From: a bacterium
GTDB taxonomy: Bacteria > Zhuqueibacterota > Zhuqueibacteria > Residuimicrobiales > Krinioviventaceae
Assembly (NCBI GenBank): GCA_963693055.1
Contig: OY843751.1
Location: 2,624,001 to 2,688,000 of the forward strand
Direction of reading: 5' to 3'
DNA: 64,000 bases
Numbering within the stretch: position 1 is the first letter of the stretch; each line of letters opens with the position of its first letter. Below the pieces are notes generated by a model. The model was given only the letters and a program-made list of their open reading frames with translations. It did not search any database and was not told the origin of the DNA. Shown in pieces: positions 1 through 64,000 of the stretch. The position numbers and the translations under genes were made by a program.

Positions 1-1059
1 AAAGATTCACAATCACAAATTACCTGTGTTATGTGGAAAAGCAGAAACTATGCACTTGGTTTTGTGCCCGCTGATGGAATGAAGGTACAATTACGAGGGA
101 ATGTACGTGTTTATGAAAAGAGGGGTTCGCTTCAATTAGATGCTGTCAAAATGGTACCTGCAGGAGTTGGCGATCTTCAGTTTGCATTTGAGGCTTTAAA
201 AAACCGCTTGAATGAAGAAGGATTGTTTAGTCCTGAATTTAAAAAAGAATTACCCGCTTTTCCCGATACTGTAGGTATAATAACTTCACCCACCGGTGCA
301 GCGATTCAGGATATCCAAACTGTTCTTCAACGACGTTTTCCCTCTGTCCGTATGGTTTTACGTCCTACAATCGTTCAGGGAGAATCTGCTCCGGATGATA
401 TTGAAACTGCTTTGCATGAAATGAACCAGCAAAAGGATATTGATGTTATTATCCTTGGACGCGGTGGCGGTTCACTTGAAGATCTTTGGGCTTTTAACGA
501 CGAAAAAGTTGCCAGAGCTATCTTTGCCTCTCATATTCCTATTGTATCAGCTGTTGGGCATGAAATAGATTTTACGATCAGTGATTTTGTTGCCGATCTA
601 CGTGCGCCGACTCCCTCGGCTGCCGCAGAACTTGTTGTGCCGGATATCAATGAAATAAAAGATTCATTGAAAGCATTTCAATCATTTTTTCATCAACATG
701 TAAACAGTCTGATAAATATTCATCAAAAGCATATAAAAGCAATTATTTCCAGTTATGGATTCCGCAGACCTACAGATATGCTGCATACATATTATCAGCA
801 TATTGATGAAATTGTGAATGTAATGAGATTTTCAGCATCTAATACGATTAAAAATGTAAAGCAAAATCTTTTATATCAAAAATCCAGATTATCTGATTTA
901 CATCCGGATTCAATTTTAAAACGAGGTTTTAGTATAACTCGCAAAGCGAATGGCACATTAATCAAGCAAGTGAGTGATGTCAAAGATCATGAAGCGTTGG
1001 TTACACAACTTGAAGATGGTTACATCTATTCAAAAACAGAATCAACTAAATCCAATTAA
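1..1059 (+). CDS. xseA: Exodeoxyribonuclease VII large subunit (5' end outside window)
   Basis: Motifs TSPTGAAIQD, RGGGSLEDLWAFN, SAVGHEID, APTPSAAAE; frame is open from base 1 (KDSQSQITCVM...). Confidence 0.96.
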   Translation, partial: KDSQSQITCVMWKSRNYALGFVPADGMKVQLRGNVRVYEKRGSLQLDAVKMVPAGVGDLQFAFEALKNRLNEEGLFSPEFKKELPAFPDTVGIITSPTGAAIQDIQTVLQRRFPSVRMVLRPTIVQGESAPDDIETALHEMNQQKDIDVIILGRGGGSLEDLWAFNDEKVARAIFASHIPIVSAVGHEIDFTISDFVADLRAPTPSAAAELVVPDINEIKDSLKAFQSFFHQHVNSLINIHQKHIKAIISSYGFRRPTDMLHTYYQHIDEIVNVMRFSASNTIKNVKQNLLYQKSRLSDLHPDSILKRGFSITRKANGTLIKQVSDVKDHEALVTQLEDGYIYSKTESTKSN

Positions 1060-1070
1060 CGGGAAACAAT

Positions 1071-1277
1071 ATGGCTAAACAGACGTTTGAAGAAGCAATG
1101 GAACGATTGGATGAAATTGCAGAAATCCTTCAACAGGGCGAAAGCAGCCTGGATGAAACTCTGGAATTGTTTGAAGAGGGAAATCAGCTTGTTAATTTTT
1201 GTGAGCAAAAATTGAAAAAAGCTGAAAGCAAACTTGAGATTTTATCCGGTCAGGATCCAAACAAAACAGATGAATAA
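1071..1277 (+). CDS. xseB: Exodeoxyribonuclease VII small subunit
   Basis: TFEEAMERLDEI...LFEEG...C...L..AE pattern; follows xseA. Confidence 0.95.
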   Translation: MAKQTFEEAMERLDEIAEILQQGESSLDETLELFEEGNQLVNFCEQKLKKAESKLEILSGQDPNKTDE

Positions 1278-1294
1278 TAAAATAATGTGAGATT

Positions 1295-3220
1295 ATGGAA
1301 CCATTATTACCCGGTATTCAATCACCAAACGATATAAAAAATTTTGATATTCCTCAGCTTTCTCAATTGAGTAAGGAAATCAGAGAAACAATCATTTCAA
1401 CCGTATCCAATACGGGTGGTCATCTTGCACCTTCTTTAGGTGTTGTAGAGTTGACATTGGTATTACATCACCTGTTCAATACCCCTGAAGATAAAATAGT
1501 ATGGGATGTAGGGCATCAGGCTTATGCGCATAAATTAATTACAGGTAGATATGATCGTTTCCATACCATTAGACAATATAATGGTTTGTCAGGATTTCCC
1601 AAAATTTCAGAAAGTGAATACGATGCCTTTGGTGTTGGGCATGCCAGTACGGCAATTTCTGCAGCTTATGGAATGGCTTGTGCCAGAGATGTGAATGGAG
1701 ATGATTATAAAGTTATCGCTATTGTTGGTGATGGTGCATTGACCGGTGGTCTCTCTTATGAAGGCCTAAATAACGCCGGTGCAAATTTAAAAGATTTTAT
1801 ACTGATTGTTAATGATAATAGTATGTCAATTTCACCCAATGTAGGTGCATTGTCTCATTATCTTACCAATATTATTTCAAATCCCTTGTACAACCGCCTG
1901 AAAAGCGAAATATGGGATATAACCGGGCGCATGTCAACCATGGGTTCTCATATTCGCCGGGCAGTTAAGAGATTTCAAGATGGATTGAAATCTGTTTTTG
2001 TACCTGGTATGTTGTTTGAACAATTAGGTTTCAGGTATTTTGGTCCGGTTGATGGTCATAATATTGCCAGTATGGTGCGCTTGTTTAATGAGGTTAAAAA
2101 ATTAAATGGACCTATTGTGGTTCATGTTTTAACCAAAAAGGGAAAAGGATTTGCACCTGCTGAAGAAAATGCTTCTGTTTTTCATGGGCTGGGGCGTTTT
2201 GATCCCAAAACCGGTGAAATTTTAAAAAAATCTAATGTCCCAACTTTTACTCAGGTTTTTGGAAAATCATTGGTCAAACTCGCAGAATATGATAAAAGGA
2301 TTGTTTCCATTAGCGGCGCTATGGCAATTGGAACCGGTCTAAGCGAGTTTGCAAAGAAATTCCCTGATCGTTTTTTTGATGTAGGAATTGCTGAAAGTCA
2401 TGCTGTGACTTTTGCAGCAGGTCTAGCAACTCGTAATTTAAAACCTGTTGTTGCAATATATTCCAGTTTTATGCAAAGAGGTTACGACCAAATCATTCAC
2501 GATGTTGCATTGCAGAATCTACCCGTTGTCTTTGCTCTGGACAGGGCTGGTATTGTAGGTGATGATGGTCCTACCCATCATGGTGTATTTGATTTGGCCT
2601 TTTTACGCACGGTGCCTGGGTTGACGATTATGGTTCCAGCAGATGAGGAAGAGCTTCGTCATATGCTCAAGACCTCATTTGAAATTGATGGTCCTGTGGC
2701 TTTACGATATCCACGAGGCGGTGCTGAAGGTGTTGAAATGACAGAGGCATTTGAAGCAATTCCTGTGGGCAAAAGTCAGGTCCTTCAAAATGGAGCTGAT
2801 TTAGCGATAGTCGCGTTAGGCCCCATGGTATATAGAGCACTTGAGGCCGCAGAAATATTGAGAATTGAAGATAAGCTCACTGTTGAGGTCATTAATGCCC
2901 GATTCCTAAAACCCTTTGATTCCGAAATGCTTAAACGTGTTGCTTCAAATTTTAAACTCTTATTGTCCGTTGAAGAGGGGACACTCAAGGGTGGACTGGG
3001 TAGTGAAATTGCCGAGTTTATTTTGGATAATAAATTTAATCATTTGGAATTTATTCGTTGTGGAATTTCTGATGATTTTGTAGAACAGGGAGAGCGGGGC
3101 TTGCTGTTGGAAAAAACAGGACTTGATGCTTCTGGCATTGTTGATACAGTTAGATCTTCTCATTCATATAAATCATTAACTCGTATGCATTTGTTTAAAT
3201 TTCAAAAACATGTGTCATGA
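1295..3220 (+). CDS. dxs: 1-deoxy-D-xylulose-5-phosphate synthase
   Basis: GGHLAPSLG, WDVGHQAY, GDGALTGG (TPP binding), DRAGIVGDDGPTHHG. Confidence 0.97.
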   Translation: MEPLLPGIQSPNDIKNFDIPQLSQLSKEIRETIISTVSNTGGHLAPSLGVVELTLVLHHLFNTPEDKIVWDVGHQAYAHKLITGRYDRFHTIRQYNGLSGFPKISESEYDAFGVGHASTAISAAYGMACARDVNGDDYKVIAIVGDGALTGGLSYEGLNNAGANLKDFILIVNDNSMSISPNVGALSHYLTNIISNPLYNRLKSEIWDITGRMSTMGSHIRRAVKRFQDGLKSVFVPGMLFEQLGFRYFGPVDGHNIASMVRLFNEVKKLNGPIVVHVLTKKGKGFAPAEENASVFHGLGRFDPKTGEILKKSNVPTFTQVFGKSLVKLAEYDKRIVSISGAMAIGTGLSEFAKKFPDRFFDVGIAESHAVTFAAGLATRNLKPVVAIYSSFMQRGYDQIIHDVALQNLPVVFALDRAGIVGDDGPTHHGVFDLAFLRTVPGLTIMVPADEEELRHMLKTSFEIDGPVALRYPRGGAEGVEMTEAFEAIPVGKSQVLQNGADLAIVALGPMVYRALEAAEILRIEDKLTVEVINARFLKPFDSEMLKRVASNFKLLLSVEEGTLKGGLGSEIAEFILDNKFNHLEFIRCGISDDFVEQGERGLLLEKTGLDASGIVDTVRSSHSYKSLTRMHLFKFQKHVS

Positions 3221-4113
3221 TTTTAGGTATTATTGGAAATACAAATAAACCCAAAGTAAAACGGGTTGTTAAAGAATTTACTGATATTCTTGATCAGAAA
3301 CAGATCCAGTATGTTTATGCATCAGATCTTGTTCCGTTTTTATCTCTTGATTCAGATCAAAAAACAGTAGATCTTGATTGTATTGGTAAGGCCTGCGATA
3401 TAGTTGTGGCCTTTGGAGGCGATGGAACTATACTTTCAACCGCCAATATTGTTGGGCATTTTGGAGTTCCCATTCTGGGTGTGAATTCCGGAGGATTGGG
3501 CTTTCTTGCTGAAGTAATGGTTGATGAGATTCATCAAGCTATTGATGATCTTTTAAATAAAAACTATTCTATTATTGATAGGATGCTGCTTAGTGTAACT
3601 ATACATCAGAATGGCAATTCTTTGCAATATACTGCATTAAATGACGTTGTCGTTGACAAGGGATTAGGTCCCCGGTTAATATATGCTGATGTTACTGTTA
3701 ATAATATGTTTTTAAATACATATCGAAGTGATGGATTAATTGTTGCTTCTCCTACCGGTTCTACTGCTTATTCATTGTCAGCAGGCGGCCCGCTGCTTAT
3801 GCCTACTATGAACGCTATTATTGTAACCCCCATTTGTCCACACTCGTTAACTGAAAGACCTATTGTTTTATCAGAACATGCCGAGTTGAATATTTCAATA
3901 AAACCCGGGCAGGATTCTGTACAGGTCAGTCTTGACGGACAAAGTATAGCTAATTTACAAGAAAACGACAGTGTGGAAATTAAAAAGGCTCAATATCCGT
4001 TAAAATGGGTATCTATCGGAAAACGTGATTTTTTCAAGATCCTTCGAACAAAACTAAACTGGGGCGTTGATAATCCCGGAATTAAAAAGAACCTGCAGGA
4101 AAGAGATTCGTGA
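3217..4113 (+). CDS. nadK: NAD kinase
   Basis: GGDGT, LND, DGLIVASPTGSTAYSLSAGGP. Confidence 0.96.
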   Translation: MILGIIGNTNKPKVKRVVKEFTDILDQKQIQYVYASDLVPFLSLDSDQKTVDLDCIGKACDIVVAFGGDGTILSTANIVGHFGVPILGVNSGGLGFLAEVMVDEIHQAIDDLLNKNYSIIDRMLLSVTIHQNGNSLQYTALNDVVVDKGLGPRLIYADVTVNNMFLNTYRSDGLIVASPTGSTAYSLSAGGPLLMPTMNAIIVTPICPHSLTERPIVLSEHAELNISIKPGQDSVQVSLDGQSIANLQENDSVEIKKAQYPLKWVSIGKRDFFKILRTKLNWGVDNPGIKKNLQERDS

Positions 4114-6731
4114 GCGAAAAAAAAGCAACAACACCTTTGATGGAGCAATACCTAAAGATCAAGGCATCACATCCTGATGATATTTTGTTATTTCGAATGG
4201 GTGATTTCTATGAAATGTTTTATGAAGATGCCAAAACAGGTTCAGAGATTTTAGGGATAACCCTTACCGCCAGAGCTCATGGAAAAGCTGCAGATGTTCC
4301 CCTTGCCGGATTTCCACATCATGCGCTTGACAATTATCTTGGCAAGTTTATCAAAGCCGGTCACCGGGTTGCTATTTGTGAGCAAGTTGAAGATCCCAAA
4401 CTTGCTAAAACCATTGTAAAGCGTAAAGTTGTTGAGGTAGTTACCCCCGGTACAGCAATTGCAGATGATTTGCTTGAGACCAAACGTAACAATTACCTGC
4501 TTGGTGTTTTTATTGGTAAAAAGAGCTGCGGACTCGCTTTTGTGGATGTATCCACTGGAGAATTTCAGGTATATGAAACGTTGGAATCTAATCTTGTTGA
4601 GCAAATTTTATCTGTTCAACCTTCAGAATTGATTATTAGTGATGCCCAGATTTCTCGTTTTCATGAGATTTTTCGAAAACCCATGTCATTTACATTGACA
4701 ACCCGTGATGACTGGACCTTTAATTATGATTATTCCTATCAAGCGCTTACTGAACATTTTTCCACCTTGTCATTAAAAGGATTTGGAATTGAATCTTTTA
4801 GTGATGGTATTAGTGCTGCAGGCGCAATTTTAGCCTATTTAAAGGAAAACCAATCAGAAAAACTTGTTCATATAAACAAGATTTCCCGCAAATCAGACAG
4901 TGAATATCTCATTATTGATACTACTACCCGTCGTAATTTAGAACTGGTTTATTCCATGACGCAAGGCGGAAAGCAGGGTACGCTGCTTTCTGTAATTGAT
5001 AAAACCAAAACACCCATGGGTGGCAGGATGCTGGTGAAATGGCTCTTGTTCCCACTTTCAAATATTGACAAAATTCAAAAACGTTTATCTGCCGTGCAGG
5101 AGCTGGTAGATAAAACTGAATTACGCAAAGATATCCGCAATACCCTTGCAGATGCAGGAGATCTGGAACGTAACCTGGCAAAGTTTTCAGCAGGTAGAGC
5201 CAATGGACGTGATGCCAACTCACTATTCGCTACACTCAAAGTAGTACACAAGATTAAAGAGTTGCTTGAATCAGCCGAGTTTGAGCTTTTAAAGCATATT
5301 CGCTCTGGTTTAGATGCCATTCCGGATATTGCTAATGAAATTGAAAAGGCGATTGAAGATAATCCCCCAATGTCTATTACAGATGGTGGAATTATTCGCA
5401 GGGGATACGATAAAGATTTAGATGAATTACGAGAAATTGCATATTCCGGGAAAGATTGGATTGCAAGGCTTCAACAAGAAGAACGTGAAAAGACAGGTAT
5501 ACCCTCACTCAAGGTAAGTTTTAATAAAGTATTTGGTTATTATATTGAAGTTACAAAAGCTAACCTTGCCAAAGTACCTGAATATTATATACGTAAACAG
5601 ACGCTTGTTAATGCAGAGCGATTTATCACCCAGGAGCTCAAGGAATACGAAGAAAAGATTTTGGGTGCTGAAGAGAAAATGTCTTCTATTGAATATAAAC
5701 TTTTTAATCAATTGAGAGAAAAGATTCTGGTCTTTACGCAACAATTTCAGTTAAACGCTCATTTTCTTTCTATTTTAGATTGTATTGCCAATTTTGCACA
5801 AATTGCGTTGGATAATGATTATGTAAAACCGGAAATGAACACCAGCAACAAGATTGAAATCAAAGACAGTCGGCATCCCGTAGTTGAAAAACTGCTTCCA
5901 CCCGGTGAGCAATTTGTTTGTAATGATCTGGTCATTGATAACACTCAAGACCAAATTCTTATTATTACGGGTCCCAATATGGCTGGTAAATCCACATATT
6001 TACGTCAGATTGGTCATATTGTAATTTTGGCGCAAATGGGATGTTTTGTTCCCGCACAAAAAGCAGAGATAGGATTAGTAGACCGCGTTTTTACACGTGT
6101 AGGCGCATCAGATAATTTAGCTGCTGGTGAAAGTACTTTTCTTACAGAAATGAATGAAACTGCCAATATTCTCAACAATGCAACAGCATCCAGTTTAATA
6201 CTTTTAGATGAAATTGGACGTGGGACAAGCACATTTGATGGATTATCAATTGCCTGGTCTGTTGTAGAGTATATACACAATACACCGCAACTTGCTGCAA
6301 AAACAATCTTTGCTACACATTTTCATGAATTGACGGAACTTGAGATTATCCTTTCGCGTGTAACCAATTATAATGTTGCAGTAAAAGAATGGGGGGACCA
6401 TGTGGTATTTTTACGCAAGATTGTTAAAGGTGGTTGCGACCATAGTTATGGAATTCATGTTGCTCAATTGGCAGGTTTACCAGCCAAGGTGATTAACAGA
6501 GCAAAAGAGGTATTAAGTAATTTAGAATCTGAATCGCTTGATCAAACAAATGAACCCAAGCTGGCAAAACACCATGAAATGAAACATACAATTGTAAAAC
6601 AAATGAGTCTTTTTTCTGAACTGGAACAATCTTTGCGTAACGAATTGAAGCAAATTGATCCTAATGAATTGACACCAATTCAGGCATTAAATAAACTTGA
6701 AGCATTACGACAGTTGGTAAATGAATCCTAA
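4110..6731 (+). CDS. mutS: DNA mismatch repair protein MutS
   Basis: TPLMEQY, GDFYEMF, TGPNMAGKSTYLRQ, LLDEIGRGTST. Confidence 0.98.
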   Translation: MSEKKATTPLMEQYLKIKASHPDDILLFRMGDFYEMFYEDAKTGSEILGITLTARAHGKAADVPLAGFPHHALDNYLGKFIKAGHRVAICEQVEDPKLAKTIVKRKVVEVVTPGTAIADDLLETKRNNYLLGVFIGKKSCGLAFVDVSTGEFQVYETLESNLVEQILSVQPSELIISDAQISRFHEIFRKPMSFTLTTRDDWTFNYDYSYQALTEHFSTLSLKGFGIESFSDGISAAGAILAYLKENQSEKLVHINKISRKSDSEYLIIDTTTRRNLELVYSMTQGGKQGTLLSVIDKTKTPMGGRMLVKWLLFPLSNIDKIQKRLSAVQELVDKTELRKDIRNTLADAGDLERNLAKFSAGRANGRDANSLFATLKVVHKIKELLESAEFELLKHIRSGLDAIPDIANEIEKAIEDNPPMSITDGGIIRRGYDKDLDELREIAYSGKDWIARLQQEEREKTGIPSLKVSFNKVFGYYIEVTKANLAKVPEYYIRKQTLVNAERFITQELKEYEEKILGAEEKMSSIEYKLFNQLREKILVFTQQFQLNAHFLSILDCIANFAQIALDNDYVKPEMNTSNKIEIKDSRHPVVEKLLPPGEQFVCNDLVIDNTQDQILIITGPNMAGKSTYLRQIGHIVILAQMGCFVPAQKAEIGLVDRVFTRVGASDNLAAGESTFLTEMNETANILNNATASSLILLDEIGRGTSTFDGLSIAWSVVEYIHNTPQLAAKTIFATHFHELTELEIILSRVTNYNVAVKEWGDHVVFLRKIVKGGCDHSYGIHVAQLAGLPAKVINRAKEVLSNLESESLDQTNEPKLAKHHEMKHTIVKQMSLFSELEQSLRNELKQIDPNELTPIQALNKLEALRQLVNES

Positions 6732-6757
6732 TGTTGAATGAACTGGAAGGCTAGATC

Positions 6758-7750
6758 GTGAAATATAAAATACTGGTTGTTATTAATATATTATTTTTTG
6801 CTGTAATAGACTCGCAAGCTATTGAAATTGCAAAATATGCGGGCGATTTTATCAGTACAGGTGTTGGAGCCAGAGCGTTAGGGATGGGAGGAGCCCATGC
6901 TGCCATATCTGGAGATGTTACCCATGGCTATTGGAATCCTGCTGCACTGACTAAAATTCAATATCCTGAAATTTCTGCCATGCATTCACGCCGTTTTGGA
7001 GGCATAGTAAATTATGATTATCTGGGCTTTGCAGCTCCATTTCGTTCGTCTGAAACATTGGGATTAAATATCGTTCGCCTGGCTGTAGATGACATCCCCA
7101 TACCTGTTTTAACTAGCCCTACGGAAGAGTTGTCCGAAACAAACAGACCCACAATTGACCATTATGTATCTGATGCTGAATATGCAGTTTATTTAAGTTA
7201 TGCCAAGCAACGTACCGCCAAGTTTTCTTATGGTGCCAATGTAAAATTAATCCGCAAAGGGACAGGTGATAACTCGGCAATGGGACTGGGATTTGATATT
7301 GGTGCTTTATGGAACCCAACTGGTAAATTATTACTTGGTGCAAACTTGCAAGATATTACCACAACAATCCTGGCATGGGATACAGGTACAAAAGAATTAA
7401 TTGCTCCTACTTTTAAGCTCGGTGCTTCATACCCACTAAATATTGGATTTGGCAGTAAGTTGCTTGTTGCCTCTGATCTGGATGTGAGAATGGAGGGAAG
7501 AGACTATGCTGCGCAAGTGAATTTTGGTGCTATTAGTGTTGACCCACGTGTTGGCGCTGAACTGCTGGTGAAAAATGTTGCAGCCCTCCGAATTGGTAGA
7601 GATGATATGGGTTCATTTACAGCTGGTGCAGGAATTCGTCTGCCTCGTCTCGATCTTGATTATGCTTTCCTTAGTCACGATGATTTTGATGCCACTCATC
7701 GAGTTTCTTTCAGGTTACGCCTTGAAGAAGACCGGTTTTTTAGAAAATAG
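6758..7750 (+). CDS. PorV/PorQ-like outer-membrane beta-barrel protein
   Basis: Signal peptide; GVGARALGMGGA...YWNPAAL N-terminal motif of PorV/FadL-type barrels; amphipathic beta strands ending LDLDYAF...HRVSF. Confidence 0.8.
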   Translation: MKYKILVVINILFFAVIDSQAIEIAKYAGDFISTGVGARALGMGGAHAAISGDVTHGYWNPAALTKIQYPEISAMHSRRFGGIVNYDYLGFAAPFRSSETLGLNIVRLAVDDIPIPVLTSPTEELSETNRPTIDHYVSDAEYAVYLSYAKQRTAKFSYGANVKLIRKGTGDNSAMGLGFDIGALWNPTGKLLLGANLQDITTTILAWDTGTKELIAPTFKLGASYPLNIGFGSKLLVASDLDVRMEGRDYAAQVNFGAISVDPRVGAELLVKNVAALRIGRDDMGSFTAGAGIRLPRLDLDYAFLSHDDFDATHRVSFRLRLEEDRFFRK

Positions 7751-7819
7751 CAGTATTTTGCATGTTACTGCAAAACCCTTCCATCTTTTCTGAATTTTAT
7801 GTAAATCCAAAAATTTCAG

Positions 7820-7848
7820 TTGACTATGACTGAAAAAAATGTTAATTT
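7820..7848 (+). promoter_or_regulatory. Putative sigma70 promoter of the yicC-gmk-rpoZ operon
   Basis: TTGACT-17 bp-TAATTT, about 55 bp upstream of the yicC start. Confidence 0.5.
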
Positions 7849-7902
7849 ATAAATCCTATTAAAATAGAATGTTAAGATGAATTTTTATTAATTGGTGCTT
7901 GA

Positions 7903-8778
7903 ATGATAAATAGCATGACAGGTTTTGGAAGAGGAATGGAAAACAACGGCGATATGGAGATAACCGTAGAAGTCCGTTCTGTAAATAACCGTTTTCTCGA
8001 TTTGATTGTCAAAACACCTCGATCGTTAACCAATTATGAACAGCAGATACGTGATATTGTTGGTAAATATGTTAAACGTGGAAGAGTCAATGTTTGGATA
8101 GGTATTACCAATGAAGCTGAAAAGTATCAGGAATTGATATTAAATAAACCATTGGTAAGTACATACCTGGATATTGTTAAAGAGTTAAAAGAACTCAATG
8201 TCCCCGGACAAGTTGATATTAACCAATTGTTAACATTACCAGAGATTTTGACTGTAGATTCCGAAAATGATGTTGAAGAAAGTACCTGGCAGTGTGCAAA
8301 ATCTGCTCTAGAGCAAGCACTTGCCGAAATGAACAAGATGCGTGTTGCTGAAGGAAATGAACTCTATAAGGATTTTGTTGCACGTGTTAATCAGCTTGAA
8401 GATGTGATTAATAAAGTACAAGTACTTGCTGAGTCTGCACCTCTTGAGCAAATGGACAAGCTTCGTAACCGCGTAAGAAGACTTGTTCCGGATACAATAG
8501 TAGATGAAGGCAGGCTCGAAATGGAGCTTGCAATAATTGCTGATAGAATAGATATTACCGAAGAATGTGTTCGATTTCATAGTCATAATAAACTCTTTTT
8601 AGAGATGTTAAAAGATGACGAATCACAAGGTCGTAAATTGAACTTTTTGCTACAGGAAATGAATCGTGAAGCCAATACAATTGGCTCTAAAACTTCAAAT
8701 CCGGAAGTTTCGCACCTGGTTGTTCAAATAAAAGATCAGGTTGAAAAAGTCAGAGAACAGATACAAAATATTGAATAG
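7903..8778 (+). CDS. yicC: YicC/YloC family endoribonuclease
   Basis: MINSMTGFGR, RSVNNRFLD, GRKLNFLLQEMNREANTIGSK, REQIQNIE. Confidence 0.95.
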   Translation: MINSMTGFGRGMENNGDMEITVEVRSVNNRFLDLIVKTPRSLTNYEQQIRDIVGKYVKRGRVNVWIGITNEAEKYQELILNKPLVSTYLDIVKELKELNVPGQVDINQLLTLPEILTVDSENDVEESTWQCAKSALEQALAEMNKMRVAEGNELYKDFVARVNQLEDVINKVQVLAESAPLEQMDKLRNRVRRLVPDTIVDEGRLEMELAIIADRIDITEECVRFHSHNKLFLEMLKDDESQGRKLNFLLQEMNREANTIGSKTSNPEVSHLVVQIKDQVEKVREQIQNIE

Positions 8779-9362
8779 TGGCTGGATTGGTGAGTAATAA
8801 TAACGGATGTTTGGTACTGGTATCTTCACCGTCTGGCGGTGGAAAAACCACTATAATAAAAAAAATAATTGAAACAAATACTGATAAATTCAAGTATTCC
8901 ATATCGTTGACGACTCGCAAAAAACGTAACGGCGAAGTTGATGGTAGAGATTACTGGTTTGTTGACGAAGAGACATTTCAGGAAAAGATTAATTCTGATC
9001 AACTCCTGGAACATGAAAATGTTCATGGAAACTATTATGGGACCCCCAAAGGTCCTATTGTGAATTGGATAAACAATGGTAATATTGTTTTTATGGATGT
9101 TGATGTCTTAGGTGCTTTGTCAATTCGTAAAAAGTACCCTAAAGATAGTTTATTGATCTTTTTATCGCCACCAGATTTTAAAACACTTGAAGATCGATTA
9201 ATAGGACGTTCTACTGAGACAATAGAGCAGATTGAAATACGGATGGAACGTGTTAAAAAAGAAATGGAACTTGCAAAGGAATTCGATCATATTATTATAA
9301 ACAATGAAATTGATGAAACCGTTAATAGTGTTTTATCAGTTATTCAAAAAAGAATATCATAA
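8778..9362 (+). CDS. gmk: Guanylate kinase
   Basis: SSPSGGGKTT P-loop, TTRKKRNGEVDGRDY, NYYGT. Confidence 0.96.
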   Translation: MAGLVSNNNGCLVLVSSPSGGGKTTIIKKIIETNTDKFKYSISLTTRKKRNGEVDGRDYWFVDEETFQEKINSDQLLEHENVHGNYYGTPKGPIVNWINNGNIVFMDVDVLGALSIRKKYPKDSLLIFLSPPDFKTLEDRLIGRSTETIEQIEIRMERVKKEMELAKEFDHIIINNEIDETVNSVLSVIQKRIS

Positions 9363-9387
9363 TAATCCAATTTGTTGGAGGAAATAA

Positions 9388-9672
9388 ATGGCTGAAACAT
9401 TACCTTTAGATTCACTTGAAAAACATGCAAAAAATGTATATGAAGCGATTATTCTAATTGCTAAACGCGCACGTCAAATCAATGAACTACAGAAACAGGT
9501 TCTTGATAGTGAGGCTGAAGCTTATTCTCAAGCTGAAGAATACGATGAAGAAGGTATAAATACCGATATTGTAGAACATCAATTTTTGCGTTTGCCCAAA
9601 CCTTCCACAATAGCATTGCAAGAGTTCCTTGAAGGCAAACTTGAAAAAGTAGAAGTTCAAAAAGAAGATTAA
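9388..9672 (+). CDS. rpoZ: RNA polymerase omega subunit (Bacteroidota/Chlorobi type)
   Basis: NVYEAIILIAKRARQIN...PKPSTIALQEFLEGKL; lies between gmk and coaBC. Confidence 0.88.
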   Translation: MAETLPLDSLEKHAKNVYEAIILIAKRARQINELQKQVLDSEAEAYSQAEEYDEEGINTDIVEHQFLRLPKPSTIALQEFLEGKLEKVEVQKED

Positions 9673-9683
9673 TTCGTTTTATC

Positions 9684-10883
9684 ATGTTCTTTGAAAAAAA
9701 TATATTAATTGGCATTTCAGGCGGCATAGCTGTTTATAAAATTGCCGAATTAGTAAGAGCTTTTAAGAAAAACGGAGCAAATGTTCGGATTGTTATGACA
9801 CACTCTGCAACACGTTTTGTGTCTCCGTTAACCTTTGAAACTCTATCAGAACATGATGTGTTGACTGATCTTTTTCCTGAAGGATATAGCAGGCAAACCG
9901 CACATATTGATTGGGCAAGATGGGCAGATATTTTTATTATTGCTCCGGCAACATTAAATACAATTGGTAAAATTGCATCCGGGATTGCGGATAATGCATT
10001 GACCACTACAGTTATGGCTGCAACAATTCCTGTGGTTTTTTGTCCGGCTATGAACAAAGCCATGTATGCAAATTCTTTGTATAAAGAGAATGAACAAAAA
10101 TTACTTGAACATGGTTACTCAATTGTTTCTCCGGGTGTTGGTGAATTGGCTTGCGGTGAGTTGGGTGAAGGCCGTCTTGCTGATGTTCAAAGCATTTTAG
10201 ACACTGCCAGGCTGATACTATTTGGTACAAATGAATTAAAAGGCAAAAAGGTTCTGGTTACTGCCGGTCCTACTGAAGAACCTCTGGATCCGGTTCGTTT
10301 TTTAACTAATCGTTCATCAGGTAAAATGGGTTTTGCCCTGGCAGAGCAAGCCAAAATTCGTGGTGCGGATGTTACATTGGTTTCCGGTCCTACTCAACTT
10401 TTACCTTTTAGTAATATTAATCATGTAACTGTAAGAACGGCTCAGCAAATGCATGATAGTGTATTTAACTTGTTGCCAGAGATGGATGTGCTGATTATGG
10501 CTGCTGCTGTTAGTGATTATCGTCCTGATAATATATCTGCTCAAAAGTTAAAAAAGGCTGATCAAACCCATACAATTGATTTGACATTGAATCCTGATAT
10601 TTTACACAAAGCTGGTCTTTCCAAAGGAAACAGGATTCATGTTGGTTTTTCTGTTGAGACGCAAAACGAGTTGGAGCATTCAATGAACAAGCTTCAACAT
10701 AAAAAATGTGATATTATTGTGATTAATAATCCACTTGAAAAGGATGCCGGTTTTCAGGTTGATACAAATAAAGTAACTATTTTAGATAAAAAAGGGGCAA
10801 AAGAATCATTGCCTGTAATGTCTAAAAATGATGTTGCAAATGTTGTAATAGACAAAATTATACAATTGTTTACAAAATCTTAA
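9684..10883 (+). CDS. coaBC: Phosphopantothenoylcysteine decarboxylase / phosphopantothenate-cysteine ligase
   Basis: [52 protein letters not shown]. Confidence 0.97.
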
Positions 10884-10912
10884 TACTTATTCATTTTGTT
10901 TTTATTATATTT

Positions 10913-11497
10913 ATGCTTAATGTCGTTGAAACGTTTAATCAATTTCTTGAACAGCAAATAGAGCTGTATGGTGACGACCTTGTAATTGACAAGGGTCTTT
11001 TAAATTCCCAAAACGAATTGATTGAAGAAAAAATTGAACAGGATGAGCCTTTTTGGGAAACAAAGGGTGATTCTTCTCAAAAAGCCTGGATTATCATAGA
11101 CGCTATAACCAGAGATGGGAATAATTATGCGTTTGATTTGAATGATAAGGCAGGTGATTTGTTTGTGAAAATATTAAAAGCCATCCAATTAACAGTAAAT
11201 GATTTGTTTATTATATCTATCGGTGATTTACGGAATGGTGTAGATATAGCAACAAATCGTGTTAATGAGCTTTTTGAAGATTCAAAACCAAAAGCGATTT
11301 TGTGTTTTGGAGACAATGCAACAAGAATATTTTTTAATACATTTGATGTTCAAAAGAGTCGGAACCAGGTTATAGACTATAAGGATGTTAAAGTTTTAAC
11401 TACTTTTCATCCTGCTAAATTACTTGAAACACCTGCGTTGAAACATGATACCTGGAAAGATGTTCAGGTATTTCAAAAATTGATAGATGCTGTATAA
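10913..11497 (+). CDS. Degenerate family-4 uracil-DNA-glycosylase-fold protein
   Basis: Retains AGDLFVKIL, KPKAILCFG and TFHPAKLL...KHDTWKD; lacks GEAPG and the Fe-S cysteines; stop codon abuts dnaB start (TAAATG). Confidence 0.7.
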   Translation: MLNVVETFNQFLEQQIELYGDDLVIDKGLLNSQNELIEEKIEQDEPFWETKGDSSQKAWIIIDAITRDGNNYAFDLNDKAGDLFVKILKAIQLTVNDLFIISIGDLRNGVDIATNRVNELFEDSKPKAILCFGDNATRIFFNTFDVQKSRNQVIDYKDVKVLTTFHPAKLLETPALKHDTWKDVQVFQKLIDAV

Positions 11498-12877
11498 ATG
11501 AGTGATGATCATACAATAACAAGAGTTCCACCCCAGGCTGTTGAAGCAGAAATGGCAGTTTTAGGTGGAATGATGATAGATAGTCAGGCAGCGAGTACTG
11601 TAATGGAAAAACTGCAGGATGATAGTTTTTATAAAGAGTCACATAAGAAAATTTTTCAAGCCGGTTTTTCTTTATATGAACGTAATGAACCAGTTGATCT
11701 GTTGACTGTATCAAATGAGCTTGAAAAACACCAAAGCCTTGAGGCTGTTGGTGGTCATTTTTATTTAACCGAACTTGTTGAGCGGATTCCTTCTGCGGCC
11801 AATATCGATTATTATTGTAATATTGTACGTGATAAGGGATTACTTCGGAAATTAATTACAATTTCCAATGATGTTCAGCAGGAATGCTATTCCGCGACTG
11901 ATGAGGCGATGGATGTTATTGACCGTGCTGAGCAGCAGATATTTGCAATATCTGATAATCGTGGAAGAAACCAGTTTGAACACATTGGTCCTATCATGCA
12001 TGAAACCATGGAAAAGATTGAAGGTTTTCATGAACATGACGGTGGTGTAACTGGTGTAACAATTGGTTTTAAAGATATGGATGAGATGCTGTCGGGATTT
12101 CAAAATTCTGATTTGATTATTCTTGCGGCGCGACCATCTATGGGAAAAACAGCTTTTGCTTTGAATATCGCCCGGAATGCTGCCATAAAGGGCAACACAC
12201 CGGTTGGTATTTTTAGTCTTGAAATGGCTTCTTATCAGTTGGTTATGCGTATGCTTTGTTCCGAAGCCAGAGTAGATTCTCATGCTGTTCGTACCGGTAG
12301 ATTGCCGGAAAATCAATGGCAAAATCTAAGTCGGGTTGCCGGACAACTGGCTGAAGCTCCAATATACATTGATGATACGCCAGGTATAAATATTATGGAA
12401 CTTCGTTCCAAAGCCAGGCGTCTCAAAGTTGAGCACGATATAGGTTTAATTGTGGTTGACTATTTGCAATTGTTACGTGGGGTAGGCAGGGTAGAAAGTC
12501 GTCAGATAGAGATTGCGCAAATATCTCAATCTTTGAAAAACCTTGCCAAAGAATTGGATATTCCGGTACTGTCTCTTTCTCAGCTTTCTCGTGCAGTTGA
12601 ATCTCGTGGTGGAGATCACAGACCCATGTTATCAGATTTACGTGAATCTGGTGCAATTGAGCAAGATGCAGATGTTGTAATGTTTATTTACAGACCAGCC
12701 GCATATGGAGTGGTAGAACCGGAACTGGAAAATGTAGCTGAAATCATTATAGCTAAACAACGTAACGGCCCGGTTGGTACGGTTGAACTTGTATTCTTGA
12801 GGGATTTCGTTCAATTTGCTGATAAGGATGTGCATCACGCACTTGAAGTTCCAACAATCAAGAGTGATCCATTCTAA
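11498..12877 (+). CDS. dnaB: Replicative DNA helicase
   Basis: PPQAVEAE, AARPSMGKT, VVDYLQL, LSQLSR, SDLRESGAIEQDAD; no intein. Confidence 0.98.
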   Translation: MSDDHTITRVPPQAVEAEMAVLGGMMIDSQAASTVMEKLQDDSFYKESHKKIFQAGFSLYERNEPVDLLTVSNELEKHQSLEAVGGHFYLTELVERIPSAANIDYYCNIVRDKGLLRKLITISNDVQQECYSATDEAMDVIDRAEQQIFAISDNRGRNQFEHIGPIMHETMEKIEGFHEHDGGVTGVTIGFKDMDEMLSGFQNSDLIILAARPSMGKTAFALNIARNAAIKGNTPVGIFSLEMASYQLVMRMLCSEARVDSHAVRTGRLPENQWQNLSRVAGQLAEAPIYIDDTPGINIMELRSKARRLKVEHDIGLIVVDYLQLLRGVGRVESRQIEIAQISQSLKNLAKELDIPVLSLSQLSRAVESRGGDHRPMLSDLRESGAIEQDADVVMFIYRPAAYGVVEPELENVAEIIIAKQRNGPVGTVELVFLRDFVQFADKDVHHALEVPTIKSDPF

Positions 12878-12895
12878 ATATATTATAGGTGTTTA

Positions 12896-15055
12896 ATGCA
12901 GAATGTCCAAAATATAAATCATTATACAAATGTGTTTGAAGGACTGCTGCAGCGTATAAAGCGATATAATCAAACTGCAGATCTTGATTTATTGCGAAAG
13001 GCGTTTGATTACAGTTTTCAAGCTCATATAGATCAAATCCGCAAGTCGGGTGAACCTTATTTTATTCACCCTCTTGAAGTTGCCAAGATTTTAACCGGTC
13101 TCAAAATGGATTATGAAACCATTGTCGGTGGCATTCTACATGATGTGGTTGAAGATACCAATATCAGCATAACGGATCTTGAAAATGAGTTTGGAACTAA
13201 TATTGCTGTTCTGGTTGACGGTGTTACAAAAATTTCGGAATTAAAGCTGTTGGGATTTGAAACCCAACAGTCTGAAAATTTCCGTAAAATGCTGTTATCT
13301 ATGGTCAAAGATATCAGAGTGATTTTGATAAAGTTTGCCGACCGTCTTCACAATATGCGAACCATTGACCATCTGCCTGAGCATAAGCGAAAAAGAATTG
13401 CTTTGGAAACGCGTGAAGTCTATGCTCCTTTGGCGCATCGTTTAGGTCTGGCAAAAATCAAATCAGAACTTGAAGATTTGTCTTTGAAAACTTTGGAACC
13501 CGATGTATATCAGGATCTTGCGAATCGTATTCAAACGACCAAGAATCAGCGTGAAATTGCAATACAACAGGTTACCAGACCTATTCGTAAAGCATTAGCA
13601 GAAGCAAAGATCTATGCACGGTTTGAAGGAAGAGCAAAGCACTTTTACAGTATATACAACAAGATCAATATACGGGGTGTTGCCTTTGAAGAGATTTTCG
13701 ATTTATTGGCCATCCGTATTATTGTTGAAAAAATGGAAGAATGCTATCATGCTTTGGGTATTGTGCACTCTATTTTTAATCCATTGCATGAAAGATTTAA
13801 AGATTATATAGCTACACCCAAGACCAATGGCTATCAGTCTATACACACAACGGTTATTGGGCCTGAGGGTAAAAAATTTGAAATACAGTTGCGTACCGAA
13901 CAGATGCATAGAACTGCTGAAGATGGTATTGCGGCACATTGGCGTTATAAAGAAGGTAAACTTCGAGAAGACGATCTGGACAAGCACTTAGTCTGGTTAA
14001 GACAGGTTTTAGATTTTGAAGATCCTGATTCAGATAAATCATCTTTTATGGAACATTTGAAAATTAATTTGTTCCAGGATGAGGTTTTTGTTTTTACGCC
14101 AAAAGGTGATTTACATAGATTGCCTGTTAAATCTACACCTGTTGATTTTGCTTTTTCTGTTCACACAGATGTAGGTTTACATACATTGGCAGCAAAAATT
14201 AATGGAAGAATTGTTCCATTAAGTTACGAACTGAAAAATGGTGATTCAGTAGAAATTATTACTTCTACAAATCAACGTCCTAATGAAGATTGGTTAAAGT
14301 TTGTAACTACCAGCAAAGCCAAAGGTAAAATTAAAAAATGGTTGAGAGACTCCAAGTTTGAAAGTAGTATAGAGCTTGGTGGCGAAATGCTATTAAAAGC
14401 TTTACGTAAATTTTCCATAAAGCTGAAAACAATCGATCTCAATGATATTGCTCAAAAGATGAAATTAAAAGATGAAAAAGATCTTTTAGCTTCAATTGGA
14501 CGTGGAGATACAAAGGTTGATACGGTACTACGACGTATTTTACCTGAAGATACACAAAAACCAACTGATACAAATGTTTTTTCAAAATTACTTGATAAAG
14601 CCCGCAAGTCGAGCAAAGGCATTCGGGTTGCGGGTATTGATAATGTAATGATCAGCTTTGGTAAATGTTGTAATCCTGTTCCTGGTGAACCTATTACGGG
14701 TATTGTCACAAAGGGAAGAGGAATTGTTGTTCATTCAAATAATTGTAACAATCTGCACAAGTTGATGCAGGAACCTGACAGAATTGTTGAAGTATCATGG
14801 GATGTTGACAAGAATAATCGTTTTCTTGCCGGATTATACATTCTTGGTGAACGAAAAAATAATTTGTTACCCAATTTGTCAGAAACCATCACAAAAGCCG
14901 ATTGTATTATAAGCAGCATTAAAATGACTTCAGAAGATTCTTTGGTTACTTGTATCTTGAGTATTGAAGTATACAATCTGGATCATTTAAAGCATGTTGT
15001 AACCCAGATCAATAAAATTGATGGTGTGATCTCGGTGAATAGATTCAACGAATGA
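12896..15055 (+). CDS. spoT: Bifunctional (p)ppGpp synthetase/hydrolase (long RSH: HD-SYNTH-TGS-ZFD-ACT)
   Basis: RKSGEPYFIHP, LHDVVED, RFKDYIATPKTNGYQSIHT, EIQLRT, TGS domain, CCNPVPG. Confidence 0.93.
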   Translation: MQNVQNINHYTNVFEGLLQRIKRYNQTADLDLLRKAFDYSFQAHIDQIRKSGEPYFIHPLEVAKILTGLKMDYETIVGGILHDVVEDTNISITDLENEFGTNIAVLVDGVTKISELKLLGFETQQSENFRKMLLSMVKDIRVILIKFADRLHNMRTIDHLPEHKRKRIALETREVYAPLAHRLGLAKIKSELEDLSLKTLEPDVYQDLANRIQTTKNQREIAIQQVTRPIRKALAEAKIYARFEGRAKHFYSIYNKINIRGVAFEEIFDLLAIRIIVEKMEECYHALGIVHSIFNPLHERFKDYIATPKTNGYQSIHTTVIGPEGKKFEIQLRTEQMHRTAEDGIAAHWRYKEGKLREDDLDKHLVWLRQVLDFEDPDSDKSSFMEHLKINLFQDEVFVFTPKGDLHRLPVKSTPVDFAFSVHTDVGLHTLAAKINGRIVPLSYELKNGDSVEIITSTNQRPNEDWLKFVTTSKAKGKIKKWLRDSKFESSIELGGEMLLKALRKFSIKLKTIDLNDIAQKMKLKDEKDLLASIGRGDTKVDTVLRRILPEDTQKPTDTNVFSKLLDKARKSSKGIRVAGIDNVMISFGKCCNPVPGEPITGIVTKGRGIVVHSNNCNNLHKLMQEPDRIVEVSWDVDKNNRFLAGLYILGERKNNLLPNLSETITKADCIISSIKMTSEDSLVTCILSIEVYNLDHLKHVVTQINKIDGVISVNRFNE

Positions 15056-15106
15056 TTTTCTTGAATTACGATAACTGAATTTCACATAACTTAAGGAGTC
15101 AAGTCA

Positions 15107-15442
15107 ATGACAACGCAAGTTACAAAAAGCACTATAACCAAAAAGGATGTTTCAAAACGAACAGCTAAAATTGTCAATGAAAAAATATATCTTACTGAAA
15201 AAGTAGTTGACGGTGTATTTCAAGCGCTTCGTGAATTTATGGCAGAAGCTGACCCGGAAGTTCGCATTGAAATCCGTGATTTTGGTGTTTTTGAAGTGAA
15301 AAAGACCAAACCCAAACCAAAAGCAAGAAATCCGAAAACTGGTGAAATTATTTACGTCCCCGCACGTAGAAAAACACATTTCAAAGCTGGCAAATTGTTA
15401 AAAGAAGTGTTAAAAACCCCTTTGGATGAATTGGAAGATTGA
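15107..15442 (+). CDS. HU/IHF family DNA-binding protein
   Basis: IEIRDFGVFEV...ARNPKTGEIIYVPARRKTHFKAGK. Confidence 0.92.
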   Translation: MTTQVTKSTITKKDVSKRTAKIVNEKIYLTEKVVDGVFQALREFMAEADPEVRIEIRDFGVFEVKKTKPKPKARNPKTGEIIYVPARRKTHFKAGKLLKEVLKTPLDELED

Positions 15443-15472
15443 TGAATTGCAAATTACGGGTTTGATTTTTTT

Positions 15473-15928
15473 ATGAATATGAATGTCCCATTGGGTCGGA
15501 TTTTAGCAATTGATTTTGGTGAAAAACGGATTGGTATTGCTGCCAGTGATCCGATGCAATCTCTGGCTTCAGCAATATGTACAATTGACAATACGCCTAA
15601 AAAGAAATTTGCAAAAATTGTTGATTTGGTACAGCAACATCAGATTGTTGCTATCGTTGTGGGAATGCCTTTCAATATGGATGGATCAATGGGGGATAAA
15701 GCTGTTTTGGTCCAACAATTTGTTGATAAACTAGAGCAAAGAGTGCCTAAAATTCCAGTATTTACCTGGGATGAAAGGATGACAACTATTAGTGCTGAAA
15801 ATATTTTGCATGATGTAGGTAAAGCTCCTTCTAAAAATAGACATATTATTGATCAGATCGCAGCTGAAGTAATATTAAAATCTTTTCTAGATAGGCTTGC
15901 TTTTATTAAACGTAATAGTTCTAGCTAG
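15473..15928 (+). CDS. ruvX: YqgF/RuvX family nuclease
   Basis: LAIDFGEKRIGIA.SD, WDERMTT, IDQIAA.VIL. Confidence 0.93.
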   Translation: MNMNVPLGRILAIDFGEKRIGIAASDPMQSLASAICTIDNTPKKKFAKIVDLVQQHQIVAIVVGMPFNMDGSMGDKAVLVQQFVDKLEQRVPKIPVFTWDERMTTISAENILHDVGKAPSKNRHIIDQIAAEVILKSFLDRLAFIKRNSSS

Positions 15929-15986
15929 TATTATAACGATCATTTGCATACAATTGTGTTATTGGATTTTCCTCAGAAGGATGTAG

Positions 15987-17555
15987 ATGAAAAAAAAACT
16001 TTTTCTTGCTATACTTACCGGTCTCTTGTTCGCTGCTGCATTACCACCTTTTAAAACCGGTTTTCTTGCTTACCTTGCACTGGTTCCTTTTTATTTTCAA
16101 TTAAAAGATCTGGGTATTAAAGATGCTTTTCGCTGGGGATATGTTACAGGTGTTTTTGTTGATATATTTACCTTGTTTTGGATCGCTTGGGTCACAAAAG
16201 CTGGTTTTTTTGGTGCTTTGTTAATTTTACCACTATATTTTAGTATTTATGCAGTTTTGCATGTGTATATAGTAATGAATTTAAAAAAATGGGCATATAT
16301 TATTTTACCATTTTTATGGGTGTTTATTGAATATATACAATCTGTGTCAGAAATTGCTTTCCCCTGGAACTATCTTGGATATACTCAATCCTATTATTTA
16401 CATTTTATACAAATTGCAGATATAACATCAGTTTTTGGTCTAAGTTTTTGGATTGCATGCTTGAATGTTCTTATCTATTTGTCAATTCTAAATCGTGATA
16501 AATTATCAGCTATTTTTCGCTTTGCTGCTATTTTTGTGATAATTTTCATCCTGCCTTTAATGTATGGTGTTTACAAATTTAAAACTTTTCATTCAAGTAA
16601 AAATAAAATCAAGGTTGCGCTTGTACAGGGCAATATTGATCCTTTTGAAAAATGGAACAGAGATCTAGAGGAATCACACTTTAATATTTATGCGGATCAT
16701 ACCGCAAAAGCCAGCTTGAATGATGCCGACCTGGTAATATGGCCTGAAACAGCAACCGCATTTTATTTACGCTATGAAGCTAAATATTTGCAGCGTGTAA
16801 GAGACATGTTGGATACAACCAAAACTGCATTAATAACCGGTTCTATCGATTTTAGTTACGATTCTACCAATGCCTTTATTTATTTCAATTCTGCACTTGG
16901 ATTTCAGCCCAATCTTCCTTATATTCAGCGATATTCGAAAATGATTTTGGTTCCTTTTTCTGAAAAAGTGCCTTATTTGAATTATTTTCCTTTTAATTTA
17001 TTGAAACATTTGTTATTTGACATGGAATTAGGTATAGGTAATTATACCAAAGGTGACAAATACAAGTTGTTTTCTTTTTCAACTCGCTCGATTTATGAAA
17101 AAGAGCCTTATGGCTATCGTTACAAGGTTGCTGTTCCTATTTGTTTCGAGTCTGTTTTTCCAAACCATATTCGATTGCTGACTCGCAAAGGTGCTGATAT
17201 GCTGGCAATTATTACTAACGATGCCTGGTTTGGCAAAACCACGGCTCCTTATCAGCATACACAGATTGCAGTTTTTCGGGCAATTGAAAACCGGATCCCG
17301 GTTGCACGTTGTGCCAATACAGGGATTTCATGCTTTATTGATCCCTTAGGTAGAGTTTCGGATCAAACTGAAATATTCAAAGTTGCAGATGCTGAAAAGG
17401 TTATTGAATTAAATAAAGTTGATACATTGTACAAAACATTTGGCAATATATTTGCTCAAATTGCATCGAGTATTGCTTTAATTGCAGCACTGTTTTCTAT
17501 TGCTTTGCATATTAAAAGTCGGGGGAGACGAATTAATAACTTGAACGTGAATTAG
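15987..17555 (+). CDS. lnt: Apolipoprotein N-acyltransferase
   Basis: Multiple TM segments; VQGNI, IWPETA, K..LVPFSE, ICFES, TNDAWFG, RCANTGIS. Confidence 0.96.
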   Translation: MKKKLFLAILTGLLFAAALPPFKTGFLAYLALVPFYFQLKDLGIKDAFRWGYVTGVFVDIFTLFWIAWVTKAGFFGALLILPLYFSIYAVLHVYIVMNLKKWAYIILPFLWVFIEYIQSVSEIAFPWNYLGYTQSYYLHFIQIADITSVFGLSFWIACLNVLIYLSILNRDKLSAIFRFAAIFVIIFILPLMYGVYKFKTFHSSKNKIKVALVQGNIDPFEKWNRDLEESHFNIYADHTAKASLNDADLVIWPETATAFYLRYEAKYLQRVRDMLDTTKTALITGSIDFSYDSTNAFIYFNSALGFQPNLPYIQRYSKMILVPFSEKVPYLNYFPFNLLKHLLFDMELGIGNYTKGDKYKLFSFSTRSIYEKEPYGYRYKVAVPICFESVFPNHIRLLTRKGADMLAIITNDAWFGKTTAPYQHTQIAVFRAIENRIPVARCANTGISCFIDPLGRVSDQTEIFKVADAEKVIELNKVDTLYKTFGNIFAQIASSIALIAALFSIALHIKSRGRRINNLNVN

Positions 17556-17559
17556 ACTT

Positions 17560-18576
17560 TTGAACAAGATTTTTATATTATTTTTGATTTTTTTGGCTAT
17601 TCCTGCTTTTGCAAATAGTCATCTATATAACATGACGCATACAATTAAATCGCATTCAATTGCAGTTGGTGATGCTTTTACTGCGGTAAGTGGTGGTTTA
17701 AATAGTACAATGTTTAATCCTGCAACATTGGGTTTAAATAAATTTACCAATACAGTCAAGTATAATTACTATTTAAATCCAACAGGTGCATATTCATTGA
17801 TTGATGAATATGGAGATATTTCAGATTCCAGAAATATGGAATCTATGGACTATGTACATCTGTTTGGTTCTGTTTTTAAAGGATTTACTTTTGCGCGCCC
17901 TGCATTTTCCGCTGCATTGGTATTATCTGAACCATTGATGAATTTAAACAGTTTATCAATTGAAGATAGAAACCGAATGATTTCCAGTAAATATCTGTTA
18001 GATAGTAATTATGATATTTTAACCTTAAAGTTGGAACTTGCTGAACAGATTGCAATTGGTGCGTCGGGATTTTTATTTACAACATCTGACGATAGTTCTT
18101 TTTCAAGACAGAACGGTACATCTTATGGAGTTTTTTTAAAACCCTATCCTTTCTTTGCTGTGGGTGTATGTTATTTTGATGTACCTAAAAATGTATCTGA
18201 AATTTTGTTTCAAAATAATAGATTGCTGGATGAGACAATTAATGTTGGTATTCAGTTTACTATTGAAAATCTAGCTGTAAATTTAGATGTTCGCAATGTT
18301 TCAGACGAAGAAAAACACAATATCCGTGAAGTTCATACAGGGCTGGAATACAGTATATTAAATGTAACCTCGCTTCGCTGTGGTTACTACTTTGAACAGG
18401 AAAATGATACACATGTATATTCAGCAGGATTAGGTCTTTTAAATAATAATTTTCTTCATTCAATTGAAAATTCTTTTTTAAATAATGATTTTGCCATTAA
18501 TTATGGTTTTCAATATCAAAAAGGCCCTCTGGATAATGTCTATTATCATTATCTGGGATTTTTATTGAGATTTTAG
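17560..18576 (+). CDS. Putative outer-membrane beta-barrel protein (divergent PorV/FadL-like)
   Basis: Signal peptide, AVGDAFTA...FNPATL motif, C-terminal aromatic residue (LLRF). Confidence 0.55.
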   Translation: MNKIFILFLIFLAIPAFANSHLYNMTHTIKSHSIAVGDAFTAVSGGLNSTMFNPATLGLNKFTNTVKYNYYLNPTGAYSLIDEYGDISDSRNMESMDYVHLFGSVFKGFTFARPAFSAALVLSEPLMNLNSLSIEDRNRMISSKYLLDSNYDILTLKLELAEQIAIGASGFLFTTSDDSSFSRQNGTSYGVFLKPYPFFAVGVCYFDVPKNVSEILFQNNRLLDETINVGIQFTIENLAVNLDVRNVSDEEKHNIREVHTGLEYSILNVTSLRCGYYFEQENDTHVYSAGLGLLNNNFLHSIENSFLNNDFAINYGFQYQKGPLDNVYYHYLGFLLRF

Positions 18577-18602
18577 GAACTTGAATCGTTATAAAAAGTT
18601 AA

Positions 18603-19220
18603 ATGAACGTATTTGTTAAAACAAGTTTTTTAATTTTATTTTTTGTGCAACTCTTGTTTGCTCAAATTAATGATGCTGTAACTTTAAATAATCTAGCTGT
18701 ATTTAAAGAACTCGTAAATAAAAGTTTAAATAAATTTATTGAATCTATAGATCACAAAAATTCTATTATTTTAAAAGTACAGGCACCAGATGATTTTAAA
18801 TGGATTTTTGAAGAACAGATTTCACGTTTTGTAAATGAAAAATCTATAGCTGCTGTATACAATTTTCCAAAGACGGACAGTATGCAATCTGCTCTTTTAC
18901 TCGATATAAAATTGCAAAAAAGTAAGATAGAGTACAAATCATACTCTTTTTTACCAAAAGATAAAATACTTAGAAGTATCTATTTGGATTATTATATTAA
19001 TTTAACTCAATCTAATAATAAAGTTATTTTATCAGAACAATATACAAATACATTTCAAGATACCATTAAAACAGACCAGATAAATCAATTACAGGATATT
19101 AATTATCCCTTTACAGTAGGTAAAAAACAAAGTAAAATAAAAAATATATTTGAACCTTTATTGATTATGTCGGTAACCGGAACAATTGTTTATATTTTTT
19201 ATGCATTCAGGAGTAAATAG
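18603..19220 (+). CDS. Hypothetical exported protein with C-terminal membrane anchor
   Basis: N-terminal signal peptide; C-terminal TM (EPLLIMSVTGTIVYIFYAFRSK); upstream of bamD. Confidence 0.7.
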   Translation: MNVFVKTSFLILFFVQLLFAQINDAVTLNNLAVFKELVNKSLNKFIESIDHKNSIILKVQAPDDFKWIFEEQISRFVNEKSIAAVYNFPKTDSMQSALLLDIKLQKSKIEYKSYSFLPKDKILRSIYLDYYINLTQSNNKVILSEQYTNTFQDTIKTDQINQLQDINYPFTVGKKQSKIKNIFEPLLIMSVTGTIVYIFYAFRSK

Positions 19221-19239
19221 AAACAGGGACAAACCACTT

Positions 19240-20043
19240 ATGAATTTTAAAAATTTAACTACATTACTTGTACTTTTGCTTTCAATTTTATTTTTGTCAG
19301 CATGTGGATCAAAGAAATTAAAGCCCAATCTTCCTATTGAAGAGCGGATGAAGCTTGCTATTGAAATGTTTGAAAAAGAAGATTATTACGATGCCAAAAC
19401 TCAGTTCAGAATTGTTACGTTGAGTTATAGTGGACATGCAATGGCTGATAAAGCACAGTTTTATTTAGCAGAATGTCATTTCAATGAAAAGGAATACATC
19501 CTTTCTGCGAGTGAATACGAGAGATTGATCAAAGTTTTTCCGAATTCCGAATATGTTGATGATGCCAAATATAAACTTGGCAAAAGTTACAGTATGCTTG
19601 CACCCAATCCCGCATTAGATCAAGAGTATACTGAAAAAGCAATCAAGGAATATCAGGAATTTCTTGAAGATTATTATTTCAGCCCATTGGTTGAAACTGT
19701 TGAAAAAGAACTTGCCACAGCAAAAAACAAGATGGCCAAAAAATTATATGATGCTGCAACCCAATACCGAAAAATGAGTCAATCTCGTGCAGCTATAATA
19801 TATTTTAACAAAGTTCTTGAAGGATATTATGAATCTGATTATGCACCATTAGCCCAGTATTGGATTGGTGAATGTCATAAACGTTTAAAAGAATATACCG
19901 AAGCACGCGATGCTTATAATGCATTTATTGAGAAATATCCCAAACATGATTTAATCTCAAAAGCCAGAGATCGGCTTGAAGATATTCAAAATGAAATTGT
20001 CAAACAGGAAAACGAATCTGATAAAGGAGATACAAATACTTGA
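19240..20043 (+). CDS. bamD: Outer membrane protein assembly factor BamD
   Basis: Lipobox LSAC, TPR repeats, LDQEYTEKAIKEYQEF; start placed at ATG 19240 after the upstream stop. Confidence 0.88.
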   Translation: MNFKNLTTLLVLLLSILFLSACGSKKLKPNLPIEERMKLAIEMFEKEDYYDAKTQFRIVTLSYSGHAMADKAQFYLAECHFNEKEYILSASEYERLIKVFPNSEYVDDAKYKLGKSYSMLAPNPALDQEYTEKAIKEYQEFLEDYYFSPLVETVEKELATAKNKMAKKLYDAATQYRKMSQSRAAIIYFNKVLEGYYESDYAPLAQYWIGECHKRLKEYTEARDAYNAFIEKYPKHDLISKARDRLEDIQNEIVKQENESDKGDTNT

Positions 20044-20615
20044 GAATTTGCCTGTATGGCGGTACCTATGATCCAATTCATAATGCTCATTTAACCATTG
20101 CAGAGTGTGCTGTTGAACAACTATTTCTTGATGAACTTGTCTTTATGCCTTCTGCAATTTCCCCACACAAAACCAGACAAACAGTTGCAAAGTCCGATGC
20201 AAGATTGTTAATGGTGCAAACAGCAATAAAATCATACCCTGCTTTTTCAGCTTCTGATTATGAGATGAAAAAACAGGGTATTTCTTTTACTGTAGAAACT
20301 GTAGAGCATCTTGCTATTTTGTATAATGTTAGCCGTGATGATTTTTTTATGCTTATTGGTGAAGACAATTACAAGGATTTTGAAAAGTGGAGGGAGCCTG
20401 AAAAAATTCTTGAATTGTGTACTCCGGTTGTTGCTGCCCGTCCTGGATTTTCCAAGTATAGCATACAAAGTAAAGAATTTTTATTTCTGGATTCCCCCTT
20501 GATGGATATCTCTTCAACGAAAATACGTAATCGTGTAAAGAAGAATCAGCCCATTGATGAGCTTGTACCCAATTCTGTAGCAGAGATTATTTATAAATAT
20601 AAACTTTATTTATAA
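20040..20615 (+). CDS. nadD: Nicotinate-nucleotide adenylyltransferase
   Basis: GGTYDPIHNAH, SPHK, IGEDN, ISSTKIR. Confidence 0.95.
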   Translation: MRICLYGGTYDPIHNAHLTIAECAVEQLFLDELVFMPSAISPHKTRQTVAKSDARLLMVQTAIKSYPAFSASDYEMKKQGISFTVETVEHLAILYNVSRDDFFMLIGEDNYKDFEKWREPEKILELCTPVVAARPGFSKYSIQSKEFLFLDSPLMDISSTKIRNRVKKNQPIDELVPNSVAEIIYKYKLYL

Positions 20616-20926
20616 TCTTGGTCTTGTTTACCCATTGTGTTCAAGTGATCATTTATTTCTGTTAGTGTATTATTGAATTGGAGTGGGTGACTGCGATAAT
20701 ACTCGATCACTTTAACAAATTCTTTTTCATCCATATCGAACTTGATCAGTGATGAATCCAAGAGTTCTTCTTTGGGAGTATTCAGTGAATCCAGTTGAAT
20801 TTTTTCAAGATAATAGGTGTATACCAGCAATCCCTTTTCTATCAATTCTTCAGGCATTGTTTTATCAATAGTAGGTTTTGAGCAAAAAATAAATACAAAA
20901 AATAGTAGAATAGTATATCGTTTCAT
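20606..20926 (-). CDS. Small lipoprotein, DUF4296-like
   Basis: Lipobox-like FIFC; C-terminal KFDMDEKEFVKVIEYYRSHP resembles DUF4296. Confidence 0.55.
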   Translation of the reverse strand: MKRYTILLFFVFIFCSKPTIDKTMPEELIEKGLLVYTYYLEKIQLDSLNTPKEELLDSSLIKFDMDEKEFVKVIEYYRSHPLQFNNTLTEINDHLNTMGKQDQDYK

Positions 20927-21040
20927 TTATTATCCTTGTTTATATCTTTATAAATTAGAAAATAAATAATAAAAATCCAATAGCATTTCTTTGCTTGATT
21001 TTTAACAATTTATTTGATAATTTTAAAACTTGATGTTAAC

Positions 21041-21064
21041 AGCGCCGATTTATCGGCGCTTTTT
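21041..21064 (+). terminator. Terminator-like hairpin just upstream of radA
   Basis: AGCGCCGAT-TT-ATCGGCGCT followed by TTTT. Confidence 0.55.
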
Positions 21065-21079
21065 GTATGAAAAATCCAA

Positions 21080-22453
21080 ATGGCAAAAAACAAAAAAGAT
21101 AAAACACATTTTGTATGTCAAAACTGTGGCTACGATACTTTGCGTTGGCAAGGCAAATGTCCATCTTGTGACTCTTGGAATAGTTTTGTTGAAGAACGCG
21201 TTCAGACAGTTGCTGATGTGGTAACAATTTCTGATATAGTGGAGCACAAGGCCCCGCAGATATTAAGTAAAATCATTACAGATGATGCGCCCAGATTGAA
21301 AACCGCAAGCACTGAATTTAATCGAGTGCTGGGTGGAGGAATTGTTCCGGGTTCTGTAATTTTGCTTGGTGGTGATCCGGGAATTGGTAAATCTACATTG
21401 TTGCTGCAAGAGGCCGCCCATTTTACCAAACCAGATTTTTCTGTACTTTATATCAGCGGTGAAGAGTCAACCCGGCAGATTAAAATGCGGGCAAATCGCT
21501 TAAACATAGATTCTGAACATTTATATGTATTAGCAGAAACAGAGTTAGAAGCTTCGATAAATGCTATTGAAAAGATTAAGCCATCACTGGTGATCATAGA
21601 CTCTATTCAAACCGTTTATGCCAGTTATCTTGATAGTGCACCAGGCAGTATTAGCCAGGTTCGTGAATGTGCGTTAAAGTTTATACAGGTTGCCAAATCT
21701 AATACAATTCCCATTATATTTGTTGGCCATGTTACAAAAGAAGGCTATCTGGCAGGACCTAAAGTTTTAGAACATATGGTAGACGCTTTACTTTTATTTG
21801 AAGGTGATCGTGACCATTTTCATCGAATATTAAGATCTGCGAAAAATCGATTTGGTTCAACAAGAGAAATTGGCGTTTTTGAAATGATTGATCGGGGGTT
21901 GATGGATGTTGTAAATCCTTCTGCTGTTTTTTTATCTGAACGTCGTGCAGATACCAGTGGTTCAACTGTGATCTGTTGTATGGAAGGAACACGACCCATT
22001 TTGGTAGAAATTCAGGCTTTGATTGCACCAGCAAATTACGGGATGCCGCAACGTACAACCACCGGTTTGGATTACAAAAGAACAGGAATGCTGCTGGCAG
22101 TATTGGAAAAACGTTTAGGATATAGAATTAAAAATATGGATGTTTTTGTGAATGCGGTTGGCGGTATGAGAATTGATGAGACAGCAGCAGATTTAGGTGT
22201 GCTGGCTTGTATGGCATCAAACATTAGCAATAAAATTGTAGATTCTCAAGCTCTGTTGCTTGGTGAAGTCGGCCTGGGTGGCGAATTACGATCTGTATCT
22301 CATATTGAATCCCGTTTGGCAGAAGCTGAAAAAATGGGATTCCTTTATGCAATCATCCCGGCAAGTAACAAAAAAAGTATTTCAAAATCATTTGATATAG
22401 AAATAAGAACAGCTAAAACAGCTCAGGAAGCATTATCACAAATATTAAACTAG
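21080..22453 (+). CDS. radA: DNA repair protein RadA/Sms
   Basis: C4 zinc finger, GGDPGIGKST, KNRFG, Lon-like C-terminus. Confidence 0.97.
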   Translation: MAKNKKDKTHFVCQNCGYDTLRWQGKCPSCDSWNSFVEERVQTVADVVTISDIVEHKAPQILSKIITDDAPRLKTASTEFNRVLGGGIVPGSVILLGGDPGIGKSTLLLQEAAHFTKPDFSVLYISGEESTRQIKMRANRLNIDSEHLYVLAETELEASINAIEKIKPSLVIIDSIQTVYASYLDSAPGSISQVRECALKFIQVAKSNTIPIIFVGHVTKEGYLAGPKVLEHMVDALLLFEGDRDHFHRILRSAKNRFGSTREIGVFEMIDRGLMDVVNPSAVFLSERRADTSGSTVICCMEGTRPILVEIQALIAPANYGMPQRTTTGLDYKRTGMLLAVLEKRLGYRIKNMDVFVNAVGGMRIDETAADLGVLACMASNISNKIVDSQALLLGEVGLGGELRSVSHIESRLAEAEKMGFLYAIIPASNKKSISKSFDIEIRTAKTAQEALSQILN

Positions 22454-22454
22454 T

Positions 22455-23576
22455 ATGAAATTTACATTAGAACACACAGATCACACAACACAAGCCCGTG
22501 CCGGTATACTTGAAACCGCGCATGGCGTTATTAAAACCCCAATATTTATGCCGGTAGGTACTCAGGCATCTGTTAAAGCGATCTCTCCGCTGGATTTGAA
22601 CGAGTTAAAGGCGCAAATTATTTTAGGAAATACGTATCATTTATATTTGCGTCCCGGGACAGAGATTGTTAAAAAAGCAGGGGGGATTCAAAAGTTTAGC
22701 AGTTGGCACGGTCCTGTTTTGACAGATAGTGGTGGTTACCAGGTTTTTAGTTTAAGCGATTTGAACAAAGTCTCCAAAGAAGGCTTCAAGTTTCAATCTC
22801 ATCTTGATGGTTCTTATCATCATTTTACTCCTGAGAATGTAGTTCAGCATCAGCGTGAGTTGGGTTCTGATATTATGATGGTACTTGACGAATGTGTTCC
22901 TTATCCTGCTGAATTTCATTATGTCAAAAAGTCCAATGCCATTACAATAGATTGGGCCGCAAGAAGTATAAAAACATTCAAAGAAATGGGCCCTGTGCAC
23001 GATTTTGATCAAACCCTTTTTGCTATTGTTCAGGGTGGAACCTATACAGACCTTCGCAGGGATTGTGCAAATGCCCTGGTGGATATGGATTTCCCGGGTT
23101 ATGCAGTAGGTGGTTTATCGGTTGGTGAACCCAAAGATGATATGTACAACATGACATCTGTTTGTACAGAAATTTTACCCAAAGAAAAACCCCGTTATCT
23201 TATGGGTGTAGGAAAACCAGAAGATCTTTTAGAAGGAATTGAACGTGGAATAGACATGTTTGATTGTATATTGCCAACCAGAAATGGTAGAAATGGCATG
23301 GCATTTACAACCGAGGGACCTGTATCTATCAAAAATGCAAAGCATAAAGAATCTTTTATACCGCTGGATTCTCATTGTGATTGTTATACATGCAGGACTT
23401 TTAGTCGTGCATATTTGCGCCATTTGTATGTAGCTCAGGAATTATTGGTTTTAAAATTACTCAGTTATCACAATATTCATTTTTATTTACGTTTTGTAGA
23501 AAATATAAGAACTGCAATTTTAGAGAACCGTTTCTCTCAATTTAAAAAAGATTTTTTAACCGTTTATAACTCGTAA
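22455..23576 (+). CDS. tgt: tRNA-guanine transglycosylase
   Basis: TPIFMPVGT, NTYHL, TDSGGYQ, CDCYTC...H. Confidence 0.97.
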   Translation: MKFTLEHTDHTTQARAGILETAHGVIKTPIFMPVGTQASVKAISPLDLNELKAQIILGNTYHLYLRPGTEIVKKAGGIQKFSSWHGPVLTDSGGYQVFSLSDLNKVSKEGFKFQSHLDGSYHHFTPENVVQHQRELGSDIMMVLDECVPYPAEFHYVKKSNAITIDWAARSIKTFKEMGPVHDFDQTLFAIVQGGTYTDLRRDCANALVDMDFPGYAVGGLSVGEPKDDMYNMTSVCTEILPKEKPRYLMGVGKPEDLLEGIERGIDMFDCILPTRNGRNGMAFTTEGPVSIKNAKHKESFIPLDSHCDCYTCRTFSRAYLRHLYVAQELLVLKLLSYHNIHFYLRFVENIRTAILENRFSQFKKDFLTVYNS

Positions 23577-23597
23577 ACACATTAAAAGGAGTTCAAT

Positions 23598-23948
23598 ATG
23601 TTGTCAACAATGTTATACGTTTTTGCCATGGCAGGCGGTACAGCACCACAATCAGGCGAAGCAGCAAATCCAATAGGTATGTTTTTGCCTATTATCTTGA
23701 TTTTTGCAATCATGTACTTGTTAATATTTCGTCCCCAGGCTAAAAAACAAAAAGAGCACCAAAAGATGTTGAACACTCTTGAAAAAGGTGTTGAAGTTGT
23801 TACCGCAGGTGGTATCTATGGTACCGTGATGGGTTTAAAAAAGAATGATACCGTAGTAATTTTGAAAATTGCTGACAATGTGAAAATTGATATTACCAAA
23901 TCTTCAATTTCTCAGATTGTAATGCCAGAAGACACTCAAAAGAAATAA
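23598..23948 (+). CDS. yajC: Preprotein translocase subunit YajC
   Basis: TM + RPQAKKQKEHQKM, VVTAGGIYG; follows tgt. Confidence 0.94.
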   Translation: MLSTMLYVFAMAGGTAPQSGEAANPIGMFLPIILIFAIMYLLIFRPQAKKQKEHQKMLNTLEKGVEVVTAGGIYGTVMGLKKNDTVVILKIADNVKIDITKSSISQIVMPEDTQKK

Positions 23949-23961
23949 TTGGTTTACTGTT

Positions 23962-24891
23962 ATGAAAATTGTGTTTATGGGAACACCAGAATTTGCTGTT
24001 CCCTGTTTTAATACGTTGTTAAATCACCATGACATTATTGGAGTTGTAACTGTTCCGGATAAACCGGCAGGAAGAGGGCGTAAGCTAAAAGCTTCTGCAA
24101 TTAAACAGGCTGCTCTAGATGCAGGCATACCTGTAGCTCAACCTGAGGATTTAAAATCCGCTGATTTTATTAATCAGTTAAAAGAGTGGAACGCTGATCT
24201 TTATGCTGTTGTTGCCTTCAGAATTTTACCTGAAATTGTGTTTACTATTCCACCAAAAGGAACGGTGAATTTACACGCATCACTCTTGCCGCAATTACGC
24301 GGTGCGGCTCCAATTAATTGGGCTTTGATCAATGGTGATAATCAATCTGGAGTTACTACTTTTTTTATTGAAAGAAAAGTTGATACCGGAAATATTTTAT
24401 TACAGCAGAGTGTGGAATTAACTCCATATACTACTGCTGGTGAATTGCATGATAAGCTGTCAGGAACCGGCGCTCAGGTGTTGTTAGATACCTGTAATGG
24501 TATTGAAGAAAATACACTAAAAGCTCAACCTCAGAAAGGTGAGGTTACTCTTGCCCCCAAGATCACCAAAGAATTGTGCAATATCGATTGGAACCAGTCT
24601 GCTGAAAATATCCATAACCTGATACGCGGATTGTCTCCTTTTCCCGGTGCTTTTTCTTATCTTGATGGCAAACAGGTGAAAATCATAAAAACAGATTTTT
24701 CTAATGATATCAAAAAGGACAGTTTTCCTGGCAGAATATCTCAAACTGGAAAAGCAGAGATACTGGTTGAGACTATTAAAGGTACTTTGATAATCAAAGA
24801 GCTCAAACCTGAAGGCAAACGTTCCATGGCTGTTGAAGAGTATTTACGAGGCAATTCTCTTGAGTCAGGCAAAATATTTGGTGAACATTAA
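23962..24891 (+). CDS. fmt: Methionyl-tRNA formyltransferase
   Basis: FMGTPEFA, NLHASLLPQLRGAAPI. Confidence 0.97.
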   Translation: MKIVFMGTPEFAVPCFNTLLNHHDIIGVVTVPDKPAGRGRKLKASAIKQAALDAGIPVAQPEDLKSADFINQLKEWNADLYAVVAFRILPEIVFTIPPKGTVNLHASLLPQLRGAAPINWALINGDNQSGVTTFFIERKVDTGNILLQQSVELTPYTTAGELHDKLSGTGAQVLLDTCNGIEENTLKAQPQKGEVTLAPKITKELCNIDWNQSAENIHNLIRGLSPFPGAFSYLDGKQVKIIKTDFSNDIKKDSFPGRISQTGKAEILVETIKGTLIIKELKPEGKRSMAVEEYLRGNSLESGKIFGEH

Positions 24892-24895
24892 TCTT

Positions 24896-26239
24896 ATGGG
24901 TTCATCAATAAAAAGTACTGCCAGGTATTGGGCATTTCAAGCTATTGCAAGGGTTGAAGGTGACAATGCTTATACAGATTTGGTGTTATCATCACTTTTA
25001 GACAAAAGCCGGAATTTTACTAAAGATCAAGCTGCAATAAATGAAATTGTCAAAGGAGTTATAACGTGGAAACTTTTACTCGACTGGATTGCAAAATCAT
25101 TTTTAAACAAGCCAGAATCTATTCCTCAGGATATTATATGGCTATTGTGGCTAGGTATTTACCAGATTAAGTTTTTAAATACACCTGATTTTGCCGCTGT
25201 CAATGAAACTGTAGAACTGGCAAAGGCTTTGAGATTACACAAATGGACTCGATTAATTAATGCGGTACTAAGAAATACTATACGTAATGCAAACTCTATT
25301 CAATTACCTGATAAGGAAAAAGATCCAGTCAGATTTTTGTCTGTTTCTCAGTCTCATCCTGAATGGTTAATAGAGCATTGGTTGGATGAATTTGGATTTA
25401 AAAAGACAGAATCATTGTGCATAGCAAATAATAAAGTGCCAAATGTATCAATAAGAATTAATCCTGTAAAAACATCAGGTGAGCATGTTGAACGCATTTT
25501 GCAGGAGAATCAATTTAGTTACAAGAAATCAAAGTTACCCGGCTTTTACCGTATAGCACAAATGGATAGTGCAATATTCCGCGGGATGATTAATGATGGT
25601 TTGATTACGGTTCAAGATGAAAGTGCAGCACTTGTTTCATTACTGGTAGATCCACAACCACAATCAGTAATATTTGACCTGTGTGCTGCTCCGGGAGGTA
25701 AAACAACTCATCTTGCTGAATTGAGTAAAGATGCAGCTGTAATTGTAGCAGGTGATCTAAATCATGCACGCGCAGGTTTGGTCAGAAAAACAGCGAACCG
25801 GTTGGGGGTAAATTCTATTAACACTCTAATTTCTGATGCTCTACATTTTCCTGCAAAAGAAGCTGATTGTGTACTTGTTGACGCGCCATGTTCCGGGCTG
25901 GGAGTTTTACGAAAAAAGCCGGACTTGAGATGGAACAAAACAAATACTGATATTTCTTTATTGAATGTTATACAAAAAAATATTTTACAACATGCTGCTC
26001 AACTGGTAAAAAATGGTGGAACTCTGGTTTACAGTACGTGTACAATTGAAAAAAAGGAAAATGAAAATATAATATTTGATTTTCTTGAAAAAAATCCCAA
26101 TTTTGGTATACAAAATTTAGAAACAAATGCATTATTGAATCGTTTTTTAACTAAAGATAAAATGATACGTACCTGGCCTGACCGAGATAATATGGATGGT
26201 AGTTTTTCCGTTAAATTGAAAAAAATTAAAGGAATTTAA
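24896..26239 (+). CDS. rsmB: 16S rRNA m5C967 methyltransferase RsmB/Sun
   Basis: NusB-like N-terminus, QDES, DLCAAPGGKT, DAPCSGLG, YSTCT; start could be GTG 24881. Confidence 0.93.
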   Translation: MGSSIKSTARYWAFQAIARVEGDNAYTDLVLSSLLDKSRNFTKDQAAINEIVKGVITWKLLLDWIAKSFLNKPESIPQDIIWLLWLGIYQIKFLNTPDFAAVNETVELAKALRLHKWTRLINAVLRNTIRNANSIQLPDKEKDPVRFLSVSQSHPEWLIEHWLDEFGFKKTESLCIANNKVPNVSIRINPVKTSGEHVERILQENQFSYKKSKLPGFYRIAQMDSAIFRGMINDGLITVQDESAALVSLLVDPQPQSVIFDLCAAPGGKTTHLAELSKDAAVIVAGDLNHARAGLVRKTANRLGVNSINTLISDALHFPAKEADCVLVDAPCSGLGVLRKKPDLRWNKTNTDISLLNVIQKNILQHAAQLVKNGGTLVYSTCTIEKKENENIIFDFLEKNPNFGIQNLETNALLNRFLTKDKMIRTWPDRDNMDGSFSVKLKKIKGI

Positions 26240-26241
26240 TT

Positions 26242-27018
26242 TTGAAAAAGATAAACTGGAAATCTTTTTTTCAATGGTTTCTATTTGGCGTTTCAACAAT
26301 TTTAATATTTCTACTCTTTTATTTTATTTTTGATAAAATTGTAATGCCATTATATACCCGACATTCACAACAAGTTGTTGTACCTGATATCACAAACAAA
26401 AGTATGCGTGTTTCTGAAAAATTGTTAAAAGATTCAAATCTGAATCTTGTAGTTTATGAAGAAAAGTTTGATAGTAATTATCCACCAGGATTTGTGCTCT
26501 TTCAAAATCCTGCTCCCGGATCAAAGGTTAAAAAGGGAAGACGTATATATTTAACTGTAGGCAAAGGTCAGCAAATTATAGAAATGCCGCAATTAATTGG
26601 CAATTCAGAACGCGATGCTAAATTTATACTTTCCCAAAACAAATTGGTATTGAAAAATATTAAATACAAAAATGATAATGAATATCTAGTTGGTGTTACC
26701 TGCAATCAGTCTGTATCACCCGGTGAAATGGTTGCCGTTGGTGAAGAAATTAATATTACAGTTAGTCTTGGAAGAGATCCTAACCGGGTAATTGTACCCG
26801 AAGTTGTTGGGAAATCACTTAAAGATGCTATTTATAGTTTAAAATCCGCAGGTCTTTTTATAACACAATACGAATATCAAAGTACCGATAAAGTTTTGCC
26901 GAACACTGTATTGGGACAATCTCTTTCTCCCGGTACACAAGTAACCAAAAATGATTCAATCCGTCTCGTACTTAGTAAACTTCCCGGCAATGTGGATGAG
27001 GAGAAATTGCAATGGTAA
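26242..27018 (+). CDS. Membrane protein with three PASTA domains
   Basis: N-terminal TM; repeats VVPDITNKS / MPQLIGNS / VPEVVGKS...Q...PG. Confidence 0.9.
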   Translation: MKKINWKSFFQWFLFGVSTILIFLLFYFIFDKIVMPLYTRHSQQVVVPDITNKSMRVSEKLLKDSNLNLVVYEEKFDSNYPPGFVLFQNPAPGSKVKKGRRIYLTVGKGQQIIEMPQLIGNSERDAKFILSQNKLVLKNIKYKNDNEYLVGVTCNQSVSPGEMVAVGEEINITVSLGRDPNRVIVPEVVGKSLKDAIYSLKSAGLFITQYEYQSTDKVLPNTVLGQSLSPGTQVTKNDSIRLVLSKLPGNVDEEKLQW

Positions 27019-27662
27019 AAATAGCCCCGTCAGTTCTTAGCGCAGATTTTGCATATATGTCAGATCAGATACAGGATGCAGAAAAGGGTGGAGCAGATTG
27101 GATCCATCTGGATATTATGGATGGCCACTTTGTACCCAATATAACCTTTGGCCCATTTATCATTAAAAGTTTAAGAAAACTAACCAATCTAACTTTTGAT
27201 GCTCACTTGATGATTGAAAATGCAGATTTATATCTTGAAGATTTTAAAAATGCCGGTGTTGACCAACTTACAGTACATTATGAAGCATGCCCACATTTAT
27301 GGAGCACAATCGATAAAATCCACGCACTTGGCTTAAAAGCTGGTGTTACCCTGAATCCCGCTACACCTGTTTCCCTTATTGAATCTATTTTACATAAAGT
27401 AGAGTTGGTACTTGTAATGACTGTTGAGCCAGGATTTGGCGGACAAAAATTTATACCTGAAATGTTGGAAAAAATTCAACATTTATATCAATTCAAAGTA
27501 ATGAACGGTTTAGACTATCATATACAGGTAGACGGCGGAATTGATAAGGAAACCGCACCTCTTGTAGTAAATGCCGGTGCAGACGTTTTGGTTGCAGGAA
27601 GTGCTATTTTTAATCATAAAGATATTAAAGGTGCCATAGATAACTTAAAAGCCGTTTTGTAG
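27012..27662 (+). CDS. rpe: Ribulose-phosphate 3-epimerase
   Basis: IAPSVLSADF, HLDIMDGHFVPN, MTVEPGFGGQ, VDGG. Confidence 0.97.
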   Translation: MVKIAPSVLSADFAYMSDQIQDAEKGGADWIHLDIMDGHFVPNITFGPFIIKSLRKLTNLTFDAHLMIENADLYLEDFKNAGVDQLTVHYEACPHLWSTIDKIHALGLKAGVTLNPATPVSLIESILHKVELVLVMTVEPGFGGQKFIPEMLEKIQHLYQFKVMNGLDYHIQVDGGIDKETAPLVVNAGADVLVAGSAIFNHKDIKGAIDNLKAVL

Positions 27663-27701
27663 ATATAAATAGAAATTTTTTTCGAATAAAATAAATTTCT
27701 C

Positions 27702-27730
27702 TTGACACTCTCCCTTTTGGTTTATATATT
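27702..27730 (+). promoter_or_regulatory. Sigma70 promoter of the cold-shock gene
   Basis: TTGACA-17 bp-TATATT. Confidence 0.65.
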
Positions 27731-27787
27731 ATAAAGTCAATATAATTTTTATTTTTTTAAAATTTTTGCCAAAAGCAGGAGGGAAAA

Positions 27788-27988
27788 ATGCCAATAGGCA
27801 AAGTTAAATGGTTCAATGACAGTAAGGGTTTTGGCTTTATTGAACAAGAAAATGGCGATGATGTTTTTGTTCATTATTCAGTGATAGATATGGATGGTTT
27901 TAAAACATTATCCGAAGGTCTTGATGTAGAGTTTGATGTTCGGAATAGTGATAAAGGACTGCAGGCGACACGAGTTACTAAAGCTTAA
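27788..27988 (+). CDS. Cold-shock protein (Csp family)
   Basis: [22 protein letters not shown]. Confidence 0.97.
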
Positions 27989-28008
27989 ATTACCCATAAT
28001 TTATTGAC

Positions 28009-28043
28009 AAGCCCCGTATTTTTTTTATACGGGGTTTTTTTTT
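28009..28043 (+). terminator. Rho-independent terminator
   Basis: GCCCCGTAT...ATACGGGGT followed by a T-tract. Confidence 0.85.
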
Positions 28044-28100
28044 GTTATAAAAATATTTATTTGGATTATTTAAAATTATTTTAATACATTATACTATTAG

Positions 28101-28568
28101 ATGGAAGAAAATACAAGGCTGGTAATGAAACAGGTATTTACAAAAAAAGATATAGATAAAATTGCACACGTGCTGGATGTTGAGCCCAAGCACAAGGGCA
28201 ATAATTATCGGTTTGTTCTTGTTAATCCCGATACGATGCAGCAACTGTCTTTTGAAATTTACCCTGAAATTCCTATTGGAAATAAAACCGGAAATCTGGT
28301 CTGTGTTTATGCTCCATTTGCACATTTACAGCTTCACTTCTGTACCGGATATGTAGTAAGTGAAATGCTGGGTGAGGTAACCTTTATTGGCGAAAGTGGA
28401 GATAAACTGTCTGGTTTGATCATAGAAAAGGGTGCAGGTTGTTCAATGCATTCCAATGTTGACAAGGAGATTTTATCCGGAGATTTTACCACATTAGGCC
28501 CTGAAATCATGTTGTCTGGTATTGCTTTATCTTTAGCCGAAGATATTTTGCCTGATACTAAAGAATAG
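28101..28568 (+). CDS. Hypothetical protein
   Basis: 155-aa ORF 6 bp upstream of xerD; no motif recognised. Confidence 0.75.
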   Translation: MEENTRLVMKQVFTKKDIDKIAHVLDVEPKHKGNNYRFVLVNPDTMQQLSFEIYPEIPIGNKTGNLVCVYAPFAHLQLHFCTGYVVSEMLGEVTFIGESGDKLSGLIIEKGAGCSMHSNVDKEILSGDFTTLGPEIMLSGIALSLAEDILPDTKE

Positions 28569-28574
28569 TTGTAG

Positions 28575-29483
28575 ATGGATTTACATGATCACCTAAAGGG
28601 GTTTATTGATTATTTAAGAATTGAACGCCAGGTTTCTTTAAATACCGTTGAAGCATATGAACGGGATTTAAAGCGTTACATTGATCATCTTTTATATCTT
28701 GAATTATTGCCTCAGGAACCCATAACACCAAACCATATTGAATCCTATTTGGAAATGCTACACGAAATGCATCTTGCTTCTACATCCATATCCAGAAATT
28801 TATCTGCTGTTAGATCATTTCATCAGTTTTTACTTGGTGAAGGGATTTTTACTAAAGACCCAACCGAAAATATGAATATTCCTAAACCCTGGATGAAATT
28901 ACCCGAGGTTTTGGATGTGCAAGATATTGAGGGCTTGCTGGAACAGCCAGATATTTCGACAGGCAAAGGAATTCGTGACCGTGCAATTATTGAATACATG
29001 TATGCTACAGGTGTACGTGTAACTGAACTGGTCAACTTGAAAATGCAGGATATCCTTTGGGATGATGAATTTGTTCGTGTGTTAGGAAAAGGAAACAAGG
29101 TAAGATATATTCCGGTAAGTCAATCTGCTCTTAAATGGATTCAACAATATTATGAGACGCATCGTGCCAGACTTGCATCTTTGGGTCTATCAGGAGATCG
29201 TGTTTTTCTCAATAAATCCGGCAAAAAACTGAGCAGGCAGTCCATCTGGAAAATGTTAAAAGCATATGCTTTGCAAGGAGGAATTGATAAATTTATCAGC
29301 CCTCATTCGTTACGTCACTCTTTTGCCACACATCTGTTGGAAGGTGGTGCAGATTTAAGAGCTGTTCAGGAAATGTTGGGTCATGCCAGCATTACAACAA
29401 CGCAAATATATACACATCTTGACAGAGAGATGTTAAAAGAAGTAATTAATACGTTTCATCCTATTCAAAATAAAAATTTTTAA
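28575..29483 (+). CDS. xerD: Tyrosine recombinase XerD
   Basis: NTVEAYERDL, YATGVRVTEL, GKGNK.R, PHSLRHSFATHLL, LGHASITTTQIY. Confidence 0.93.
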   Translation: MDLHDHLKGFIDYLRIERQVSLNTVEAYERDLKRYIDHLLYLELLPQEPITPNHIESYLEMLHEMHLASTSISRNLSAVRSFHQFLLGEGIFTKDPTENMNIPKPWMKLPEVLDVQDIEGLLEQPDISTGKGIRDRAIIEYMYATGVRVTELVNLKMQDILWDDEFVRVLGKGNKVRYIPVSQSALKWIQQYYETHRARLASLGLSGDRVFLNKSGKKLSRQSIWKMLKAYALQGGIDKFISPHSLRHSFATHLLEGGADLRAVQEMLGHASITTTQIYTHLDREMLKEVINTFHPIQNKNF

Positions 29484-29488
29484 AATCA

Positions 29489-30229
29489 ATGCAACACAAT
29501 TATATTGGAAATAATGTAATACTTTTAAATACTGTGGATTCCACCAATGCATATCTACAGCGAAATCCTGATTTACCCTGTGGTACGGTGGTTTCAACTG
29601 AATACCAGACCAAGGGTAAAGGCAGAGGGGGCAAGATCTGGATTTCAGAGCGTAACAATGGATTGCTCTTTTCATTTAAATTCAAACCCAATATTCTGGC
29701 CAAAGATTCAGTATACCTGATGTATCTAACATCTGTAGTTTTGTCAAAATACTTGAATGAAAAATATAATATTTCAGCAGGAATCAAATGGCCCAATGAT
29801 ATTTATATTGAAAATAAAAAGTTGGCAGGAATACTATTAGAAGCAAAATCCGGAAGAAAAAGTATTAAATATGTGGTTATAGGTATTGGTGTAAATATTT
29901 CTGAAAATCAGGATAAAAAAAACCTTCCTGATAATTATAGTTTTCTAGATAATTATATTGAAAAGTTTTATAAATTGGAATTTCTTTTCGGTTTTATTGA
30001 TTATTTCAATACTTATTATCACTCTGTAATTGCAAATGAAAATTTTTTCATAGTTGTTTCTGATTGGAATAAACTCTGTATTCATATAGATAAGATGATA
30101 GAGATCACTACACATTCTCAAAAAAACAGGTATATCTTTAAACGGTTAGATGAATCAGGTGCCATTTTGGTAGAATCTGAAATGGGTCATAAATTGTTGA
30201 CAAATGTAGAGGATATAATATGCTGTTAG
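29489..30229 (+). CDS. birA: Biotin--[acetyl-CoA-carboxylase] ligase (no N-terminal HTH)
   Basis: DSTN, QTKGKGRGG, IKWPND, KLAGIL. Confidence 0.93.
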   Translation: MQHNYIGNNVILLNTVDSTNAYLQRNPDLPCGTVVSTEYQTKGKGRGGKIWISERNNGLLFSFKFKPNILAKDSVYLMYLTSVVLSKYLNEKYNISAGIKWPNDIYIENKKLAGILLEAKSGRKSIKYVVIGIGVNISENQDKKNLPDNYSFLDNYIEKFYKLEFLFGFIDYFNTYYHSVIANENFFIVVSDWNKLCIHIDKMIEITTHSQKNRYIFKRLDESGAILVESEMGHKLLTNVEDIICC

Positions 30230-30984
30230 CTATTGATATTGGTAATACTCAAATTGCCGCAGGACTATTTAAAGACGACAATCTTGTTGCTCATTGGAGA
30301 CTTGCCAGTTCTATCAATCGCACTGAAGATGAAACCTGGATCACCATGAAAGCTATTGCTGATTCATTGGGATATGATATTATGAAATCTACTGGTGTTT
30401 CCATATCTTCGGTAGTACCAACAATGACTGCTACATTTGATAAATTATCAAAAAAATACCTGAATCTGGATCCGTTAATTATTAGTCATCAGACTTTGCA
30501 TAATATAGTTCTGGATTATGAAAACCCTGTCAATGTAGGTGCTGACCGAATTTGTAATGCCGAAGCTGGATATGAAAAGTATAAGGCTGCATTGATAATA
30601 GTTGATCTTGGTACTGCAACTACGTTTGATGTAATAGATTCAAAAGGTACATATTTGGGTGGAGTTATTGCACCCGGAATAGAGTCATCTTCATCAATAC
30701 TTCATGAAAAAGCAGCCAGGTTACCCAAAGTTGAGTTGGATTTTCCCGCTTCTGTTATTGGCCGCTCAACCGAAGCCAGTATGCAATCTGGTATTATGTA
30801 TGGTGCAGTTGAAATGGTGAAAGGATTTATTAGTAGAATCAACCAGGAACTGGGCCATTCTCATATTTTGTTAATAACAGGGGGGCTGGGTAAATTTATA
30901 ATGAATAAACTTGATGATGAATATATCCTTGAACCCTTTTTGACCTTAGAAGGGTTAAAGATTCTTTATAAAAATAGAAAATAA
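30220..30984 (+). CDS. coaX: Type III pantothenate kinase
   Basis: AIDIGNT, GADR, VDLGTATT, GGVIAPG. Confidence 0.96.
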   Translation: MLLAIDIGNTQIAAGLFKDDNLVAHWRLASSINRTEDETWITMKAIADSLGYDIMKSTGVSISSVVPTMTATFDKLSKKYLNLDPLIISHQTLHNIVLDYENPVNVGADRICNAEAGYEKYKAALIIVDLGTATTFDVIDSKGTYLGGVIAPGIESSSSILHEKAARLPKVELDFPASVIGRSTEASMQSGIMYGAVEMVKGFISRINQELGHSHILLITGGLGKFIMNKLDDEYILEPFLTLEGLKILYKNRK

Positions 30985-31080
30985 CACTTTTTTTATAAGG
31001 AAAATATTTTATATTATTAATTGAATCAGATCTGGGGTAGATTTGGTCCTATTTACTATTGTGATGATAGGGATGATGAA

Positions 31081-32985
31081 ATGGAACATAAAGAACAGAT
31101 ACTAGTTGTTGAAGATGATCAGGTTCTTGCGGATTTACTATGGCGTAATTTGCGGAAACTGCAATATGTTGTAACAGATGTTGTTTTATCTGGTGAAGAA
31201 GCTTTAAAAAAAGCAGAGTCTAAGCGCCCTGACCTGGTGCTTATGGATATACGTCTGGGTGGTCAAATGACAGGTATTGAAACTGCTGATTTAATGCGTA
31301 CCCGGTTCAATCTACCAGTTGTATATGTAACTGCCTATTCTGATAAAGAAACTCTGGATAAAGTGAAAAAGACAGAGCCCTATGGTTATATTTTAAAGCC
31401 TTTTGATTCCAAGGACTTACAAATTGCAATTGAAATGGCATTGTATAAACATAAAATTGAAAAAAAACTTCGTGAACGAGAAATCTGGTTCTCAACTACA
31501 TTAAAGAGTATTGGGGATGCAGTAATCAGTACTGATAATAATGGCAATATAACATTTATGAACCCCATTGCTCAGAAACTCACGGGTTGGTCAATAAAGG
31601 AAGCACGAGGAGTTTATATAGATGATGTTTTCAATATTATAAGCAGTGTAGGGAGACATCAACTTGCTAGTCCTGTTCAAGCCGTTATTGCCCGTAATAG
31701 CATAATTAATTATTCTGTACCCAAAATACTTTTAAGTAAAGACGGTACAGAAATTAGCATTGATGATTCCTGGGCACCCATTCATAATGATGATAATAAT
31801 CAATTGAGCGGTATAGTTCTTGTTTTTCGTGATATTACGGAAAGAAAAAAGCTTGAAGAAGATGTGCAAAAGAACCAGAAAATTGAATCTATTGGTTTAT
31901 TAGCCGGTGGTATTGCACATGATTTTAATAACAGATTGTCTGTAATTCTGGGTAATGCACAGTTGGCAAAGCTCAATTATGACAAGGGTAAAGATATCAG
32001 CAAATATCTGGACAATATTGAAAAAAGTACTGACCAGGCAACCACATTGACGCAACAGTTACTTACCTTTTCAAAGGGTGGCGAGCCGGTTAAAAAAGTT
32101 AGTGATATAAAAGAGCTTATCCGTGAAACGGCTAATTTATCGCTCAGTGGATCTAACGAAAAATGTGTTTTTGATATTGTTTACAACCTTTATCCCGTAA
32201 ATGTTGACAAGGGCCAAATAAGCCAGGTCATTAATAACATTGTTTTGAATGCAGACCAAGCCATGCCTAATGGCGGAATAATATATATTAATGCAAAAAA
32301 CATTACCTTGAGCGATCATAAAGTTCAAACATTGAGTCCTGGTAAATATATCAAGATAGAGATAATCGACAGTGGCTCTGGTATGGATGACGAGATCATT
32401 CACAAAATCTTTGATCCCTATTTTACCACGAAGCAAAAAGGTAGTGGATTGGGATTATCTGTTGCTTACTCTATTGTGAGAAAACATGGCGGCGCAATTT
32501 TGGTAGATTCTGTTTTAGATTCAGGGTCAACTTTTTCTGTTTTTCTACCTGCTGTTGAAGAAAAAATTAAAGAAGAAGAAAAAGAAAAAGAACGTGCCTT
32601 TAAAGGAGCAGGCAAAGTATTGGTTATGGATGATGAGGAGCTTGTGCTGCAAATGGTTGGTGATATCCTTAAAGGCGTTGGTTATGAAATAGAATTGGCA
32701 ACAGATGGCATTGCAGCAATTGAGCATTATCAGGGAGCTTTAAAATCCGGCGATCCATTTGATGTAGTTCTTTTAGATTTGACAGTGCCCGGTGGTATGG
32801 GAGGAAAGGAAACTGTTCAAAAACTTATCGAGATTGACCCTAATGTCAAAGCAGTTGTGTCGAGTGGATATTCAAACGATCCTATTATGGCAAACTTTAA
32901 ACAATATGGTATTGCGGGTGTTATTGCTAAACCTTATAGAATTATGGAATTATGTAAGACATTGAAATCTGTTGTAGAAGATTAA
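31081..32985 (+). CDS. Hybrid sensor kinase (REC-PAS-HisKA-HATPase-REC)
   Basis: N- and C-terminal receiver domains, PAS (SIGDAVISTD), AGGIAHDFNN, DPYFTTK, GSGLGL; start placed at ATG 31081. Confidence 0.93.
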   Translation: MEHKEQILVVEDDQVLADLLWRNLRKLQYVVTDVVLSGEEALKKAESKRPDLVLMDIRLGGQMTGIETADLMRTRFNLPVVYVTAYSDKETLDKVKKTEPYGYILKPFDSKDLQIAIEMALYKHKIEKKLREREIWFSTTLKSIGDAVISTDNNGNITFMNPIAQKLTGWSIKEARGVYIDDVFNIISSVGRHQLASPVQAVIARNSIINYSVPKILLSKDGTEISIDDSWAPIHNDDNNQLSGIVLVFRDITERKKLEEDVQKNQKIESIGLLAGGIAHDFNNRLSVILGNAQLAKLNYDKGKDISKYLDNIEKSTDQATTLTQQLLTFSKGGEPVKKVSDIKELIRETANLSLSGSNEKCVFDIVYNLYPVNVDKGQISQVINNIVLNADQAMPNGGIIYINAKNITLSDHKVQTLSPGKYIKIEIIDSGSGMDDEIIHKIFDPYFTTKQKGSGLGLSVAYSIVRKHGGAILVDSVLDSGSTFSVFLPAVEEKIKEEEKEKERAFKGAGKVLVMDDEELVLQMVGDILKGVGYEIELATDGIAAIEHYQGALKSGDPFDVVLLDLTVPGGMGGKETVQKLIEIDPNVKAVVSSGYSNDPIMANFKQYGIAGVIAKPYRIMELCKTLKSVVED

Positions 32986-33006
32986 GAGGAAATAAATACT
33001 ATAAAC

Positions 33007-33044
33007 AAAAAAAGGCTGATCAAATATTTGATCAGCCTTTTTTT
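33007..33044. terminator. Bidirectional terminator (perfect 38-bp palindrome)
   Basis: A7-GGCTGATCAAAT|ATTTGATCAGCC-T7 between convergent genes. Confidence 0.9.
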
Positions 33045-33048
33045 ATAA

Positions 33049-33279
33049 TTAAACCGAAACGACTTCTTTAATTTCCGGAATATTTTTGATTATTTCTTTT
33101 TCAATACCCATCTTTAATGTCATTTGGGCCATAGGACATGTACCACAAGCACCCTGTAATTTAACTTTGACTATGCCGTCAGAAACTTCAATCAATTCAA
33201 CATTTCCACCGTCAGCCATCAGCGCGGGTCTAATTGTATCAATTACTTGTTCAACTTTATCAAAAAGCTGTTCACTCAT
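33049..33279 (-). CDS. NifU/NfuA-family Fe-S scaffold protein
   Basis: IRPALMADGGNVEL, LQGACGTCP. Confidence 0.93.
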   Translation of the reverse strand: MSEQLFDKVEQVIDTIRPALMADGGNVELIEVSDGIVKVKLQGACGTCPMAQMTLKMGIEKEIIKNIPEIKEVVSV

Positions 33280-33291
33280 TTTAATTATCCT

Positions 33292-34149
33292 CTAGTTTGT
33301 TTCTGTGTTTGTTTCTGTTTGTGTCTCTTCTGCCGGTACCAACGCCTCGTCTCGTATTACATAAGATTTTGCCGGGCATTTTTTAACGGCATTATATAAT
33401 TCTTCACTGTTAATATCTTTAATGATAGGAATATTTCCATCCATTTCAATTGCCTGAGAGGGGGTAACCTTGGGAGTTGTACAGATTTTACAACCAAAAC
33501 AACCTACTTTACAAACAGATTTTACTGCTTTGAGCTTGTCTTGAGAGATACATCCCAAATAAACATTTTGCTTTCTGGGTATCAGCGCCATTATTCCTCT
33601 TGGACAAGTAGAAACGCAGATTCCACAGGCCGTACATTTTTCTTCATCAACAATAGGCAAGCCGTTAGTATCCATATGCATTGCATCAAAAGGACAAGCT
33701 TTAACACATGATCCTAATCCAAGACAGCCATACTTGCATGCTTTGTTTCCGCCGCCAACTAGCACTGCAGCGTTACAATCATCAATTCCATCATAAATGA
33801 ATTTCTCTTCAGCAAGCTCTTTGCTACCCTGGCATTGTACAACAGCCACTTTGGGGTCTTCCAGTTCAACTGCCAGGCCCAGAATGTCAGATATTTTTTC
33901 TGCAACAGCTTGCCCACCAGGTGTACATTTGTTGGGAGGGACAATTCCACTTGCAACAGCTTCTGCATAAGCGTTACATCCGGGTTGTCCGCATGCACCA
34001 CAATTTGCTCCTGGAAGTGTTTCAATGATTAAACTTACTTTGGGATCCACTTCAACTGCGAATTTTTTTGAAGCGAATGCAAGTCCGGCACCAAATAAAA
34101 AACCTAATCCTGCTAACGCAATAATAGAAGAAATAAATAGGGGGTCCAT
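33292..34149 (-). CDS. rnfB: RnfB-type Fe-S electron transport protein
   Basis: N-terminal TM, LPGANCGACGQPGC, CKYGCLGLGSCVKACPF, CTACGICVSTCP. Confidence 0.88.
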   Translation of the reverse strand: MDPLFISSIIALAGLGFLFGAGLAFASKKFAVEVDPKVSLIIETLPGANCGACGQPGCNAYAEAVASGIVPPNKCTPGGQAVAEKISDILGLAVELEDPKVAVVQCQGSKELAEEKFIYDGIDDCNAAVLVGGGNKACKYGCLGLGSCVKACPFDAMHMDTNGLPIVDEEKCTACGICVSTCPRGIMALIPRKQNVYLGCISQDKLKAVKSVCKVGCFGCKICTTPKVTPSQAIEMDGNIPIIKDINSEELYNAVKKCPAKSYVIRDEALVPAEETQTETNTETN

Positions 34150-34309
34150 CTCGTCACCATATGCTATTTAATATTTCCTAAACCATGTAAATATACATAT
34201 TCACAAATTGAATTGCAAGTTTTTAAATGATTTTCAAAATGGAATATTAAGTATTGAATTTTATTTTTTTTTTTTATATTAATAAAATAGGATGAATTAA
34301 AATTTTAGT

Positions 34310-34699
34310 ATGGTAATGCGTAAACAAATTCTTGTAGTTGATGATGAAAAAGAAATCCGAGAAATTCTTGAAATAACATTCAAGGATGCAGGATTTTTTG
34401 TAACCGCAGTGGGCACGGGTGAAGAAGCAATTGAGATATTCAAAAATGGTGAATATCTGGTTGTTTTCCTAGATGTACGGCTACCTGGTTTATCTGGTTT
34501 TGATATTTGTCAGGAAATGAAAAAAATCAAACCACATGCTTATATTGTTGCCATGACAGGGTATACGGATCTGTTTGATCAAAAAAAATGCCTTGAAGCA
34601 GGATTTGACTATTATTTCCCCAAACCCTTTCGATTTAAGCATTTAATGGAATTGGCCCGCAATGCTCTTGAGCGTGTTGAGTGGTGGAAAAAGTATTAA
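34310..34699 (+). CDS. Single-domain response regulator
   Basis: LVVDDE, LDVRLPG, MTG, FPKPF. Confidence 0.92.
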   Translation: MVMRKQILVVDDEKEIREILEITFKDAGFFVTAVGTGEEAIEIFKNGEYLVVFLDVRLPGLSGFDICQEMKKIKPHAYIVAMTGYTDLFDQKKCLEAGFDYYFPKPFRFKHLMELARNALERVEWWKKY

Positions 34700-34731
34700 T
34701 TGCATACATTATATTGAGAGTAAAATACTGA

Positions 34732-36153
34732 ATGATTACGTTACATAATAAATATGCAATCCTTATTGGAGTTCCTGCCTATTCTGACAGCATTAAACCC
34801 CTTTCTTATGCATTTAACGATGCTTACAGAATGTCTGCTGTATTAAAAGAAGGGGGATATTCCTTTAAAAAAGTCTTTTTGCTTTCAACTCAAGACAAAG
34901 GCTCTGAACATATTTATGCTTCACCTACCCGTGAAAATATACTTTCAGTTGTTAAACGAGTTGCTGAGCTGGCTCAGGAAGGTGATTCGATATTACTCTA
35001 TTTTTCCGGTCATGCAGTTGATATTTTTGGCAGACCTTATTTAATTGCTTCTGATACGCAACTTGATTACTTGCTGAGTTCAGCCGTTGCTATTTCAGAA
35101 ATTTATGATCTATTGAAAAAATCAAAATGTGATCAGGTTTTTAGAATTTTTGATGTTTGCCGTACTCACTTTGCCCAGGGACGTACATTAATTTCAAAAA
35201 TGACCGAGAATAATCTTGCCGGCTTTACTGAAATTTTTCCGGGACATGCTACTTTTATTTCGTGTTCTCCAGGAGAATATGCAAACGAGTCAATTTTTCA
35301 CAAGCAAGGTGTTTTTAGTTATTATCTCAATAATGCATTGAGTGGACTGGTTGAAAAAGAAGGCAATATTTTTTGGGACCTTGTTGCTGATTATGTAAAA
35401 ATCAATGTAAATGATTGGTGCCGTGATAACGGGCAACAGCAAACACCTGTTGTAAAGTCATCTTTTAATAATCCGGTTGTTGTGTGCCTGGCACCTTATA
35501 AAGAAAAACAACAGGTAAAACCCAATATTGATGTAAAAAAAGATATTGAAAGCGAAATTAAAACTGATATTGATAAAAATGATACCATGATGGTCAATTC
35601 ACACAATGTGAATGCGTTATATCATAAAAACCAAATAAAACCAGTTGTTAGAAGCAAAAAACAAGTAACAGCTAATACGTTTGAGAATGCACTAAAGGTG
35701 TTGCTTGAATCTACTGATGGATTTATTAAAGATTTCTCTAATCCAGCCATTTCAGTTTTTAGAACTGAACCCGTTACTCTTTCAATCATGTCTTATTTTG
35801 TAAATACTGAATTTCAAAAGTTTTTAGAAATAAATAATCCTGATTTTAATATTGAGCAGAGCAAGGCTTTGCAAATTTTCTTTAAAAATTCAATGTCAAA
35901 TGTACCTCATACCTCATTGTATATAAATTTGGTTAAATTTCCTCAATATTATTGGGTTTGGTATTGTTTACCTTTTGAGACATTGAGAAGTGAGGGAGAT
36001 TTTGTACCTGCGAATCCTTTAAAAATAGATTATTTTTCATTACGTGAACCGCAAATATATGATCCTGTAAAAATTGGAAAAATCATTAGTGATATTTTTC
36101 GTGATTGTACTGAAACCATTATTCAATGGACAAAAGAATTAAATATAAAATAA
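34732..36153 (+). CDS. Caspase-family (peptidase C14) protein with unknown C-terminal domain
   Basis: YAILIGV..Y, L.YAFNDA, YFSGHA (His), FDVCR (Cys), GVFSYYL..AL.G, QQTP. Confidence 0.85.
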   Translation: MITLHNKYAILIGVPAYSDSIKPLSYAFNDAYRMSAVLKEGGYSFKKVFLLSTQDKGSEHIYASPTRENILSVVKRVAELAQEGDSILLYFSGHAVDIFGRPYLIASDTQLDYLLSSAVAISEIYDLLKKSKCDQVFRIFDVCRTHFAQGRTLISKMTENNLAGFTEIFPGHATFISCSPGEYANESIFHKQGVFSYYLNNALSGLVEKEGNIFWDLVADYVKINVNDWCRDNGQQQTPVVKSSFNNPVVVCLAPYKEKQQVKPNIDVKKDIESEIKTDIDKNDTMMVNSHNVNALYHKNQIKPVVRSKKQVTANTFENALKVLLESTDGFIKDFSNPAISVFRTEPVTLSIMSYFVNTEFQKFLEINNPDFNIEQSKALQIFFKNSMSNVPHTSLYINLVKFPQYYWVWYCLPFETLRSEGDFVPANPLKIDYFSLREPQIYDPVKIGKIISDIFRDCTETIIQWTKELNIK

Positions 36154-36288
36154 TCAGGGGAATTTTCCATAATCAATCATGCCAAAGTTGTAATTTAAGT
36201 TTACTATTGTAAAAAAAACTTGCACTAAACAAAAAATTTTATTAAGTTTATTAGCTTTTGTGGTTCTGAAATCGTTTTTGGATAATAA

Positions 36289-37614
36289 ATGTTTAATGAA
36301 ATTTCTGAAAAATTTGATGGTGTAATACGTAAGCTTAAGGGACATGGCAAGCTTTCGGAAAAAAATATTTCCGAAACAATGCGTGAAGTACGCCGTGTAT
36401 TACTTGAAGCCGATGTGAATTATAAAGTTGCCAAGCAATTTATTGCTGATGTGCAGGAAAGAGCCATAGGGCAGGAAGTTGTAAAAAGCATAACTCCCGG
36501 TCAACAAGTTGTCAAAATTATTCATGACGAGTTGACAAAGTTGATGGGGGTCAAAAATTCACAAATTCAATTTTCAAATAAAATTCCCGGTGTAGTTATG
36601 TTGGTAGGTTTGCAAGGATCTGGTAAAACTACTTTTGCCGGCAAGTTGGGCATGCATTTGCGTTCTAAAAGTCGTAATCCCATGCTTGTTGCTGCTGATA
36701 TTTACCGACCCGCAGCAATTCAACAGTTAAAAGTTGTTGGAAAAGCAACCAACAATACTACTTATTCTGAAGAAAGCAAAGATGCAGTGGCAATTTGTAA
36801 GAATGCTGTAGAGTTTGCTCGCAAGAATATTAAAGATACTGTCATTATTGATACCGCAGGCCGTCTTCATATAGATGACGAAATGATGACAGAGCTTTTA
36901 AATATTAAAAATGCAGTAAAGCCTGATGAGATCTTGTTCGTTGCAGACGGGATGACTGGTCAGGATGCTGTAAATACCGCAAAAACCTTTTTAGAAAAAT
37001 TGGATTTTGACGGTGTTGTTTTAACCAAAATGGATGGTGACTCACGAGGTGGTGCGGCATTGTCCATTCGGGCTGTTACTGGTAAGCCAATAAAGTTTAC
37101 CAGTATCGGTGAAAAATTTGATCAGCTTGAAGTTTTCTATCCCGATAGAATGGCTTCCCGTATTTTGGGAATGGGTGATATTGTAACCCTGGTAGAAAAA
37201 GCACAAGACGCTGTTGATGAAGAAAAGGCTTTAAAGCTTGAACGAAAATTGCGCAGACAAGAGTTCACCCTCGAAGACTTTAAAGACCAGCTTCAGCAGA
37301 TCAAAAAGATGGGTCCATTGCAGGATATTTTGGCAATGATTCCCGGAATGCAAAATAAAGCTTTAAGCCAGGTCCAGGTTGACGATCGAGCTTTGGTCAA
37401 GGTTGAAGCTATTATTAATTCCATGACGCGTGATGAACGAAGACGTCCAAACGTTATGAATGGAAGTAGACGTAAACGTGTTGCACTTGGTAGCGGTACA
37501 TCTGTTCAGGATGTTAATCGTGTGCTGAAGCAATTTGAAACCATGCAAAAAATGATGAAAATGATGAATAAAAAGGGCGGCAAGATGAACATGGGCATGC
37601 CGTTTGGATTTTAA
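36289..37614 (+). CDS. ffh: Signal recognition particle protein
   Basis: GLQGSGKTT, DTAGR, TKMDGD, Met-rich M domain. Confidence 0.98.
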   Translation: MFNEISEKFDGVIRKLKGHGKLSEKNISETMREVRRVLLEADVNYKVAKQFIADVQERAIGQEVVKSITPGQQVVKIIHDELTKLMGVKNSQIQFSNKIPGVVMLVGLQGSGKTTFAGKLGMHLRSKSRNPMLVAADIYRPAAIQQLKVVGKATNNTTYSEESKDAVAICKNAVEFARKNIKDTVIIDTAGRLHIDDEMMTELLNIKNAVKPDEILFVADGMTGQDAVNTAKTFLEKLDFDGVVLTKMDGDSRGGAALSIRAVTGKPIKFTSIGEKFDQLEVFYPDRMASRILGMGDIVTLVEKAQDAVDEEKALKLERKLRRQEFTLEDFKDQLQQIKKMGPLQDILAMIPGMQNKALSQVQVDDRALVKVEAIINSMTRDERRRPNVMNGSRRKRVALGSGTSVQDVNRVLKQFETMQKMMKMMNKKGGKMNMGMPFGF

Positions 37615-37631
37615 AATGGAGGTACTACAGC

Positions 37632-38150
37632 TTGTCAGTTAAATTACGTTTAACCCGGATGGGTAGAAAAAAATTGCCTTATTACCGAATCGTGGCAATT
37701 GATTCCCGCAAACGACGTGATGGTGAATACCTTGATAAAATAGGTCATTATAATCCTGTAAGCGATCCGGTTGAAATTGTAATAGATAAAGAAAAAGCAA
37801 TATCCTGGCTCGAAAAAGGTGCAATTCCTTCAGATACTGTGAAAAGTTTCATGAGTCGTAAAGGTATTCTGCTTGAATGGGACCTGAAAAAACAAGGTCT
37901 CGATGCCGATGCTATTGAAAAAGAATTGGCTAAATGGCGTCAACAACAGGAAGACCGTACCAAACGTAAAGAAGCTATGGTAGCTATGAAGCAGCGTGAA
38001 GTTGAAAATGAAGCTGCTAAAAAAGAAGCTGAAGAAAAGGCGCAGGCAGAAGCTGATGCCGCTGCTGCAGCAGCAGAAGCAGCGGCTGAAGAAGCACCTG
38101 CTGAAGAGCCTGAAGCTGATGCCGAATCTGAAGATAAAGTTGAAGAATAA
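37632..38150 (+). CDS. rpsP: 30S ribosomal protein S16 with Ala/Glu-rich C-terminal extension
   Basis: VKLRLTRMGRKKLPYYRIVAIDSR. Confidence 0.97.
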   Translation: MSVKLRLTRMGRKKLPYYRIVAIDSRKRRDGEYLDKIGHYNPVSDPVEIVIDKEKAISWLEKGAIPSDTVKSFMSRKGILLEWDLKKQGLDADAIEKELAKWRQQQEDRTKRKEAMVAMKQREVENEAAKKEAEEKAQAEADAAAAAAEAAAEEAPAEEPEADAESEDKVEE

Positions 38151-38171
38151 TAGCAGGTAGGATTATCACTT

Positions 38172-38711
38172 TTGAATCAGTCAGTTTCTAAACCGGATTT
38201 GCCAGATTATGTTGTTATTGGCCGAATTACAAAACCACATGGTATACGTGGAGCTGTTAAAGTAGAGCCAATTACCGATGATCCTGAAAGGTTTAAACTA
38301 TTAGAATCTGTTTATCTTGCAAAATCAGATACTGAAAGAGAAATTTATCAGATTTCTGATTTGCAATATGGTAATAAACAGCTCATTATTTCTTTTAACA
38401 ACATTGAATCAAGAAATGATGCTGAATCTTTACGAGGTTTATTCATAGAGATTCCGCGTTCAGAGTGTTTACCATTAGATGAAGGATCCTATTATTATTT
38501 TGAATTGATAGGATATACTGTTAAAACAGATTCAGGCGAGATTGTTGGTACACTTGATGATGTGTACGAATATCCGGCCAATGATATGTTTGTGATCCAT
38601 AAAGATGATAAAGAAATTTTGATTCCTGTTATTGATGAATTTATTGATAATGTTGATGATTCAACCGGTGTGATTACTATAAAACCGGTTGAAGGTTTAT
38701 TAGAGCAATAG
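38172..38711 (+). CDS. rimM: Ribosome maturation factor RimM
   Basis: IGRITKPHGIRG, YYYFELIG; operon context. Confidence 0.95.
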   Translation: MNQSVSKPDLPDYVVIGRITKPHGIRGAVKVEPITDDPERFKLLESVYLAKSDTEREIYQISDLQYGNKQLIISFNNIESRNDAESLRGLFIEIPRSECLPLDEGSYYYFELIGYTVKTDSGEIVGTLDDVYEYPANDMFVIHKDDKEILIPVIDEFIDNVDDSTGVITIKPVEGLLEQ

Positions 38712-38717
38712 AGTGCT

Positions 38718-39410
38718 TTGGAAATACATGTAATTACAGGCTTGCCCAAAATTTTAACGGGCCCACTTACGGAGAGTATAATAGAAAAAGCGCAGTCTAA
38801 AGGACTGTTGCAGCTATATATTCACAATATCAGAGATTATGCTGAAGACAAGTACAAGCAAATTGATGATTATCCCTATGGTGGTGGAGCCGGAATGATT
38901 TTAAAACCAGAGCCCTTGTTTAAATGTTTCAAAGATATTCAGGAACGTTTTGATCTTTTAGATACTCCGGTCACTTTGATGACACCAGCTGGCAATACTT
39001 TTAATCAAAGTAAAGCTGTAGAATTTTCATTACGTGATAAAATGGTTTTTCTTTGCGGCCATTATAAGGGTATTGATCAGCGGGTAATAGATACTTTTGT
39101 TACCGAAGAAGTATCTATAGGCGATTATGTGCTTACCGGTGGTGAACTTGCCGCCATGTGTATAATCGACGCCGTTACCCGGTTACTACCGGGTGTAATA
39201 GGAGATTTTGATTCGGCTGATACGGATTCTTTTCAAACCGGACTGCTTGATCATCCACATTATACACGGCCATCTGAATACCAAGGTCTTAAAGTACCAG
39301 ATGTATTACTTTCAGGTAATCATAAATTGATTGAAGCCTGGAAGCAGGAAGAATCATTGAATGTGACAAAAGAAAAACGTTCAGATCTTTACAATAAATA
39401 TGTTAATTAA
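38718..39410 (+). CDS. trmD: tRNA (guanine-37-N1)-methyltransferase
   Basis: DDYPYGGGAGM, SIGDYVLTGGE, VLLSGNH. Confidence 0.97.
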   Translation: MEIHVITGLPKILTGPLTESIIEKAQSKGLLQLYIHNIRDYAEDKYKQIDDYPYGGGAGMILKPEPLFKCFKDIQERFDLLDTPVTLMTPAGNTFNQSKAVEFSLRDKMVFLCGHYKGIDQRVIDTFVTEEVSIGDYVLTGGELAAMCIIDAVTRLLPGVIGDFDSADTDSFQTGLLDHPHYTRPSEYQGLKVPDVLLSGNHKLIEAWKQEESLNVTKEKRSDLYNKYVN

Positions 39411-39449
39411 AAGTGAAATATATAACCCTCTTTGTAAAGGAGGCTTGAA

Positions 39450-39797
39450 ATGAACAAATTGGATGCGGTATCCGCTTCTCAAACAAAATCTGATATTCCT
39501 GTGTTCAAAGCCGGTGATACAGTAAATGTACACGTTAAGGTTATTGAAGGGGATAAAGAAAGAATCCAGGTTTTTCAGGGTGTTGTGATCAATCGCAAAG
39601 GATCAGGTGTAAATGAAATGTTTACTGTTCGTAAAATTTCTAATGGAGTAGGTGTTGAACGTATTTTTCCTCTCCATTCACCCAATATTGCTAAAATCGA
39701 AACCTTGAGAATTGGTAAAGTTAGAAGAGCTAAATTGTACTATCTTCGTAGCTTGCGTGGTAAAGCTGCAAGAATTGAAGAAAAACGTGCAAATTAG
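39450..39797 (+). CDS. rplS: 50S ribosomal protein L19
   Basis: [32 protein letters not shown]. Confidence 0.98.
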
Positions 39798-39819
39798 GTT
39801 TTAAAAAAAGTTTTTAAAT

Positions 39820-39857
39820 AAAAAAACCGGTATTATTACTGAATATCGGTTTTTTTT
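39820..39857 (+). terminator. Terminator after rplS
   Basis: A-tract-CCGGTATT...AATATCGG-T-tract. Confidence 0.75.
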
Positions 39858-39947
39858 ATTGCACTTGATGAATTTTATTCATATTTATGAATATAAAAAA
39901 ACATATCCAAATCTCTAAGCATTAAATACAATTCAAGGAGAAACACC

Positions 39948-41621
39948 ATGGATTTCCCTGAAAAGCGAACTCTACAAGAGATTTTCCAAAACACTATCAA
40001 CTTGTATTCCAATGAAATTGCTATGGGTTTTGTGGATGAAGAATCCATTACCTATAAAAATTTTGGAAACCAGGCTACCAGAATGGCCAAATCATTACTT
40101 GCATTAGGCGTAAGAAAAGGAGACAGGATTGCCATTCTAAGTGAGAATTCTCCTCGTTGGGGCATTTCCTATTTTGCAGTTGCTGCTTTGGCAGGAGCAG
40201 TAGTAGTACCTATTTTACCTGATTTTCACAAAAATGAAGTTCATCACATTATCCGAAATTCAGGAGCCAAAGTACTAGTGTTGTCTAGTAAACTCGCTCA
40301 TAAAGTTATCGATACCGATTTTAAAACACTTGAAAATGTTATCGCCATTGATGATAAAAAATTAGGTCTCAAGGGATACAAGATCAACACTTTTTCAGAG
40401 CTGCAAGATTCTACAACTTTTAAATCAGATAAAATTAATCTTGATGACATTGAAATTCACGAAGATGATCTTTTAGAAATTCTTTATACCTCTGGTACAA
40501 CAGGGCACTCTAAAGGTGTAATGTTGACACATCGTGGTATTATTTCAAATGCCTATTCCGCAAGAATGGTAATTGATATTCGTACCAATGACAGATTATT
40601 GTCTATTTTACCTATTTCTCATTCTTATGAATGTACATGTGGTTTTATAGCACCTTTTTCTGCCGGAAGTAAAATGTATTACATAAAAGGATTGCCTACA
40701 GCGCAAACTTTGCTACCTGCAGTAGCTAAAATTAAGCCTACTATACTTTTATCTGTACCCTTGATTATGGACAAAATTTATAAAAAGAAAGTCCTTTCCG
40801 AGATCAAATCTAAACCCGTTGCAAGTCGTTTGTATCAAATCCCCGCAATGCGCAAGGTAATTAACAAGGTAGCTGGTAAAAAACTATATAAAGCATTTGG
40901 CGGACAATTGCGATTTATGGTTTTTGGTGGTGCTGCAACGCCTATTGATGTTGAAAACTTTTTAACTGAAGGCGGTTTTCCCTATATTTGTGGATATGGA
41001 TTAACTGAAACTGCCCCATTATTAACGGTAAATCCTCCTGGAAAAGGTGTTATTGGCTCGGCTGGAATTATTGTACCAGAAGTTGAACTCAATATATATG
41101 ATCCAGATCCTAAAACCGGTATTGGTGAAATTACAGCCAAAGGTCCTAATATTATGAAGGGATATTATCGTAATGAAGAAGCTACCAAGAATACTTTTAC
41201 AGATGATGGCTGGTTGATAACCGGTGATAAGGGTATTATTGATGATAAAGGTTACCTGTTTATCAAAGGTCGCTCAAAAAATCTAATTGTTGGCCCCAGT
41301 GGTGAAAATATTTACCCTGAAGAAATTGAATTCCATATGTCAGAAAATACATATGTTTTAGAAGCACTGGTATATGAAAAAGAAGGCAAGGTTGTGGCAA
41401 AAGCATTTCTGGATTTTGATGCTATTGATAAAGATCATAATTATTATGAAATGAATGAAAAAGATGCCGCTGATTTGTTGAAAAATATTTTGGAGACAAT
41501 ACGTAAGGATGTAAATACAAAAGTTGCATCTTATAGCAGGGTACACAATATTGTTGAACAACGGGAAGAATTTGAAAAGACCCCAACTAAAAAGATAAAA
41601 CGTTATTTATACACAAATTAA
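39948..41621 (+). CDS. Long-chain acyl-CoA synthetase (AMP-binding)
   Basis: YTSGTTGHSKG, GYGLTE, TGDKG, GENIYPEEIE. Confidence 0.92.
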   Translation: MDFPEKRTLQEIFQNTINLYSNEIAMGFVDEESITYKNFGNQATRMAKSLLALGVRKGDRIAILSENSPRWGISYFAVAALAGAVVVPILPDFHKNEVHHIIRNSGAKVLVLSSKLAHKVIDTDFKTLENVIAIDDKKLGLKGYKINTFSELQDSTTFKSDKINLDDIEIHEDDLLEILYTSGTTGHSKGVMLTHRGIISNAYSARMVIDIRTNDRLLSILPISHSYECTCGFIAPFSAGSKMYYIKGLPTAQTLLPAVAKIKPTILLSVPLIMDKIYKKKVLSEIKSKPVASRLYQIPAMRKVINKVAGKKLYKAFGGQLRFMVFGGAATPIDVENFLTEGGFPYICGYGLTETAPLLTVNPPGKGVIGSAGIIVPEVELNIYDPDPKTGIGEITAKGPNIMKGYYRNEEATKNTFTDDGWLITGDKGIIDDKGYLFIKGRSKNLIVGPSGENIYPEEIEFHMSENTYVLEALVYEKEGKVVAKAFLDFDAIDKDHNYYEMNEKDAADLLKNILETIRKDVNTKVASYSRVHNIVEQREEFEKTPTKKIKRYLYTN

Positions 41622-41622
41622 C

Positions 41623-41660
41623 AAAAAAAAAGCCGTTGAAACTTTCAACGGCTTTTTTTT
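41623..41660. terminator. Bidirectional terminator
   Basis: A-tract-GCCGTTGAAA-C-TTTCAACGGC-T8 between convergent genes. Confidence 0.9.
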
Positions 41661-41669
41661 AAAATGTAT

Positions 41670-42110
41670 TTAACGATTTTGTACGAGAACTCTTTCACCG
41701 TCCTCAAATACAACACTCATTTTCGAATTATTTACAATTTCTTTGACAACACCTAGTCCAAATTTTGCATGGTTAATTGCATCATGTTCTGTAAAGGATT
41801 TCGTCATCTCGTATTCTTCGGGATTATCGGTATCAACCTTGTTACATAGACGGGTCCATTTTCTCTGTTCGGGAGTTTTGGAAGCGGCTTTGGTAGCAGT
41901 TTTTTTGGTAGTACTGCTTTTCTTTGTTGTTGTTTTTTTTGCTTCAAGGTCAGGTGAACGATATCGATGAGAACTGTTACAACTTTTACAAAGGGCTTTA
42001 TAAGGTTTGTCGCTTTTAATTACTTCGATGACATGTACTGTGGCATCTTTACATTTTCCGCACATTGCTTCAATTTCTTGTCCCACAGCATATGACTTGG
42101 ATTCGGACAT
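41670..42110 (-). CDS. Hypothetical protein: Zn ribbon, basic linker, Tudor-like C-terminus
   Basis: CGKC...CKSC..H; K/T-rich linker; INHAKFGLGVV...VVFEDG. Confidence 0.8.
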   Translation of the reverse strand: MSESKSYAVGQEIEAMCGKCKDATVHVIEVIKSDKPYKALCKSCNSSHRYRSPDLEAKKTTTKKSSTTKKTATKAASKTPEQRKWTRLCNKVDTDNPEEYEMTKSFTEHDAINHAKFGLGVVKEIVNNSKMSVVFEDGERVLVQNR

Positions 42111-42250
42111 AACTTTTTCCTTTGATTTGTTATGATATCTAATTTATTTCTCGCAGACTCAATTATAAATGTAAAAAAAATATTTGAATAAAGCAAGGAA
42201 TGTTTTAACTTATAGAGTTTCAAGTATTTATAAATTAATTAGGATCAATT

Positions 42251-42703
42251 ATGTCTCTATTACTACAGTCTATCGGTATTAGTCTCGTCCTTGCTGTTTT
42301 TATTTCCGAATTAACCGGACTATCAGCAGCCGGTTTAATTGTCCCTGGATACTTTGCTTATTATTGGAATGATCCTGTACATTTACTTTTGATCGCATTT
42401 GCTACAATTTACACCTGGCTTACTGAACGATTTGTTTCAAGATTTACAATAATGTTCGGTAAACGTGTTTTTGCATTGACTATATTATCAAGTTTTGTTT
42501 TTATGTATTTAATGGAAAACATTTTATATAATATAGGCTTCCAAATTACCCACATGGGTGATGCTATTGGATATTTTATTCCTGCTTTAATTGTTATTTA
42601 CATTGGTGCTAATGGATTTTTGAATACAATTTTATCCTTAACTTTATTAACCCTGCTAGTTCGAATAATAATGATAGTTTTAATATCTTTAAATTTAATT
42701 TAA
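42251..42703 (+). CDS. PgsC/CapC family poly-gamma-glutamate biosynthesis membrane protein
   Basis: GLSAAGLIVPGYFA, MFGKR.F, IGYFIPALI. Confidence 0.82.
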   Translation: MSLLLQSIGISLVLAVFISELTGLSAAGLIVPGYFAYYWNDPVHLLLIAFATIYTWLTERFVSRFTIMFGKRVFALTILSSFVFMYLMENILYNIGFQITHMGDAIGYFIPALIVIYIGANGFLNTILSLTLLTLLVRIIMIVLISLNLI

Positions 42704-42705
42704 AT

Positions 42706-43335
42706 TTATCTTTTTAACAATTTGAATGCTATGTTAGGTCCAAGTTGTTGTTTATATGCTAAACTTATCCATAACATGGCAAGCGCTTCTAAATTTCTTG
42801 CTGCATCAAGCTCGCCTGCATCAATAACTTCAAAACCCAATTCAACTGCTAATAATTTTACAGTCTTTTTAGCGTTTTTATCATTACCACAGATAAACAT
42901 TGTAGCTTGTTCAATTCCGAACATGGCATCCATCATATTGCCGGAACCTGTTGTGTTGAACGCTTTAACAACATTAGCCTGTGGTACTCTATCAGCAATA
43001 ATTTCTGCAGCAGATTTGCAATTTTCAAATTCGATTAAAGTAAGGTCAGAATTTAAAGGATTTGTACAGTCCACAATTGTCTTTTTATCAAGCTTTCAAA
43101 GCTTTTCTATCACATTCAAGGCGGATGTCCAGGGTGTTGCTAATACAATTACATCTGAATGTGATGCGGCTTGTTCAATGTCAACTGCTATACTGTTGTT
43201 GCATTCTTTTAATAGAGAGAGAACTTTGGGGGATCTTGGATTTCTTGAACCAAAAGTTATTTCATGGTTCATTGCTGACCAGCGTTTTCCCAGTGCTGTA
43301 CCTACTGCTCCGGTGCCAATAATGGAAATTTTCAT
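42706..43335 (-). pseudogene. NADPH-dependent F420 reductase family (NpdG-like) gene with one in-frame TGA
   Basis: GTGAVG Rossmann motif, DCTNPL, VVKAFNT; the two ORFs share a frame and are separated only by TGA at 43096-43098 (IEKL*KLDKKTIVDCTNPL). Confidence 0.85.
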
Positions 43336-43402
43336 AGAACCTCCTGATTATTGTTTTGTACTATATTAACAATAAATCAAGAGTATTTATTTTAAGAAAT
43401 GT

Positions 43403-44929
43403 TTAATTATTTTTAATGGGAAAAGTTAATATTATCTCAGTGCCCTGTTCTGGTTTACTATTAACACTAATATTGCCATAATGTTCATGAATAATTTTAT
43501 AGCAGATAGATAACCCAAGCCCTGTACCAATTCCTGAACTTTTTGTAGTAAAACCGGGTTCAAAAATATGTTTCAAATCTTCCTGAGATATACCTCTACC
43601 GGTATCTTTGAATGTTACAATCACATTTTTTTGATCTGAATGTGTTGAAACAGTAATTATACCTGTGGATGTAATTGCTTCTCTAGCGTTCAACATGATA
43701 TTCCAAAAAACTTGATTTAGCTTGGCAGGAGAGCACAGTATCTTGGGAACTTTATTAAACCGAGTTTGGATTTCAATGTTCTTGTCTAAGCCACTTTTAA
43801 CAAGACGTATTGTATCTTCAAGACCTTCATGAACATCAAATAATTGAGTTTCAGCTTCATCAAGATTTGCAAAATTACGCATCGCTTTAACAATTTCAGT
43901 AATTCTGTTTGTACCATCTTCGGTCACACGATTAGCTTCGCGTAATACTTTAAAGTAATTTTCAATTTTTTTGTCATTTTCTTTGATATAATTCTCTTTA
44001 ATATGAGATTCAAGCTTACCTGTTGCACTTTTAACCGATTGTTGCATACTTTTTACGGCACCAATAGGATTATTGATTTCGTGAGCTATTCCAGCTGCCA
44101 ATTGGCCAACAGAAGCCATTGTTTTTGATTCAACCAATAGGGATTGTGTATTTTCAAGCTCTATTGTTCTTTCCTTTACTTTGGTTTCAAGATTTTCATT
44201 TAATTCTTCAACCATGCCAAATTGATATCGAAGTATTGCTATATAGAAAATAACTACACCAATAGGAAAAGCTAGAAAAACATAGATTTGCCAATTAATC
44301 CTAAAAAGAGGTAGAATATATATCAAAGAAATTACAGATCCATATATTATTCGGAATGCAATGATGTTTAAAAAGAGATATTCTCTGAAAATTTTATCTT
44401 TGGATTTTCTAAAAGCTGTATTAAGTGAAAATAAAATCTTACCTAAGCCTGTTACCAGTATAAATAAAAAGATTATAGAGATGGGACCAAATTTTATTTG
44501 AAATTTAGTAGAGTTAATACGTTCGATATTGTTAATAAATAAATGTGTCTCTTTGAGAACATAGAGCGTAATTGACCATAAAATTAACCCCAGAAAAAAA
44601 TAAAACCATACAGGTATATTTTTACCAAATAGTTTTACAACTTTGAATTGCCCTTTTCCTGTTAAAATGTTTGAATACATGATTGCAAAGATAATGGAAA
44701 ATATTGCAAACAAGGGAACAATCCTCAAATGTTCTTCGGAAATTGTCATTTCTTTGCGTGTTGCTAGAAAAGTAAACAGGGTAGCCATTCCCAGTAATAA
44801 ACTGAAAATTGAAAGCATTTTCCATTGTGATCCACCTTTTCCAGAAAAATATGAAACGATAGAAAGTGAAAAGAGAAACACCATGCTGATAAGTGGGGGG
44901 ATAGAATATATACTAATTGTGGTTGGCAT
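43403..44929 (-). CDS. Membrane sensor histidine kinase (multi-TM N-terminus)
   Basis: AAGIAHEINNP, NQVFWNIMLNA, FEPGFTTK, GTGLGL. Confidence 0.92.
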   Translation of the reverse strand: MPTTISIYSIPPLISMVFLFSLSIVSYFSGKGGSQWKMLSIFSLLLGMATLFTFLATRKEMTISEEHLRIVPLFAIFSIIFAIMYSNILTGKGQFKVVKLFGKNIPVWFYFFLGLILWSITLYVLKETHLFINNIERINSTKFQIKFGPISIIFLFILVTGLGKILFSLNTAFRKSKDKIFREYLFLNIIAFRIIYGSVISLIYILPLFRINWQIYVFLAFPIGVVIFYIAILRYQFGMVEELNENLETKVKERTIELENTQSLLVESKTMASVGQLAAGIAHEINNPIGAVKSMQQSVKSATGKLESHIKENYIKENDKKIENYFKVLREANRVTEDGTNRITEIVKAMRNFANLDEAETQLFDVHEGLEDTIRLVKSGLDKNIEIQTRFNKVPKILCSPAKLNQVFWNIMLNAREAITSTGIITVSTHSDQKNVIVTFKDTGRGISQEDLKHIFEPGFTTKSSGIGTGLGLSICYKIIHEHYGNISVNSKPEQGTEIILTFPIKNN

Positions 44930-44957
44930 GACTTTCCTTTGATATCATTAATAAATA

Positions 44958-45674
44958 TCAATTACTAATATATTCATCCGGATTATTTAAAAACTTTTTG
45001 TATACCTGGTAATAACTGGTCTCTTTATAATCAATTTTGCTGCCACCTGGTGTGTCAAATGAATAAATATCAGCACCAGGACATGCAAGTAAAAGGGGAG
45101 AATGTGATACAATTACCATTTGGATGTTATCACTTTTAATAATTTTTTGCAATAGTTTAATAAATAAAATTTGACTGGATGGTGAAAGTGCTGTTTCTGG
45201 TTCATCCAAAAAATAAATTCCTTTTTTTTCATATCTGGCGGTAAAATATGATAAAATAGATTGTCCATGGGATTGAGTCATTAATGATTTGCCACCAAAA
45301 TAATCCAACAATCCTGAATCCATAGAACTCCATTCATCAACAATTTGACTGAAATTGTGAAAATGCTGAGAAGAAAAAAAAGATCCTTGTATAACACCAT
45401 CATTCCAGGGCATATCAATATATTGGTAAAGCATTTCTTCATATGGATTGTTTTCGATTCTAGATCTTTCAATGCCTTTCCAGATATAGATTCCAGCTCT
45501 TTTAGCCATACTTTTAAGAATTGTACTTTTTCCGGATCCGTTTTCCCCAACAAAAAAAGTAACATTTGATTTGAATGGAATGGTAATTCTTTCTTTGAAT
45601 AAATTAATGTTAAAGGGGTAACAATCTTCTTTTGGAAACTGGATTGGATCTACTGTAATACTTTTAATATGCAT
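44958..45674 (-). CDS. ABC-type/AAA ATPase
   Basis: GENGSGKST, QSHGQS, LDEPETALSP, SHSPLL. Confidence 0.9.
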   Translation of the reverse strand: MHIKSITVDPIQFPKEDCYPFNINLFKERITIPFKSNVTFFVGENGSGKSTILKSMAKRAGIYIWKGIERSRIENNPYEEMLYQYIDMPWNDGVIQGSFFSSQHFHNFSQIVDEWSSMDSGLLDYFGGKSLMTQSHGQSILSYFTARYEKKGIYFLDEPETALSPSSQILFIKLLQKIIKSDNIQMVIVSHSPLLLACPGADIYSFDTPGGSKIDYKETSYYQVYKKFLNNPDEYISN

Positions 45675-45761
45675 TTATCTTGATCTTTAAGTTTATTAAA
45701 TTTTTATCAATATAAGTAAATTTAACCTAAAATAAAAAAATTAAATTTATTTGGAACTTTT

Positions 45762-45805
45762 TACGAAGAGCTTCGTATTAAATGCTAACTACGAAATGAT
45801 TCGTA
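45762..45805. promoter_or_regulatory. Two palindromic operators TACGAA-N4-TTCGTA (putative BlaI-family sites)
   Basis: TACGAAgagcTTCGTA at 45762-45777 and TACGAAatgaTTCGTA at 45790-45805, directly upstream of the repressor gene. Confidence 0.8.
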
Positions 45806-45821
45806 TTAAATTGGAGTTATT

Positions 45822-46205
45822 ATGTCCGACTATAAACCAACCGATTCAGAATTAGAGATTCTAAAGTTATTGTGGGAAAAAAGTCCCAGAACTGTACGGG
45901 AAATTAACAATCTGTTAAATCAAGAAAAAAAAGTGGGGTATACTACAACTTTGAAAATAATGCAGATCATGTATCAAAAAGGTTACCTCACAAGGACAAA
46001 GCAAGGCAAAGTTCATTATTATACGGTTTCTATTGAGCAACAAAAAACCCGTCAGGATTTATTAGACAAGCTTGTAAAAACCGCATTTGATGGATCATCA
46101 TTTAAATTGGTAATGCAGGCATTGGGTAGTGGAACCCGCTCTAAAAATGAACTGGATAAAATTCGTCAGTACCTTGATCAACTCGAAGGAGAAAACAATG
46201 ATTAA
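45822..46205 (+). CDS. BlaI/MecI/CopY family transcriptional repressor
   Basis: PTDSELEILKLLW, GYTTTLKIMQIM, FDGSSFKLVMQAL. Confidence 0.95.
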   Translation: MSDYKPTDSELEILKLLWEKSPRTVREINNLLNQEKKVGYTTTLKIMQIMYQKGYLTRTKQGKVHYYTVSIEQQKTRQDLLDKLVKTAFDGSSFKLVMQALGSGTRSKNELDKIRQYLDQLEGENND

Positions 46206-46990
46206 TACGAGTTTTATATCAACTCCCGTTACTCATGCAATCGGCTTGGCCTTGATTCATTCTATCTGGCAGGGAATATTAATTGGATTTTTGGCTGGTA
46301 TTTTTTTGGTTTTTATTAAAAATGAACGTCCGGAAATTAAATACAATATAGCTATTTCAGCTATGTTTTTCATGTTTATCACTTTTGTTGTTACATTTAT
46401 TATTTCATTTTATAATACCCATCATACGTCACAAATAATAACTCAAACTGCTAAAGTCCAGGTTTTTAATTCAACTCAAAGCATTATTCCAATCACTCCG
46501 AATGCTTTCACAATATTATTGATAAATGTTGAACCTTTTTTACCAATAATAACTATGATATGGTTAGTTGGAGTGCTTGCTCATATATTACAAATTTCAA
46601 AAGATTTGTTAAGGGTTCACTACCTGAAAACACGAAATATAAAAAGTGTTAATCCTGAATTAGCCAAAGTTTTTAATTTAGTTGCAAATCAGATGCGTAT
46701 TTTGAAAAATTTTCATGTGTTTGAATCTTCCAAAGTTCGAATTCCCATGGTTATTGGTTATCTAAAACCCGTCATTTTACTGCCTGCTGGCGTATTCACA
46801 GGTTTTTCAACCAAACAAATAGAATCTATCATTGCACACGAGCTTGCTCATATATTGAGAAATGACTATTTGATAAACATTATAATTTCTTTTATTAAAC
46901 CTGTGTTTTTTTATCATCCGGTTTTTTGGTGGTTTGTATCGATCATTGAACAGGAAAGAGAAAAATGCTGTGACGATAGGGCAATAACTG

Positions 46991-48430
46991 GAGTTATTGT
47001 CAATAGTTGTGGATCAAAAAGCGTATCCATTTCATAAAAGTTAAGCTGCCAACTTAAACAATTCCTGATTTTCCGGTTCACCATTCACAAATTTTTCTCC
47101 TTTAATCACAAATGGTATCCACTTGTACCCTCTCAAACGCCGCCACCGTTTTTCCGCTTCTTTAGCCAGTTTAAAAACCATAGTCAAAGTCGCCTGACTT
47201 GAACCGCAGCCCTTTGTTCTCCGCGTCCTGAGTCTCACTGTAGCAAAGGTAGATTCAATGGGATTCGTGGTCCGGATATGCTGCCAATGTGAATCCGGGA
47301 AATCATAAAAAGTAAAAAGTTGATCATAATCTTTTACCAGACAATTAACAACTTTGGGATACTTGTCTTCATAAATTTTGATAAATCTATGATAAGCGAT
47401 TAACGCATTTTCTTTGGTCTCAGCCATATACATTTCATGAATAAGCGATTTGGCATTTGTCTGCGCACTTTTCGGTAGCTTATCCAATATGTTGGCTGTC
47501 TTGTGGACCCAGCAGCGCTGTTCACGAGACTCGGGATAAACTTGTGGCAAAGCTTTCCAAAAACCGAGGGCACCGTCTGCGATTGCCAGTTTCGGTCCCA
47601 TCTCAAGTCCCTGGTCCTTTAACTCCAACAGCAGTTCTTTCCAGCTCAATTCGCTTTCTCGAAAGCCTTCTTTGACCGCCAAAAGCTCTTTTCGCCCATA
47701 TTCGTCCGCTCCAATAATCACTAAAATACAAGGATTTACGCCTTTCAATCGAACATTGAAATAGACACCATCGGCCCAGATGTATACATAGTGTTTGCCG
47801 GACAGATCACGCCTGGCCCATTGCTTGTACTCTGACTCCCATTCTTCTTTCAAGCGCACAACCGTGTTGGCTGAAAGTCCTTTGACTTTATCTCCAAGTA
47901 TAGCCGACAATGCAGCCGGGAAGTCCTGTGTCGAAATGCCCTTCAAATAAAGGGCAGGTATCAGGTTATTCAGGCTGGGTGTCCGTCTCAGGTATTTGGG
48001 TAGTATCTCACTTGTAAAGCCTTCTACGCCATGTTCCTGCCGTAATTTCCTGTCATCCACTCGCGGCTGCCGGATCGTTATTGGACCTGAACTGGACAAT
48101 ATTGTGCGCTCCGGCATGGAACCATTGCGTACGGCCAGGCGGTGACCTTGTTCATCTCTGTGATTTTTATAGCGATCAAGGTATTCCTGAACTTCGTTTT
48201 CTATGGCTGCTGCCAATATTTGTTGCGCTCCATTTCGAATAATTTCATCCAAACTTTTATTGAATGTTGTGGTTTCTGCTTGCAGTTCTGACTTTGTTGT
48301 ATTACCTTTTTTCATAGCGTGTCCTTTTTGGTTTTATCTTTTTTCTTGGTCGAAAAAAAATACTTAAAAACTATAGGATACGCTTTTTTATTTATTTTTT
48401 CAAGTCATCCACAACATTAGAATATAACTC
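46991..48430 (-). mobile_element. IS256-family insertion sequence (1440 bp)
   Basis: Imperfect 24-bp TIRs GAGTTATtgtcaataGTTGTGGAT / GAGTTATattctaatGTTGTGGAT; 9-bp target duplication CAATAACTG at 46982-46990 and 48431-48439. Confidence 0.95.
47041..48315 (-). CDS. IS256 family transposase
   Basis: RNGS...PRV.DR, LYLKGIST, WADGVY, IADG, QRCWVHK, RTTNPIESTF. Confidence 0.96.
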   Translation of the reverse strand: MKKGNTTKSELQAETTTFNKSLDEIIRNGAQQILAAAIENEVQEYLDRYKNHRDEQGHRLAVRNGSMPERTILSSSGPITIRQPRVDDRKLRQEHGVEGFTSEILPKYLRRTPSLNNLIPALYLKGISTQDFPAALSAILGDKVKGLSANTVVRLKEEWESEYKQWARRDLSGKHYVYIWADGVYFNVRLKGVNPCILVIIGADEYGRKELLAVKEGFRESELSWKELLLELKDQGLEMGPKLAIADGALGFWKALPQVYPESREQRCWVHKTANILDKLPKSAQTNAKSLIHEMYMAETKENALIAYHRFIKIYEDKYPKVVNCLVKDYDQLFTFYDFPDSHWQHIRTTNPIESTFATVRLRTRRTKGCGSSQATLTMVFKLAKEAEKRWRRLRGYKWIPFVIKGEKFVNGEPENQELFKLAA

Positions 48431-48866
48431 CAATAACTGTTGTTTCTGATTCACTTTTGTACGCTCGCTCTCTGGAAAAATTGTATCAATTTAATTTAAC
48501 ATCTCCTTCCATTGCAATGACAGCTATTAAGAATAACAACCAGGTATTTAAACGGATAAAACGAATTACGAATCCTGTTGTAATGGAAAGTAACAGACTG
48601 GGAGAGACATTGCTGCTTACATTATTCATTATTGGTTTATGCATATTTTCTGCTAATGCTCAATCTGGAATTAATAATACCGATTCAACAAATCATTCAC
48701 AAAATGAAAACATCTCAGATTCACTATTACATAAAGATCTTTCTGAAACAATACCTGTGGAGAACAATGATAAATCAGAAAGCAATAATACTTGTAATGC
48801 TTATCTTTGAATTTGAGAAATGGGCCAAAATTATTAAATTAGATAAAACAGAACAAAGGAGGCCCA

Positions 48867-49172
48867 TTGAGTACCCGACAACGATTTACAGCCGAAGCCA
48901 AAGTACAGATACTACGTGAACATTTGGAAAATAATGTCAAGATATCCGAATTAGCTGAAAAATATAAAGTTCATCCTGGTGTGATCCAGCGATGGAAAAA
49001 AGAACTCTTTGAAAACGCACTTGATGGTTTTTCCGGCCAGCATAAAAATCGTAAAGATAAAACCCGCAAAGAAGAACAACTTGAGCATAAAGTGATCAAA
49101 ATGCAGGAAGTGATTACCGAGCTGTCAACAGAGGTGATTGATTTGCGAAAAAAGTATTTTGGGGCCCCCTGA
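48867..49172 (+). CDS. IS3-family transposase OrfA (HTH + coiled coil)
   Basis: RQRFTAEAKVQIL...ISELAEKYKVHPGVIQRWKK. Confidence 0.92.
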   Translation: MSTRQRFTAEAKVQILREHLENNVKISELAEKYKVHPGVIQRWKKELFENALDGFSGQHKNRKDKTRKEEQLEHKVIKMQEVITELSTEVIDLRKKYFGAP

Positions 49173-49191
49173 AAGATCGTTGGGTAGCCCC
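49148..49191 (+). promoter_or_regulatory. Programmed -1 ribosomal frameshift signal
   Basis: A_AAA_AAG at 49148-49154 in the OrfA frame; upstream GAGG at 49131; downstream GGGGC...GCCCC stem; a -1 shift enters the OrfB frame. Confidence 0.85.
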
Positions 49192-49246
49192 TGACATACG
49201 CGATGACATTATCACTACATTTGACCGGTTAAAAACACAAACCCAT

Positions 49247-50140
49247 GTGCCAGTTAACACCTTGCTCAACGCGGCAGGATTATCGTGGGCCAGGTACCAT
49301 GACTGGCAAAAACGATTTGGACAACCCAATAGGCACAACAGCGATACGCCGCGCGACTTTTGGCTTGAGCCGTGGGAAAAACAGGCGATAATTGATTACA
49401 AAAAAGATCACATGGAAACCGGATATAGACGTTTAACCTATGAGATGCTGGATAACGACATTGTTGCCGTCAGCCCGTCAACAAGCTACAGGATATTGCG
49501 TCTGGCAGGCTTGACAAGTCGTTGGAATAACAAGACCTTAGAGGTAAAACGGAAAGGATTCGTGCAGCCAAAGAAACCTCATGAGCACTGGCACATGGAC
49601 ATATCCTATGTCAACTTTCATGGATCACACCTGTTTTTGATCTCTGTACTTGACGGATATTCCCGCTTTATTGTGCACCATGAGCTCAGAACACATATGC
49701 AGGAATACGATGTGGAGATCGTACTTCAACGGGCTCTGGAAAAATATCCGGACAAGACACCAAGGATCATTTCAGATAATGGCACCCAGTTCATTGCCAA
49801 CGATTTTAAATCCTTTTTGAGATTGAACAATCTGACACATGTACGAACATCGGTCAATCATCCACAAGCAAATGGAAAACAGGAAGCATTCCACAAGACA
49901 ATCAAAAATGAATGTATTCGTGTTAAAAGCTTTCTGGGTTTGGAGGATGCGAGAAAAATAGTTGCTGAATATGTTCATGAATATAACCATAAACGACTGC
50001 ATAGCGGCATAAACTATATCGCTCCGTATGATATGTTATGTGGCCGGGCTGAAATCATTTTCAAAGAACGTGATTTGAAACTTGAACAAGCACGACAAAG
50101 ACGAAAGGAAAAGGCACAACTTGAACGAAAAGCAGCTTAG
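49247..50140 (+). CDS. IS3-family transposase OrfB (DDE integrase core); frame open from 49154
   Basis: GYRRL, WHMDISY, ISDNG.QF, PQANGKQE, YNHKRLHS. Confidence 0.95.
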   Translation: MPVNTLLNAAGLSWARYHDWQKRFGQPNRHNSDTPRDFWLEPWEKQAIIDYKKDHMETGYRRLTYEMLDNDIVAVSPSTSYRILRLAGLTSRWNNKTLEVKRKGFVQPKKPHEHWHMDISYVNFHGSHLFLISVLDGYSRFIVHHELRTHMQEYDVEIVLQRALEKYPDKTPRIISDNGTQFIANDFKSFLRLNNLTHVRTSVNHPQANGKQEAFHKTIKNECIRVKSFLGLEDARKIVAEYVHEYNHKRLHSGINYIAPYDMLCGRAEIIFKERDLKLEQARQRRKEKAQLERKAA

Positions 50141-50583
50141 AGTTTTTTTTCGAATCCCTTCTCACAAGTGTTGGAAGGGTGAGGAGAAAAAACTCGGACT
50201 ATAACTTATTTTAAAGTGGCCTTTTCTCAAATTTTCCTTGAACCATTACAGTATTCGGAACTAGAATCAATACAATTGATTTTGATCAATTACATGAAAA
50301 TATATTACTCATGCAACAGCATTTAGATTCTGTTATGGTTAATAGTAAAGATTATGAGGCACAATTATCAATTGTACAGGATAAATTAAACGATCCTGAA
50401 TTTATGAAGCAAATAGAACTTGCAATTGAAAACGATCTTCAAAATGTTAAAATAGACACTCAGGTATTAGAGGAGAAAATAAAATCCCTAAATGAAGAAA
50501 AAATTAAAGAAATAAACAAAGCATTAAAAGAACTGAATCAATCAGTTGAAAATCAAGATAATGACTAAAAATATATATTTTTT

Positions 50584-50970
50584 TTATGCTACAGGTTCTT
50601 CATCCATAATTAACGTTTTATCAAAGTATCTCATGGATTCTTCCTGTAAGAGAACCCAAAAGGTATAAACACCCAATATGGTACCCAGGGGGATATTGAA
50701 TAAATTAAAAGCTGCGAGAATCATAATTAGGATACGGGCCCAGTTTTTACCTTTGTACAATGCGTAACCACCAATTATACCTGGAATGGAAAAAATAAAA
50801 ATAATTGTCGATATAGTAGTACCTACAGCACTTGTAATAAATAATGCCTGTTCATCGCCAGATAAGATACCGCCACCTGTAAGAATAACAAATACAACGA
50901 GTGCAGTCAAAACACCCATAATGCTAAACGCAATGTACAGAATACTTAATAAATGAATATGCTTTTCCAT
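50584..50970 (-). CDS. Hypothetical membrane protein
   Basis: Hydrophobic segments; PLGTILGVYTFWVL; ATG 50970 preceded by GGAGG. Confidence 0.8.
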   Translation of the reverse strand: MEKHIHLLSILYIAFSIMGVLTALVVFVILTGGGILSGDEQALFITSAVGTTISTIIFIFSIPGIIGGYALYKGKNWARILIMILAAFNLFNIPLGTILGVYTFWVLLQEESMRYFDKTLIMDEEPVA

Positions 50971-51034
50971 TGAACCCTCCAAAGTTATATTTGATTTAAA
51001 ATAACAAATTACAAATTGCAATCAAATATAAAAT

Positions 51035-51071
51035 AAAAAAAAATGCCAAATCGAAGCAGATTTGGCATTTT
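51035..51071 (-). terminator. Terminator downstream of metE
   Basis: AAAATGCCAAATC-GAAGCA-GATTTGGCATTTT with an A-tract on the left (U-tract on the - strand). Confidence 0.85.
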
Positions 51072-51083
51072 AAAAGGTATAGT

Positions 51084-53390
51084 TTATTTTCGAAGTCGCT
51101 TTGCTGCTTCTACCATATTGGCAAGGGCAGGCATAACTTCTTCCCATCTTCGGGTTTTTAATCCACAGTCTGGATTCACCCAAATATGTTCTTTGGGAAT
51201 ATAGTTTTGTGCTTTAACAAGTAGTTCTTCCATTTCATCAATATTTGGAATTCTTGGTGAATGGATATCATAAACACCTGGACCAATCTCATTGGGATAT
51301 TTAAAATCAACAAAGGCATCCAACAGATCCATTTTTGAGCGTGAGGATTCGATCGAGATAACATCTGCATCCAGAGCTGCAATGGATTCAATCATATCGT
51401 TAAATTCACTGTAACACATATGCGTATGAATTTGTGTTTCATCTTGAACGCCTGATGCAGAGAGTTTAAAATTATCTACTGCCCATTCAAGATATTCCGG
51501 CCAGTCAGATTGCCGCAAAGGCAAGCCTTCTCGTATCGCAGGTTCATCGATTTGTATGACCTTGATTCCTGCTTTTTCCAGGTCTACAACTTCATCTCTC
51601 AATGCTAGAGCGATTTGTTTTGTTGTTTCACTTCGGGGTTGATCATCTCGAACAAAACTCCATTGAAGAATTGTAACCGGACCTGTCAACATGCCTTTAA
51701 CCGGTTTATCGGTTAATGATTGAGAATATTGTGTCCATTCTACAGTCATTGGTGCAGGTCTGGAGACATCACCAAAGATAATTGGGGGTTTTACATAGCG
51801 ACTACCAAAACTTTGTACCCATCCGAATCGTGAAAATACAAAACCATCCAGTTGTTCACCAAAATATTCAACCATATCATTACGTTCAAATTCGCCATGG
51901 ACCAATACATCTATATCCAGATCTTCCTGTTTTTTGATTGTGTCTTGAATTTGGGTTTTAATAAATTCATCATATTCTTTTTGGGTAATTTCATTTTTTC
52001 GCAAAAGTGCCCGCATTTTTCTGATTTCAGGTGTCTGCGGAAATGAACCAATTGTTGTAGTAGGAAATGCAGGTAAATTCAAACTGGATTGTTGTATCTG
52101 ACGGCGTTTTTCAAATTCAGATGAACGTTCAAGATCCTCTTTCGATATTTTTGCGGAACGTTCTTTTACTGCCTTGTTGTGAATACGTGTACTACTGTTT
52201 CTTGAATCATTAGCAGCCTTGTTTGAATCCAGCTTTTCCTGAACATTTTCTCCGGAAATTGCTTTTGCTAGTGTAACAATTTCATCCAATTTTTCAGTAG
52301 CAAAAGACATCCAGTTTAACAACTCTGCGTCAAGCTTACTTTCATTCGCAATAGTTACCGGGGAATGAATCATTGAACAGGAGGGAGCAATCATCAAGCT
52401 TTCAACTCCCAAAGTCGATTTTGCTTTTTCTAATACTGATAATGAATCATTATAATTATTTTTCCAAATATTTCTTCCATTTACAATACCAATGGATAAA
52501 ATTTTGTTTTCAGGAAATGATTCAATTACAGTATCTATTTCTTTTCTGCCTCTAACAGAATCTACATGCAGAGCAGAAACTGGTAATGATAAAAATACAG
52601 CCAGATTTTCTCGTATTTCACCAAAGTAGTTTGCTACCATCAGCTTTAATTTATTGACAGAACCAGCAAGAACTTTATAAGTTTTGGTTAATGCTTCAAG
52701 TTCTTCTTTAGTGAGATCCAGTGAAAAAATGGGTTCATCAATTTGTACCCATTCAGCGCCCATTTCTTCAAGTTTTTGTAAAATTTGAATATATACAGGC
52801 AGCATTTTGTCTAAAAGCGTATATCTGTCAAAGCTTGAGGCATCATCACCAAATACCTTACCCATTTTTAAATAAGTAACGGGTCCCACAAGTACGGGTT
52901 TTGTTTTAATTCCTTCGGATAGTGCTTCCTGAAATTCATCAAATATTTTTGTAGAAGCTAGTTTAAAATCCATATTTGATGTTAATTCTGGAACAATATA
53001 ATGGTAGTTGGTATCAAACCATTTTGTCATTTCGCTGGCATATGTTGCTTTATCATTGCTTGTACCAATTTTTGACAATCCTCTTGCAATGGTAAACATG
53101 AGATCAAGATCAGTGGTGTTCTGGTTCCTATTAAAGCGGGAAGGAATTGCACCCAATGTACAAGTCATATCCAATACCTGATCATAAAAACTAAAATCAT
53201 TCGATGGGATCAGTTCAATACCAGCTTTTTTTTGTGTGTTCCAGTTTAATTTTCTTAATGCGGAAGCGGTTTCTAATAATTCATTTGAATCAATTTTATT
53301 AGACCAATATGCTTCAGTGGCTTTTTTGAGTTCGCGTTTTGCACCAATTCGTGGGAAGCCAAGATTATTGGTCAATACAGAATTAGACAT
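51084..53390 (-). CDS. metE: Cobalamin-independent methionine synthase
   Basis: LGFPRIGAKRELK, KWFDTNYHY, THMCYSEF, WVNPDCGLKTR. Confidence 0.98.
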   Translation of the reverse strand: MSNSVLTNNLGFPRIGAKRELKKATEAYWSNKIDSNELLETASALRKLNWNTQKKAGIELIPSNDFSFYDQVLDMTCTLGAIPSRFNRNQNTTDLDLMFTIARGLSKIGTSNDKATYASEMTKWFDTNYHYIVPELTSNMDFKLASTKIFDEFQEALSEGIKTKPVLVGPVTYLKMGKVFGDDASSFDRYTLLDKMLPVYIQILQKLEEMGAEWVQIDEPIFSLDLTKEELEALTKTYKVLAGSVNKLKLMVANYFGEIRENLAVFLSLPVSALHVDSVRGRKEIDTVIESFPENKILSIGIVNGRNIWKNNYNDSLSVLEKAKSTLGVESLMIAPSCSMIHSPVTIANESKLDAELLNWMSFATEKLDEIVTLAKAISGENVQEKLDSNKAANDSRNSSTRIHNKAVKERSAKISKEDLERSSEFEKRRQIQQSSLNLPAFPTTTIGSFPQTPEIRKMRALLRKNEITQKEYDEFIKTQIQDTIKKQEDLDIDVLVHGEFERNDMVEYFGEQLDGFVFSRFGWVQSFGSRYVKPPIIFGDVSRPAPMTVEWTQYSQSLTDKPVKGMLTGPVTILQWSFVRDDQPRSETTKQIALALRDEVVDLEKAGIKVIQIDEPAIREGLPLRQSDWPEYLEWAVDNFKLSASGVQDETQIHTHMCYSEFNDMIESIAALDADVISIESSRSKMDLLDAFVDFKYPNEIGPGVYDIHSPRIPNIDEMEELLVKAQNYIPKEHIWVNPDCGLKTRRWEEVMPALANMVEAAKRLRK

Positions 53391-53472
53391 GTTGGCCCTT
53401 TCATATTTGAGCTTTGAAGTTAATTTGTTTACACAAATAACTAAAAAACAGTAGTGAATATTTCACAATATT

Positions 53473-54042
53473 TTATTTTTTCTTTAAAACTGCACGCCAC
53501 CCGGTTCGGGGGACACTGGTAGGATTGTACATTTTACTAATGGATCCGGCATGTTCTATTACGTAAAATGCATAGGGTGAATGTTTTTCAATTATAGGTA
53601 TGATTCTTTTTAAATTCTTTCGTTCACAAGCAATAAATAATATGAGTACATCACCTTTTGCACCTTCTCCATTTACAGTGGTTACAGGAAAACCTTCCTG
53701 ACGGATTTCTGATGCAATAAGATCACCATGCTGTGAAGTTATAATACGCATTACAATTTGTCCAAGAGCAAGCCTTCTTTCTATCAATATACCTACTACA
53801 TTACCGGTAGAAAAACCAAAAGCATAAAACAATGCAATGATTGGATAGTGTATCACTTTATCCAATACTGTAGAAAGAACCAGTAACCACATACTGATTT
53901 CAAAAAAACCTAATATAAAAGCTACCTTGGTCTTGCCCCTGATTATTGATATGGTTCTTAAGGTACCAATACTAACATCTATGATTCGAGCACAAAATAC
54001 TAAAATACCTGTTAGTAATATGCTCAAGTTTATAAATTCCAT
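53473..54042 (-). CDS. DUF2179/UPF0316 family membrane protein
   Basis: ARIIDVSIGTLR, GFFE, YAFGFSTGNVVGI.IE, GFPVT...GEG. Confidence 0.88.
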   Translation of the reverse strand: MEFINLSILLTGILVFCARIIDVSIGTLRTISIIRGKTKVAFILGFFEISMWLLVLSTVLDKVIHYPIIALFYAFGFSTGNVVGILIERRLALGQIVMRIITSQHGDLIASEIRQEGFPVTTVNGEGAKGDVLILFIACERKNLKRIIPIIEKHSPYAFYVIEHAGSISKMYNPTSVPRTGWRAVLKKK

Positions 54043-54054
54043 AAAATATAATCT

Positions 54055-54735
54055 TTAATTCAAAAATTCAAAAATACTGTTAACAAATTGAAGGTTACTG
54101 TCAATAATTTTTTCTCTGTTTTTATCAGGTGCTTGGTTGTTTAACTCCATTGCATCATACAGGCTTTCGCGAGCAGATTTTAATAAATCTATTTCAGAGT
54201 TAATTTTATCTCTCGTTTCCTGAACGTACAATACTTTTTCATCACCATAAGGCATGATTTCAAGATCTTTCATTCTGCTAGCGTATTCTGTTCTCTTTTT
54301 GAATTCGTTGATAGAATAAAAGCCAATATTATTGTATTGCCAGGATGCAATATCTGGTCTGTTTAATTTCTGAGCAACGCTTGCAGCCTTGTTTAATGAT
54401 TTTAATAAACTATCAAAATCACCATTTTCTTTATATTGGGTGATTTCATCACGTGCCTGATTGTATGCAGACCAAAGATCAGCTTCTGATATAACCTGAG
54501 AGTATTCTACAGGTTTAATCTTGGGCAGTTTTTCAACAACCTGCTTTGATGATGTTTCTGCCGTATCTGTTATACTGGTTTTATCATCATGTTTTACAGC
54601 ATTTGAATTATCAGAATTTTCATTGCTACTATGATATGTTTCTGGTTCTATTTCCTGAAATTCGCTTTTGTTTTCATTGTTTTTTTGACAACTCAGAAAA
54701 ATAAAAACAATTAAAACCACCCCAATTTTTCTCAT
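54055..54735 (-). CDS. Hypothetical lipoprotein
   Basis: Lipobox FLSC, low-complexity linker, helical C-terminal domain. Confidence 0.75.
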   Translation of the reverse strand: MRKIGVVLIVFIFLSCQKNNENKSEFQEIEPETYHSSNENSDNSNAVKHDDKTSITDTAETSSKQVVEKLPKIKPVEYSQVISEADLWSAYNQARDEITQYKENGDFDSLLKSLNKAASVAQKLNRPDIASWQYNNIGFYSINEFKKRTEYASRMKDLEIMPYGDEKVLYVQETRDKINSEIDLLKSARESLYDAMELNNQAPDKNREKIIDSNLQFVNSIFEFLN

Positions 54736-54819
54736 GAAAGCCTCTAATTTCTACGATATATGAATTTGTGTAATATTATAGACATATTAATAGAGGCAAG
54801 CTAATTTTTCTGAAAAAAA

Positions 54820-55245
54820 TTACTGATTAGCTTCAGAAATAGCTTTAGCCTTTATTAATGCATCATTATAGTTTTCAACAATGTGGATTTTAATTCCCTG
54901 TTTTTCTGCCGTATCCATATAGTCTTTCATAGCTTCTTTTGTTATTGCACTTGTAGGGGGAATAACAATTAAATCTTTGGCCCCATAGTGTACGGCACGT
55001 GTAAAGTAAAATGTATCAATCCATTCAAGATCATCTGTTCTAATGGTATTTTTTGCTTCGCTTGTATCCATAATAACACAAGGAGGTTTAAATTGCTGTA
55101 AAGTTTTAGCCATTGCCCTGTAACAAGGTTCAAGATCTTCAAAGGCGATCATTGTATACCATTTTGCAATTAAGCAGTTAATTTCTTCATTATATTCAGC
55201 TTTAACAATATTTTCTTTAATAGAATTATATACAACTTGACTCAT
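54820..55245 (-). CDS. Hypothetical protein (STAS/SpoIIAA-like)
   Basis: Pattern W...IMDTS...DLEWI...F....YG.....V.P...A. Confidence 0.6.
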   Translation of the reverse strand: MSQVVYNSIKENIVKAEYNEEINCLIAKWYTMIAFEDLEPCYRAMAKTLQQFKPPCVIMDTSEAKNTIRTDDLEWIDTFYFTRAVHYGAKDLIVIPPTSAITKEAMKDYMDTAEKQGIKIHIVENYNDALIKAKAISEANQ

Positions 55246-55319
55246 TTTCTTACCTTTTCTTAATTAAATACTATATTACAAATTTTCTTTTTCTTTATCA
55301 AGTAAAAATATGTAAACAA

Positions 55320-55880
55320 TTATAACCCAATTTCTTTGGATACTTTTTGCATAGCTAATATAACATCCTCAATGAGTAAATTAATTTCAATTTCCATCAT
55401 TGCAGCTCCTTTTTCTATAATTTCACGATTTGCACCAGCAGCAAATGATTTTTGATTCCATTTCTTTTTAACGGATTTTAAAGTAACATCCATAATACTT
55501 TTGGAAGGGCGAACCAGGGCGACCGCTGCTATTAATCCGGTCAATTCATCTACAGTATAAAGAGTCTTTTCCAAATCTGTTTCAGGTTTAACATCTGTAC
55601 AAATCTCCCAACCATGAGACAATACTGCTCTGATATACTCTGGGGGCCAGTTATGTTCCTCAAGCATTTCCTTGGATTTTTGACAATGAAGAGCAGGATA
55701 TTTTTCATAATCCAGATCATGTATCAGTCCTATAATACCCCATTTTTCTTCATCTTGATTGTATTTCTTTGCAAAGTGTCTCATTGTTGCTTCAACTGCA
55801 AGTGCATGATTGATTAAGGCTGTATTACTATTGTGTTCTTTTAGTAGATTCAATGCATCTGAACGGTCAGGTACCATCAT
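55320..55880 (-). CDS. HD/HDIG-domain hydrolase
   Basis: HALAVE, IHDLDYE, DELTGLI.A.ALVRPSK. Confidence 0.9.
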   Translation of the reverse strand: MMVPDRSDALNLLKEHNSNTALINHALAVEATMRHFAKKYNQDEEKWGIIGLIHDLDYEKYPALHCQKSKEMLEEHNWPPEYIRAVLSHGWEICTDVKPETDLEKTLYTVDELTGLIAAVALVRPSKSIMDVTLKSVKKKWNQKSFAAGANREIIEKGAAMMEIEINLLIEDVILAMQKVSKEIGL

Positions 55881-55991
55881 ATACTCCGAGTCTTTTTATA
55901 TAGATGAACAGTAAGTAAACAAGATTCAAAAATAATGAAACATTGACAGGATTCGTAAAAAAAAGTTTAGCTATTAAAATTCAAGAAAAGA

Positions 55992-56492
55992 TCAGAGATT
56001 CTTGTGATTTTTAGGAAAGTCAAAAAGCTTAAATTTTCCACTTGATTCGGTAATATCCTGCCAGAACAATGATTCAAATGTAACATAAAATATGCCACAA
56101 GTTGGGATATTATCAACATGATGATTTGTTAAAAAATATGCTAGTGAAGTTATATCAGGATTATGTCCAACAAGATAAACCGTATTATATTTTTCATCCA
56201 GGGATTTAATTTTTTCAAACATTGCATGGATACCATTCAAATACAATTCTTTGTAAAGCGAGATGTTTTTCTTGGGATAATCAGTTTGTTTGGCAATTTT
56301 TTTGGCTGTCTTGTGGGCTCTTACGGCAGGGCTGGAAATTATGAGATCGGGTAGAACGCCCATCTCCTTTAAACGTTTTCCCATAAGCGGAGCATCATGC
56401 TTTCCGCGTTGGTTTAAAGGACGTTGTAAATCAGTCAAGTTGGGATGGTCCCAACTTGACTTGGCGTGTCTTATTAATACTAGATGTTTCAT
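55992..56492 (-). CDS. SixA-like phosphohistidine phosphatase
   Basis: IRHAKSSW, RPLNQRG, SSPAVRA, VGHNP. Confidence 0.92.
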   Translation of the reverse strand: MKHLVLIRHAKSSWDHPNLTDLQRPLNQRGKHDAPLMGKRLKEMGVLPDLIISSPAVRAHKTAKKIAKQTDYPKKNISLYKELYLNGIHAMFEKIKSLDEKYNTVYLVGHNPDITSLAYFLTNHHVDNIPTCGIFYVTFESLFWQDITESSGKFKLFDFPKNHKNL

Positions 56493-56538
56493 GAGCGTTC
56501 ATTACCCGATATGATATCAAGTATTCAAAATTGTTTTA

Positions 56539-57093
56539 TCATTTAGGTACTGGATGAGCTATAGTTTGCATAGCTGCTGCAAAATCCATTTCTTTATATG
56601 TAGGACTTTCAGAATTGTGACATTTTTTACAAGTTTCTGCAGTTGGTTCTACAGCTCCTACTGCTGCAAAATCTTGTGTGCCATCATACATGGCTTTCAT
56701 AACTTTTAATGATTTATAAAGCGAACCCGGTCCATGACAAGCTTCACAACTAATACCTTCTTCTATTGTCAAGGAGGCTTCTTTAACAGATGCAGGTTCT
56801 TCATAAGCAGTTACATGACACTTTAAACACTTTGGTGATTCCTGAGGATTTCCTTCAACTCCCACTTTTTTAGCTGCTGCTTTTGCTTCTTCTGTAGCAA
56901 GCACTTCATATGCTTTTGAATGCGGACCTTCCATCCAAACTTTTTGTTGGTTACCGCGTTTAGCACTTTTGTGGCATATGTTACATTTTTTTTCACCAAT
57001 GTATTTTGCCTGGTCTTTTTGTGCTGATACATGAGTTGTCAATAGTGTGAGGGCAAACACAGCACCTAAAACAACAATTATCGCCTTTTTCAT
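56539..57093 (-). CDS. Tetraheme cytochrome c (c554-like), exported
   Basis: Signal peptide; four CxxCH motifs (CNICH, CLKCH, CEACH, CKKCH); YIG..KC..CH and CEACHGPGS motifs. Confidence 0.9.
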   Translation of the reverse strand: MKKAIIVVLGAVFALTLLTTHVSAQKDQAKYIGEKKCNICHKSAKRGNQQKVWMEGPHSKAYEVLATEEAKAAAKKVGVEGNPQESPKCLKCHVTAYEEPASVKEASLTIEEGISCEACHGPGSLYKSLKVMKAMYDGTQDFAAVGAVEPTAETCKKCHNSESPTYKEMDFAAAMQTIAHPVPK

Positions 57094-57164
57094 AATAATT
57101 TTCCTTTCCTATTGTTAACCAACTGATAAATGTTAAGGAATAATAATGCAATAATCAAATAGTT

Positions 57165-57182
57165 TTGTAGAATTTTTCACAG
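57165..57182. promoter_or_regulatory. Rex-like operator
   Basis: TTGTAGA-ATTT-TTCACAG versus Rex consensus TTGTGAA-N4-TTCACAA (11/14). Confidence 0.5.
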
Positions 57183-57277
57183 GTTGCTTGAAAAAAGTAC
57201 ATAATCTGCTTGATTTTATATGGATCTATGATTATCATTCTTTAGATACGCTGCTTTTTTATATAGATCTTTAAAAG

Positions 57278-57295
57278 TTGTGAAATGTTTATCAA
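57278..57295. promoter_or_regulatory. Rex-like operator
   Basis: TTGTGAA-ATGT-TTATCAA versus Rex consensus (12/14). Confidence 0.55.
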
Positions 57296-57457
57296 TATAT
57301 TGAATGTAATTAAAGTTGTTGAGACCACATTCATTTTTGGAGAAAACCATTGTTATATTTCGATTACAACATTCATTGGACATAATCAGCAATAAATGTG
57401 TTTCAATTTACAACGTACATTTGAATTGAATTAATCATTATAAATGAGGCTGTTGAA

Positions 57458-59263
57458 TTGTATAAGAAAATAATATTTATTCTGGTCGGCATTTCACTGG
57501 TCTTTATCGGTTGCTCAAACGATAAGGTACCTACGCCATCAACATCGCATCCTGAATCATGGACAAATGTTGGTAATGCAGATTTTCACGGAACCAAAGT
57601 TTTAACTTCAGGTCTTGTTTCTTGTAAATCATGCCATGGAAATGATTTTATGGGTGGTGATTCTAAAGTTTCATGTTACAGTTGTCATGAATCTTATCCG
57701 CATACCGATGTTTGGAATGTATTGGGATCAGATAATAATCATGGTGCCTTTGTAATTGACAACAATTGGGAACTTAATGCCTGTAGCAGATGTCATGGTA
57801 TGGATTATGAAGGTGGGAAAAGTGATATTTCTTGTTATTCCTGTCATGATTCTTATCCTCATTTTCCAACATGGACACTGTCTGAATCTGAACTGTTTCA
57901 TGGCAAGTATTTAAAAGCTCACGATTATACTGTTGGTAATTGTCAGAGTTGTCATGGACAGGATTATACTGGCGGTTCCAGCGAAACCTCTTGTTATCAA
58001 TGTCATGCCAATTATCCACATATGGATACCTGGATGGGTACAACCAATGCAAGCCATGGTTCTTTCATTCTTGCAGATGAAAACAATATTCAATCTTGTG
58101 AAACCTGCCATGGATCTGATTATGGCGGTGGTACCAGTGATGTTTCCTGTTATACCTGTCACCAAACATATCCTCACTTTGCATCCTGGAATGAACCCGA
58201 ATCTGATCAGTTTCATGGAAAATATGTAGAATCTGCAAATTGGAATGTTGAATCTTGTGAGTCCTGCCATGGTTATGATTATACCGGCGGAACTTCCAAT
58301 GTTTCCTGTTATACTTGTCATCAATCATTTCCACATAATGATAGCTGGCTAACAGAAACAGAAGATGGTCATGGTGCATTTATGAAAAATGCAAATTGGG
58401 CTGTAGAAAATTGTACAACATGTCATGGTGAAGATTTAGCAGGTGGTAGTAGTGAGGTATCCTGTTATACCTGTCATGAAACGTATCCGCATGATTCCGA
58501 GTGGATGAATATGGCTTCCAATGAATCTCATGGAAGTTTTGTAAAAGCCCAGGAATGGGATACACAATCCTGTCAAGCATGTCATGGCGAGGATCTGGCT
58601 GGTGGAACAAGTGACGTTTCCTGCTATACCTGTCATGAATCATACCCGCATGATGATACATGGTTAACTGCAACAGAAGAAGGGCATGGCGCATTTGTGA
58701 AAGCACTGGATTGGAACCTGGAAAGTTGTACAGCTTGCCATGGTGAAGATTATAAAGGAGGCAGCAGCGAGGTTTCCTGTTATACCTGTCACGAGTCTTA
58801 TCCACATCCTGAAAATCATGAATGGGTAGGCGGAACGGATGTGTCTCATGGTAAATATATTAAAACTCAATATTGGGATTTGTCTTCATGTCAGTTGTGT
58901 CACGGAGAGGACTATGCTGGTGGTTCAACAAACACCAGTTGTACAACTTGTCACTCGGGTGAACAAGGCCCGGAATCCTGTAATGTTTGCCATGGAAGTG
59001 GTTTTAATGCCGCACCTCCACAGGATTTAGCAGATCATTCTGAAACTACCTATTTGGGTGTTGGTGCACATCAGACACATATGGCAGTTTCTCCGTATTG
59101 TGAATTATGTCACCATCAACCTGAATCATTTGATGACCCGTTACACCTTGACGGGAATCTTCCCGCAGAAGTTAATGAAAATCTGCAATGGGATCGTGAA
59201 ACCGCAACCTGTGGTAATGTGTATTGTCACTCGGATGAAAATAGAGATTATACCTGGAATTGA
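57458..59263 (+). CDS. Multiheme cytochrome c lipoprotein (20 CxxCH + 1 CxxxxCH) with nine tandem two-heme repeats
   Basis: Lipobox FIGC; motifs counted in the translation; C-terminal CELCH...CGNVYCH of the CxxxxCH/CxxCH type. Confidence 0.93.
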   Translation: MYKKIIFILVGISLVFIGCSNDKVPTPSTSHPESWTNVGNADFHGTKVLTSGLVSCKSCHGNDFMGGDSKVSCYSCHESYPHTDVWNVLGSDNNHGAFVIDNNWELNACSRCHGMDYEGGKSDISCYSCHDSYPHFPTWTLSESELFHGKYLKAHDYTVGNCQSCHGQDYTGGSSETSCYQCHANYPHMDTWMGTTNASHGSFILADENNIQSCETCHGSDYGGGTSDVSCYTCHQTYPHFASWNEPESDQFHGKYVESANWNVESCESCHGYDYTGGTSNVSCYTCHQSFPHNDSWLTETEDGHGAFMKNANWAVENCTTCHGEDLAGGSSEVSCYTCHETYPHDSEWMNMASNESHGSFVKAQEWDTQSCQACHGEDLAGGTSDVSCYTCHESYPHDDTWLTATEEGHGAFVKALDWNLESCTACHGEDYKGGSSEVSCYTCHESYPHPENHEWVGGTDVSHGKYIKTQYWDLSSCQLCHGEDYAGGSTNTSCTTCHSGEQGPESCNVCHGSGFNAAPPQDLADHSETTYLGVGAHQTHMAVSPYCELCHHQPESFDDPLHLDGNLPAEVNENLQWDRETATCGNVYCHSDENRDYTWN

Positions 59264-59273
59264 TTTTGAATAG

Positions 59274-59301
59274 GGGGAAATGCCTTTAAAGGCGTTTCCC
59301 C
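59274..59301. terminator. Hairpin between the cytochrome and the convergent GNAT pseudogene
   Basis: GGGGAAATGCCT-TTAA-AGGCGTTTCCCC; no clear U-tract. Confidence 0.6.
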
Positions 59302-59710
59302 ATTCCTATGACATTGTCGTCTTAATAACCCAAATGCTCATAAAAGGCAATTACATTTTTATTTGTTTTTCTAACCTGTAAATTAATTTTAGGACACCCC
59401 ATAGATTTAAGCAATTATTCTGCTGCTTGCATTAAGGCCTTACCGATACCTTGTTTCGGATGTGTAAGGGATACGGCAAGATAGTTGACCCAACCACGAT
59501 GACCTTCATAGCAAACCATTACTGAACCAGCCAAAACATCATTTATTACTGCTACTAGTATTCCTTGTGGATGATAAGCAATTTTCATATCTATGTCTTT
59601 ATCCGGATCATTCCAGGGAACGATCAATTCGCATTCCTTCCACAATTCAATAAGAGCATTTCTGTCATTTTCCTCATAGATTCTGATTTTAAATGGTTAT
59701 TATTCTTCAC
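59286..59710 (-). pseudogene. GNAT acetyltransferase (YpeA-like) pseudogene
   Basis: PWNDP..DI..K, YEGHRGWVNYLAV, GCPKINLQVR..N, MGKRL; in-frame TAA at 59415-59417 and 59322-59324; the SD-preceded GTG (59710) is 1 nt out of frame. Confidence 0.88.
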
Positions 59711-59722
59711 AATTGCTCCCTT

Positions 59723-59759
59723 AAAAAAAGCCGCATAATAATAAACTATTATACGGCTT
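59723..59759 (-). terminator. Terminator downstream of transaldolase
   Basis: A-tract-GCCGCATAATA...TATTATACGGCTT. Confidence 0.8.
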
Positions 59760-59781
59760 GAAAATCAATATTAAATTAAAT

Positions 59782-60747
59782 TTAACAGTTGACTAGTTTA
59801 TTTTTAATATAATTTTCAAGTTGAAGTGTATCTTTGGTGAAATTGCGAATACCTTCTGCAAGCTTTTCTGTTCCCATAGCATCTTCATTGTGCATCCATC
59901 GAAATGATTTTTCATCAATTTCAATTAAGGATTCTCCGTTTTTACTTGCTGCTTCTTTGTTGAGTTTATGCTGTACTAGTTCGGTTTTATTTTTCAATTC
60001 TTCAAGCAGGTTTGGTGAAATAGTCAACAGATCACTCCCCACAAGTTCTGTAATCTCGTCAGTGTTTCTAAAACTAGCTCCCATAACCTGAGTTTTGAAT
60101 CCATTCTTTTTGTAATAATTATAAATACGCGTTACAGATTCAACTCCAGGATCTTTGTGCGGTTCAAAATGTTCTATACCCGTGGATTTTTTATACCAGT
60201 CCAGAATTCTCCCTACGAAAGGAGAAATCAGAGTGACTTTGGCTTGTGCGCAAGCTACTGCCTGAGCAAAACTGAATAATAACGTCATATTACATTTAAT
60301 ATCTTCCTTTTCAAGTATTTTGGCGGCTTCTATACCTTCCCAGGTAGATGCAATTTTTACCAAGATACGATCGCGATCGATACCCACATCTTTGTACATT
60401 TCAATAATTTCATGGGCCTTTTCTATGGTTGCTGCTGTATCAAATGATAATCGGGAATCCACTTCAGTTGATATTCTTCCGGGAATGATATCAAGTATTT
60501 CTTTGCCAAAATTTACTGCCAGTTTGTCCAGAGTGAGCTCAAGTTTATCTGATTCGGATTGAGCATTGTTGTTCCCAAAACATATGGCATCATTTACAAG
60601 ATGTTGATACTCTTCGCGTTGTGCTGCTTTGTATAGCAGAGAAGGGTTAGTTGTGGCATCTGTAGGCTGGTATTTTTGAATCTCCTGAATTTCCCCTGTA
60701 TCTGCAACGACTATTGTATACTGCTTTAGCTGTTCCAATTGATTCAT
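59782..60747 (-). CDS. tal: Transaldolase
   Basis: [41 protein letters not shown]. Confidence 0.97.
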
Positions 60748-60875
60748 ATGTCACCTCATTATTTATCTTTCACAATAAATAACATGCCAGTCAGGTCTAA
60801 TATTTCATTGCATTGTTAAAAGTAGAGTTAAATGGGTTGTTTGGGAATAATTAATATTACAAAAGAATGGATTCT

Positions 60876-60905
60876 AAATGTGGCTGATTTCCAGCCACAT
60901 TTTTT
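60876..60905. terminator. Terminator hairpin at the end of the REC-HDOD gene
   Basis: AAATGTGGCTG-ATTTC-CAGCCACATTTTTT. Confidence 0.7.
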
Positions 60906-62148
60906 ATACTGCACTTGTAATTTCATTTAGATCAAATTTAATTTCTTCACTGATTGTTTTAATCTTTTCTACCGGGAGTTCAATATAACCAAATTCAGTG
61001 TAATCAATTTCATTAATGTCATCCTGAGTAGCAATACGGTTTACCAAATCATTTGTAAAACGAGAGACAAGCAGTATATCATTATTTTTTGATAAATCAG
61101 ATGAAAAGCTGTGGTGTAAAAGTGCAACTTCAATACTGATAGGAGGCAGGTTCCACAAATTTAGCAAAAAAGCACCTACTTCTGTGTGTGTATTACCTGC
61201 AAGACCCATATCCAATTCACAATCATAAAAACTCATATAGGGATGTTGTTTTTGGTGCTCAATAATTTGTTCAAATCTGTCTGGAAAGTATTGAAGTAAA
61301 ATGATTTTACCAATATCATGAGTAATACCAACCGAATTGTATTTGGAATTAATGGGTTTCATAAATTTCAATTTATAGAACAATTGAATGTATTTATTTA
61401 CAATAGAAGAGTGGTCAATAATATTTTGAAAATATTGCTGTTGTACCGAGTTTAATGGCTTTTGTGTGGAAAGCGTTACTGCCAATACAATGTTTTTAAC
61501 AGCATTCAACCCCATGGTCATTATAGCATGTTCAATTGAGGCTGTTGGCTCTCCCAAACGTCTGTAAAAAGCACTGTTTGCAATGTGTAAAATCTTGGTT
61601 GTTACGGATACATCCTGTTTTATGATATCTGCAAACTCGTCAAAAGAAGCTTCTCTATGGAATGCACTCATAAAATACTGATATAACATCGGCAGACTGG
61701 GTAATCTGTCAAGACTGTTCATTAAATCAAGAATTTTATCGTTTTTAAATGAACGATGAAATTTGAGCATACGAATAATTTCATCACGCAGTTCTGTAGT
61801 GTCCCACGGTTTAGGAAAATAAGTAGATACCAGCCCATTAGTTAAAGCCTGAAGTGCAGTGGATTCGTCAACATAACCACTGAGAAAAACACGAATAATG
61901 GAAGGCCATTTCTTTTTAACCAACTCGAGAAATTCCATACCGTCCATTTCCGGCATCCGAATATCACTAATAACCATATCAATTTGTTCGGATTCAATGA
62001 TTTCAATACCTTCTTTAGCACTTGAAGCTGTAACAATGTCAAAATCATTTTGAAATAGAGTGTCTCGAATGACATTTAAAACACTAGCTTCATCATCTAC
62101 AAAAAGTACCTTGCCCATATTTGCTGCATTAACGTCAAAAGTGGTCAT
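60904..62148 (-). CDS. Response regulator with HDOD domain
   Basis: Receiver (FVDDE, SDIRMP, KPW) plus LPSLP, ILHIANSAFY, HDIGK, HTEVGA.LL.LWNLP. Confidence 0.92.
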   Translation of the reverse strand: MTTFDVNAANMGKVLFVDDEASVLNVIRDTLFQNDFDIVTASSAKEGIEIIESEQIDMVISDIRMPEMDGMEFLELVKKKWPSIIRVFLSGYVDESTALQALTNGLVSTYFPKPWDTTELRDEIIRMLKFHRSFKNDKILDLMNSLDRLPSLPMLYQYFMSAFHREASFDEFADIIKQDVSVTTKILHIANSAFYRRLGEPTASIEHAIMTMGLNAVKNIVLAVTLSTQKPLNSVQQQYFQNIIDHSSIVNKYIQLFYKLKFMKPINSKYNSVGITHDIGKIILLQYFPDRFEQIIEHQKQHPYMSFYDCELDMGLAGNTHTEVGAFLLNLWNLPPISIEVALLHHSFSSDLSKNNDILLVSRFTNDLVNRIATQDDINEIDYTEFGYIELPVEKIKTISEEIKFDLNEITSAV

Positions 62149-62236
62149 AATTGCTCCATTTTCCCTTTTAATACCCCTTAAATTTAATACCTTGTTTTAA
62201 AATAAGATATTCGGAAATCAATGTAAAGATTTTTTT

Positions 62237-62848
62237 TTATAGTTCAAGTAAGAAAAGAGTTGCAATAATTATACTCAAATCAGCTATCAAGTGAGAAAAA
62301 ATTGGAATTATTAAACCATTAAATTTCATTCTACATAATCTCCACATCCATGCTGTTAGAGATAATATTAAAAAGCTAAACAGAATCCATTCAATTTTAA
62401 TAAATTGATACAATACTATAGTGTGATATGCAGCAAACAAAAAATCTGTTAAAACCGGTTTTGTTGAATTTAAAAATAAAATGTCTCTCCAAAAATATTC
62501 CTCAAGGAAAGGGGTGGTCAAAGTATAATAGATGCTGAATATATAAAAAGAAAAACCATTCAAACCCAATGTTTCCAATGTAGATAACATTGACACGCTA
62601 TTCGAAACAATTGGCCATAAAATATAAATTGATATCCCTGAAGTTAATCCTGCCACTGAAAAGATAAGCAAATAAGTAAGGTTAAATCCTTTAAATAAAA
62701 TTTGAAAATTTCTTTCAGATGCTATAATGATTGTTAGTAAGATGATTGCATGATAGCCGATAATTGCGGCCCATGCATTTTTTAATATTATAATGCCAAT
62801 TACCATTATTAAAATTGGTAAACTAGCAATTAAATGTTTCTTGTTCAT
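62237..62848 (-). CDS. CPBP (CAAX/Abi) family intramembrane protease
   Basis: PFLEEYFWR, FAAYH, SHLIAD; many TM segments. Confidence 0.82.
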   Translation of the reverse strand: MNKKHLIASLPILIMVIGIIILKNAWAAIIGYHAIILLTIIIASERNFQILFKGFNLTYLLIFSVAGLTSGISIYILWPIVSNSVSMLSTLETLGLNGFSFYIFSIYYTLTTPFLEEYFWRDILFLNSTKPVLTDFLFAAYHTIVLYQFIKIEWILFSFLILSLTAWMWRLCRMKFNGLIIPIFSHLIADLSIIIATLFLLEL

Positions 62849-62874
62849 TAAAACACCCCTTATAAAACAGGTAA

Positions 62875-63636
62875 TTATTTCTTTGTGTTTTGCATATTTA
62901 CCCCTTTAAGCACTTTATCTGAATAACCCCAACCAAATTCAGATGGAAGGTCGACAAGTATAAAACTCGATTTTTTGATAGATTTGATGAGTAATTGATT
63001 TTCAAGTTCAATTCTTGCCTGATCATTTGTTTTTATGACAGAATCATTAACATTAAACATGCCTGAAATATTATATATAAATATTCGTCTTTTATCATAA
63101 AGGTCATAAAACAAGGTTTTATCCGGTTCTAAATCGCATCTATATATGGTTGCATCTGCATTTATGTGCACGGCTTCGTCAAAACCCTGGCCCGAAGCAA
63201 TGGGGTAAATATTGTTTAACCAATTTCGGGATCTTGTTTTTTTAATTTCTGTGGTGGGTTCTAGATTGTGTTTATTGGGATAGAGCCAGATTTGAAAATA
63301 TTGTACCGGTTTTTCTGAAAAATTAATTTCAGAATGACGAACACCCGTCCCCGCGCTGAGGGAATGGACTTGATTGGTTGAAATTACAGTTTTGTTGTTC
63401 ATATTATCATGATGGGTTATATCCCCCTTGTGAACCAGTGTAACAATTTCCATGTTTTTATGGGGATGGGTTGGGAAGCCACATTGAGGTTCAATATGAT
63501 CATGATTAAATATCCGTAAATTTCCAAATTGGATGTTATTCGGGTCGTAATAACTGGAAAATGAAAATAGCCACCACGCTTTTAACCAACCCAGATTTGT
63601 GTAATGACGTTCGTCGGCTCTAATTATTCGTATCAT
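62875..63636 (-). CDS. Pirin family protein
   Basis: FSFSSYYDP, GFPTHPHKNMEI, SAGTGVRHSE, QIW. Confidence 0.93.
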   Translation of the reverse strand: MIRIIRADERHYTNLGWLKAWWLFSFSSYYDPNNIQFGNLRIFNHDHIEPQCGFPTHPHKNMEIVTLVHKGDITHHDNMNNKTVISTNQVHSLSAGTGVRHSEINFSEKPVQYFQIWLYPNKHNLEPTTEIKKTRSRNWLNNIYPIASGQGFDEAVHINADATIYRCDLEPDKTLFYDLYDKRRIFIYNISGMFNVNDSVIKTNDQARIELENQLLIKSIKKSSFILVDLPSEFGWGYSDKVLKGVNMQNTKK

Positions 63637-63638
63637 AA

Positions 63639-64000
63639 TTATTCATATCTTATTGGCCAGGATTCAGAATCAGTATGGGCTTTTTCAAGTCTTGCTTTAA
63701 CTTTTTCTAGAATATCCGGATGTGCATTTGCAACATTGGTGGTTTCACCCAAATCAGAATCCAGATCAAACAATTCAATTTGAGCATTCGGGCCATCCTG
63801 AACAGCTTTCCAGTAATTCATACGCAGAGCAAAACGTGTGGGTTTGTTCCAATGAAATTCCCAATACAGGTATTCATGTTGTTTTTGAATTTCAGATTTG
63901 CCTAAAAGCGTAGGCAGGAATGATATTCCATCGATATTTTCAGGGATTTCAATTCCAGCAAGTTCAACACAAGTAGGAAGGAGGTCCCAAAACGCAGAGA
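63639..64000 (-). CDS. Arylsulfatase-family protein, C-terminal part (5' end outside window)
   Basis: Frame is open to the window edge: SAFWDLLPTCVELAG...DGISFLPTLLG...HEYLYWEF...ELFDLDSDLGETTNVA. Confidence 0.9.
   Translation of the reverse strand, partial: SAFWDLLPTCVELAGIEIPENIDGISFLPTLLGKSEIQKQHEYLYWEFHWNKPTRFALRMNYWKAVQDGPNAQIELFDLDSDLGETTNVANAHPDILEKVKARLEKAHTDSESWPIRYE

Follow-up and report, generated by a model that had tools for sequence, protein, structure and literature searches.

Porin-cytochrome (Pcc) systems are described as a porin of 18-22 strands, a periplasmic cytochrome with 5-14 hemes, and an outer-membrane cytochrome that often carries an atypical CX3-15CH heme motif (PMC4245776). 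In the Geobacter cluster ombB-omaB-omcB, the genes follow each other as porin, periplasmic multiheme cytochrome, and outer lipoprotein cytochrome. Another cluster, listed in 2014, is that of Ignavibacterium album (IALB_1839, IALB_1838, and IALB_1837), which encodes a porin, a 400-aa 14-heme cytochrome, and an outer cytochrome with an atypical motif (PMC4245776). Fe(III) and Mn(IV) oxides reportedly failed to support growth of I. album (PMC4245776), so that mineral reduction is not implied for a related cluster. Shewanella MtrCAB shares the same logic of a barrel, an inserted multiheme cytochrome, and a lipoprotein cytochrome. GSU1996 is built of c7 modules with three hemes each. It is described as a dodecaheme c7-repeat wire, and modular growth of multiheme cytochromes is already known (PMC11492766). 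Variable heme number among homologues was flagged as little studied by Arbour et al. (PMC7399161, Discussion).

The phylum KSB1 is the same as Zhuqueibacterota (PMC11683472). Pcc clusters in KSB1 are mentioned in PMC13264449, citing PMC10732223, and iron reductase genes are reported in four KSB1 genomes (PMC10732223). The preliminary description of the DNA studied here had called the lineage not established for extracellular electron transfer, which holds for experiments but not for reports made from genomes (PMC13264449). The porin-cytochrome logic and its presence in KSB1 are already known. What is new is an unmodelled two-heme repeat, stepwise length variation of the proteins filling one orthologous slot, and a selenocytochrome partner that is probably new. 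The repeat is not described in the passages of PMC13264449 and PMC10732223 that deal with KSB1, nor in the open-access literature searched; the supplements of PMC4245776 and PMC10732223 may list its genes.

The window analysed is a stretch of 64,000 nucleotides from a genome (G000) placed in KSB1 by the name given to a protein of a same-family genome. It encodes a lipoprotein with 21 heme motifs, and this repeat protein is predicted, with a probability of about 0.6, to be the outer-membrane, probably surface-facing lipoprotein cytochrome of a porin-cytochrome electron conduit. Its apparent membership in a porin-cytochrome gene cluster, which was absent from the preliminary description, narrows the protein's role. 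The features of the gene and of its divergent neighbour are as follows.

56539..57093, minus strand: divergent gene for a 184-aa secreted tetraheme c554-like cytochrome (PF13435, 68.6 bits)
57458..59263, plus strand: gene for the 21-heme repeat lipoprotein, 601 aa, with a TTG start and GAGG at 57446-57449
57458..57514, plus strand: lipoprotein signal peptide with lipobox FIG-C19 and mature N-terminus CSNDKVPT, read from the sequence (C19 is invariant in a 64-row alignment)
57548..57700, plus strand: unit 1 (aa 31-81), N-terminal two-heme unit, conserved in position; its best neighbours are unit 1 of other proteins (65-73%)
57701..58804, plus strand: units 2-8 (aa 82-449), the expandable middle, with the pattern H-x3-W-x6/8-HG-x12-CxxCHG-xD-x-GG-xS-xVS-CxxCH-xx-YP
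58805..58966, plus strand: unit 9 (aa 450-503), the final two-heme unit before the cap
58967..59260, plus strand: C-terminal three-heme cap (CNVCH, CELCH, CGNVYCH) with conserved His538, His541, and His563

The GAGG sits 8 nt 5' of the start codon. The protein has 20 CxxCH motifs and one CxxxxCH (aa 585), far above its own shuffles (2000 shuffles; CxxCH mean 0.23, maximum 3). This count and the lipobox agree with the preliminary description, which had reported a lipoprotein signal, 18 repeat motifs plus three in the cap, and about 28 residues per heme. It had also given nine units of 52-54 aa. There are nine, covering aa 31-503, with lengths of 51, 53, 53, 52, 53, 52, 53, 52, and 54 aa, unit 1 thus being shorter than the range given; the cap adds 98 aa. 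Pairwise identity among the units is 38-71%. The closest pair is units 6 and 8 (71% identity, 74% at the DNA level), a likeness that reads as the signature of a two-unit duplication.

The 46 histidines comprise 21 in heme motifs, 18 paired unit histidines, three cap histidines, and four unconserved ones. Exactly two extra histidines per unit, as first proposed, are found in seven of the nine units, and units 3 and 9 carry three. The three cap histidines are invariant across six short relatives. With 18 unit and three cap histidines, one distal ligand is available for each of the 21 hemes. All of the hemes are therefore expected to be bis-His, leaving no catalytic site. The host genome has CcmA/B/C/F-like, CcmE, and CcsA-like genes, so the proposal of a multiheme protein does not fail for lack of cytochrome c maturation genes.

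When the protein alone was used to search for related loci, it returned one near-identical locus and one signal-peptide match only; a protein of the same length and 94% identity is found in a genome of the same genus. A wider protein search gave 614 matches at E up to 0.001, and the best 120 of these 614 were analysed as homologues. A profile of two units matched 1389, 739, and 255 cluster representatives at 1e-3, 1e-10, and 1e-30, respectively. Family members are named from KSB1, Calditrichota, Ignavibacteria, Marinimicrobia, Glassbacteria, Deltaproteobacteria, and Bdellovibrionota. The 120 homologues listed contain 899 units, 723 of them with both motifs inside the aligned stretch. Exactly two histidines before the motifs and none between them are found in 607 of these 723 full units, bearing out the two-heme unit with two spare histidines, and the two motifs are spaced by 17 or 18 residues in 707. 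Strong acidity, on the other hand, was noted early and is true of the window protein (net charge -66, or -11.3 per 100 aa) but is rejected as a family property, the median of the 120 homologues listed being -3.7 per 100 aa.

Related loci were compared as well. Sixty loci were fetched, chosen by match, and 55 of them hold the repeat gene. The number of units ranges from 2 to 14 among the 120 homologue matches listed, from 3 to 17 among 117 further cluster representatives, and from 1 to 14 across the 55 loci. It spans 2 to 10 inside a single taxonomic family. Homologues differ in unit count by whole units, in line with the early suggestion that length is set by repeat number. Some short members, P0303 and P0263 among them, were excluded because they lack part of the N-terminus. 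In seven of eight hand-picked pairs, the two proteins differ by an internal gap of 101-110 aa holding four CxxCH motifs, that is, two units; four of these pairs are 72-88% identical, and one has an additional 56-aa gap. The eighth pair, from the same genus, has no internal gap. An even unit number is found in 21 of 26 short-cap members, and the window protein has an odd count (nine). Together with the closeness of units 6 and 8, the two-unit gaps and even counts indicate that duplication or loss of two units (four hemes) is the usual step. Repeat number thus appears to vary by clean whole-unit changes, often four hemes at once. A second level of modularity is seen at three loci (L059:8554-10848, L060:8697-11621, and L075:8711-11182), where the block of units plus cap is itself repeated two to four times. 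A further two-heme unit of the host genome, single and degenerate, is preceded by a lipobox-like LAAC stretch and lacks a clear start and signal peptide (L005:8607-8801, equal to G000:C1:6063606-6063800, plus strand); similar frames of 86-97 aa occur in five relatives.

No dedicated family model or solved relative of the repeat was found in Pfam, NCBIfam, or the PDB comparison, in keeping with the preliminary description, which recognised no such repeat in MtrA, OmcS, or OmcZ. In Pfam, the window protein matches generic multiheme models only, PF14522 (78.2 bits, above its cut-off) and three other generic ones. NCBIfam has nothing above cut-off; its matches to cytochrome c550/c551, DnaJ, and ExtN/ExtO lie far under cut-off, span only the CHGxDxxGG hairpin, and were rejected. 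PDB sequence searches with the repeat protein gave weak generic multiheme matches only. The cap had been assigned to the CxxxxCH/CxxCH type. It is a shortened relative of this domain, but it stays below the cut-offs of both TIGR01904 (18.9 of 27 bits) and PF09698 (E=0.039, 15.1 of 21.7 bits), and the repeats lie outside these models; family members with a long cap do exceed the TIGR01904 cut-off (32.7-44.8 bits). A heme-free structure model has regular units (pLDDT 76.1) and a pTM of 0.32, and leaves elongated versus globular shape undecided. Fold searches with it returned one Foldseek row at E=7.4 and signal-helix matches only in VIA-align (Z up to 2.4), a result that speaks for neither a new nor a known fold. 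The filament subunits OmcS, OmcE, and OmcZ are absent among the matches listed in these fold searches and in the PDB sequence searches. The ESM Atlas gave generic c7/c3 clusters at 0.86-0.90, which are leads only.

In most relatives, the repeat gene has the same two neighbours. The exact order barrel, 12/14-heme cytochrome, repeat lipoprotein is found in 37 of the 55 loci, which is the gene order of ombB-omaB-omcB. The barrel is an unannotated 395-440-aa protein in the phylum genomes. An AlphaFold model of the G000 barrel has 22 strands (pLDDT 81.7, pTM 0.70), and the fold matches listed for it are outer-membrane barrels without exception. The very next gene encodes a cytochrome with a signal peptide and 12 CxxCH motifs (11-14 in relatives). 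Thus the 22 strands fall within the 18-22 of Pcc porins, and the 12 hemes next to the porin fall within the 5-14 of their periplasmic cytochromes (PMC4245776). The atypical heme motif of Pcc outer cytochromes is also present in the window protein, which has 20 typical motifs against the 1-15 reported in PMC4245776; tandem arrays of a 52-aa two-heme unit in 1-17 copies are not described in the parts of that paper on Pcc clusters. The likeness seen here to the IALB and Omb/Oma/Omc proteins is one of gene order and anatomy. In MtrCAB/MtoAB, by comparison, the barrel has 28 strands (PMC4245776) and MtrA and MtrC are decahemes, whereas G000 has 22 strands, 12 and 21 hemes, and no fixed decaheme MtrC fold. 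The DmsE model TIGR03508 scores 18.1 against a cut-off of 192.2 bits.

The 12-heme partner contains two c7-like domains (GSU1996-type, 3ov0, E=5e-15), and its C-terminal units distantly resemble the repeat unit (hhalign 95.9%, E=6e-9). Note that it is this partner which matches GSU1996-type c7 domains. The window protein resembles GSU1996 in making a chain by concatenating a small heme module, but its unit holds two hemes per 51-54 aa, its copy number is widely variable, and it is a lipoprotein. In class-level loci the partner has 14 hemes and 392-422 aa, like IALB_1838, and homologues of about 400 aa are named from Ignavibacteria, Kryptonia, and Marinimicrobia. The homology searches returned no named Geobacter or I. 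album sequence. The Ignavibacteria-named homologues of the 14-heme partner suggest that this conduit cluster is probably related to the I. album cluster. A complex prediction of barrel, 12-heme cytochrome, and 2-unit lipoprotein (L047) scored 0.00 against a mark of 0.32 and weighs neither way.

Across 121 genomes of the phylum, the repeat gene is present in 63 and the barrel in 68. Both are present in 61, the repeat gene only in two, the barrel only in seven, and neither in 51. These counts are given without a statistic, since related genomes are not independent. Within the same family and order, 24 of 41 genomes have the repeat gene. The two genes lie within 10 kb of each other in 52 of the 61 genomes having both. 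In G000, in contrast, the barrel and 12-heme genes (G000:C1:1145580-1147643) are 1.54 Mb away from the window gene, which stands alone, divergent from the c554-like tetraheme gene. In G001 too, the repeat gene is unlinked to the barrel, and this counts against the conduit reading. No repeat gene follows the barrel/12-heme pair in G000, and the genome has no multi-unit copy besides the window gene, which would therefore still fill the conduit slot despite the separation. Fifteen of the 55 relative loci carry the tetraheme gene, and in eight it lies next to the repeat gene. In four (L041, L048, L083, and L086) it is divergent from the row barrel, 12-heme cytochrome, repeat lipoprotein, which suggests that the G000 layout may have arisen by the two middle genes moving away.

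The separation allows another reading, in which the long versions off the barrel operon are membrane-tethered heme capacitors or redox buffers for the c554-like neighbour and not directional wires. Besides the 9-unit genes of G000 and G001, genes with 10, 12, and 14 units also lie away from the barrel gene. Where the gene has 12 or 14 units, the genome retains a separate 1-2-unit copy in the barrel operon, and the apparent bis-His ligation of all hemes would suit storage. There is no barrel within the fetched stretch in 10 of the 55 loci; the 10-, 12-, and 14-unit members, the longest fetched, are without one, and the long forms may thus work independently of the conduit. A detached store is nevertheless quite unlikely for the window protein: a 9-unit member stands directly in the barrel triplet (L073), the barrel operon of G000 has no other multi-unit copy available, and its tetraheme-plus-repeat pair resembles the four loci above minus their middle genes.

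The gene downstream of the repeat gene (window 59415-59723, minus strand) is a 76-aa piece, apparently broken, of what is a 141-aa frame in the related locus L010. Elsewhere in the window (46129-50568), a 661-aa single frame of L010 is split here by insertion-sequence-like elements at 47041-48315 and 48867-50140; the genes of this region are presumably BlaR1-like and transposase genes. A scan for promoters and terminators gave a value close to that of shuffled DNA (18 vs 13.0 +/- 3.6). Against consensus motifs, FNR- and CRP-like matches have two mismatches at best, in AT-rich DNA, and no sigma-54 or Fur site was found. None of the sequencing runs listed is an RNA dataset carrying the gene.

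Which side of the membrane the lipoprotein faces is a further point. In Bacteroidetes, surface export is signalled by K-(D/E)2 or Q-A-(D/E)2 after the lipidated cysteine (PMC5080379). This signal, which may not apply to KSB1, is absent from the window protein and present in 2 of 117 homologues, so there is no sequence mark of surface exposure. It is conceivable, if unlikely, that the lipoprotein faces the periplasm, anchored in the inner leaflet of the outer membrane (or in the inner membrane), and bridges quinol oxidases to the barrel-inserted 12-heme cytochrome, with the repeat number tracking periplasm width. Some published Pcc clusters are without an outer cytochrome (PMC4245776), and the 12/14-heme partner alone has hemes enough to cross the membrane. 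The repeat gene also often adjoins genes of the ImcH-like and c554-like tetraheme types. But 2 to 10 repeats within one family would seem to exceed any plausible variation in periplasm width. In E. coli lipoproteins, Asp at position +2 is the rule for retention in the inner membrane. In 82 of 117 homologues, the lipidated cysteine is followed by Ser or Ala and not by Asp. Also, the place after the barrel and periplasmic cytochrome and the CxxxxCH/CxxCH cap match Pcc outer cytochromes (PMC4245776), as the preferred assignment to the outer side would have it.

A candidate for the inner-membrane end of the conduit is an ImcH-like protein of G000 (L009:13186-14751, equal to G000:C1:5911185-5912750, minus strand). 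It has 3 TM segments, a NapC/NirT region, and seven heme motifs, the first of which is CxxxCH, matching the description of ImcH in PMC4251993. Close orthologues (61% or more) are found in 16 of 40 relatives; 15 of these have the repeat gene, in several cases no more than about 10 kb away. Of the 23 relatives that carry the repeat gene, eight are without a close orthologue, a point against the conduit reading. Near the G000 gene are two multiheme/cytochrome b fusion genes (19 and 7 hemes).

Upstream of the G000 barrel lie a gene for a double-rhodanese lipoprotein and, beside it, the following feature.

L006:7078-8418, equal to G000:C1:1143077-1144417, plus strand: 10-heme lipoprotein with an in-frame TGA (GEG-U-GG)

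The TGA is at the same place in six of seven loci and replaced by Cys in the seventh, one TGA is present in 27 of 35 phylum matches, and SelA is encoded in G000. This conserved TGA/Cys site and SelA make it likely that the 10-heme lipoprotein is a selenoprotein, probably of a new family. SECIS-like hairpins after the TGA have z from -0.3 to -2.15 in six loci. No NCBIfam family matches it at E 0.01, and it is absent from the cytochrome and rhodanese rows of the 2026 selenoproteome table (PMC13188914). The barrel operon of G000 shares several ingredients with Geobacter extHIJKLM and MccSep (PMC5877670, PMC13510729): a rhodanese lipoprotein, a porin, a selenocysteine multiheme cytochrome, and a 12-heme cytochrome. 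MccSep/ExtKL, however, has five hemes and Sec325 in a C-terminal Ig-like domain, whereas the G000 protein has 10 CxxCH motifs, a lipobox, and Sec80 after heme 1; its identification as MccSep was therefore rejected (PMC13510729). The selenoenzyme of the Geobacter ext cluster reduces polysulfide (PMC5877670). Selenocytochrome and rhodanese genes in the conduit operon hint at sulfur acceptors. The selenocytochrome occurs in 16 of the 55 loci and in 31 of 121 genomes, roughly half the frequency of the conduit core, and is an accessory to the conduit.

About 2 kb from the G000 barrel operon lies a gene for cytochrome bd oxidase. This neighbour would suit the same conduit run inwards, the lipoprotein taking electrons from an external donor (Fe(II), sulfide minerals, or a partner cell) for oxygen or nitrate respiration. 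Porin-cytochrome conduits can work both ways, and iron-oxidase-like genes are reported in KSB1 genomes (PMC9769843, PMC10732223). Even so, inward flow seems very unlikely here: the inner-membrane partner linked to it is similar to ImcH, a cytochrome of outward reduction in Geobacter (PMC4251993), and the outer cytochrome tends to be missing from oxidiser-type clusters (PMC4245776).

Other multiheme genes were seen around these loci. A 9-heme cytochrome of about 925 aa with a T9SS-type C-terminal sorting domain (L035:13932-16703 and similar loci) is often near the conduit cluster. At L008:7824-14069, genes for proteins of 20, 28, and 10 hemes stand in a row, followed by an unannotated 532-aa protein. 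A second candidate conduit of G000 (L007:6137-11384) consists of a 49-heme cytochrome followed by a 557-aa protein without a Pfam match, a barrel-like neighbour. This second conduit could do the exporting, which counts against the role proposed for the window protein.

For an outward conduit with the repeat protein as its outer cytochrome, the steps would be as follows. Ccm would attach the hemes, all bis-His and non-catalytic. Electrons would pass from the quinol pool to the ImcH-like inner-membrane cytochrome and then to the 12-heme cytochrome sitting in the 22-strand barrel. The lipid-anchored repeat protein would accept them at the outer face and relay them along its heme chain, whose length and heme capacity would be set by the number of middle units, often in four-heme steps. 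A heme chain extends by about 1 nm per heme, and the 21-heme chain, if straight, would reach up to about 20 nm. The final acceptor would lie outside the cell and could be a mineral, humic matter, a partner cell, or, through the selenocytochrome-rhodanese pair, sulfur.

So far, Pcc outer cytochromes have been treated as unrelated proteins of fixed size. Here one orthologous slot holds, in the loci fetched, proteins of 1 to 14 units of identical type with near-identical partners, and the slot offers a natural series in which to ask whether heme number governs reach, rate, or storage. For about half of the sampled KSB1 genomes (63 of 121), it gives a candidate, testable route of extracellular electron exchange. 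The two-heme module, for which no solved relative was found, is accompanied by a probable new selenoprotein family to which the cluster also points. A wider and rather doubtful proposal is that these proteins may be surface electron antennae throughout FCB, with a reach set by the 52-residue two-heme block, mostly in four-heme steps (1-17 units), and mounted on a conduit of 22 strands; in roughly half of the hosts they would feed the undescribed 10-heme selenocytochrome and rhodanese, which would reduce extracellular sulfur at the cell surface. If this is true, the two-heme unit would offer a natural module from which to build heme wires of chosen length.
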